This document shows, one piece after another, positions 1-35,865 of a stretch of 35,865 bases of DNA; the stretch's first letter is position 1, and every line of letters starts with the position of its first letter. Position numbers and translations under genes: made by a program. A model generated the notes under the pieces. That model had not been told where the DNA came from. It saw only the letters and a list, made by a program, of their open reading frames with translations, and ran no database searches. The DNA comes from Vulcanimicrobiota bacterium. Lineage in GTDB: Bacteria > Vulcanimicrobiota > Vulcanimicrobiia > Vulcanimicrobiales > Vulcanimicrobiaceae. Location of the stretch: contig JAFARW010000147.1 of the NCBI GenBank assembly GCA_019245275.1, positions 1 through 35,865 on the forward strand. The letters run 5' to 3'.

Positions 1-198
1 TCGGCAGTCGTCAGCGGCGCGCTGTTCGCGGTCGCGCATCAGGACCCGTTTCTCATGATCCCGCTGGCGGCCGGCGGCATCATTCTCTGCTACGTGTACG
101 TGCGCACCGGCAACGCGTGGATGTCGATGATCACGCATGCGTGTTTCAACGGCTTCACGCTAGCGGTGCTCTTCATCGCGCCGAAAAGCGCTTTCTGA
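1..198 (+). CDS. CPBP-family (CAAX/Abi-like) intramembrane protease, C-terminal fragment entering from the left edge
   Basis: Frame 1 is open from nt 1 to TGA 196-198: SAVVSGALFAVAHQDPFLMIPLAAGGIILCYVYVRTGNAWMSMITHACFNGFTLAVLFIAPKSAF. Hydrophobic helices carry FxxxH (FAVAH) and HxxxN (HACFN), as in CPBP motifs 2 and 3. Absent from the ORF track because it has no start in the window. Confidence 0.6.
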   Translation, partial: SAVVSGALFAVAHQDPFLMIPLAAGGIILCYVYVRTGNAWMSMITHACFNGFTLAVLFIAPKSAF

Positions 199-199
199 C

Positions 200-1216
200 G
201 TGCTACGTGTCGCCGTTGACGCCTTCAATCTTGCAACGGACCGGCGCGGCATGGGACGATTGGCACGCAGCGTCCTCGAGACGTTGCACGCAACCAACGA
301 CATTGCATTAACGCTCGTCGTCCGAAACGCGCGCGACATTCCGCCGGCATCCGCTGCCGCAAACGAGTATGCGACACTCGGCGAGGTGCGGCGACGGCAA
401 TTTGATGCGACGTGGTTTCCGTGGAACGGAATGCGCTTTCGACTTGACGGCGGCAGCGTTGTTACGATCCATGATGTCTTCGCCTTCCGGTATCCGCATC
501 GCAATCCGATCGCGCGACGGCGCGAGCAGAGGCCGATTCGACGTGCGGTCAGCGAAGCGAATTTTTTGACTACAGTCTCAGAGTATTGCGCGCGGGAGAT
601 CGCTGCCCAATTCGGATTGCCGTTGGAGCGTCTGAGTATCGCATCGGGTGTGCCGTCCGAGTTCTGGCATCCCGTCTCAGCGACGCCCCGATCCCCGTAC
701 TTCCTTTTTATCGCCGGTCCGGAGCCACGCAAAAATGCTGCCATGCTCTTTGGCGCGTTCGCACGCGCATTTCCGCATCGAGAGGTCCAGCTTGTCGTGG
801 CGGGCACGCTCTCACTCGGCGATGATCGCCTGCTTCGAGAAAGCAAGAACGATTATGCGCGAGTGATTCCGTCCGACGAGGAATTGCGCGATCTGTACAG
901 CGGAGCGATTGCGCTGCTGATTCCGTCGCGCGATGAAGGCTACGGCTTGCCGGCGGTCGAGGCGATGGCGTGCGGCGCGCCGGTTATCGCTTCCAATGCC
1001 GGCGGCTTACCGGAAGCGTGCGACGGCGCGGCGCTCTTGCTCCCGCCCGATCGCAGCGAACAGTGGCAAGATGCGATCGCCTCTCTGGCCGCGGACTCAG
1101 CGCAGCGAGATGAGCTACGTTCACGCTCGCTCGCTCGCGCGGCACGTATCGACCGCTCCAGACCCGGAACCGTTATCGCCGAACGCTTGCGACAAGCTGC
1201 TGCAGCCGCTCGATGA
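200..1216 (+). CDS. Glycosyltransferase family 4 (GT-B, group 1)
   Basis: 338 aa ORF with a GTG start 1 nt after the preceding stop. C-terminal GT1 signature SRDEGYGLPAVEAMACGAPVIASNAGGLPEA (E-x7-E region). Confidence 0.8.
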   Translation: MLRVAVDAFNLATDRRGMGRLARSVLETLHATNDIALTLVVRNARDIPPASAAANEYATLGEVRRRQFDATWFPWNGMRFRLDGGSVVTIHDVFAFRYPHRNPIARRREQRPIRRAVSEANFLTTVSEYCAREIAAQFGLPLERLSIASGVPSEFWHPVSATPRSPYFLFIAGPEPRKNAAMLFGAFARAFPHREVQLVVAGTLSLGDDRLLRESKNDYARVIPSDEELRDLYSGAIALLIPSRDEGYGLPAVEAMACGAPVIASNAGGLPEACDGAALLLPPDRSEQWQDAIASLAADSAQRDELRSRSLARAARIDRSRPGTVIAERLRQAAAAAR

Positions 1217-2246
1217 ACGCAGTCGCGGAGAACTCCTCCGCATGTTCTCGCAGCTTTTTCGGATCGTACCGGCTCCGATCGAACCGCATGATGACACTGC
1301 GCAGCGATGCGCTTGTCGGCTCGTCGAAAAATTCACCGGTTTCGTGCTCGCGGATCGTCTCGAGTGCGCCACCGGCGCGAAGTGCAATCGTCGGCGTTCC
1401 GGTCGCGGCCGCCTCAAGCGGGATCAACCCGAAGTCTTCCTCGCCTGGAACGAGCGCGGCTCGTGCATTTCCAAGCAGTTCGTTCAATCGACCGTCGTCG
1501 ATGAAACCAAGCATCGTCGTTGTCGAGCCGCGCGCGTGGCGGCGCAACGACGCCTCACTCGGTCCGCTGCCGGCAACAAGGAGAGGCGCGCGGGCCGCCG
1601 CGCATGCATCGATCGCCGCCTCGATCCCTTTGTACGGCAAGAGACGGGACGCAATAAAGAAATAATCGCCGCGACCTTCTCCAACGGTGAAGCGATGCAA
1701 CTCGACCGGACAGTGCAAAACCTCGGCGTCGCGCCCGTAGTGCGTGCGAATCCGCTCCGCCACATTTTGCGAGTTTGCGATCAGCATAGTCGGACGTTGC
1801 GCCGCTTCCCAATCCCAACGCGCTAGACGTCTAATTATCGGACGCGCGACATCGCGCAGCGCAAAGCCGCTCGTGTATCGATCGTACGCAAAGACGAAAC
1901 GGCTGACCGTATTCACATAGGAAACGTGAATAGCGCCGGGTGGGACGCGAACGCCCTTCGCCCATGCCGTCGTCGAACTGACGATCGTGTCGTATCCGTT
2001 GAAATCAAACGCCTCGAAAGCGGCCGGATACAGCGGCGCAAGCGCGCGGAAATAATGATTGACTCCCGGCAGCCTTCCTAAGGGTGAAACGTTAATCGTT
2101 CGGTCGTTGAACAGATCGCCGGTTTGTGCCGGATCGTAGAGAGCGGTAAAGATCGGCGCCGCCGGAAAGGCGCGGGCAATTTGCGCAAAGACACGCTCGG
2201 CACCCCCGCGCTGATTTAAGTAGTCGTGTACGAGCGCTGTCTTCAG
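1173..2246 (-). CDS. Glycosyltransferase family 4 (GT-B, group 1), probable CTG start
   Basis: The C-terminal 357 codons of track ORF 1173..2768 read (L/M)KTALVHDYLNQRGGAERVF ... EDFGLIPLEAAATGTPTIALRAGGALETI, typical GT4 N- and C-terminal motifs. The upstream 174 codons are Arg-rich junk overlapping the M16 gene. No ATG/GTG/TTG lies at the homologous N-terminus. A CTG at 2246-2244 overlaps the upstream TGA stop (CTGA). Confidence 0.75.
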   Translation of the reverse strand: MKTALVHDYLNQRGGAERVFAQIARAFPAAPIFTALYDPAQTGDLFNDRTINVSPLGRLPGVNHYFRALAPLYPAAFEAFDFNGYDTIVSSTTAWAKGVRVPPGAIHVSYVNTVSRFVFAYDRYTSGFALRDVARPIIRRLARWDWEAAQRPTMLIANSQNVAERIRTHYGRDAEVLHCPVELHRFTVGEGRGDYFFIASRLLPYKGIEAAIDACAAARAPLLVAGSGPSEASLRRHARGSTTTMLGFIDDGRLNELLGNARAALVPGEEDFGLIPLEAAATGTPTIALRAGGALETIREHETGEFFDEPTSASLRSVIMRFDRSRYDPKKLREHAEEFSATAFIERLQQLVASVRR

Positions 2247-3571
2247 GTAGAGGATTGGTTGTCGCGCGGGAGCACGATCGCGACGTTCGGATTGCTTAAG
2301 TAGATGCGTGCGACGCGCTGCAAATCGGCTGCCCGCACGGTACCGATCGCTTTGAGGCCGTGCGCGACGAAATCCGCGGAAACGCCCTCGGCTGCGAACA
2401 CGCCGGCAAACCACGTCCGATCTTCGAGCGAACTCGCGGCGTCGACGTACGTGCCGGCAGCGATCTGCTTCATCGTCGTAATATCGCCCGAAAGCTTGCT
2501 GCGCGCGAAGATCTGAATGACCGAAAGCGCAGTGCTGAACGGGCGCGACGGATCGCCGAATCCGCCGTTGATGAATAGGACGACGTTCGCCGGCTGCTCG
2601 TCGAAATTGTACATCGCTCCCGCGGGACGATCGCTGAACGGCACCGTCGTCACACTGGGATTGCCGGCAACGTCGGTGGCGGTTCGTTCCAAGAATGACG
2701 TGAGCACGAGCATCGCACCGAAGTCCCGACTGCGCAGCGACGGCGCCGGGAATTGCGCAACGAGCCACGGCACGGCGACATCGCGTCGCGCGACAAGACG
2801 ACGCTGCGTTCCGCGCAATTTTGCCACCTTGATCGGGATCGGCGTCGTCGCGCCTGCGGGGAGCGTGTCGATCAGTTTCGTAAAATCGTCAGTGCGTGTG
2901 GCATCGAGACCCCCACCTGCGCTGAGCACGGCGCCTGTGCGGCGGTAGTATGTCGCGAAGAATCGCTGCGCGTCAGCTGGCGTTTGACTCTCGAGAGTAG
3001 CCGGCAGGCCGTACGGTGGTAAGCCCGCATCGGACTCCGTGAAGAACGCGGCGTTGAGCATCTCTAAACCGACCGTCAGCGGGATCGCTTCGTTTTCAGC
3101 GATCCGGCGATCGAGTTCTTCGCGCGCGCGCAGCAGCGCCGTATCGTTGAAGTTCGGGTGCGATAGCGCTGCTTCGAAGAGCGGCAGCAACTGCGGACCG
3201 AAATTCGCTTTGATCCCTTCGAGGTAGTAGCGGATCCAATGCCCGTCAACGCTGTAGGAAATCGCGCCGCCCTGCGCTTGCAGCGCCTCGCGCAACGGAA
3301 GCTGCTCGCGGCCAACCGGCGTGTTCAAAATATCCTCGGCGACGAGCGCTGAGAGCCCGCTTTGCGCCGGCGTCTGCCGGTCGAGTCCCGCGCGTACGAA
3401 AAGCTGCATGCCGACTAGCGAACTCTGCGGATCAGCCTGCTGCACGATGCGCGCGCCTTCGTAATTCGTCTGCGCGGGCGAAGCGTCACGGCTCTGCGCG
3501 GCTTGCGCGGGCGCGTACATCGCTGGGGTGATGGCTGCTACAAAAGCAATCGCCGCGAACGATGCTCTCAT
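2243..3571 (-). CDS. M16 (pitrilysin/insulinase) family protein, exported, zinc motif absent
   Basis: 442 aa with signal peptide [25 protein letters not shown]16-like layout, but SGLSALVAEDIL sits where HxxEH is expected. The start overlaps the upstream stop by 4 nt. Confidence 0.65.
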   Translation of the reverse strand: MRASFAAIAFVAAITPAMYAPAQAAQSRDASPAQTNYEGARIVQQADPQSSLVGMQLFVRAGLDRQTPAQSGLSALVAEDILNTPVGREQLPLREALQAQGGAISYSVDGHWIRYYLEGIKANFGPQLLPLFEAALSHPNFNDTALLRAREELDRRIAENEAIPLTVGLEMLNAAFFTESDAGLPPYGLPATLESQTPADAQRFFATYYRRTGAVLSAGGGLDATRTDDFTKLIDTLPAGATTPIPIKVAKLRGTQRRLVARRDVAVPWLVAQFPAPSLRSRDFGAMLVLTSFLERTATDVAGNPSVTTVPFSDRPAGAMYNFDEQPANVVLFINGGFGDPSRPFSTALSVIQIFARSKLSGDITTMKQIAAGTYVDAASSLEDRTWFAGVFAAEGVSADFVAHGLKAIGTVRAADLQRVARIYLSNPNVAIVLPRDNQSST

Positions 3572-4866
3572 TTCGAAGTCGCTCGCAAGCGCACGATTGT
3601 GGGTTGACCCAGATACTGCTGGGCAACTCTTGCGATATAACCGGGGTCGAGCGACTGCGCGGCTTGCAAGTATTTCGCGCCGTCGTCACTGGGTGCGTAC
3701 AGAGGATCGCCTTCGACTGCGTACCAGCCGAAGTTGTCAGCCATCGCGAGCGGTGACTCAGTATCGCTTAGGATGTGATATTCGAAAGCGGTGCGCGCCG
3801 CATCAAACGCCGGCTGCGAAAGCGGGTGCTTGATCTGCGCCAGTTGATCTTCGACGTGTGCCTGCAGCCGGTCGATTTGGCGGCCGGCCATTTCGACGAC
3901 CATGACCCCGGGGTCGTGAAGCGTGACGAACTGACCCGAGACAAACGAATCCGCGGCATCGTCGCGGCTCAGCCGCTCGACGGTGCCGGTGTCGATCCGA
4001 AAGAGATAATCCGCAATGAAGTCGAGCGCGGTCGCAGCCTTCACATCGCGGATCGGAGGTCCGAGCCATGCCAGACCAATTGCATCTTCACCGTACGTGC
4101 GAGTTGTTGCCGAGGGAGCTTGAGCCGGAGTTGAATCGACCGGATTCTCCATTGACGGCCGAGCCGCACGTCCTGCAACGCTTGCCGCCAAATTTTCGGG
4201 TGCGTAGCCCGCAACCGTCAGGATGGCGTTCGTCGATCGAAACGCGCGGGCCGCAAAAGACTTCAGCTCGCTGAGCGAGACACGGGTGAGCGCAGAGGCG
4301 CTGGCCGGCACAGTTGCGTAGTGCGCGGGTCCGCTGATGAAGAGCTGCGAGAAGAGCGCATCGTGCAGCGTCGCTTGCGGATCCAGTTGCTGCTGCGCCC
4401 CGGCAATTGCAACCTCGCGCAGCGCGCTACGCATCGACTGCGGCGAAAGCGTCGGCGTAAAGTAGGCCGTCGTGAGCGCGCGCAAGACTTTGCGTTCGCT
4501 TTGAGCGGGGATCGATGCTGCAACGGAAACCGCATCGGCATTAGCGCTGATCGTGAAGCGTCCGCCAAGGCCTTTTATCAACTGACCGATCGAAGGCGAG
4601 CGCCCCTGCGATGATGCTGCAATCGCGGTCGCAGCATAGCGGGACAATCCAATGACGGGTGAGCGAAAGCCGATTGAAGGCGCGCGAAACCAAAGTTCGA
4701 TCGCGACCATCGGCAGGGTCGCATCGCGGCGCAGGATCAACGCACTTCCGTTGGGCAGCTGCGTGCGTTCGACGGCGGCGCTACACGGTAATGTACGGAA
4801 AGTTGCGAAGAACGCAAGACCGGCGCAAACGGCGAGCGCGCCCAGCGCGAGGGCGCGACGCGTCAT
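3568..4866 (-). CDS. M16 (pitrilysin/insulinase) family protein, exported, zinc motif absent
   Basis: 432 aa with signal peptide [22 protein letters not shown]-terminal [28 protein letters not shown] is M16-like. [13 protein letters not shown] replaces HxxEH. ATGA overlap with the ftsH stop. Confidence 0.65.
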
Positions 4867-6779
4867 GCCGGTTCCGGCGATATACTGGGCGGGAGGCGCT
4901 TGCTTTTCGGCTTCGCCCGCGTGCCGCCCTCAACGCGCGCGGGAGCTGACGGCGGACCGGCGTCGCTCGGCGTGCTGTCCCTTGCATAGGGGCGATCTTC
5001 TAAAATCGCCCTGACCTCGTCGGCCTCGACGGTTTCATACTCAAGCAGCGAGCTGACCATCCGCTCGACCTTATCCCAATTCTTCTTCAACAGCTCACGG
5101 CCGCGTTCGTAACATGTGTCGATGAGATGGCGCACTTCGGCATCGATGCGTCCAGCAATGTCCTCCGAGTAGTTGCGATCCTCTCCGAGTTCGCGACCGA
5201 GAAAGACTTGATGGTTTCCGCGTCCATATTGAATCGGCCCGAGTGCGTCCGACATGCCATATTGCGTGACCATCCGCCGCGCGATTTCCGTCGCTTTTTC
5301 GAAGTCGTTGCTGGCGCCGGTCGTGACGTCTTTAAACTTCACCTCTTCGGCGATGCGCCCGCCCAGCAGCCTGCAAAGCGCGGCTAAGAGCTGCTCCTTC
5401 GTTTGGCTGTGGCGGTCATCTTCAGGCAGCGACCAGGTGATGCCCATCGCCATGCCGCGCGGGATGATAGTCACTTTGTGAATCGGATCGTGGTGCGGCA
5501 GCAACCCGCCGATCACCGCGTGCCCCGACTCATGGTAGGCCGTCACTTCTTTTTCTTGCTGGGACATAACGACGGATCGGCGTTCCGGCCCGACCATCAC
5601 GCGATCGATCGCTTCATCGCAATCCGACATCTCGATCGCGCTCTTATCCCTGCGCGCAGCGAGCAGCGCCGCCTCATTGAGAAGATTCTCGAGATCGGCG
5701 CCGGAGAAACCCGGCGTTCGTTTGGCGAGCGTTTCGAGCGAGACGTCTTTGGCCAGCGGCTTGTTGCGCACGTGCACGCCGAGGATCGCAGCGCGGCCTT
5801 TGATGTCTGCGCGATCGACGACGATCTGCCGATCGAAGCGACCGGGCCGCAAAAGCGCCGGATCCAAAACGTCGGGTCGATTCGTTGCTGCGATCAAGAT
5901 GACGCCCGTGTTTTGATCGAAGCCGTCCATTTCAACGAGCAACTGATTGAGCGTCTGTTCGCGCTCGTCGTGGCCGCCGCCGAGCCCCGCACCGCGCTGC
6001 CGTCCGACCGCATCGATCTCATCGATGAAGACAATGCACGGCGCCGATTTCTTCGCTTGCTCGAAGAGGTCGCGCACGCGTGAGGCGCCGACGCCGACAA
6101 ACATCTCGACGAAGTCCGAACCGGAAATCGAGAAAAATGGCACGCCGGCTTCACCGGCGATCGCGCGCGCCAGAAGCGTCTTTCCGGAGCCCGGCGGACC
6201 GAGCAACAGAACGCCCTTCGGAATGCGCGCACCCAGCGATTGAAACTTCTTCGGATATTTCAGGAACTCGACGACTTCTTGGAGCTCTTCCTTGGCCTCG
6301 TCGATCCCCGCGACGTCGTTGAACGTGACCTTCGGCCGATTTTCAGACAGCAGCTTCGCGCGCGAACGACCAAACGAGAGTGCTTGACTACCGCCATTTT
6401 GCGCCTGCCGCAAGATGAAGATCAGGAAGCCGGCCATCAAGAGCAGCGGTAAGAATTGCAGGATGTTCGCGAAGATCGCGCCGTTGCTCGGCTGCTCGAC
6501 ATCGATGCCGACGCCATGGTTGTAAAGAAATTGCGTGAACGGATAGCTGCTTGCGTCGGGAACTGACACCGTGTACTTGGTGCCGTTACGGAGCTCGCCC
6601 GTGGCGTCATGTCCGACGGCATGGAAATCTTTGACCTGATTCTGCGAAACGCGCCGGTAGAAATCGCTATAGCTGAGCTTCTGGCTCGTGTTTTGCGTCA
6701 GCACGAGCCGTTCCACGATCAAGAAGACCGCGATGATTGCCGCGATTATCAGAACGATCGAGCGAAGATGCTTAGCCAA
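4863..6779 (-). CDS. ftsH: ATP-dependent zinc metalloprotease FtsH
   Basis: 638 aa. N-terminal TM helix, Walker [24 protein letters not shown], Walker [11 protein letters not shown], second region of homology, and zinc site HESGHAV. TTG start at 6779. Confidence 0.97.
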
Positions 6780-6785
6780 AGAGTA

Positions 6786-7307
6786 TCAGTGTCCCAGTTG
6801 CGCGATAAAAGGGAGGTTTCGATAGCGTTCTTGGTGGTCCAAACCGTACCCTACGACAAACGCGTCGGGCGCCGTCATGCCGACATAATCGATGCGTGCG
6901 TTCGCGCGGCGGTGGTACGGTTTGTCGAGCAGAGTGCACGATTTGAGCAACGCGGGGTTGCGCGCTCTTAGATGCTTTTGTAGCCAATCGAGCGTGAGCC
7001 CGTGATCGACGATGTCCTCGACGATCACGACGTGCTTACCCGTCACGCAACTCTTCAGATCCTTGAGCATTCGTACATCACCGCTGCTACGGCTATTTTG
7101 CCCATAACTCGAGAGAACGATGTAGTCGACAACTATCTCGCTGGGACCGCCGCCTATCGTGCAGAGCGTCCGGACTAAATCGACCGTGACATACAGCGCA
7201 CCTTTCAACACGCCCAGCAGGAGCAAGGGTTTCCCGGCGAAGTCGCGGCCGATCTCTTCGGCCAGCCGGACGACGGCGGTGCGGACTTCCTCCGGTGTGA
7301 ACAGCAG
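6786..7307 (-). CDS. hpt: Hypoxanthine(-guanine) phosphoribosyltransferase; start codon unresolved
   Basis: Track ORF 6786..7226 (TTG) begins inside the conserved core (PLLLLGVLKGALYV, PRPP loop VVIVEDIVDHGLT). The frame stays open upstream and encodes homologous N-terminal residues LLFTPEEVRTAVVRLAEEIGRDFAGK. The only in-frame start candidates there are CTG 7307, CTG 7304 and ATC 7316. See the finding on the tilS junction. Confidence 0.85.
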   Translation of the reverse strand: MLFTPEEVRTAVVRLAEEIGRDFAGKPLLLLGVLKGALYVTVDLVRTLCTIGGGPSEIVVDYIVLSSYGQNSRSSGDVRMLKDLKSCVTGKHVVIVEDIVDHGLTLDWLQKHLRARNPALLKSCTLLDKPYHRRANARIDYVGMTAPDAFVVGYGLDHQERYRNLPFIAQLGH

Positions 7308-7339
7308 ACGACCGATGCCGTCTCCCGCAGCCGTCTCCT

Positions 7340-8224
7340 TTAACGTTTTTTGACCCCCAACCGCCCCCGGCGCACCGAGACGCTGACGTTCCGTTTCGCA
7401 TGAAAGAGACCGGAGCGGCCGGCTTCGAGTGCACGCACGGCGCTCTCAATATGTTCGAAGTCGACATCGAGCAACTCACCGCTTTCATCGAGCGCCTCGC
7501 GCACGCGACGCCGGAGCGTGGCCCGTGGAGCATCGGCGAGCTCGTCCGCCACGATGTGTGCCGCGCGCGCGACCGCCCGATCCAGTCGCGGGAACGAAAG
7601 GCGCAACGTCGTCAACGCCTCGCGCACCGCGTTGCGTCGATAGCGTACATCTTCATTCGTCGGATCGAGCGCATACGGCAAACAGAGCATCTCGCAATAA
7701 TGGCGCAGCTCATCGTGAGTTCGGCGCAGCAGCGGACGATAAAGATCGATCCCGATCGCGAGTGGCCGACGAGCGGCAATTCCGGTTAAGCCGGCTGTGC
7801 CGGCCCCGCGGAAGAGCGCCATTAACACCGTTTCGGTTTGATCTTCAGCGGTATGACCCGTCGCAATAGCGGTCGCTTCGCGTTTTTCTGCGATCCGTTG
7901 CAGTGTCGCGTAACGTGCCGTGCGCATCGCGCCCTCGCCGCGCGGCACGGCGCTCAGCCTGACACTCGCTACCGGAAGCCCAAGCGCCGCGGCAACGTGG
8001 AGGACGACCGCTTCGTCCTGATCGGCCGAACGGCGTTGCCCATGGTTGATGTGGGCAATCGATAGGCGCCAACCTTGTTTGGTTGCGACAGCGTTCATCG
8101 CCGCGGCGAGCGCGACGCTGTCGGGGCCACCCGAGCAAGCGATGAGAATCGATTCTCCGTTTCGCAGCGTCGCATCGCGCACGAGGGCCGATTCGAGAGC
8201 GCGCTGCGGCTTAGCGCCGCGCAT
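7340..8224 (-). CDS. tilS: tRNA(Ile)-lysidine synthase TilS
   Basis: PP-loop ILIACSGGPDSVALA, then HINHGQRRSADQDE and the TilS-like remainder. The longest ORF starts at 8266; the ATG at 8224 (MRGAKPQ) reduces the overlap with smpB. Conserved tilS-hpt-ftsH order. Confidence 0.9.
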   Translation of the reverse strand: MRGAKPQRALESALVRDATLRNGESILIACSGGPDSVALAAAMNAVATKQGWRLSIAHINHGQRRSADQDEAVVLHVAAALGLPVASVRLSAVPRGEGAMRTARYATLQRIAEKREATAIATGHTAEDQTETVLMALFRGAGTAGLTGIAARRPLAIGIDLYRPLLRRTHDELRHYCEMLCLPYALDPTNEDVRYRRNAVREALTTLRLSFPRLDRAVARAAHIVADELADAPRATLRRRVREALDESGELLDVDFEHIESAVRALEAGRSGLFHAKRNVSVSVRRGRLGVKKR

Positions 8225-8696
8225 GTCGTGCCAGTTCTCTGCGCAGTTCGCGCTCCGCCGTCGCACGGCGCTTATCCCATAACTTCTTGCCGCGCGCGAG
8301 CCCGATCTCCACTTTTACCTTACCGCGCGTGAAGTAAAGGCGAAGCGGGACGAGCGTCAGGCCCTTTTCGGCTGTCCTCCCGCCGAGACGAAGGATCTGC
8401 GCGCGGTGCAACAGCAGCTTGCGTGGCCTCGCCGGATCGGGATTCGCAAAGCTTCCTTCCTTATACGGAGGCACGTGCATGCCGAGCAACCAGAGCTCGC
8501 CATCACGCACGCGCGCGTAGCTTTGCGCAAGGCTGACGCCGCCGGCCCGAATCGATTTGATCTCGGTGCCCGTCAGCACGATGCCCGCCTCAAGCGACTC
8601 GAGGATCTCGTATTCATATCGCGCGCGCCGATTATCGACCGCCGGGGACCGCGTTTGCGGCGTCTGGTCACCGCGCGACGCACGGCCCTTTGCCAT
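8211..8696 (-). CDS. smpB: SsrA-binding protein SmpB
   Basis: DNRRARYEYEILESLEAGIVLTGTEIKSIRAGGVSLAQSYARV ... RPRKLLLHRAQI ... LVPLRLYFTRGKVKVEIGLARGKK. The ATG at 8696 shares one nt with the upstream TAA (TAATG). The longer track ORF to 8837 overlaps the thioesterase gene. Confidence 0.93.
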   Translation of the reverse strand: MAKGRASRGDQTPQTRSPAVDNRRARYEYEILESLEAGIVLTGTEIKSIRAGGVSLAQSYARVRDGELWLLGMHVPPYKEGSFANPDPARPRKLLLHRAQILRLGGRTAEKGLTLVPLRLYFTRGKVKVEIGLARGKKLWDKRRATAERELRRELARHARR

Positions 8697-9130
8697 TACG
8701 TCCGCTCGAGTTTTCGAGCCAGGTCCGATGAAGGATCGATCGGGCCGCGCGAAACGAAGTGGCCCTCGCCTTCCGCAAGAACGCGTTTGTCCTCGCTCAC
8801 ACGCGCATAAAGGCCGAGAACGTTGCGGCGCATCCAACGCACTTCACCATAGATGTCGAGCTGCCGGCCGAGCGGAACCGGACCCCGAAAGCGCGTCCTC
8901 AGACTGGCGGTAACACCGCGAAACCCCGCCGCGCCTGCGGCATGCGCCATCGCTTCATCGAGCAACGCGATCACGATCCCGCCGTGTGCGACATCGCGCC
9001 AGCCTTGAAATTGAGGCTCGAGCGTCGTGTGACCGAGCACGCTCTGCGTTCCCGCGCGCTCGAAGTGCAAATGCAAACCGATCGCGTTATCCGCGCCGCA
9101 GGCAAAGCAATTCCCATCATCGATGGGCAC
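8696..9130 (-). CDS. PaaI/hotdog-fold thioesterase
   Basis: CFACGADNAIGLHLHF ... WRDVAHGGIVIALLDEAMAHA is typical of PaaI-type hotdog thioesterases. The GTG at 9130 lies 5 nt after the upstream stop; TTG 9145 is an alternative. Confidence 0.7.
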   Translation of the reverse strand: MPIDDGNCFACGADNAIGLHLHFERAGTQSVLGHTTLEPQFQGWRDVAHGGIVIALLDEAMAHAAGAAGFRGVTASLRTRFRGPVPLGRQLDIYGEVRWMRRNVLGLYARVSEDKRVLAEGEGHFVSRGPIDPSSDLARKLERT

Positions 9131-9134
9131 CGCG

Positions 9135-9860
9135 TCAGCGCCCAACTTCGAGTCGCGCTGCCAGCGCTTCCGGAAGACCGGCGGCACGAATCTTCTGCTG
9201 TACTTGCTCGATCGGGTAGTCGTAGCGCATGAATTCGACAGTGTTTTGGGCGTCATCATACCAGGCGAAGGCGGCCTTCGGATTGAGATCCCGCGGTTGA
9301 CCGACGCTCCCCGCATTGATGACGTAGCGCGCGTCCGCCGCTATTTCAAGCGAGCCACCGTTCTGCATGTGCGCGTGGTCGATCGTGCCATCGGCATTGA
9401 GCTTATAGTAATCGGCGATGTGCGTATGACCGGCGAAAATTAACCGTGCATCCGTATTCTTGAAGGCGCGCGATGCGCCGCGCTTATCGAGAATGTATTC
9501 GAAGTAATTCTTCGGGGCTCCATGCACCATCAGGTATTCCGGCGCGCGAATTTCATAGCTCAGCGTGTTGAGCCAATCGACACTCTCTTTTGAAATCGCT
9601 CTTTGAGTCCACTCGATCGCGTTACGGGCAATCGGGTTGAAATATTCGACGCCGAAGTTGTCCGTCGCCGCAACATCGTGATTCCCAAGCACCGCTTCCG
9701 TCACACGTTGGCGAATCAACGCGACGCATTCGTTCGGATTCGGACCGTAGCCGACGATGTCGCCGAGGCACAAAAGACCATCGTCCGATTTCAACATTTC
9801 GAGCATTGCGTTCAGCGATTCGAGGTTCGAATGAACGTCCGAGATGATCGCGTACCTCAT
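9135..9860 (-). CDS. Metallophosphoesterase (YfcE/MJ0936-like)
   Basis: MRYAIISDVHSN ... CLGDIVGYGPNP ... GNHD ... GHTH motifs. The ATG at 9860 overlaps the upstream TGA (ATGA). The track ORF extension to 10037 is an Arg-rich overlap. Confidence 0.85.
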   Translation of the reverse strand: MRYAIISDVHSNLESLNAMLEMLKSDDGLLCLGDIVGYGPNPNECVALIRQRVTEAVLGNHDVAATDNFGVEYFNPIARNAIEWTQRAISKESVDWLNTLSYEIRAPEYLMVHGAPKNYFEYILDKRGASRAFKNTDARLIFAGHTHIADYYKLNADGTIDHAHMQNGGSLEIAADARYVINAGSVGQPRDLNPKAAFAWYDDAQNTVEFMRYDYPIEQVQQKIRAAGLPEALAARLEVGR

Positions 9861-10951
9861 CGTGGACGCACGGCACGCAGATGCTCTGCGAATTCGGATC
9901 GTTCCGGCGCGGTACCGACCGTCACGCGAATGTAACCGTCGAGCGGCGGAGCGAACGGTTTGCGAATAAAGACGCCGCGCGCCATCAGGTCGACAATAAC
10001 CGCGTTGGCTTCTTGCGCGCTTCCATAATCGATGCAAACGAAGTTCGTGAATGACGGAATCGTCTTGCGTCCAAGCGAGCGCGCTAGGGCATAGTACTCC
10101 TCGCGTCCGCGCTCGACTTCGCCCACCACACCGGCGGCGTAAGCATCGTCAGCGAGCGCGGCGAGCGCTCCGATCTGCGCGTTGCGGTTAACGCCGTATT
10201 GAAGCCGGATCTTGCCGAATGTCTCGACGTTGCGCGGGGTCGTTACCGCATAGCCGACGCGCGCGCCGGCCATGCCGTAGGCCTTGGAGAAAGTCCGCAC
10301 GCGCATCAGGCGTGCATCGATCGTTGTCGACATGAATGAGTGCGGTGGCGCAAACTCCGCGTACGCTTCATCCAAGAGCAGCAGCGTTTGGGGCGGCGTC
10401 TTCTCGAGCAACGTTTCGATTTGTCCGCGTGTGCACATCGTGCCGCTCGGGTTGTCCGGATTGGCGACGTAGACGATTCCGGGTTGCAACTCGGCAGCGC
10501 GTTCGATCAATGCGTCGACGTCGATCGTACCATCCGGCCGATAATCGACGGTCTCTAGGCCGCCGCCGTAGCCGGTCACGTGATACGCAAACGTTGGATA
10601 CGTTCCACGTGTCGTCAGCGCGATCGAACCGGGGCCGACGAACGCGCGCACGGCGAGCCCCATCAAGTCGTCGATGCCGGACCCGATCAAGATTTCGTCT
10701 ACCTTGCAGCCCAGCCGGGCCGCCAGAGTTTCGCGCAGTTCGTAAGATTCGGGATCGCCGTACCACGAGAGTCGCGGAAGCTCGGTGGCCATCGCCGCGA
10801 TCGCCCTTGGCGAGGGGCCGAACGCGCTTTCGTTCGCGCCCAGCCGCAAGATATGCGGATGACCTCCCTCGCGCATCAGCTGCTCCGGTCCGATGAACGG
10901 CGTCATCGGCGGAATCGCTTCGATCGCCGGCGTCGCGCGCAAGATCGTCAC
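9857..10951 (-). CDS. Histidinol-phosphate aminotransferase family (class II PLP aminotransferase)
   Basis: LRLGANESAFGPSP, NPDNPSGT and TFSKAYGMAGARVGYAV (PLP lysine). GTGA overlap with the upstream stop. Confidence 0.8.
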   Translation of the reverse strand: MTILRATPAIEAIPPMTPFIGPEQLMREGGHPHILRLGANESAFGPSPRAIAAMATELPRLSWYGDPESYELRETLAARLGCKVDEILIGSGIDDLMGLAVRAFVGPGSIALTTRGTYPTFAYHVTGYGGGLETVDYRPDGTIDVDALIERAAELQPGIVYVANPDNPSGTMCTRGQIETLLEKTPPQTLLLLDEAYAEFAPPHSFMSTTIDARLMRVRTFSKAYGMAGARVGYAVTTPRNVETFGKIRLQYGVNRNAQIGALAALADDAYAAGVVGEVERGREEYYALARSLGRKTIPSFTNFVCIDYGSAQEANAVIVDLMARGVFIRKPFAPPLDGYIRVTVGTAPERSEFAEHLRAVRPR

Positions 10952-11493
10952 GGGCGTACTTGGATATGGTCCGCGACGGATTTAACGCCACCTACTGCGC
11001 GCACCGCGTCGAGCATCGTCTGCTTTACATCGCGCGATGAAACGGTCCCCGTAAGCGTAACGACGCCGGCATGCGCGCCCGTCTTCACTTTGAGGGCGTT
11101 GACGCCGGTTTGCGCAAGCAACGTGCCTTCAACTCTCGCGATCAAAGTTACGTCGGAAACAGACTCGCGAACGCTGCGAACCTTCGGATTGACCGTCGTG
11201 CGGTCGTTGACACTTCGCACGCCGCCGATCGATCGGGCCGCAGACTCAAACTCTTGGCGCACCTTTTGCGAACGGACGTCGCCGCTAAGCGTCACGACAC
11301 CATCATCGACGCCGACACTCACGGCCGCCGACGAATCGAGGTCGATCGTCGCGAGCTTACCCTTAATCGCGACCGCGAGAGCCGCATCTTTCACCTGCCC
11401 GGGAGCCGCGCTTGCCAGGTTCTGAGCCGTCCGCTGCGCATTGCCGGAGCATGCGCCGAGCGCGAGCAGCGCCACTACCAGAAAAATCTTCAC
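10948..11493 (-). CDS. BON-domain lipoprotein (three BON repeats, OsmY-like)
   Basis: Lipobox MKIFLVVALLALGACSG. Three repeats of the pattern (D/V)xxVxVxxxxGVVTLxGxVxS. Confidence 0.75.
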   Translation of the reverse strand: MKIFLVVALLALGACSGNAQRTAQNLASAAPGQVKDAALAVAIKGKLATIDLDSSAAVSVGVDDGVVTLSGDVRSQKVRQEFESAARSIGGVRSVNDRTTVNPKVRSVRESVSDVTLIARVEGTLLAQTGVNALKVKTGAHAGVVTLTGTVSSRDVKQTMLDAVRAVGGVKSVADHIQVRP

Positions 11494-11498
11494 GCCGA

Positions 11499-12746
11499 TT
11501 ATCCCCTTGTAAACGAATGGACGCGCACGGTCGTACCCTCACTGAGCCGCTCGGTATCTTCATCGATGATGATGAAACCATCGGCGCGCGCGCAAAGTGT
11601 CGTAAGCGACGAGCGTAAGGGAAGTGGATGCGCCCAAAGTTCTGATTTTTGCGAAAGCGCTACCGGGACGAACCAGGTCCAACCGCGACGGCTTTCCACG
11701 TCTTCATCCAACACCGCCTCAATCGGCCTTTCGACGACGTGCGTTCCAATCAGCGCAGCCACAATCGGCGCACCGATTGCCTCGAGGATCATCAGCGCGG
11801 AAGTTGGATTGCCCGGCAGGCCAACGATCGGTTTCCCATCGATCGCGGCGAGGACGGTCGGTTTGCCGGGCTTTACCCGGAGACCATGCACGATGACGCC
11901 CGGTTCGCCAAGCGCCGCGATTGCTTCAGGCGTCCGGTCACGTTCGCCGACTGACGATCCGCCGCTCAATACGATCGCATCGCTCGCGGCCAGCGCGCTT
12001 CGCAAGATGTCTTCCAAAGCGCCTTCGCGATCGCGGGCCGTCGGATAATGGACAACGGCGCCTCCCATCGCGCGCAGCGTCGCCGCGACCGCATAGCGAT
12101 TTGAATCCCGCACCTGACCGGGCTCCGGAACCGCTTTCGGATCCACGAGCTCGTCACCGCTCGAGATCACGGCAACTTGAGGTCGCGAGAAGACCTCCAC
12201 ACTCGCGCAGCCGAGCGTCGCCAGGACGCCGATTTCCGATGGACCGATGCGCCGACCGGCCGAGAAGACGTGCTCGCCTTCCTTTATATCTTCGCCCCGC
12301 TCCGTGATGCAGTCACCTGACTCCACACGATCTTTGACGTGAATCGTCTCCCCGTCGATGCCGACGCGCTCAAATGGAACGACGGCATCGGCGCCCGGCG
12401 GGACGACGCCACCGGTCGGGATGCGCGCGGCTTGCTGGGCGCCCACGTTTACGTGCGATTGCGCTCCCATCTGAATTTCGGCGACGATTCGCAACGTCGC
12501 AGGAGCATCACCGGCGCGAATTGCGTAGCCGTCCATCGTTGAACGAGGCATCTCCGGAACGGCGCGGTCGCTGATCGTGTCCGATGCGAGTATCCGACCC
12601 AGTGCGTGATCCAAATCGACCGCTTCAACTCGCGGAGGCAACAACGCAGCGCGCGACAAGAAAGTGATAATCGCCTGCTGCGGCGGCAGCAGGTCGCGCA
12701 CATCGAAGCCGCCTTTGCGGGATAGGACTGCGCTTCCACCTCGCAT
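11499..12746 (-). CDS. moeA: Molybdopterin molybdenumtransferase MoeA
   Basis: STMDGYAIRAGD, ARIPTGGVVPPGADAVVPFE, VISSGDELV, SGGSSVGERD and GLPGNPTSA motifs. ATG at 12746; alternatives are 12767 and 12776. The first ~170 codons of track ORF 11499..13280 are antisense to serS. Confidence 0.88.
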   Translation of the reverse strand: MRGGSAVLSRKGGFDVRDLLPPQQAIITFLSRAALLPPRVEAVDLDHALGRILASDTISDRAVPEMPRSTMDGYAIRAGDAPATLRIVAEIQMGAQSHVNVGAQQAARIPTGGVVPPGADAVVPFERVGIDGETIHVKDRVESGDCITERGEDIKEGEHVFSAGRRIGPSEIGVLATLGCASVEVFSRPQVAVISSGDELVDPKAVPEPGQVRDSNRYAVAATLRAMGGAVVHYPTARDREGALEDILRSALAASDAIVLSGGSSVGERDRTPEAIAALGEPGVIVHGLRVKPGKPTVLAAIDGKPIVGLPGNPTSALMILEAIGAPIVAALIGTHVVERPIEAVLDEDVESRRGWTWFVPVALSQKSELWAHPLPLRSSLTTLCARADGFIIIDEDTERLSEGTTVRVHSFTRG

Positions 12747-12765
12747 AATGCGGCGTTCGTTCTCC

Positions 12766-14061
12766 ATGCTTGACATTAATCTTATTCGTCGCGATCCCGA
12801 TCGCGTTCGGCGTTCGTGCGAGCGCCGCGGGATCGATCCGTCATCCGTCGATGAGATTCTTCGACTCGACGAACAGTACCGCTCGGCGCAAACGGCCGTG
12901 CAAACGCTGCTATCACAGAAAAACGCGCACTCAGCAACAATTGCTCGCGCTGATGACAAGGCGGAAGCAGCGAAGGCTCTGCGTCCGCAGCTCGATGACC
13001 TCGCCCAGCAGATCGCCGCCGCCGAGGAACGCGCCGAAATGATCTCACCGCAGCGCGCCGATTCGCCGCTGCGCGCCCTCCTGGAGAATCTGCCGAACAT
13101 CCTCGACTCCGCCGTGCCGGACGGAAAAACGGAAGAGGACAACGTTGAAGTGCGCCGAGTGGGGACGCCGCGCGCATTCGATTTTGAAGTCAAGCCGCAT
13201 TGGACCATCGGCGAGTCCCTCGGCATTCTTGATTTCGAGCGCGCAGCGAAGCTCGCCGGCAGTCGCTTTGGCATCCTCATTGGTGACGGCGCGCGGCTCT
13301 CGCGCGCACTGATCGACTTCTTTTTGGATCGAGCACGCGCGAAATCGTATGTCGAAGTCGTGCCGCCTTACTTGGTGACGCGCAGGACGATGTGGTCGAC
13401 AGGACAGTTGACGAAATTCTCGGATGCGATGTTTTGCGACCCGGAAGCAGACCTCTTCATGATCCCGACGTCTGAGGTGCCCTTGACGGCGCTTCACGGC
13501 GAGGAGATCTTGAGCATCGAAGATCTTCCGCGCAGATACGCCGCGTACTCGCCGTGCTTTCGCAAAGAAGCCGGCGCCGCAGGGAAAGATACGCGCGGCC
13601 TCATGCGCCAACACCAATTTGAGAAGGTTGAGCTCGTTTGGCTCACCGTGCCGGAGAGTTCCGGCGACGTGCTTGATTCACTGACGGCAGATGCCGAAGC
13701 GTTGTTAAGTGAACTCGAACTTTCGCATCGCGTCGTGGCATTGTGCGCGGGCGAGATCGGCTTCAACAGCGCGAAGACGTATGACGTCGAGGTTTGGATT
13801 CCGAGCGAAGGGCGCTACCGCGAAATCAGCTCATGCTCGAACTGCACCGACTTCCAAGCGCGCCGCGCGGACATCCGGTTTCGGCGCGACCCGAAAAAAA
13901 AGCCGGAATTCGTGCACACGCTGAACGGCTCGGGACTCGCTGTCGGACGTACGTTAATCGCAATCCTCGAGAACTATCAACAAGCGGACGGCAGCATTAC
14001 GATACCGCTCGCGCTGCGATCCTACTTCAACGGCGAGAAGATCGAGCGCTCAAGTACTTGA
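12766..14061 (+). CDS. serS: Seryl-tRNA synthetase
   Basis: MLDINLIRRDPDRV N-terminus, coiled-coil arm, class II motifs (FRKEAGAAGKDTRGLMRQHQFEKVE, GSGLAVGRTLIAILENYQ). ATG at 12766. Confidence 0.95.
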   Translation: MLDINLIRRDPDRVRRSCERRGIDPSSVDEILRLDEQYRSAQTAVQTLLSQKNAHSATIARADDKAEAAKALRPQLDDLAQQIAAAEERAEMISPQRADSPLRALLENLPNILDSAVPDGKTEEDNVEVRRVGTPRAFDFEVKPHWTIGESLGILDFERAAKLAGSRFGILIGDGARLSRALIDFFLDRARAKSYVEVVPPYLVTRRTMWSTGQLTKFSDAMFCDPEADLFMIPTSEVPLTALHGEEILSIEDLPRRYAAYSPCFRKEAGAAGKDTRGLMRQHQFEKVELVWLTVPESSGDVLDSLTADAEALLSELELSHRVVALCAGEIGFNSAKTYDVEVWIPSEGRYREISSCSNCTDFQARRADIRFRRDPKKKPEFVHTLNGSGLAVGRTLIAILENYQQADGSITIPLALRSYFNGEKIERSST

Positions 14062-14712
14062 GGTCGGTTCGGTGACCGAAACAGAATGCACGCCCGGCGC
14101 GGAGGCGAGCCGTTCGGCCATCGTGCGTACGTTGATGCCGCGACGCATCTGCACTCGGTAAGTCGCTTCCGTGACGTGCCCCGCACCCACCGCGCTCACC
14201 TTATAGTCTCCCTCGAGAATGTAACGCTCACCGTCGCCGGCTAACACGTTTGCGATCCCGGCTCGCGCCTGATCGTCATACGTGATGCTCACCAGTGTCT
14301 TGGACGCGAAGTATCGATCGATAGCAACATCTGAAATCGAGAGCACGATCACGGTCAGAATCGTGACGCTGATTCCGATCGTCAATGACTGCGGGCTTCC
14401 CTGGGCAATCGCGACGCCCACCGCCGCCGTACTCCAGATGCTGGCGGCAGTCGTCAAACCGTGCGCGGTTAGCCCCGATCGAAAGATCGCGCCGGCACCG
14501 ATAAAGCCGATGCCGGTGAGAACGTTGGCAGCGATGCGCGTGTCCCCGGTCAAGATGCCGATCTGAGCAAAGGCACAGCATCCGAGCGCAACGAGCAAAT
14601 GCGTGCGAAAGCCGGCGGGCTTCTGTGCCGCCTGCCGCTGCAATCCGACCGCGCCGCCGCATAATGCCGCAATCAAGAGCTGGGCGACCTCCGCCCCGGT
14701 GAACCAAGTCAT
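14050..14712 (-). CDS. MgtC/SapB family membrane protein
   Basis: LLIAALCGGAVGLQRQAAQKPAGFRTHLLVALGCCAF followed by further TM helices and a soluble C-terminal domain. The 3' end overlaps the serS 3' end by 12 nt (convergent). Confidence 0.85.
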   Translation of the reverse strand: MTWFTGAEVAQLLIAALCGGAVGLQRQAAQKPAGFRTHLLVALGCCAFAQIGILTGDTRIAANVLTGIGFIGAGAIFRSGLTAHGLTTAASIWSTAAVGVAIAQGSPQSLTIGISVTILTVIVLSISDVAIDRYFASKTLVSITYDDQARAGIANVLAGDGERYILEGDYKVSAVGAGHVTEATYRVQMRRGINVRTMAERLASAPGVHSVSVTEPTSST

Positions 14713-14755
14713 GAAATTCGTCGTTTCGACTTGACTACTGCGTCACCCACACGCG

Positions 14756-15424
14756 TTACTTTTGCTTGGGTAGTTCTTTGAACGATTGCTTTACGCGGTA
14801 TTCGCTCATCGGGTAGCGCGAGCGCAGGTTTTCCCATTGGTCGAGCAGGTCGTTGCTCAGCGGATCTTTCCGGTACCCCGTGACGCCGAGATAGTAGAGC
14901 GCTTCGGGAGCCGCGTACGTCGTTGAAAAACGCGTGAGAACATCTGCATACAGCTTTTCGGCCGCTTCAAATTCGCGCCGGCGCAGGTGGGCTTGCGCGA
15001 ATCCGCACAGTGCACGCGCGATAAACTCCGGCGGCGGCAAGAAGCCATCCCAGCGGTAGAGTTCCGCGCCGCTATCGTCCATGATTCGGATGTCAGGCGT
15101 CCAGATATGGTACATGCGTTTGAGGATCTCGACGTTTTCCTTCTTTGAATTGTCGTACTGAACGGGAATCGCATTGTCGGCGATGACTCTTATGACCGGC
15201 GGCTGTGGATACGTCACGGTATCCAGTGCTTGGCAGCCCCCTCAACCCGGGTTGAAGACGTCAACCAGAACAAATTTCGATTCTTGCCGAGCCTGCCGCT
15301 GCGCTGCATCCAAGTCGTGCATCCACTCAATCATGTGAACTCTCTTTCCCATCAGATCCACATGCCCATCGGCACCATGCTCCCTGTCAGTCTGAGCTTG
15401 TCGAAGACCATCTGGATGATCCAT
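14756..15424 (-). CDS. Thioredoxin-fold protein with TPR-like C-terminus; in-frame TGA (15244-15242) read as selenocysteine in a U-G-G-C motif
   Basis: Track ORFs 15242..15424 and 14756..15217 share one frame, separated only by one TGA plus 8 sense codons. Joined product: ...IEWMHDLDAAQRQARQESKFVLVDVFNPG-U-GGCQALDTVTYPQPPVIRVIADNAIPVQYD... A SECIS-like hairpin follows the TGA. The start is uncertain (ATG 15424, 15352 or 15334). Confidence 0.6.
15198..15241 (-). promoter_or_regulatory. Candidate bacterial SECIS element
   Basis: RNA immediately 3' of the UGA is GGGGGCUG-CCAAGCAC-UGGAUAC-CGUGAC-GUAUCCA-CAGCCGCC. Lower stem is 7 of 8 bp. An 8-nt 5' bulge follows. Upper stem is 7 perfect bp (15219-15225 with 15206-15212). 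The 6-nt apical loop contains GU and lies 24-29 nt after the UGA. Confidence 0.5.
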
Positions 15425-15469
15425 TCGGCGGATACCGCCGCCAGAAATGGTGCGCTACACTCTAAGCGT

Positions 15470-16651
15470 ATGCTTACTCGGTTCGGCGCGGCGCTCATTG
15501 CCACTCTGGCCGCGGTGAGTTTGCGACTCCCAGCGCTCGCCCAAGCTCCGTCGCCTTCGCCAACCGCGTCAACGGCGCCGAGCCCGTCACCGAGCCCCTC
15601 CCCAACTCCGACACCGCCGCTGATCCTCGGTGGAAGCTTTACGATCTTCGGCGTTCACACGAACGGCGTGAACAACACCGGCGCTCTCGACACGACGGCA
15701 GGCGCCGATCGCGCAGGTCGTTCGGACATCTCGGAGCTCTTGCTGAACGTTTCAGCCGGCGACGCGCGATTTCGAGTCACGGCGAGCGCCGGCGTCTACA
15801 ACCTGCTCACAGTTGGGACTGCGATCAACCCAACGTCGCAAACCGCCGCAAATACGCTGCTTTATTCGCAGCTGCCCGTGGCAGCCGCGCAATACAACTT
15901 CAACAGCCACTTCAGTCTGGCGGCTGGAAAATTCGCATCGCTCCTCGGTCAAGAATCGCCCTTCACCTACCAGAATATCAATGTGCAGCGCGGCCTCGCT
16001 TGGGCGATCGAGCCGACAATCAGCCGTGGCGTGCGGGCGATTTACACGAACGGTCCTTGGAACGCAACGGTTGAGGCGAACGATGCCTACTACTCAGGGC
16101 GCAACCGCGCAATCGAGTGGCTTCTGGGCTACGCGCCCAACGCAAACACGAACATTCAGTTCGCTGGGATCGTTCCGGGCGTAAACGTCGGGCCGAACCC
16201 GACGGTCACCGTCGGCAACAAAGCCGAGTACGACCTGATGCTGACGCAACAGGTCGGCAAGTTGCAGCTGCTCCCATACATCTTGTGGGTTCACTCACCC
16301 GCGTCTGCTCCGCTCGGATACACGCGCGATGAGAATGCGACGGCGGCCGTGTTGATGGGAACCTACACTTGGAGCTCGCCATTTTCGCTCGCTTTTCGCT
16401 GGGAGAGCGTTTGGAACAACAGTTCGACGGGCGACGCAAGCGGTAATGCGGACCTTGTTGGTTACGGGCCCGGCAGTTCAGCGCGCTCAATCACGCTGAC
16501 GCCGACGTATCACTTCGTCGGCTACGGCGTCCTGCGGCTCGAGTATTCACACGTTTGGATTTCATCATTTACGCCCGGCCTCGGTTTTGAAATTGGCGGA
16601 ACCGGCAGCAATCAGGATCGATTCGGCTTTGAATTGGGAGTCGTTCACTGA
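15470..16651 (+). CDS. Putative outer-membrane beta-barrel porin with Pro/Ser/Thr-rich N-terminal linker
   Basis: Signal peptide MLTRFGAALIATLAAVSLRLPALAQA, then linker PSPSPTASTAPSPSPSPSPTPTPP. Many alternating-hydrophobic strands follow, with aromatic girdle residues. The first 80 codons of track ORF 15230.. overlap the opposite-strand gene. Confidence 0.55.
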   Translation: MLTRFGAALIATLAAVSLRLPALAQAPSPSPTASTAPSPSPSPSPTPTPPLILGGSFTIFGVHTNGVNNTGALDTTAGADRAGRSDISELLLNVSAGDARFRVTASAGVYNLLTVGTAINPTSQTAANTLLYSQLPVAAAQYNFNSHFSLAAGKFASLLGQESPFTYQNINVQRGLAWAIEPTISRGVRAIYTNGPWNATVEANDAYYSGRNRAIEWLLGYAPNANTNIQFAGIVPGVNVGPNPTVTVGNKAEYDLMLTQQVGKLQLLPYILWVHSPASAPLGYTRDENATAAVLMGTYTWSSPFSLAFRWESVWNNSSTGDASGNADLVGYGPGSSARSITLTPTYHFVGYGVLRLEYSHVWISSFTPGLGFEIGGTGSNQDRFGFELGVVH

Positions 16652-16737
16652 TGCTGCTCGAGATCGCGATCGTGCTTGGCTCTCTTCTCTGTTTCGCGCT
16701 TCTTTACTATTACATCCGCGGCTGCGAGAAGATCTGA
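16651..16737 (+). CDS. 28-aa hydrophobic micro-ORF between the porin gene and kdpF
   Basis: MLLEIAIVLGSLLCFALLYYYIRGCEKI. The ATG overlaps the porin TGA (TGATG), and the stop lies 4 nt before the kdpF ATG. Single TM-like helix. Below the ORF-track size cutoff. Confidence 0.4.
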   Translation: MLLEIAIVLGSLLCFALLYYYIRGCEKI

Positions 16738-16741
16738 CGCG

Positions 16742-16831
16742 ATGAAGTTTGACGATATTCTCGGTTTGGTTTTGACGCTCGCCGGCATGGCGTATCTGCT
16801 CTACGCGATGTTGCGGCCGGAGAGGTTCTAA
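16742..16831 (+). CDS. kdpF: K+-transporting ATPase subunit F
   Basis: 29 aa MKFDDILGLVLTLAGMAYLLYAMLRPERF. It carries the characteristic KdpF C-terminal LLYAxLRPExF and lies 3 nt upstream of the kdpA GTG. Confidence 0.85.
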   Translation: MKFDDILGLVLTLAGMAYLLYAMLRPERF

Positions 16832-16834
16832 GAA

Positions 16835-18538
16835 GTGACGCTGATTGGCTGGATCCAAGCGGTCGTTCTGTTCCTCGCGGTTCTGGTCTTCGTCAAACCG
16901 CTGGGCGGCTTTATGGCTCGCGTCTTCAACGGCGAGCGCAACTTCTTATCGCCAATCCTCCGACCGGTCGAGCGCGCGATTTACCGTCTCGGCGGAATAA
17001 ACGAAGACGAAGAGATGGCGTGGTACACCTATCTTTTCGCCGTCCTCGCATTCTCGTTCGTCGGGTTAGCGTGGCTCTATCTCCTGCTCCGCACGCAACA
17101 ATGGCTGCCGCTCAATCCGCAGCGTTTCGCAGCGATGTCGCCCGACCTCGCCTGGAACACCGCCGTCAGTTTTATGACGAACACGAACTGGCAGTTTTAT
17201 TCGGGCGAAAGCACGGTCAGCTACTTCAGTCAGATGGCCGGCTTGGCGTGGCACAATTTTGTTTCCGCTGCGGCCGGCATCGCACTCGCAATCGCGCTGA
17301 TTCGCGGCATCGCGCGCACGACGCTCAAAACCCTTGGCAACTTTTGGGTCGACCTAACGCGCGCGTGCCTTTACATCCTATTACCGATCTCAATAGTCGG
17401 CTGTCTGATCCTTGTCATGCAAGGCGTGCCGCAGAACTTCCATTCATACGAGACGGCCAAATCTGTGCAAGGATTCTCGCAGCAGATCACCGGCGGCCCG
17501 ATGGCATCCCAAGAAGTGATCAAGGAGCTCGGCACTAACGGCGGCGGGTTCGTTAATGCAAACTCAGCATCGCCAAACGAGAATCCAACGCCGTTCTCCG
17601 ACTTCTTCGAGCTGTGGCTGATTCTAGCGATCGGTGCCGCGCTCACGTACACGTACGGCAAGATGGTCAAAGACACGCGGCAAGGCTGGGCCCTCTTTAT
17701 TGCGATGTCGATCTTGTTTTTCGGCGGCTTGCTCGTCGTTTATTGGGCTGAAGCGGCCGGCAATCCGGCAATTCACCAGCTTGGCATCGCGGGCGCAAAC
17801 ATGGAAGGCAAAGAGGTCCGGTTCGGCCTGGCTGCGTCAACGTTATGGGCCAATACGACCACGGCGACTTCCTGCGGCGCCGTCAATGCAATGCATGATT
17901 CATTCACAGCACTTGGCGGGCTAATTCCGCTCGTCAACATGCAGTTAGGCGAAATCATCTTCGGCGGCGTCGGCAGCGGGCTGTACGCGAAGCTGATGTT
18001 TGTCGTTCTTACCGTTTTCATCGCCGGACTCATGGTCGGCCGCACTCCGGAATTTCTCGGCAAGAAGATCGAACGCCGCGAAGTTACGTTCGCGATCCTC
18101 TCGATCTTGATAACGCCCCTTCTCGTCCTCGTTCCGACTGCCGTCGCGGTGTTGATACCTAGCGGCCTCGCGACGCTCGGCAACACCGGCCCGCACGGAT
18201 TCTCCGAGATTCTCTACGCATTCACGTCGACGAACGCGAACAATGGGAGCGCATTTGCGGGACTCGGTCCGAACCTCTTTTACAATCTGACGACCGGCGC
18301 AAATATGCTCTTCGGAAGATTTGCAGAGGTCATTCCGGTCTTGGCACTTGCCGGCGCGCTGGCCGGCAAAAAAGCGGCCCCTGAAAGCGCGGGCACGTTC
18401 ACCACTTACTCGCCGATCTTTGTGGGATTGCTGATCGGCACGATATTGATCGTCGGAGCACTGACGTTTTTGCCGGCCGATGCTCTTGGTCCGATTGTGG
18501 AACATCTGCTCAATCTCAAGGGAAGCACTTTCCAATGA
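16835..18538 (+). CDS. kdpA: K+-transporting ATPase subunit A
   Basis: 567 aa polytopic protein with KdpA hallmarks ([40 protein letters not shown]). Confidence 0.97.
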
Positions 18539-20592
18539 TTCCGCAACGCCGCATCGACCGCCGTCCAAAAGCGAGCTCCCTCTTCGATCGGGCGATTGTC
18601 GGGCGCGCGATTCTCGACTCATTCAAAAAACTCGATCCGCGCTGGCAGATTCGCAATCCGGTCATGTTCATCGTGGAGATCGGCTCTGTCGTAACGACCG
18701 GTTTCTTCATCCGCGACATCTCCTCGCACACCGGCCACGCCGGCTTCGATTTCGCGATCGCCGCGTGGCTCTGGTTTACAGTTCTCTTTGCAAACTTCGC
18801 AGAAGCCGTCGCTGAAGGTCGCGGCAAAGCGCAAGCCGATTACTTGCGTCGCACGAAAGCCGAGACGATCGCCAAGAAACTGGATGAAGCCGGCACCGTG
18901 ACGCGCGTTTCGTCGGCATTGCTGCGTGCAGGCGACCTCGTGCAAGTGGATGCCGGTGAGTTGATTCCGGCCGACGGTGATGTGATCAAGGGCGCCGCGA
19001 CCGTCGATGAATCTGCGATCACCGGCGAGTCCGCGCCCGTCATCCGAGAAGCCGGCGGCGATCGCAGCGCCGTAACGGGCGGAACGCGAGTTCTTTCGGA
19101 CCACATCACCGTGCGTGTGAGCGCGGACCCGGGAGAAAGCTTCCTCGACCGCATGATCGCACTCGTTGAAGGCGCGCAGCGGCAAAAGACGCCCAATGAA
19201 ATTGCACTTACGATCCTGCTCGCTGGGTTAACGATCATCTTCTTAATCGCCGTGGCGACCCTCGCACCGTTCTCGCTCTATGCCGGCACGCGACAATCCC
19301 TGGTCGTTCTGATTGCGCTTCTCGTGTGCCTGATCCCGACGACGATCGGAGGTTTGCTTTCCGCAATTGGAATCGCCGGCATGGATCGCGTCATGCAGCG
19401 CAACGTGCTCGCAATGAGCGGACGAGCAGTTGAAGCGGCGGGCGATGTTGACACCTTGCTGCTCGACAAGACCGGCACGATCACGCTCGGCAACCGGCAA
19501 GCGGTCGAGATTCTGCCGGCGCCCGGCATCGATGCACAAGACGCAACGCAGATCGCTTATCTCTCATCGTTGCCGGACGAAACGCCCGAAGGTCGCTCGA
19601 TCGTCGCGCTTGCGCAGCGCGCGGGATTGAGCGGAGACGCTGCGCTGCCGGAAGGTGCGACATTCGTCCCGTTCAGCGCGTACACGCGCATGAGCGGCGT
19701 CGATATGAACGGCCCACAGATTCGCAAGGGCGCGCCGGATGCAATCCTCAACTGGGTCCGCGAGCAGGGCGGATCACCGAGCACGGATCTCTCGGGTGAA
19801 GTCGAGCGAATCGCACGAAGCGGTGGAACGCCGCTCTTGCTCGCCCGCAACCAAATGGTTGTCGGCGTGATCCACCTCAAAGATATCCTCAAGCCGAACA
19901 TGATCGCGCGCTTCGATCGGCTGCGAGCAATGGGCATTCGCACAGTCATGATCACAGGCGACAATCCGCTGACCGCAGCTGCGATCGCCAAGGAATCCGG
20001 CATCGACGATTTTCTCGCCGAGGCAACGCCGGAAACAAAAATGGACCTGATCAAGCGCGAGCAGGGTTCGGGGCGGCTCGTTGCGATGACCGGCGACGGC
20101 ACAAACGATGCGCCTGCGCTAGCGCAAGCTGACGTCGGCGTGGCGATGAATTCGGGAACGCAGGCGGCCAAAGAAGCCGCTAACATGGTCGATCTCGATT
20201 CGGATCCGACCAAGTTAATCGAAGTCGTCGAGATCGGCAAGCAGTTGCTGATGACCCGCGGCTCGCTGACGACCTTCTCCATCGCGAACGACGTTGCGAA
20301 GTACTTTGCTATTCTGCCGGCAATGTTCGCGACCGCTTACCCGGTCATGAACGTCCTGAACATCATGCGCCTTACGACACCGCAGAGCGCAATTCTATCA
20401 GCCGTTATCTTCAACGCGCTTATCATCATCGCGCTGATTCCGCTCGCGTTGCGCGGCGTCGCCTATCGTCCGCGTGGCGCTAGCGCGGTGTTGCGTGAGA
20501 ACGTCTTGGTCTACGGCGTCGGCGGAATCATTGCGCCATTCATCGGCATCAAATTGATCGACATCATCCTCAGCCTTCTCCATCTGACGTAA
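18535..20592 (+). CDS. kdpB: K+-transporting P-type ATPase subunit B
   Basis: 685 aa with DKTGTIT phosphorylation site, TGES, MITGDN and [14 protein letters not shown] overlap with kdpA. Confidence 0.97.
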
Positions 20593-20597
20593 GCAAT

Positions 20598-21170
20598 ATG
20601 ATCAAACATCTTGGTATCTCGCTGCGCTTAACGATCCTGACCGTGATCGTACTCGGTCTGATGTACCCCTTTGCAATGACCGGCATCGCGCAACTGATCT
20701 TTCCGAAGCAAGCCAACGGCTCGCTCGTGAGTGTGAACGGTAACATCGTCGCCTCCGACATCATCGGCCAACTTTGGACGAAGCCGCAATACTTTCACGG
20801 CCGTCCCTCGGCCGCCGGTAAGAACGGCTACGATCCGACGTCAACCGGCGGCACGAACCTCGGACCGACATCGAAGAAGCTAATCAGCACGACCAAGACG
20901 ACGATCGCTCAATTACGTAAAGAGAATCCGGACGCGAGCGGTCCGCCGCCGATGGACCTAGTTACGTCAAGCGCAAGCGGCATCGATCCGGACATCAGTC
21001 CGGAAGGCGCCTACTACCAGGCCGCGCGGGTTGCGAAAGCGCGCGGCCTAGCCGTCGCACGCGTCAATACACTGATCGCCCAACATACCAAAGGCCGCAC
21101 GTTGGGCTTTTTGGGTGAGCCGCGGGTTAATGTTACCGAGCTGAATCTAGCGCTGCAAAATCTCCGTTAG
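20598..21170 (+). CDS. kdpC: K+-transporting ATPase subunit C
   Basis: 190 aa with an N-terminal TM helix. GSSLV-like GSLVS, FHGRPSA, TSSASGIDPDISPEGA and VTELNLAL are typical of KdpC. Confidence 0.93.
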   Translation: MIKHLGISLRLTILTVIVLGLMYPFAMTGIAQLIFPKQANGSLVSVNGNIVASDIIGQLWTKPQYFHGRPSAAGKNGYDPTSTGGTNLGPTSKKLISTTKTTIAQLRKENPDASGPPPMDLVTSSASGIDPDISPEGAYYQAARVAKARGLAVARVNTLIAQHTKGRTLGFLGEPRVNVTELNLALQNLR

Positions 21171-21176
21171 AACGCC

Positions 21177-23282
21177 TCACTCGCCACGCCGCGTCAGTAC
21201 GAGTACCTCCCGCGCGCCCGCATCGAGAACGCGCCGAGCGAATGCATTGCGCTGAGGCCATCGCGGATGGCGTAAGGTTGTAGCCATCGCAACGACCGTC
21301 TCAGGCTCCATGCGTGCAAGCTCAATGATGCGCCGGGGAGCGTCGTGCGTCATCTCTTGATGCCACGTAGCATGGTTCTTCTCAGTTTCGAGCCGTAGTC
21401 GCTCGGTCAGCTCGTCGCTCGGTCTGTCGCGCGGCTCGGTAATCATCGCAACTGCCAAGCGCACGCCCATGCGCGCCGCGATCTGACTGCAGCGCCGGAC
21501 CAGCGCGACATCTTCGTTACGCGGACCTGCACATAGCAACAATTGCTCAAACGGCGCGTGCGGACGCTTGCGAATGCGCGCGCGTAGTGCTTCGCGCAAG
21601 GCGAGTTCGCGCAGCGCGGTCAGATTGTCGAGCGTGAAGAAATTCGCCAGCGCGCGTTCGATGCGCTCGGGAGGGTAGATCTTGCCCTCACGCAGACGCG
21701 CACGCAACGTCTGCGGCGTGACGTCGATCAAGATTACTTCATTTGCGATCGCGAGGATACCGTCCGGAAGTGTTTCACGCACGACCGTCTGCGTTAATCG
21801 AAATACGGTGTCGTTGAGCGCTTCGAGATGCTGGATGTTCAAGGTTGTGATCACGTCGATTCCGGCGCGCAAGATCGCTAGCACGTCTTCATACCGTTTT
21901 TGAAACGCTGAGCCGGGCGCGTTCGTGTGTGCGAGTTCATCGATCAGCACGACCTGCGGATGGCGTTCAATCACGGCATCGCGATCGAGTTCTTCATATC
22001 GGACGCCGTCCTTAACGATCACCTCACGAGGCAAGACTTCTATCCCCTCGATGAGTGCAGCGGTCTCGGCGCGACCGTGCGTTTCGATGAATCCGGCGAT
22101 GACATCGATGCCTTCTCCTTTGAGCTGATGTGCACGATCGAGCATTGCATAAGTCTTGCCGCTGCCTGCAACCGACCCAAGGTAAACCGTTAACCGGCCG
22201 TAGCCGCTCGCTGCTTCACCGTCGGATTGCGGCGCGCCGAGCACATCTGAGGCCGGCGGGACACCGAGATAAACCTGCGATGGATCGATCACCAGAATGT
22301 CACGATCTTGATGGCGGTTGACGATGTGGCGTGCGGCCTTACCGTTCGGCAAGACGATCAAACTCGCGCGAAGCGCTGAAACATCCATCGTAAGCGGATC
22401 GAGCGGTTCGCTCAAAATCTCGGCGCCGACACGCACGGCAACTTCGTCGAGCAAGGAGCGCTCAACATTGCCGGCGGGACGAATCTCGAGGCGTAGATCC
22501 AAAGCGCCTGCAACCGCCGCGGCACGTTCGACATAAGAGTCGACGGGAATATCGGCGGGCACGAAGACGACTGCGGTCGAGACCCGCTCGGCGGAGACGT
22601 TCGGTTGCGTGACGTGGTCGACGGCATGTAAGAGCAATTCGCGCAGCGCGTACAGCGTGCGATCTGAGAAGACGCCTTGGAGCGCCGCATCAACATCCGT
22701 ATCTGAGACGATCTTGCCGGAGCGCAAGCGACTCTGCACAAGTTGCGGCGAAACGTCGAAGGCGACGACCTCATCGGCGCTTTCCAGAAAGCGATCCGGA
22801 ACGATCGCGCGCAGCGCGTGGCCGGTCAAGCGTTCGGCAGCCGGAGCGACGCTCTCAAGATGTGCGATATTGAAAGCGCATAAAACCGAAATTCCAGCGT
22901 CGCGTAAAGCGAGCGCTTCTTCCCAACGCATCGCATATCGCGAACCCGGCAGATTTGCATGCGCGACCTCGTCCAGCGCGATTACCTGCGGCCTACGAGC
23001 CAGCGCCGCTTCAAAGTCAAACTCCAAGAAATTGCGTCCATTGCGCACGACCTCACGCGGCGGAATGCGCGGCAAACCCTCCGCGAGCCGCTCGAGATCC
23101 GCACGACCTTTTGTTTCGATCCAACCGATTATGGCGTCGCGTCCGAGCGAGCGCAGCCGGTGCAACTCTAAGAGAAGGCGGCGCGTCTTTCCGCTGCCGG
23201 GCGCGGCGGAGAGGTAGACGACGAGCCGCGGCCGCTCGCCGTATTCGGCCAGCAGCTGCTCGACACTCGGGCGTGGCGGCAT
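21177..23282 (-). CDS. Soluble protein made of two tandem KdpD N-terminal sensor (KdpD_N + Usp-like) modules; no TM or kinase domains
   Basis: Module 1 (aa ~17-340): VVYLSAAPGSGKTRR...IGWIETKGRAD...ALDEVAHANLPGSRY...LCAFNIAHLES. Module 2 (aa ~362-701): TVYLGSVAGSGKTYAM...AGFIETHGRAET...LIDELAHTNAPGSAFQKRYEDV...TTLNIQHLEALND...LTALRELALREA. Each is followed by a Usp-like segment. Confidence 0.85.
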   Translation of the reverse strand: MPPRPSVEQLLAEYGERPRLVVYLSAAPGSGKTRRLLLELHRLRSLGRDAIIGWIETKGRADLERLAEGLPRIPPREVVRNGRNFLEFDFEAALARRPQVIALDEVAHANLPGSRYAMRWEEALALRDAGISVLCAFNIAHLESVAPAAERLTGHALRAIVPDRFLESADEVVAFDVSPQLVQSRLRSGKIVSDTDVDAALQGVFSDRTLYALRELLLHAVDHVTQPNVSAERVSTAVVFVPADIPVDSYVERAAAVAGALDLRLEIRPAGNVERSLLDEVAVRVGAEILSEPLDPLTMDVSALRASLIVLPNGKAARHIVNRHQDRDILVIDPSQVYLGVPPASDVLGAPQSDGEAASGYGRLTVYLGSVAGSGKTYAMLDRAHQLKGEGIDVIAGFIETHGRAETAALIEGIEVLPREVIVKDGVRYEELDRDAVIERHPQVVLIDELAHTNAPGSAFQKRYEDVLAILRAGIDVITTLNIQHLEALNDTVFRLTQTVVRETLPDGILAIANEVILIDVTPQTLRARLREGKIYPPERIERALANFFTLDNLTALRELALREALRARIRKRPHAPFEQLLLCAGPRNEDVALVRRCSQIAARMGVRLAVAMITEPRDRPSDELTERLRLETEKNHATWHQEMTHDAPRRIIELARMEPETVVAMATTLRHPRWPQRNAFARRVLDAGAREVLVLTRRGE

Positions 23283-23308
23283 CCTCCCGCCATTTTACCA
23301 GGGAGGAT

Positions 23309-24880
23309 GTGCGGCGTCTGGAACGGCTTTTGTGGATGCTGCCGCTGGCTTGTTACGCGCTGCTCTTGGCGGCTTGGATCCTCGACCTTTTTACGCCGCA
23401 GCTCTTCATCGCCGCAATCCTCTTCAACATTCCAATCGCGCTCAGCAGCCTCGCGATGAGGCGCAACCTAACGATTTCGCTGGTCGTTGCGTCTGAGGTC
23501 GCAAACATCATTGCCGGATACGTCAATGCCTTGCAAGCGCATCACTTCGATGTTGTTGCGTTCGGCGATCGAGCGCTGCTTGCAGCGTCGTTCCTACTGA
23601 TCGGCTACATGACGATCAAAACGCAGCAACTCGGCCATACTGCGGGCCTCTCAGACGCTCGCGCCGAGCAGGCGCAACGCGAGCGGCGGTTGCGTATTGC
23701 GCTCGACCACGTACGGGAGAGCTTGAGCACCGAGCTCGTTTTGCGTGCGATCGTTCGTGAGGCCATCGCACTCTCAAACGCGCAGTCCGGAATGTTGCTT
23801 GTCGAAGCCCCGTCGAGCGATGCGCCGGAGCGTTACGTCGGTGAGTCTGCGACGCGCGAGATTCGAGTCGAACGATCGCCTCTCGGGGCGGAAGTCCGCT
23901 CGATCTTGGCGCGCGAAATGGACGGTCCGGTTGTCTTACGGGCTGACGGCACGGATACAATCGCGCGTTACGCCCTCGAATCGCTGCCCGCACGTGAAGC
24001 GCTCATTACACCGCTTCGCATGGACTCGCGTGATCTTCGGCTCCTCCTGACATCACAGCAGACCAAGTGGGCGCGTGACGATGCGCGGCTCCTGCGATCC
24101 TATGCGGAGCAGTGTGAGACTGCCCTCGCGCAATCGGATCTGTTCGTGCGAACGAGCGAACAAGCCGAGCAGATCGTTGACCAGCACGAAGCGCTCGTCG
24201 AGCGCAGCAACGTCATCCGCGATCTCGTTTACGCGCTTGCGCACGATTTACGTACGCCACTCGCCGCTGCGGATGCAACAATGCAGCAGGCGCTGCGCGG
24301 AGCCTACGGGGCGTTGCCCGATGCGTATCGCGATGTGCTTTCGACGAGCCTGCGTTCGAACGAAGAACTTCAAAGGATGGTCGAGACACTGCTGCTCGTC
24401 GCCCGCTACGAATCGGGAGAGGCATCCGCGCGGCGCGAGCGCGTCGACCTGGCGCAAGTCGCTCGTGAAGCCGTCGCCGAGATGGAATCCTCGGCTCTGG
24501 AACGCGATGTCCGCGTATGCTTTGAAGCAACTCCCACTGTCGTGCTCGCGGATCCGGATGAGCTGCGGCGCGCGCTCCTCAACCTGCTTGTAAATGCGAT
24601 CGCCGCATCGCCGCCGGGGTCGCAAATCGCGGTCACGGTCGGCAATGATACGGATGCCGCATTTGCCTCCATCGAAGACGAAGGCTTAGGAATCGCGCCT
24701 GAAGATCGCGTGCGACTCTTTCAACGCTTTGGCGTCACGACACGCAAACGCGGTGCCGGAACGGGCCTGGGACTCTACATCGTGCGACTGATTGCAGAGA
24801 AGCACGGCGGCAAGGCGATTTACGAACCGAAGGAGATTGGAAGCCGCTTTGCCATCCGTCTCCCACTGGCGAGTTCATAA
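23309..24880 (+). CDS. Membrane sensor histidine kinase (4 TM - GAF-like - HisKA - HATPase_c), resembling the C-terminal half of KdpD
   Basis: TM region WMLPLACYALLLAAWILDLF...IPIALSSLAM...LLAASFLLIGYMTI. H-box VYALAHDLRTPLAA, N-box LLNLLVNAIAAS, G-boxes EDEGLGIAPED and GAGTGLGLYIV. In-frame GTG at 23309 or ATG at 23333. The first 118 codons of the track ORF overlap the divergent gene. Confidence 0.85.
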   Translation: MRRLERLLWMLPLACYALLLAAWILDLFTPQLFIAAILFNIPIALSSLAMRRNLTISLVVASEVANIIAGYVNALQAHHFDVVAFGDRALLAASFLLIGYMTIKTQQLGHTAGLSDARAEQAQRERRLRIALDHVRESLSTELVLRAIVREAIALSNAQSGMLLVEAPSSDAPERYVGESATREIRVERSPLGAEVRSILAREMDGPVVLRADGTDTIARYALESLPAREALITPLRMDSRDLRLLLTSQQTKWARDDARLLRSYAEQCETALAQSDLFVRTSEQAEQIVDQHEALVERSNVIRDLVYALAHDLRTPLAAADATMQQALRGAYGALPDAYRDVLSTSLRSNEELQRMVETLLLVARYESGEASARRERVDLAQVAREAVAEMESSALERDVRVCFEATPTVVLADPDELRRALLNLLVNAIAASPPGSQIAVTVGNDTDAAFASIEDEGLGIAPEDRVRLFQRFGVTTRKRGAGTGLGLYIVRLIAEKHGGKAIYEPKEIGSRFAIRLPLASS

Positions 24881-25504
24881 ATGCGCGCCGTCATCATCGA
24901 GGATCATGCGTTGACGCGAACCGGCTTGCGTACCGCGCTCACTGCCGCCGGCGTCGAAGTTGCCGGTGAAGCAGCGGATGGAGTGAGCGCGATGGCGACC
25001 ATCGAGCACCTACTGCCGGACGTGGCGGTCGTCGATATCGGCTTGCCTGGCCGCGACGGCATCGAATTGACGCACCTGATTCGCAAGCAGTCGCCGCAAA
25101 CGCGCGTCGTCATCGTCACGATGATCGATCTCGAAGAAGAAGTGATTGCCGCGCTTGCCGCCGGTGCAGACGCCTACTGTCTGAAGACCGCCTCGGCGGA
25201 TCGTATTGCTGAAGCCGTGCGCATCGCGGCCGAAGGCGGCGCATATTTCGATCCGGCGATCGCGCACGTCGTCCTGCGCCGTTTTGCACCGAACGCTGCG
25301 CAACCATCGGCATCGCCCTTGACGCCGCGCGAAACGGAAATACTCGAACGAATCGCTGCGGGAGTCGGCAACGCGGACATCGCTAAAGAGCTGGCAATCG
25401 GCCTGGGGACCGTCAAAGGACACGTGCGCAGCATTCTGGAGAAACTTTCAGCCGCCGACCGCACGCAGGCGGCAGTCGTCGCTCTGCGCCGCGGCTATAT
25501 ATAG
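24881..25504 (+). CDS. NarL/FixJ-family response regulator (REC + LuxR-type HTH)
   Basis: MRAVIIEDHALTR...DVAVVDIGLPGRDG receiver domain. C-terminal LTPRETEILERIAAGVGNADIAKELAIGLGTVKGHVRSILEKL. The ATG directly abuts the kinase TAA. Confidence 0.9.
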   Translation: MRAVIIEDHALTRTGLRTALTAAGVEVAGEAADGVSAMATIEHLLPDVAVVDIGLPGRDGIELTHLIRKQSPQTRVVIVTMIDLEEEVIAALAAGADAYCLKTASADRIAEAVRIAAEGGAYFDPAIAHVVLRRFAPNAAQPSASPLTPRETEILERIAAGVGNADIAKELAIGLGTVKGHVRSILEKLSAADRTQAAVVALRRGYI

Positions 25505-25519
25505 GAACCTCCCAAGAAT

Positions 25520-26467
25520 CTAAAGCTTCTCGCGGCCGGGGGGCGTTGTGAGATCTTGTGCCGGGCCGATCGGGATGATACGCGTCGGATTGATTTCAGT
25601 ATGCGTGTAATAGTAGTGCCGTTTGATGTGATCGAAGTTGACCGTTCCAGCGACGCCGTCGAACTGATAGAGATCGCGTAGATAGCCATACAGGTTTTGG
25701 TAATCGATTATCCGGCGCAGGTTGCATTTGAAATGCAGGTAGTACACCGGATCGAAACGGATCAGCGTCGTGAATAAGCGCCAGTCGGTTTCAACGGGGC
25801 CTTTCCCAAAGAGATAGCGCCGCTCGGCAAGCCGGCGTTCGAGCGTGTTGAGCATTGTAAAGAGCCGGTACGCGGCTTCCTCGTATACCTTCTGTGAGGT
25901 TGCAAATCCGGCGCGATAGACGCCATCGTTGACATTCTCATAGATCACGTCATTGAGCTGATCGATGTCCTTCGCGAGCGGCTTCGGGTACAGGTCGGCT
26001 TTGACTGGCGCGATATCGCGAAACTCGGTTTCGAACATCCGCATGATGTCGTCATCTGAGTTGCTGACGATCCGTTTCGTCTTCTTGTCCCACAACACGG
26101 GCACGGTGACGCGTCCACGATACTGCGGATCGGTGGCCAGATACGCGTCTTTCAGAAATGCGAAGCCGTTGATCGGATCTTTCGAGTAACCCGGACCATC
26201 GCGAAACGCCCAGCCGCGATCGTCGCGCACCGGATCGACGACGGTCATCCCGATCGCGCGCTCGAGTCCCATCAGCTTTCGCGCGATCACCGTTCGATGC
26301 GCCCACGGACACGCCAGGGAGACATACAGATGGTAACGATCGGCGACGGCGGGAAACTTTGAGTTGCCGTCCGCCTTCACCCAATCCCGAAAGCGATCTG
26401 GTTGCCGGATAAATCTGCCGTCGGCCGATGCTTCATCCGGAAATTGGGCTTTTGTTTTCTTCGCCAT
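25520..26467 (-). CDS. Xi-class glutathione transferase / glutathionyl-hydroquinone reductase (YqjG/ECM4-like)
   Basis: 315 aa with RYHLYVSLACPWAHRTVIARKL (CPWA active site), VPVLWDKK and YRAGFA motifs. Confidence 0.85.
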   Translation of the reverse strand: MAKKTKAQFPDEASADGRFIRQPDRFRDWVKADGNSKFPAVADRYHLYVSLACPWAHRTVIARKLMGLERAIGMTVVDPVRDDRGWAFRDGPGYSKDPINGFAFLKDAYLATDPQYRGRVTVPVLWDKKTKRIVSNSDDDIMRMFETEFRDIAPVKADLYPKPLAKDIDQLNDVIYENVNDGVYRAGFATSQKVYEEAAYRLFTMLNTLERRLAERRYLFGKGPVETDWRLFTTLIRFDPVYYLHFKCNLRRIIDYQNLYGYLRDLYQFDGVAGTVNFDHIKRHYYYTHTEINPTRIIPIGPAQDLTTPPGREKL

Positions 26468-26470
26468 CGC

Positions 26471-28999
26471 TTAAATGCGCGCTAGGTTCAGAAGCCGGAA
26501 TCCTTTGCTTTCGATCGAGAGCGCGAGCGTCGACAGCTCCGATCCGAGCTCCTCTTCCGGCTCTTCCCAAGCCCCACGTTCACTATTGAATAGCCGCACC
26601 ATATAGTTCGTATTCGCATCGACTAAGCGCGAGAGATTCATTGGAATCGTCGATGTTTGGTCGCCCATGTTCCCAACCAAGATGGCAAATTCATTTTCTT
26701 TTGCGAGCGCAATCGCAGCGGCGCTAGCTGAGAAAACCGCGAGATCGTCGGTCACATCCCGGCTGAAAAGCTGCATCTCGGAATCGCTCTCGACCTGCGC
26801 CGTCGTATAGATTTGTGATATCGTCCCTTTGCGTATCATGAAATACGAGAGCTCGCCACCGTGGTATCGAAGGCGGCGTAGTCCAACCCAACTCCACTCG
26901 AGTGGGATCAGCGGATTGATGCATGGCACGCCGGAGGTCAACGTCAAGCCACAGACGCCTTCCACTGCCGCCCACAAAAAGCGGGGCGGCTCCCACGGGC
27001 TTAAACGCATGCCTTTGTTCGTCAAACTCTCACCGTCGAACCATTCGCTGAACTGTCCGGGCACGGTGTTGTTCTTCTTCGGATCCGTGCCGTAGTGTTC
27101 GAACGACGAGCGGAGCGCGCGAACCATGAACTCCGGATGATAGGGCGCCGCCGCGAATGCGTACCACCAAGTCAGCCCGGGCCATACACCGCCCATCAAG
27201 CCTGAGTAGTGGCTCGGATCGTAGAGCGGATCGACGCGGGATGCGGTTCGCAAACCCGCCGGTGTCCAGAAGTCGGGCGCATTGAGGCGGCTGATGATGC
27301 GAAAGGCCGTTTCATCGTCGCACACGCGAAAGATCACCGGAAAGACTTCGTCACCAGTGACATCCGTGTGCACGTTGCCTTCGGCATCGATGTTGAGATA
27401 AAACAAGCCGTTTTCCGGATTGATCAGATGGCTGTTGATCGCATCGCGCAGCGATTGGTAACCCGCTGAAAATTCCGGGCCGTCTGCGCCGTGATCGTCC
27501 GTCTGCGCTGCGAGCTCCGCGGCCGCGCGTAAAGCCGCTGCGCACTCCGCGTTGATTTCAGTGACCGCACCGTTGATCGTGTACAGCGGGATGATGTTGC
27601 GCCAGCTCGCGATGGCCCAAACATATCCGCGCGGGTCGGTCGCGTTGCAGAAGATCAAGCCGCGCTTATCGCGCTGTGAGAGAATGTAACGTGCCGCTCG
27701 CGCGACGGCCGGATACGCCTCTTGAAGCCACGCTTTATCGCCCGTCGCTTGAAAGTGGTGATGCGCGGCGAGGATGAAGAGCGGCGTATCGTCGTTGATG
27801 TTCAGGCCGTCGTCTTCAATCTTGCCCGTGATCGCATCCGTATATTCCGGCATCTTGCCGTTGCGGTATTGAATCCCGATCAACTTCTTAAGCAACGAGC
27901 GCGAAAACTCGGGCATGAAGTAATCGTTGCCAAAGATGAACCACGCCGCGTCCCGGACGACCAGATTCGGCGTGTTGCCGGGATCGTTCGTAAAGGCGCG
28001 ACCTTGTGGGTACGTCGCCATCACGCGCCGCATGTTGACCTTGCTCCAGAGCGCGCCCTGATTGATCAACGCATCTGGCGCTACGATCTCGGTGAAGTGA
28101 ACGCGTTCGTCGAGATGTTCGATCGTACGCTGCAGCGCGACGTCCGACGCCAGCGAGTCGCAAAAGGTATCGAGAGCTTGGGCCTCATCGACCCCAACGA
28201 AGGCGCCGGCTTTCAAACAGCATTCGTGCACGGCGCCCGGCTCGAGCGTGATGTCCGTCTGCAAGCAACCCAAGATGTCGCCTTCAACATCGGTTGTGTT
28301 TGTTAACGCGTGCACGTGCGACGGATCGTAAACGCTTCCAAAATCGAACGTCGTGCTGTAGCGCATCGCCTTAGGAAGCATAGCGAATATTCGCAGGCTC
28401 CGGCGATCCCCGCGGTTCCAGGCGACGATCGCGTTGCATCGCTCATCGTAACGGGCTTGGATGTCCGCAATCGTGCTGCCCCGCAACCGCGCATACGCCG
28501 TGATGCGTAGGTTGTGTTGATAGACATCCGCGTTGTGCAACAGAATGCTTTGATACGCGATCGGCGGATCGTCCTGGGCTTCTGTGTCTTCTGAAAGCAG
28601 CGGCACGAACGTCGTTTCCACCACTCGCACTGCACCGACAATGGTGAACGTTACGCGCTGGCACGCGGGATGAATTTCGAAAGTGCGCACGTTGTTGTCG
28701 GGACGCACTCCGACGTAACTAGATCCAGCAGCATGCGCCGGTCCGAGCCAGCCATCGCTCAGAGGAACGCCCGTACCCGCATACCGGATAATGATCGTGC
28801 CGAACAAACTCTCGGGGCACTTGATCGGTGAAACGCGTTCGATCGCACCGGTGCTCTTTGTATTGATCCAAACCGCGCTGTTGCCGAGGCTTGCGCCCAT
28901 GCCAAGCTCGGTATCCGGTATTGTAAACGCGGGAAGCCGGCGCGGCCCCAGCGCCGTCTGCGGTACCGCTTGAGTTTTTGGACCGAGGTCGGTTTCCAC
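26471..28999 (-). CDS. Large cytoplasmic six-hairpin (alpha/alpha)6 glycosidase-like protein (GDE_C / amylo-alpha-1,6-glucosidase-like)
   Basis: 842 aa with a GTG start and no signal peptide. The central region VVRDAAWFIFGNDYF...YRNGKMPEY...NDDTPLFILAAHHHFQATGDKAWL...WRNIIP...GAVTEINAECAAALRAAAELA resembles GDE_C/GH15-like catalytic domains. The family assignment is tentative. Confidence 0.5.
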   Translation of the reverse strand: METDLGPKTQAVPQTALGPRRLPAFTIPDTELGMGASLGNSAVWINTKSTGAIERVSPIKCPESLFGTIIIRYAGTGVPLSDGWLGPAHAAGSSYVGVRPDNNVRTFEIHPACQRVTFTIVGAVRVVETTFVPLLSEDTEAQDDPPIAYQSILLHNADVYQHNLRITAYARLRGSTIADIQARYDERCNAIVAWNRGDRRSLRIFAMLPKAMRYSTTFDFGSVYDPSHVHALTNTTDVEGDILGCLQTDITLEPGAVHECCLKAGAFVGVDEAQALDTFCDSLASDVALQRTIEHLDERVHFTEIVAPDALINQGALWSKVNMRRVMATYPQGRAFTNDPGNTPNLVVRDAAWFIFGNDYFMPEFSRSLLKKLIGIQYRNGKMPEYTDAITGKIEDDGLNINDDTPLFILAAHHHFQATGDKAWLQEAYPAVARAARYILSQRDKRGLIFCNATDPRGYVWAIASWRNIIPLYTINGAVTEINAECAAALRAAAELAAQTDDHGADGPEFSAGYQSLRDAINSHLINPENGLFYLNIDAEGNVHTDVTGDEVFPVIFRVCDDETAFRIISRLNAPDFWTPAGLRTASRVDPLYDPSHYSGLMGGVWPGLTWWYAFAAAPYHPEFMVRALRSSFEHYGTDPKKNNTVPGQFSEWFDGESLTNKGMRLSPWEPPRFLWAAVEGVCGLTLTSGVPCINPLIPLEWSWVGLRRLRYHGGELSYFMIRKGTISQIYTTAQVESDSEMQLFSRDVTDDLAVFSASAAAIALAKENEFAILVGNMGDQTSTIPMNLSRLVDANTNYMVRLFNSERGAWEEPEEELGSELSTLALSIESKGFRLLNLARI

Positions 29000-29056
29000 T
29001 ACAGTCGCGCTACTCCAACGCCGCCATCGAGTCTCCCCTGCGTGCGTTCAGAAAAC

Positions 29057-29085
29057 AGCGGAGCGTGCATACTGCACGCTCCGCT
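29057..29085 (-). terminator. Intrinsic terminator-like hairpin downstream of the small secreted-protein gene
   Basis: Perfect 13-bp stem AGCGGAGCGTGCA / TGCACGCTCCGCT with a 3-nt loop. On the minus strand it is followed by GUUUUC. It lies between the stop at 29109 and the start of the glycosidase gene at 28999. Confidence 0.6.
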
Positions 29086-29108
29086 TTGGCTAGACGACGA
29101 AACGAAGC

Positions 29109-29363
29109 TTAGCGGGCTCCGGCTGCGATGCCGGCGCGCGTCTGCGCGATCGCTTGGTTAACCAAATTGATTGCATTGACGCGATGCCCGGCTTTATCGG
29201 GGAGAGCCATTTGCAATTGGTTCACGGCGTTTAATTCTGCGCGCAGGGCTGCCTGCATATGCGGTTGGTATGCCATGACCGTACCGGTTAGAGCCGATCC
29301 GAGGACCGCCCCGGCGAGCACCAGCGCTGCGAGGCCACTGCGCCGCTTGATCATCGATAACAT
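29109..29363 (-). CDS. Small secreted helical protein, unknown function
   Basis: MLSMIKRRSGLAALVLAGAVLGSALTGTVMA signal peptide, then ~55 aa of helix-forming sequence (MQAALRAELNAVNQLQMALPDKAGHRVNAINLVNQAIAQT). GAAAGGA lies 6 nt upstream of the ATG at 29363. Confidence 0.5.
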   Translation of the reverse strand: MLSMIKRRSGLAALVLAGAVLGSALTGTVMAYQPHMQAALRAELNAVNQLQMALPDKAGHRVNAINLVNQAIAQTRAGIAAGAR

Positions 29364-29447
29364 GAAGCATCCTTTCAAATGATGACTGGCTGTGCCGCAG
29401 CCGCTTAGCGGCTCGCGGCCTGGGTCACATTCCCGTAGCGGACGGCG

Positions 29448-30335
29448 TCACCTATTGGCTTTGGGAGACCGCACCCAGGCGTGCATGATCCGATCGTGCA
29501 GCGAGGTTGGCAACAAGGTCAAGATCGCGCCAATGCGCGCCGGTGCGCCCACGATATAGTGCGCGCGTGGTCGTCGGGAAGTAAGCGCTCGTAAAACAAT
29601 TTGAGCAACGCGTTCGGGCGGCATACCGACGCGCTCTTCATTTTCCGTCTGGCGCATCAAGGCACGCAGTGCATCTCCGTAGTGTTGGGCTCCGGCGTGT
29701 CCCAAACGCTCCTCCAGCCGTGATCTCGTTTGGCGCCCTTTGCGCCAAATCGGCGTTCTGACCGAGCCGGGCTCGATCAAGCAAACTCGGATGCCCGCGT
29801 GCGCGAGTTCGATGCGCATTGCATCCGCCAGCGCACGCAAAGCGAACTTAGATGCGCTATACGGTCCAATGAACGGCATCGCGATACGCCCGGCCACGGA
29901 ACCGATGAAGATCAAGCGGCCCTGAGCGGACCGAAGTTGCGGAAGAAACGCCTGCGCCACCGCCAGCGCGCCGACGACATTAACTTCGAGTTGATGGCGG
30001 AGTTCGTCTAAGCGCACGTATTCTAACGGACCGCCAAGTGCGATGCCCGCATTGCTGACGACGCCTTCGAGTCGCAATCCGCTCGCCGCAACCTGCTGTG
30101 CAGCGCTCGCAACCGATCCATCGTCCGTCACATCGAGGACTACGCCGCGCACGTTCGCAGAGACAGTCTCTACGGCAGCGGCATCTGCACCAGTGCGCAC
30201 CGTTGCAAAAACATTGAAGTGTCGTTCAGAGAGCGCCTCGACGATCGCTTTGCCGATGCCGCTCGACGTGCCAGTGACGACGACTGCGCCGCGTTCAGGC
30301 CGCGGCGAATCGGGCGCCTTCGAGTGTTTCCTCAT
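29448..30335 (-). CDS. Classical short-chain dehydrogenase/reductase (SDR)
   Basis: VVVTGTSSGIGKAI (TGxxxGxG), NAG, and the YSASKFAL catalytic YxxxK. Confidence 0.85.
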   Translation of the reverse strand: MRKHSKAPDSPRPERGAVVVTGTSSGIGKAIVEALSERHFNVFATVRTGADAAAVETVSANVRGVVLDVTDDGSVASAAQQVAASGLRLEGVVSNAGIALGGPLEYVRLDELRHQLEVNVVGALAVAQAFLPQLRSAQGRLIFIGSVAGRIAMPFIGPYSASKFALRALADAMRIELAHAGIRVCLIEPGSVRTPIWRKGRQTRSRLEERLGHAGAQHYGDALRALMRQTENEERVGMPPERVAQIVLRALTSRRPRAHYIVGAPARIGAILTLLPTSLHDRIMHAWVRSPKANR

Positions 30336-31506
30336 GAAAGTTCGCTTGGTAGGCGATCATGTCGGCGGTGCGTGGAAACTGCGGGTGCGTTCGCCGATCG
30401 GTGAGAGCGAAGGTTGAGCTCCGCTTGACAAGCGTGCCTAAACGGACCATCCCATTCAACGCGGCACGCGTTGCGCGCTCGGGATCCTTGCGCAAGTGGG
30501 GTTCAATGAAGAGCGCCTCGGGCAAAGCCGCGATTTGGTCCTTTACGCCCTCGATCGCTTCCGGGCCGGTAAACGGCGCGCTTCGATCGCGCAGCCACGT
30601 TGCGAGCAATGCGCTCGTCGTCACGGGACGCAGCCGCTTGAGCTGAATGTCGAGCGAAAGATCGGGAACAGCGGGCGCGATCCGGTATAGCAACCCTAAC
30701 CGCCGTCCAACAAAAGGATCGTAGCTGATGCCGGCCAGCCACACCGATGCGAGCGGTTGCAAACGCGAGAGAGCGCCGCGCAGCCGTTGCATCTTGCCGT
30801 CGCCGGAATAAAAGCCCTCAGGCGCTAGAAAGATTGTCGCTCCATCGCGCGCGAGCGCTTCGAAATGTGCGAGGTCGCCTTCTAATTGACGGCGCGTTGC
30901 GTTAAGCGCGGCCTCTTTATACGGATCGCGCAGTTCGGAGAGTTTCACGACGGAACGTCCCGTCTTAAAGTTCTTTCGCGAAAGCAAATCCGACAGTCGC
31001 TTTATCGATGCCGGTAAGCGCTCGAGCGCGCGCGATTGGAATACCTGATCGACCGGCAGATCGCCGAATTGCGCGTGGAGCGTATAGGCTAGGCTGACAA
31101 AAGGTCGCGCGTGCAGCTCATTTTCGATTGGCTGCATGCCAAGAGCGCTAAACATCGGACCGAGGTTGAACCCACTGAGCAAGAAGGAAAGCCACGGGAG
31201 ACGCTCCGCCAAAAAACCCGGCTCCCACATCCGCCGTGACGACACCGTAAAGATCGGATAACGCCAGGAGAACGTCCGCAAGCTCATTATCGCGACGATC
31301 GCGGGCGATTCGATCTCATGTTGATGATTCACGACGAACAGCGTCCCGCTGCGCCGTCGGGGTAGCGTACCCCAACCCATGAGCCGGTAGGCAAGCGAGT
31401 AGTATGCCGTTACCGATGAGACGGTGAGCCAACGCAACGGCTGCACCCAAAGCGGCGCCGTTCTGCGGAGCTCATCATCACGCTTGTTATGAAGGTTCGG
31501 CGGCAT
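30295..31506 (-). CDS. PlsC/GPAT-like acyltransferase-domain protein (variant HX4E motif)
   Basis: 403 aa. LFVVNHQHEIESPAIV resembles acyltransferase block I (NHxxxxD/E). FLAPEGFYSGDG resembles block III. The long C-terminal extension has unknown function. Confidence 0.5.
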   Translation of the reverse strand: MPPNLHNKRDDELRRTAPLWVQPLRWLTVSSVTAYYSLAYRLMGWGTLPRRRSGTLFVVNHQHEIESPAIVAIMSLRTFSWRYPIFTVSSRRMWEPGFLAERLPWLSFLLSGFNLGPMFSALGMQPIENELHARPFVSLAYTLHAQFGDLPVDQVFQSRALERLPASIKRLSDLLSRKNFKTGRSVVKLSELRDPYKEAALNATRRQLEGDLAHFEALARDGATIFLAPEGFYSGDGKMQRLRGALSRLQPLASVWLAGISYDPFVGRRLGLLYRIAPAVPDLSLDIQLKRLRPVTTSALLATWLRDRSAPFTGPEAIEGVKDQIAALPEALFIEPHLRKDPERATRAALNGMVRLGTLVKRSSTFALTDRRTHPQFPRTADMIAYQANFHEETLEGARFAAA

Positions 31507-32290
31507 TCGCGCTGCGCGCGGCGCGCGCGTCGCGGTTCAATCGCTTCTGGATCCGGGCATTCCCAAAGACGGCGTCAACTAAGGCCGGGAACGACCGCGC
31601 GATCAGCGCCGGCAAGATATAGTTAGCCGGCACAATACGCGTACGCCGCGGGCGTTGGATCGCATCGACGATCGCATCGGCGACGATCTCGGGCCCCGGC
31701 AAGCGATTCGTCATCTGCGCGTTCATCGCCGTGCGGATGAAGCCGGGTTCGATCAATGTCACGCCAATGTTGAAGCTCTTGACTTCGCGGCGCACGGAAT
31801 CGGTGAGGCCGCGCAATCCGAACTTCGACGCCGAGTAGATACCCATAACGCCGGCTTCGCCGGCAATCGAGCCGACATTGACGATCGACCCGCGACGCTG
31901 CGCCTTCATCGTCGGCAGAACCGCATGCATCAGCCGCGCGGGCCCCAAGAGATTAATTGCCACGACATCTTCTAACTCGGCATCGGAACTATCGCACATC
32001 GCGGGACTCGAACCGATGCCGGCGGTGTTGACGAGAATGTCGATGCGACCGAACGTCTCAAGTGTCGTTGCGACCAACCGATCGATGTCGTTGCGACTGC
32101 GCAAGTCCGTTGGCACGGCAAGGTGAGAAATCTGGTCCGCGCGTGCTTCAGCGACGAGTGCCTGTAGCATCGGATCATCTAACGATGCGAAGACCACGTG
32201 AACGCCTTGCGCAGCAAGCGCGCGGCAGGTGGCCGCCCCGATCGCGCCTGAGGCGCCTGCAACGATCGCGACTGCTCCGCGAAGCGACAT
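31487..32290 (-). CDS. Classical short-chain dehydrogenase/reductase (SDR)
   Basis: MSLRGAVAIVAGASGAIGAAT, NTAG and YSASKFGL. The ATG at 32290 is preferred over the longest ORF (32356). The 3' end overlaps the acyltransferase start by 20 nt. Confidence 0.85.
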   Translation of the reverse strand: MSLRGAVAIVAGASGAIGAATCRALAAQGVHVVFASLDDPMLQALVAEARADQISHLAVPTDLRSRNDIDRLVATTLETFGRIDILVNTAGIGSSPAMCDSSDAELEDVVAINLLGPARLMHAVLPTMKAQRRGSIVNVGSIAGEAGVMGIYSASKFGLRGLTDSVRREVKSFNIGVTLIEPGFIRTAMNAQMTNRLPGPEIVADAIVDAIQRPRRTRIVPANYILPALIARSFPALVDAVFGNARIQKRLNRDARAARSANAAEPS

Positions 32291-32345
32291 CACGCGCTCG
32301 TTATCGCTTCTCGAAGAGGCGACCTGTTCTGGGAACAATATCGCT

Positions 32346-32519
32346 ATGAGCGGCACCGAGCGTTATCTCGTCGTCCGACGAATCGCCGGTTTCTCTTTGG
32401 TGATGGCGCTCGTCGCCGGATCGCGGATCGGCCGCCCGACGGGCGTTGCGGTGGGTCCGCAAGGCGATCTCTTCGTCGCCGACGATCAGACCGGCAACAT
32501 CTACCGGATCCGCCCGTAG
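32346..32519 (+). pseudogene. Possible C-terminal remnant of a beta-propeller (PQQ-dependent sugar dehydrogenase / NHL-like) gene
   Basis: The last ~30 codons, GRPTGVAVGPQGDLFVADDQTGNIYRIRP*, match the terminal blade consensus of soluble glucose/sorbosone dehydrogenase-like propellers. No remainder of such a gene lies upstream. Confidence 0.3.
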
Positions 32520-32530
32520 CGACCGGCACC

Positions 32531-33535
32531 GTGCCGTCGCGCTTTTCCGCGATGGTGCTGCATCAACCGATGTCGATCGAGCAGCGTCCGCTTCGCTCCG
32601 AAGAGATCGCGTTCAATCCACTGGCACCAGGACACGTGCGGCTGCGCGTTCGCGCTTGCGGCGTCTGCCGAACCGATCTGCACATCGTCGAAGGCGAGCT
32701 GCCGCCGCGGCATCCCGCGATCGTCCCCGGCCACCAGATCGTGGGCGAGGTCGCTGAAAGCGCCGATCCGCTGCACACGATCGGCACTCGCGTCGGCATC
32801 TCATGGATGGGCGGCGTCGACGGAACGTGTGCATACTGTCTGAACGGCGCCGAAAATCTTTGTGACGCGCCGACCTTCACGGGCTACGACGTTGACGGCG
32901 GTTACGCCGCGTATGTCGACGCGCGCGGTGATTTTGCCTCACCACTGCCGAGCGCGATGGATGACTTGCAGGCCGCGCCGCTATTGTGCGCGGGCATCAT
33001 CGGATTTCGCGCGTTGCGCGTCGCCGGCGTCCGGCCGAACGAACGCGTGGGCCTCTTCGGATTTGGCGCATCCGCGCACTTGGCTTTGCCCGTGCTGCAG
33101 CATTGGGAGTGCGAAGCGTACGTTTCAACGCGCGGCCAATCGCATCGAGAATTCGCACGTACACTCGGCGCCGCGTGGGTTGGCGATGCAACGGAGCCGC
33201 CGCCGCATGCGCTGGACCGCGCGATCACCTTTGCACCATCCGGCGACGTTGTCCTGAGCGCACTGTCGTCACTCCGCAAAGGTGGTGTCTTGGCGATCAA
33301 TGCGATTCACCTCGACCGGATGCCAGAGTTCGACTACGACCGGCTCTTGTGGGGCGAACGGCAGATCCGCAGCGTGACGAACATGACTCGAGCAGATGCG
33401 CACGATTTCTTAGGGCTGGCGGCCGCAATTCGATTGCAGCCGGCCGTCCAGACATTCTCGCTGCAGCAAGCGAATGAAGCGCTCGCGGCCGTTAAACGAG
33501 ATGCGATCGACGGGGCGGCTGTGCTGCTCCCGTAG
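32531..33535 (+). CDS. Zinc-dependent alcohol dehydrogenase (MDR family)
   Basis: VRLRVRACGVCRTDLHIVEGE (catalytic Zn site), CAYCLNGAENLC (structural Zn site) and GLFGFGASAHLA (Rossmann fold). An alternative ATG lies at 32552. Confidence 0.9.
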   Translation: MPSRFSAMVLHQPMSIEQRPLRSEEIAFNPLAPGHVRLRVRACGVCRTDLHIVEGELPPRHPAIVPGHQIVGEVAESADPLHTIGTRVGISWMGGVDGTCAYCLNGAENLCDAPTFTGYDVDGGYAAYVDARGDFASPLPSAMDDLQAAPLLCAGIIGFRALRVAGVRPNERVGLFGFGASAHLALPVLQHWECEAYVSTRGQSHREFARTLGAAWVGDATEPPPHALDRAITFAPSGDVVLSALSSLRKGGVLAINAIHLDRMPEFDYDRLLWGERQIRSVTNMTRADAHDFLGLAAAIRLQPAVQTFSLQQANEALAAVKRDAIDGAAVLLP

Positions 33536-33547
33536 AACAGGAGATAG

Positions 33548-34198
33548 ATGATGGAAGCTTCGCGAATCAACCGGACTCTAAAAGCGATCGCGGTCGCTGC
33601 ATGCGTTGCGGTTTTCTTTGCCGGCTGCGGACGCAGCTCGAACGTGACGACGCAAAACGCGAACCCGGCAAATCGTAGCGCCGCGGGCGGAACGGTCGTC
33701 GCTGCGAGCGGCACGACCTTTTACGGCAAACTTCAGCAAGCGATCGGCTCGAAATCAAGCCACAATGGCGACACGTTCAGCTTAGCGCAGACCGATACAC
33801 TCTTGCATCGAGCGCCGGCGGCGCTACGCGGCAGCACGATCAATGGTCACCTAGAGGGCGTTCACGCAGCCGGCCCGCTGCACAAGCCGGCGATGACGCT
33901 CGTCTTCGATAACATAACGTTTTCCGACGGCACCAAGGCCCCGGTCAGCGTACAGCTCCTTTCAATGAAAGCTTTCGAAGCCAAAAGTCACAAGCTGCGA
34001 ACGCTAGGATTAATGGCGGGCGGCGCAATAGCCGCGCATGAAATCGCCAAGCACACCGGAGGAGCGGGGCACGGTTTGATGGGCATGGCGGGCGGTTACG
34101 TGCTCTCGCAAGCGCTGAAAACGGATATTGCCGTCCCGGCAGGCACGGTGCTTGAGTTGAAGTTCACGGCACCTGTGTCGAGCGGCTCGTCACAATAA
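33548..34198 (+). CDS. Lipoprotein with C-terminal glycine-zipper segment, unknown function
   Basis: Lipobox AVFFAGCG. AGGAGA lies upstream of the ATG. C-terminal LGLMAGGAIAAHEIAKHTGGAGHGLMGMAGGYVL is glycine-zipper-like. Confidence 0.6.
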   Translation: MMEASRINRTLKAIAVAACVAVFFAGCGRSSNVTTQNANPANRSAAGGTVVAASGTTFYGKLQQAIGSKSSHNGDTFSLAQTDTLLHRAPAALRGSTINGHLEGVHAAGPLHKPAMTLVFDNITFSDGTKAPVSVQLLSMKAFEAKSHKLRTLGLMAGGAIAAHEIAKHTGGAGHGLMGMAGGYVLSQALKTDIAVPAGTVLELKFTAPVSSGSSQ

Positions 34199-34221
34199 CT
34201 CGCCCGGACGTTAGGAAAGGA

Positions 34222-34249
34222 AGAGAGCCCGCGACCTCGCGGGCTCTCT
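34222..34249. terminator. Bidirectional terminator-like hairpin between convergent genes
   Basis: 12-bp perfect stem AGAGAGCCCGCG / CGCGGGCTCTCT with loop ACCT. It lies between the stops at 34198 (+) and 34256 (-). T/C-rich tracts follow on both strands. Confidence 0.6.
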
Positions 34250-34255
34250 CTTAGG

Positions 34256-34450
34256 TTATTTCTTGCGGCAGTAACCCTTGACTAACTTACCGTTCTTCAT
34301 ATAGGGATGAACCCACATCTGTCCCTTCGGACAGGACATGTGTTTGGCCATCACGTGCGCCTTCACTTTGCTGGAAGTGCTGGCAGTTGCAATGGTTCCA
34401 AGTGATGCGCACATCGCGAGCGCTAACAAAAACGAAAGAATACGGGTCAT
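34256..34450 (-). CDS. Small secreted cationic two-Cys peptide (paralog 2)
   Basis: MTRILSFLLALAMCASLGTIATA signal peptide, then ...SCPKGQMWVHPYMKNGKLVKGYCRKK. AGGAGG Shine-Dalgarno sequence 6 nt upstream. Confidence 0.7.
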   Translation of the reverse strand: MTRILSFLLALAMCASLGTIATASTSSKVKAHVMAKHMSCPKGQMWVHPYMKNGKLVKGYCRKK

Positions 34451-34471
34451 AGATTCCTCCTGTAGTAGGGC

Positions 34472-34672
34472 TTACTTAGACTTACGGCAGTAGCCCTTGA
34501 CCTTGGTGCCATCCTTTTTCGTGTAGCCTTTGACCCAGGTCTGGCCCTTCGGACAAGAGTGCGACATCTTCGTCGACCCCATCATGCTGCTGTGATGCGT
34601 GCTGGCAACGGCCACCGTTCCCAGTGATGCGCACATTGCGAGAGCTAACAAAGACGAAAGAATACGGCTCAT
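34472..34672 (-). CDS. Small secreted cationic two-Cys peptide (paralog 1)
   Basis: MSRILSSLLALAMCASLGTVAVA signal peptide, then ...SCPKGQTWVKGYTKKDGTKVKGYCRKSK. AGGAGG Shine-Dalgarno sequence 6 nt upstream. Confidence 0.7.
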   Translation of the reverse strand: MSRILSSLLALAMCASLGTVAVASTHHSSMMGSTKMSHSCPKGQTWVKGYTKKDGTKVKGYCRKSK

Positions 34673-34807
34673 GGATCCCTCCTGTAGTAGCGGCCGATGA
34701 ACGGCTTGCTTGGACCATTAGTGGCCGCACGTAGTGCTCCTTTCAGGACGCATAATGAAGAGGAGGCCCGCTTGAGCCTCCCCGAGAGTATCGTTCGTCC
34801 GCGTTAG

Positions 34808-35197
34808 CTAGTAAATTGATGTCGCGTAGAACGTGCCGTCAAGCCAGTAGCCGTACGCGACGACCTGACGGCCAACACCGACCTTGCCGGTTGCCTTGCG
34901 GTCGAGAGCCGGTTGGTCATTGATGACGACCGTGCGATTCGTCTGTTGCAAGGACACGAGATGGCCTTCGACCTTCGTAATCGTGCCGCTCACGTTATCG
35001 TGTCGAAGGCGCGTAGTTTCAGGTGGACATTTTCCATTAGGAACCCACTCGTCGTTGACCCACGTGCCGCAGGTGAGATCGCTGTAGGATGGCGTTACAT
35101 CGGTCGGTGCCGGCGGCGCTTGCTGCGCACTTGCCAGGCCGGCGCCTGCGCCGTACGCGAGCAGAGTGGCTGCGAGTGCGAGGTAAAGGTGTTTCAA
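34808..35197 (-). CDS. Secreted protein with DUF5666-like C-terminal beta domain, unknown function
   Basis: TTG start at 35197, preceded by AAAGGAGAA. Signal peptide (M)KHLYLALAATLLAYGAGAGLASA. GTITKVEGHLVSLQQTNRTVVIND pattern. The upstream 23 codons of the track ORF are unlikely to be coding. Confidence 0.55.
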   Translation of the reverse strand: MKHLYLALAATLLAYGAGAGLASAQQAPPAPTDVTPSYSDLTCGTWVNDEWVPNGKCPPETTRLRHDNVSGTITKVEGHLVSLQQTNRTVVINDQPALDRKATGKVGVGRQVVAYGYWLDGTFYATSIY

Positions 35198-35340
35198 GAG
35201 ATATTCTCCTTTCGCCGGTTTTCCGCGTTGCTTCGAACGCGGATTCGACCCAGGAATCGTACCCAAATGACCCTCGGCGGCCTTAAGCTTCCGCCTGCTT
35301 ACGTAGCCCCGCAGCGTCTTTTCGAGTTAAAGTGAGACAA

Positions 35341-35865
35341 ATGCCGCGCATATCTGCGGAACGGCGTCTCTTGCGCGGTCCGGCTGTGGCCGCAGTTCTG
35401 CTGGCGGCGGTCGTTGCGATTGGCACGATCGGTTACGTCGCGCTGGAGGGATGGGGATGGTTCGATTCTTTCTACATGACGATGATGACCGTCACGACGA
35501 CGGGCGGCGGCGAACCGCACCCGATGAGCGCCGCCGGAAAATGGTGGACGATCATCGTCGTCACGGTCGGCTTTGCAGCCCTGACGTTCACGTTACTGAC
35601 GTTGATCAGCTATGTGATCGAAGGCCGCTTGGGCGTCGCGGTCGGCGAACGACGCATGCGGCGGCGGCTGGCTGAGATGGACAGCCACTTCATTTTGTGC
35701 GGTTATGGCCGCGTTGGCCGCGAGGTCGCGCGGAATTTTCTGCAAGAGAACATTCAATTTGTCATTATCGATATCAATCCCGATTCGCTGATCCGCGCTG
35801 CGGACGAAGGGCTGACGGTCGTACGCGGCGACGCGGCGCATGTTGATACGCTCAAAGCGGCAGGC
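35341..35865 (+). CDS. Two-TM K+-channel-like protein with RCK/TrkA-N domain, 5' part running off the right edge
   Basis: The frame is open from ATG 35341 to the window end: TM1 AVAAVLLAAVVAIGTIGYVAL, pore helix WFDSFYMTMMTVTTTGGGE, TM2 WWTIIVVTVGFAALTFTLLTLI, then the Rossmann fold HFILCGYGRVGREVARNF. Not in the ORF track because it has no stop. Confidence 0.75.
   Translation, partial: MPRISAERRLLRGPAVAAVLLAAVVAIGTIGYVALEGWGWFDSFYMTMMTVTTTGGGEPHPMSAAGKWWTIIVVTVGFAALTFTLLTLISYVIEGRLGVAVGERRMRRRLAEMDSHFILCGYGRVGREVARNFLQENIQFVIIDINPDSLIRAADEGLTVVRGDAAHVDTLKAAG

Follow-up and report, generated by a model that had tools for sequence, protein, structure and literature searches.

Reading frame and extent of the gene

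The window analysed here, that is, the whole 35,865-nucleotide stretch of contig JAFARW010000147.1 (assembly GCA_019245275.1) from a Vulcanimicrobiota bacterium, carries on its minus strand a thioredoxin-like gene whose reading frame is broken by one TGA codon (Table 1). A first-pass annotation of this DNA had observed that two minus-strand ORFs, 15424-15242 and 15217-14756, share one frame and are separated only by this TGA and eight sense codons, and translation verified the arrangement. When read through, the frame yields ...KFVLVDVFNPG-U-GGCQALDTVTYPQPP..., and between the ATG at 15334 and the TAA at 14756 the TGA is its sole interruption.

The 222-aa product that had been obtained by joining the two complete ORFs proved too long. 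Its N-terminal 30 codons are unconserved, the corresponding region of other loci containing stops or unrelated sequence; the closest relative (L001) has a stop codon two codons ahead of MIEW, and on an identical contig the 30-aa ORF predicted by the gene caller begins at MIEW. Consequently, the product was assigned 192 residues, and the segment upstream of the ATG is probably a 5' untranslated leader rather than coding sequence.

Table 1. Features of the interrupted gene and its transcript in the window
Feature	Position	Strand	Remarks
Complete coding sequence of the predicted selenoprotein	14756..15334	-	192 aa, Sec = residue 31; ATG 15334-15332, stop TAA 14758-14756; translation across the TGA
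In-frame TGA, predicted selenocysteine U31	15242..15244	-	First residue of the U-G-G-C redox motif
TGC codon, Cys34, presumed resolving cysteine of UxxC	15233..15235	-	Invariant in 81/81 loci
Upstream part of the ORF in the first-pass annotation (MDHPDGL...KRVH)	15335..15424	-	Without conservation
Thioredoxin-fold domain, residues 1-105	15020..15334	-	Cis-proline loop W78-T79-P80 lies at 15103-15095
C-terminal all-helical TPR-like domain, residues 106-192	14759..15019	-	Profile matches and model of a homologue
SECIS core hairpin (predicted)	15207..15224	-	5' arm GGAUAC 15224-15219, apical loop CGUGAC 15218-15213, 3' arm GUAUCC 15212-15207
Spacer from UGA to hairpin, together with the GGT codon immediately 5' of the UGA	15225..15247	-	Synonymous sites nearly frozen
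Outer stem enclosing the core, from the first-pass annotation (15241-15234 with 15205-15198)	15198..15241	-	Present in the window, unconserved

Coding constraint on both sides of the TGA

Homology was found to continue past the stop. In tblastn searches, query residues from 1, 2 or 4 to about 190 were matched in 80 of 80 genome loci, and the Pfam families Thioredoxin_7 (over residues 3-85) and Thioredoxin_2 both scored above their cut-offs with matches spanning the TGA. Furthermore, the 25 codons upstream of the TGA exhibit a dN/dS of 0.19 in the proposed frame, compared with 1.43 and 1.61 in the two alternative frames, and the value downstream of the TGA is 0.29.

Conservation of the TGA at the first cysteine of a CxxC motif

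All 81 Eremiobacterota loci have the TGA at this site, as do 79 of the 80 more distant loci from metagenomes. The latter count combines 78 of 79 loci parsed by script with one (L159) judged a stop by eye, its codon unchecked; the exception is L131, which has TGC at this site. Four extra distant loci comprise three with TGA and one, L084, with TGT. The subfamilies that bear the TGA differ in the residues flanking it, which read NPG-U-GGC, SPV-U-GGC, VPT-U-TGC, AAPM-U-GGC and NNL-U-IGC.

The proposal that the TGA falls where a thioredoxin fold carries the first cysteine of CxxC was borne out by the full-length homologues, whose CxxC aligns with U-G-G-C (CGGC, CSGC, CNGC, CRGC and other motifs in 19 of 22). 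The same Sec/Cys pairing is found at close range in L081 (TGA) and L084 (TGT), whose products are more than 90% identical and belong to one 90%-identity cluster. The second cysteine of the motif, Cys34, is nearly invariant in the alignment of 23 full-length family members (A3). At the DNA level, Sec and Cys forms stand at approximately 160:2 in the samples taken here, and selenocysteine, as read from these codons, is the dominant state in this family.

TGA is the ordinary stop of 12 of the 26 other genes in the window, so that genome-wide recoding of TGA does not apply. In one database protein, W stands at the position of the TGA; the locus of that protein, translated under table 11, does not yield the query. 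A scan of all loci returned no other conserved in-frame TGA besides that of this gene, and the further in-frame TGA clusters that it produced were rejected as off-frame translations. We conclude that the in-frame TGA almost certainly encodes selenocysteine.

A conserved hairpin downstream of the TGA

As described in the first-pass annotation, the window RNA 3' of the UGA can pair GGGGGCUG with CAGCCGCC and, after an 8-nt bulge, form a 7-bp stem closed by the loop CGUGAC at +24 to +29. This inner stem, UGGAUAC/GUAUCCA, is the 6-bp core of Table 1 extended by a U-A pair (15225/15206). The bSECIS model specifies a loop of 3-9 nt, a stem of 4-16 bp, a G in the first two loop positions, a UGA-to-loop distance of 16-37 nt and an MFE of at most -7.5 kcal/mol (PMC13188914). 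The window hairpin lies within these limits, with a 6-nt loop, a G at loop position 2, a stem of 6-7 bp, a distance of 23 nt from the UGA and an MFE of -8.3 kcal/mol (-15.4 for a 45-nt stretch). Considered singly, it nevertheless constitutes weak evidence: folding gives a modest z-score of -2.5 for the 24-nt hairpin and of -0.3 over a 66-nt stretch, and in this window of 60% G+C an equally good bSECIS-conforming hairpin follows about 7-8% of positions chosen arbitrarily or of UGA triplets. The weight of the case lies in conservation rather than in this one sequence.

Among 102 distinct sequences, all 612 cells of the GGAUAC/GUAUCC core are paired. At one of its pairs, 6 sequences have G-C instead of A-U, a compensatory change, and 2 have G-U; at another, A-U is replaced by G-U in 23. 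Synonymous sites are likewise frozen: codons +7 to +11 exhibit zero synonymous variation across 81 loci, and dS over codons +1 to +11 is 0.35, compared with approximately 1.45 in the flanks. The codon preceding the UGA is GGT in 76 of 77 Gly cases, and GGG, GGA, TGC, CAA, GCG and CTG are nearly fixed in the spacer. Moreover, the identical 18-nt hairpin is retained in subfamilies at 30-40% protein identity. Other subfamilies have different hairpins in the same place, with small G-containing loops and a stem starting 11-18 nt after the UGA (CUCGGC-UGGAU-GCCGAG, CUCGGCU-GGA-AGCCGAG, AACAGCU-GGC-AGCUGUU and AGAGCU-GGAC-AGCUCU). Judging by these substitution patterns, the predicted core hairpin is conserved in the orthologues and is under RNA-level selection.

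The remainder of the structure fared differently. As a conserved feature, the outer stem was rejected, 64.8% of its cells being paired in 81 loci without covariation; RNAfold applied to the window used five of its eight pairs. Of the 81 loci, just 36 form a standard seventh pair (U-G or U-A) in the inner stem. What stands of the structure originally drawn is therefore the 6-bp core, which is conserved and agrees with the bSECIS model, whereas the outer stem and the seventh pair are present in the window and unconserved. Two alternative pairings were also considered: GGGGAUGC/GUAUCCUC fits the Eremiobacterota sequences without covariation support and is absent in other subfamilies, and a UCAAC/GUUGA mini-hairpin is compatible with the Eremiobacterota sequences without statistical covariation support. 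Rfam returned no match for the window at gathering thresholds, nor for positions 15120-15320 at E values up to 10. As a control, three distant Cys-form loci gave a mixed picture, with one lacking a hairpin, one in which it is decayed (no loop G) and one with a bSECIS-like hairpin.

Domain architecture of the predicted protein

With U written as C, the window protein matched Thioredoxin_7 (PF13899) with 39.9 bits against a cut-off of 27, and it matched PF13098 with 30.7 bits against a cut-off of 27. In alignments A1, A3 and A4, the WTP-loop residue P80 does not vary. The structural model was built for a Cys homologue, P0290, rather than for the window protein itself, and consists of a thioredoxin fold and a helical domain (pLDDT 95.6, pTM 0.90); in it, strand 1 is followed by CGGC (residues 38-41) at the start of helix 39-48, and helices extend across residues 106-195. 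Profile matches of the TPR-like domain were to the YbgF/CpoB TPR domain (2xev, 3.3e-11; 6g5s, 1.6e-10) and to BamD. Homology and modelling thus assign the N-terminal domain to the Thioredoxin_7/DsbD-gamma type of thioredoxin fold and the C-terminal domain to a CpoB/YbgF-like TPR, and they place the predicted U31-G-G-C34 motif at the N-terminus of helix 1, facing the invariant cis-Pro loop W78-T79-P80.

Host range, neighbourhood and selenocysteine machinery

The gene family is large and occurs in Eremiobacterota, in Fimbriimonadales-like bacteria and in MAGs that bear the labels Binatia and Acidoferrales; metagenomes from soil and sediment commonly contain it. Complete Eremiobacterota chromosomes bearing the gene include OY970243.1, OY969421.1 and OY970223.1, and OY970311.1 and OY969805.1 are further complete chromosomes with it. 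After correction, no neighbour was common to more than 11 loci. Of the genes around it in the window, SerRS, MoeA, porin and kdp recur only in the closest relative and MgtC in no other locus, so the MgtC/kdp context to which the first-pass annotation had drawn attention is not general and the MgtC neighbour is incidental. A PCC-domain neighbour seen in 64 loci was discarded, the signal having been produced by antisense ORFs that overlap the gene; a real PCC gene is found in only three loci.

ARAGORN, run on the window and on 60 loci, detected no tRNA-Sec; tblastn searches of 0.99 Mb of loci with SelA, SelB and SelD of E. coli as queries gave no match to selA, selB or selD, and Pfam scans of 30 window ORFs revealed no sel genes. 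In the literature, we found no report tying Eremiobacterota to selenocysteine.

Truncation of the family in sequence databases

Hundreds of database entries correspond to the 3' three-quarters of this gene. The first-pass annotation had anticipated that gene callers would split or truncate the gene; the shortened entries bear the names 'tetratricopeptide repeat protein', 'TPR protein', 'TolA-binding protein' or 'hypothetical'. The family lacks an NCBIfam model that would cover it or rescue the truncated entries, and a 2026 inventory listing 119 selenoprotein families has no entry recognisable as this one. Measured against the predicted full-length frame, gene callers truncate these genes systematically.

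Alternative explanations for the in-frame TGA

The simplest alternative is a decayed pseudogene, in which a chance nonsense mutation has interrupted a thioredoxin-like gene. One sequence alone would be compatible with such decay, and the window hairpin by itself is within chance expectation. Nevertheless, the same TGA recurs in the independent loci counted above, down to approximately 30% protein identity, and purifying selection is strong on both sides of it; the loci, at 60-85% identity, are not copies of a single assembly artefact. The probability that we attach to decay is next to nil. A second product, rather than a longer one, would result if a 30-aa peptide ended at the UGA and translation restarted at the GUG of the hairpin loop (15217) to give the 153-aa 'TPR protein'. 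Gene callers do place the start at that GTG/ATG, or at most three codons earlier, in nearly all type-1 loci, and the GUG is invariant in the type-1 hairpin, an invariance that its place in the SECIS loop accounts for. From the 153-aa form, however, two elements of the thioredoxin fold would be missing, strand 1 and the active-site helix; the Cys homologues are single chains, and other subfamilies have GTC, GTA or GAG at this position with called starts elsewhere, so that no restart codon is conserved. We regard two separate products as extremely improbable.

Very unlikely, in our estimation, is read-through of the UGA without selenocysteine, by near-cognate Trp or Cys or through a local recoding signal, with the hairpin stimulating the event and binding no SelB. 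This reading would accommodate the lack of Sec machinery in the window and in about 1 Mb of related loci, and the synonymous freeze that reaches 5' to the UGA would also fit a context-dependent signal. Against it, the site is that of the catalytic Cys of CxxC, at which bacterial selenoproteins as a rule exchange Sec and Cys, and a Trp there would abolish the redox centre. In addition, the small G-containing loop of every subfamily begins approximately 17-23 nt after the UGA, a SelB-type geometry (range 16-37 nt), and TGA functions as a normal stop elsewhere in the window.

Proposed decoding and function

Selenocysteine insertion is the reading that we favour: positions 15334-14756 of the minus strand very probably constitute one gene for a 192-residue cytoplasmic selenoprotein whose Sec is decoded by means of the hairpin. 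During translation, GGAUAC-CGUGAC-GUAUCC would fold 17 nt 3' of the UGA at codon 31 and, by its anatomy and the known bacterial mechanism, would be bound by SelB, the Sec-specific elongation factor, carrying Sec-tRNA(Sec); with SelB positioned at the hairpin, the UGA would be read as selenocysteine instead of as a stop. In the resulting protein, U31 is expected to act as the attacking nucleophile and C34 as the resolving residue of a selenenylsulfide/selenol-thiol couple, and the TPR domain may recruit a protein partner or substrate.

A broader joint reading, speculative and in our view rather unlikely, would make these sequences an uncatalogued, soil-abundant family of Thioredoxin_7 plus CpoB-like TPR proteins with Sec as the default, and the first evidence of Sec decoding in Eremiobacterota (Vulcanimicrobiota). 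The protein might then be a selenium-dependent CnoX-like redox chaperone or a targeted reductase whose TPR selects the client, and the balance between Sec insertion and termination might be set by the unusually wide frozen RNA, which stretches from the codon ahead of the UGA as far as the hairpin and includes an alternative pairing in competition for the 3' arm.

If confirmed, the finding would imply that Eremiobacterota and several other soil lineages use selenocysteine. The shared 18-nt SECIS, together with the subfamily-specific hairpins, would offer a natural data set on SelB-SECIS recognition, and the fixing of the peptide motif (D/G)(T/A)VTYP by the RNA element would represent an RNA constraint on protein.

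Comparison with known systems

The VPGUxxT family (NF041382/NF041383) shares with the window protein a Thioredoxin_7-like N-terminal domain, a Sec after Pro-Gly and weak profile similarity over the first 90-100 residues. It differs in having UxxT rather than UxxC, profiles of 287 and 349 aa and other C-terminal domains. The window protein, with the motif NPG-U-GG-C, scored 32 bits against a cut-off of 275, and the other subfamilies 20-42 bits against 275/350, well outside these families. NF041199 (Trx7/PDZ, CxxU) gave 11.6 bits against 300, with no PDZ match and UxxC as the motif in the window protein.

The closest solved thioredoxin domain is that of DsbD-gamma (1uc7, 2fwe), with a TM of 0.7 on target, 25-27% identity and a profile E of about 1e-12. 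Only the C-terminal thioredoxin domain of DsbD (NF001419) and TsoB (NF045694) was matched, at 28.8 bits against 330 and 26.3 against 805, respectively; unlike these proteins, the window protein has neither a membrane domain nor a signal peptide, and the TsoB motif is listed as UxxxxU. The top whole-model Foldseek matches were to CnoX/YbbN (3qou, 3qdn), soluble cytoplasmic proteins with the same layout of an N-terminal thioredoxin followed by TPR. The P0290 model aligned with them at 14-15% identity, a TM of 0.41 and an rmsd of 11-12 A, and since the rmsd exceeds 11 A at this TM, the domain arrangement differs. E. coli CnoX has an SxxC motif and is a holdase.

Among selenoproteins, the 'Thiol:disulfide interchange protein' family (PF13098, UxxC, representative WP_011366075.1) is known from Geobacter/Syntrophus (PMC13188914, PMC1794560). 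It shares UxxC and the PF13098 match with the window protein and its U-G-G-C motif; as described in these sources (PMC13188914, PMC1794560), its hosts are anaerobic Deltaproteobacteria, and neither mentions a TPR domain. More broadly, the thioredoxin-fold UxxC selenoproteins (Sec-thioredoxin, Sec-glutaredoxin, DsbA-like and thiol-disulfide isomerase-like; PMC13188914 Table 1) display the same replacement of the N-terminal Cys by Sec at helix 1, and they too have Cys homologues and a SECIS hairpin that follows the UGA closely within the coding region. The family described here differs from them in its two domains, Trx7 and CpoB-like TPR, and in its occurrence in soil Eremiobacterota and relatives. 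It differs further in the great excess of Sec over Cys forms among the loci sampled, which makes it suitable for asking what selenocysteine offers over cysteine.

The reading frame and its homology continue across the TGA codon

The two minus-strand ORFs that the first-pass annotation had joined lie in one frame, the gap between them consisting of a TGA triplet and eight sense codons. Read-through across this TGA yields the product MIEWMHDLDAAQRQARQESKFVLVDVFNPG-U-GGCQALDTVTYPQPP..., which, with U written as C, matches the Pfam families Thioredoxin_7 (39.9 bits, cut-off 27, residues 3-85) and Thioredoxin_2 (30.7 bits, cut-off 27). A search of 5.8 billion proteins retrieved 373 relatives, the best 120 of which are all 143-156 aa long; in 29 aligned relatives, the start is a GTG or ATG lying eight codons 3' of the TGA, or at most three codons earlier. 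These short forms belong to Eremiobacterota MAGs (Baltobacteraceae, Cybelea), where the annotation reads 'tetratricopeptide repeat protein', 'TolA-binding protein' or 'hypothetical'. An identical protein is known from one public contig only (3.4 kb), and 80 loci from GTDB species genomes were taken for comparison with the window gene. In tblastn, all 80 matched from query residue 1, 2 or 4 to about residue 190, thus spanning the TGA and demonstrating that homology continues through the stop. Furthermore, the TGA occupies the identical codon in 81/81 sequences (the 80 loci plus the window), within a near-invariant FNPG-U-GGCQALD context.

Codons -26 to -2 showed a dN/dS of 0.19 (dS 1.45) in the gene frame, against 1.43 and 1.61 when the same nucleotides were read in the two other frames, and codons +12 to +60 showed 0.29 (dS 1.49), with dS at 0.35 over codons +1 to +11. 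This pattern indicates that the parts 5' and 3' of the TGA are translated in one shared frame. A global reassignment of TGA in the genome is contradicted by its use as the ordinary stop in 12 of the 26 Pfam-supported genes of the window.

Cysteine homologues and predicted fold

When the 153-aa ORF 3' of the TGA was used as query against 1.84 billion cluster representatives, distant relatives (27-45% identity) were recovered both as truncated forms of ~150 aa and as full-length forms of ~190-200 aa. The latter carry CGGC, CSGC, CNGC, CRGC and similar motifs aligned at the window U-G-G-C; their first Cys falls at the TGA in 19/22 sequences of family alignment A3, as the first-pass annotation had anticipated. 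A gene with TGT (Cys) and one with TGA, from loci L084 and L081, share one 90%-identity cluster, and one relative's protein was called with Trp at the TGA position. In P0291-P0296 and P0216 (family alignment A4), GPG-KGS replaces U/CxxC with loss of both redox residues, one member being labelled Planctomycetota; otherwise this subgroup retains the fold together with the TPR domain.

In the AlphaFold2 model of a Cys-form homologue (pLDDT 95.6, pTM 0.90), strand 1 of a thioredoxin fold leads into the first Cys, the counterpart of U31, at the start of helix 1, and six helices form a TPR-like domain C-terminal to this fold. Within the family alignments, the cis-proline loop WTP keeps its Pro without exception, and no signal peptide was found in the protein. 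Judging from fold and motif, U31 would be the attacking and C34 the resolving residue of the redox centre, and the TPR domain may recruit a partner.

A conserved hairpin follows the UGA codon

The RNA elements proposed in the first-pass annotation are present in the window, but the hairpin by itself is unremarkable, and the outer stem does not hold as a conserved element, being paired in only 65% of cells across the 81 loci. Folding z-scores were -0.3 (66 nt) and -2.5 (24-nt hairpin), and an equally good hairpin under bSECIS rules comes after ~7-8% of positions chosen arbitrarily, or of UGA triplets, in this window (60% G+C). Consequently, the case was built on comparison with other sequences.

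Synonymous codon entropy over the 81 loci is 0.9-2 bits in the flanks and drops sharply from the codon preceding the UGA onwards, up to codon +11, GAT ACC GTG ACG TAT showing zero variation. RNAalifold identified a 6-bp core hairpin, GGAUAC-CGUGAC-GUAUCC, with all cells paired in 81/81 sequences, so that the proposed hairpin is conserved in its core at orthologous loci. Among 102 distinct sequences with this type 1 hairpin, picked with a pattern in which the loop and three 3'-arm bases are fixed, 612/612 cells are paired; one pair changes from A-U to G-C in six sequences and to G-U in two more, and another from A-U to G-U in 23, counts reached by 0/500 shuffles. The bSECIS model specifies a loop of 3-9 nt with G among the first two positions, a stem of 4-16 bp, a UGA-to-loop distance of 16-37 nt and an MFE of -7.5 kcal/mol or lower (PMC13188914); the window hairpin agrees on every count (loop of 6 nt with G second, stem of 6-7 bp, 23 nt, -8.3 kcal/mol). 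Being embedded in the reading frame, the hairpin dictates the peptide motif (D/G)(T/A)VTYP. Its loop also holds the GUG at which gene callers begin the truncated 'TPR protein' (L001-L080, the 80 GTDB loci); no restart codon is conserved at this position in other subfamilies.

The frozen synonymous stretch is wider than the hairpin and includes the 17-nt spacer, with GGT before the UGA (76/77 Gly cases) and GGG GGA UGC CAA GCG CUG after it. A possible UCAAC/GUUGA mini-hairpin enclosing the UGA shows 99% pairing and a single compensatory change, and GGGGAUGC could pair competitively with the SECIS 3' arm (90% paired, broken in the window, absent from other subfamilies); neither pairing has covariation support.

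Scanning JGI metagenomes once with a family alignment added 80 loci (34-41% identity to the Cys-form query); 79 have a stop at the site, confirmed as TGA by script in 78 and read by eye in L159, and one has TGC. They form subfamilies with differing sequence contexts and differing hairpins. In every hairpin type, the apical loop is small and has G within the first two positions, the stem starts 11-18 nt after the UGA and the first loop nucleotide lies about 17-23 nt after it. In a distant Cys-form control of three loci only, one lacked a hairpin, one had a decayed hairpin without the loop G and one was bSECIS-like.

Hairpin types downstream of the UGA
Hairpin	Sequence context	Occurrence
GGAUAC-CGUGAC-GUAUCC (type 1)	...TVTYP forms, including lineages at 30-40% identity	102 distinct sequences
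CUCGGC-UGGAU-GCCGAG or CUCGGCU-GGA-AGCCGAG	AAPM-U-xxCARL(D/E)AEVYP	31 loci
AACAGCU-GGC-AGCUGUU	NNL-U-IGCQQLAAVTYP	20 loci
AACGGC-UGGAC-GCCGUU	L130	1 locus
AGAGCU-GGAC-AGCUCU	L088	1 locus

Genomic context and hosts

The window gene order is MoeA, SerRS, MgtC, the selenoprotein gene, the BBP2 porin, kdpFABC, KdpD-like genes and others. The 43-nt distance to MgtC reported in the first-pass annotation is real, but no MgtC homologue occurs in any of the 80 related loci, the closest included, and the MgtC gene, absent from this position in all of them, looks like a recent insertion. The remaining neighbourhood is common to the window and its closest relative only. No neighbour is common to more than 11 loci, and an apparent PCC-domain neighbour in 64 loci was rejected as an artefact of antisense ORFs. 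Lacking a shared neighbourhood, the gene is stand-alone, and its context gives no functional clue. Elsewhere in the window, the porin and kdp genes could be an operon, and next to kdpABC, kdpD is unusually arranged, being split or duplicated. The window carries smpB, yet no tmRNA gene was detected in its 35.9 kb (ARAGORN, Rfam).

Coordinates of features in the window
Feature	Position	Strand	Remarks
Candidate selenoprotein gene	15334-14756	-	ATG to TAA
In-frame TGA	15244-15242	-
Core hairpin	15224-15207	-
SECIS loop CGUGAC	15213-15218	-
Outer stem	15241-15234 with 15205-15198	-
Frozen synonymous stretch	15225-15255	-	A2 (family alignment) columns 8-38
MgtC-family gene	14050-14712		downstream of the selenoprotein gene; overlaps serS end by 12 nt, opposite strand
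smpB	8211-8837
Porin and kdp genes	15230-21170		BBP2/OmpL-like beta-barrel porin ORF (Pfam 5e-39) directly upstream of kdpF-like ORF, kdpA, kdpB, kdpC, same strand
kdpF-like ORF	16676-16831
kdpD arrangement	21177-25504
KdpD N-terminal ORF	21177-23282	-	701 aa; two sensor stretches (PF02702, 2.3e-148), without kinase domains
HisKA/HATPase ORF	22955-24880	+
LuxR-type response regulator	24881-25504	+

Neither tRNA-Sec nor selA, selB or selD turned up in the window or across about 1 Mb of related loci, a negative of little weight because the searched loci are small neighbourhoods of one gene. Four loci (L046, L048, L067, L079) with the Eremiobacterota-type gene (61-65% identity, FNPG-U-GGC) are in MAGs that bear Acidiferrales or Acidoferrum (Acidobacteriota) labels, which could reflect mis-binning or horizontal transfer.

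Relation to known selenoproteins

The gene is a predicted thioredoxin-fold UxxC selenoprotein with a conserved SECIS, and annotation systematically truncates its family. It is ordinary in kind, as such selenoproteins are the commonest class; the family is large and Sec-dominated, in lineages without prior description of Sec use. No relevant literature linking Eremiobacterota, Vulcanimicrobiota or WPS-2 to selenocysteine was found, and neither the family nor the phylum is mentioned in the BSepDB and deep-Sep papers (main text). In NCBIfam release 20, no model reached its cut-off for the window protein, the Cys homologues or four other subfamilies; the nearest (TsoB / DsbD C-terminal domain, VPGUxxT families, Trx7/PDZ family) scored at most a tenth of theirs. 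The 119 families of prokaryotic selenoproteins listed in a 2026 review include no Trx7-plus-TPR protein (PMC13188914). The family appears uncatalogued and may be distinct from the PF13098 UxxC family known from Geobacter and Syntrophus. In Foldseek, its Trx domain best matches DsbD-gamma (TM 0.7, 25% identity), which was also matched by sequence profile (about 1e-12), and its TPR domain matches that of YbgF/CpoB by profile (3e-11). The top whole-chain Foldseek match in the PDB is E. coli YbbN/CnoX (thioredoxin plus TPR; TM 0.41), a likeness of architecture alone.
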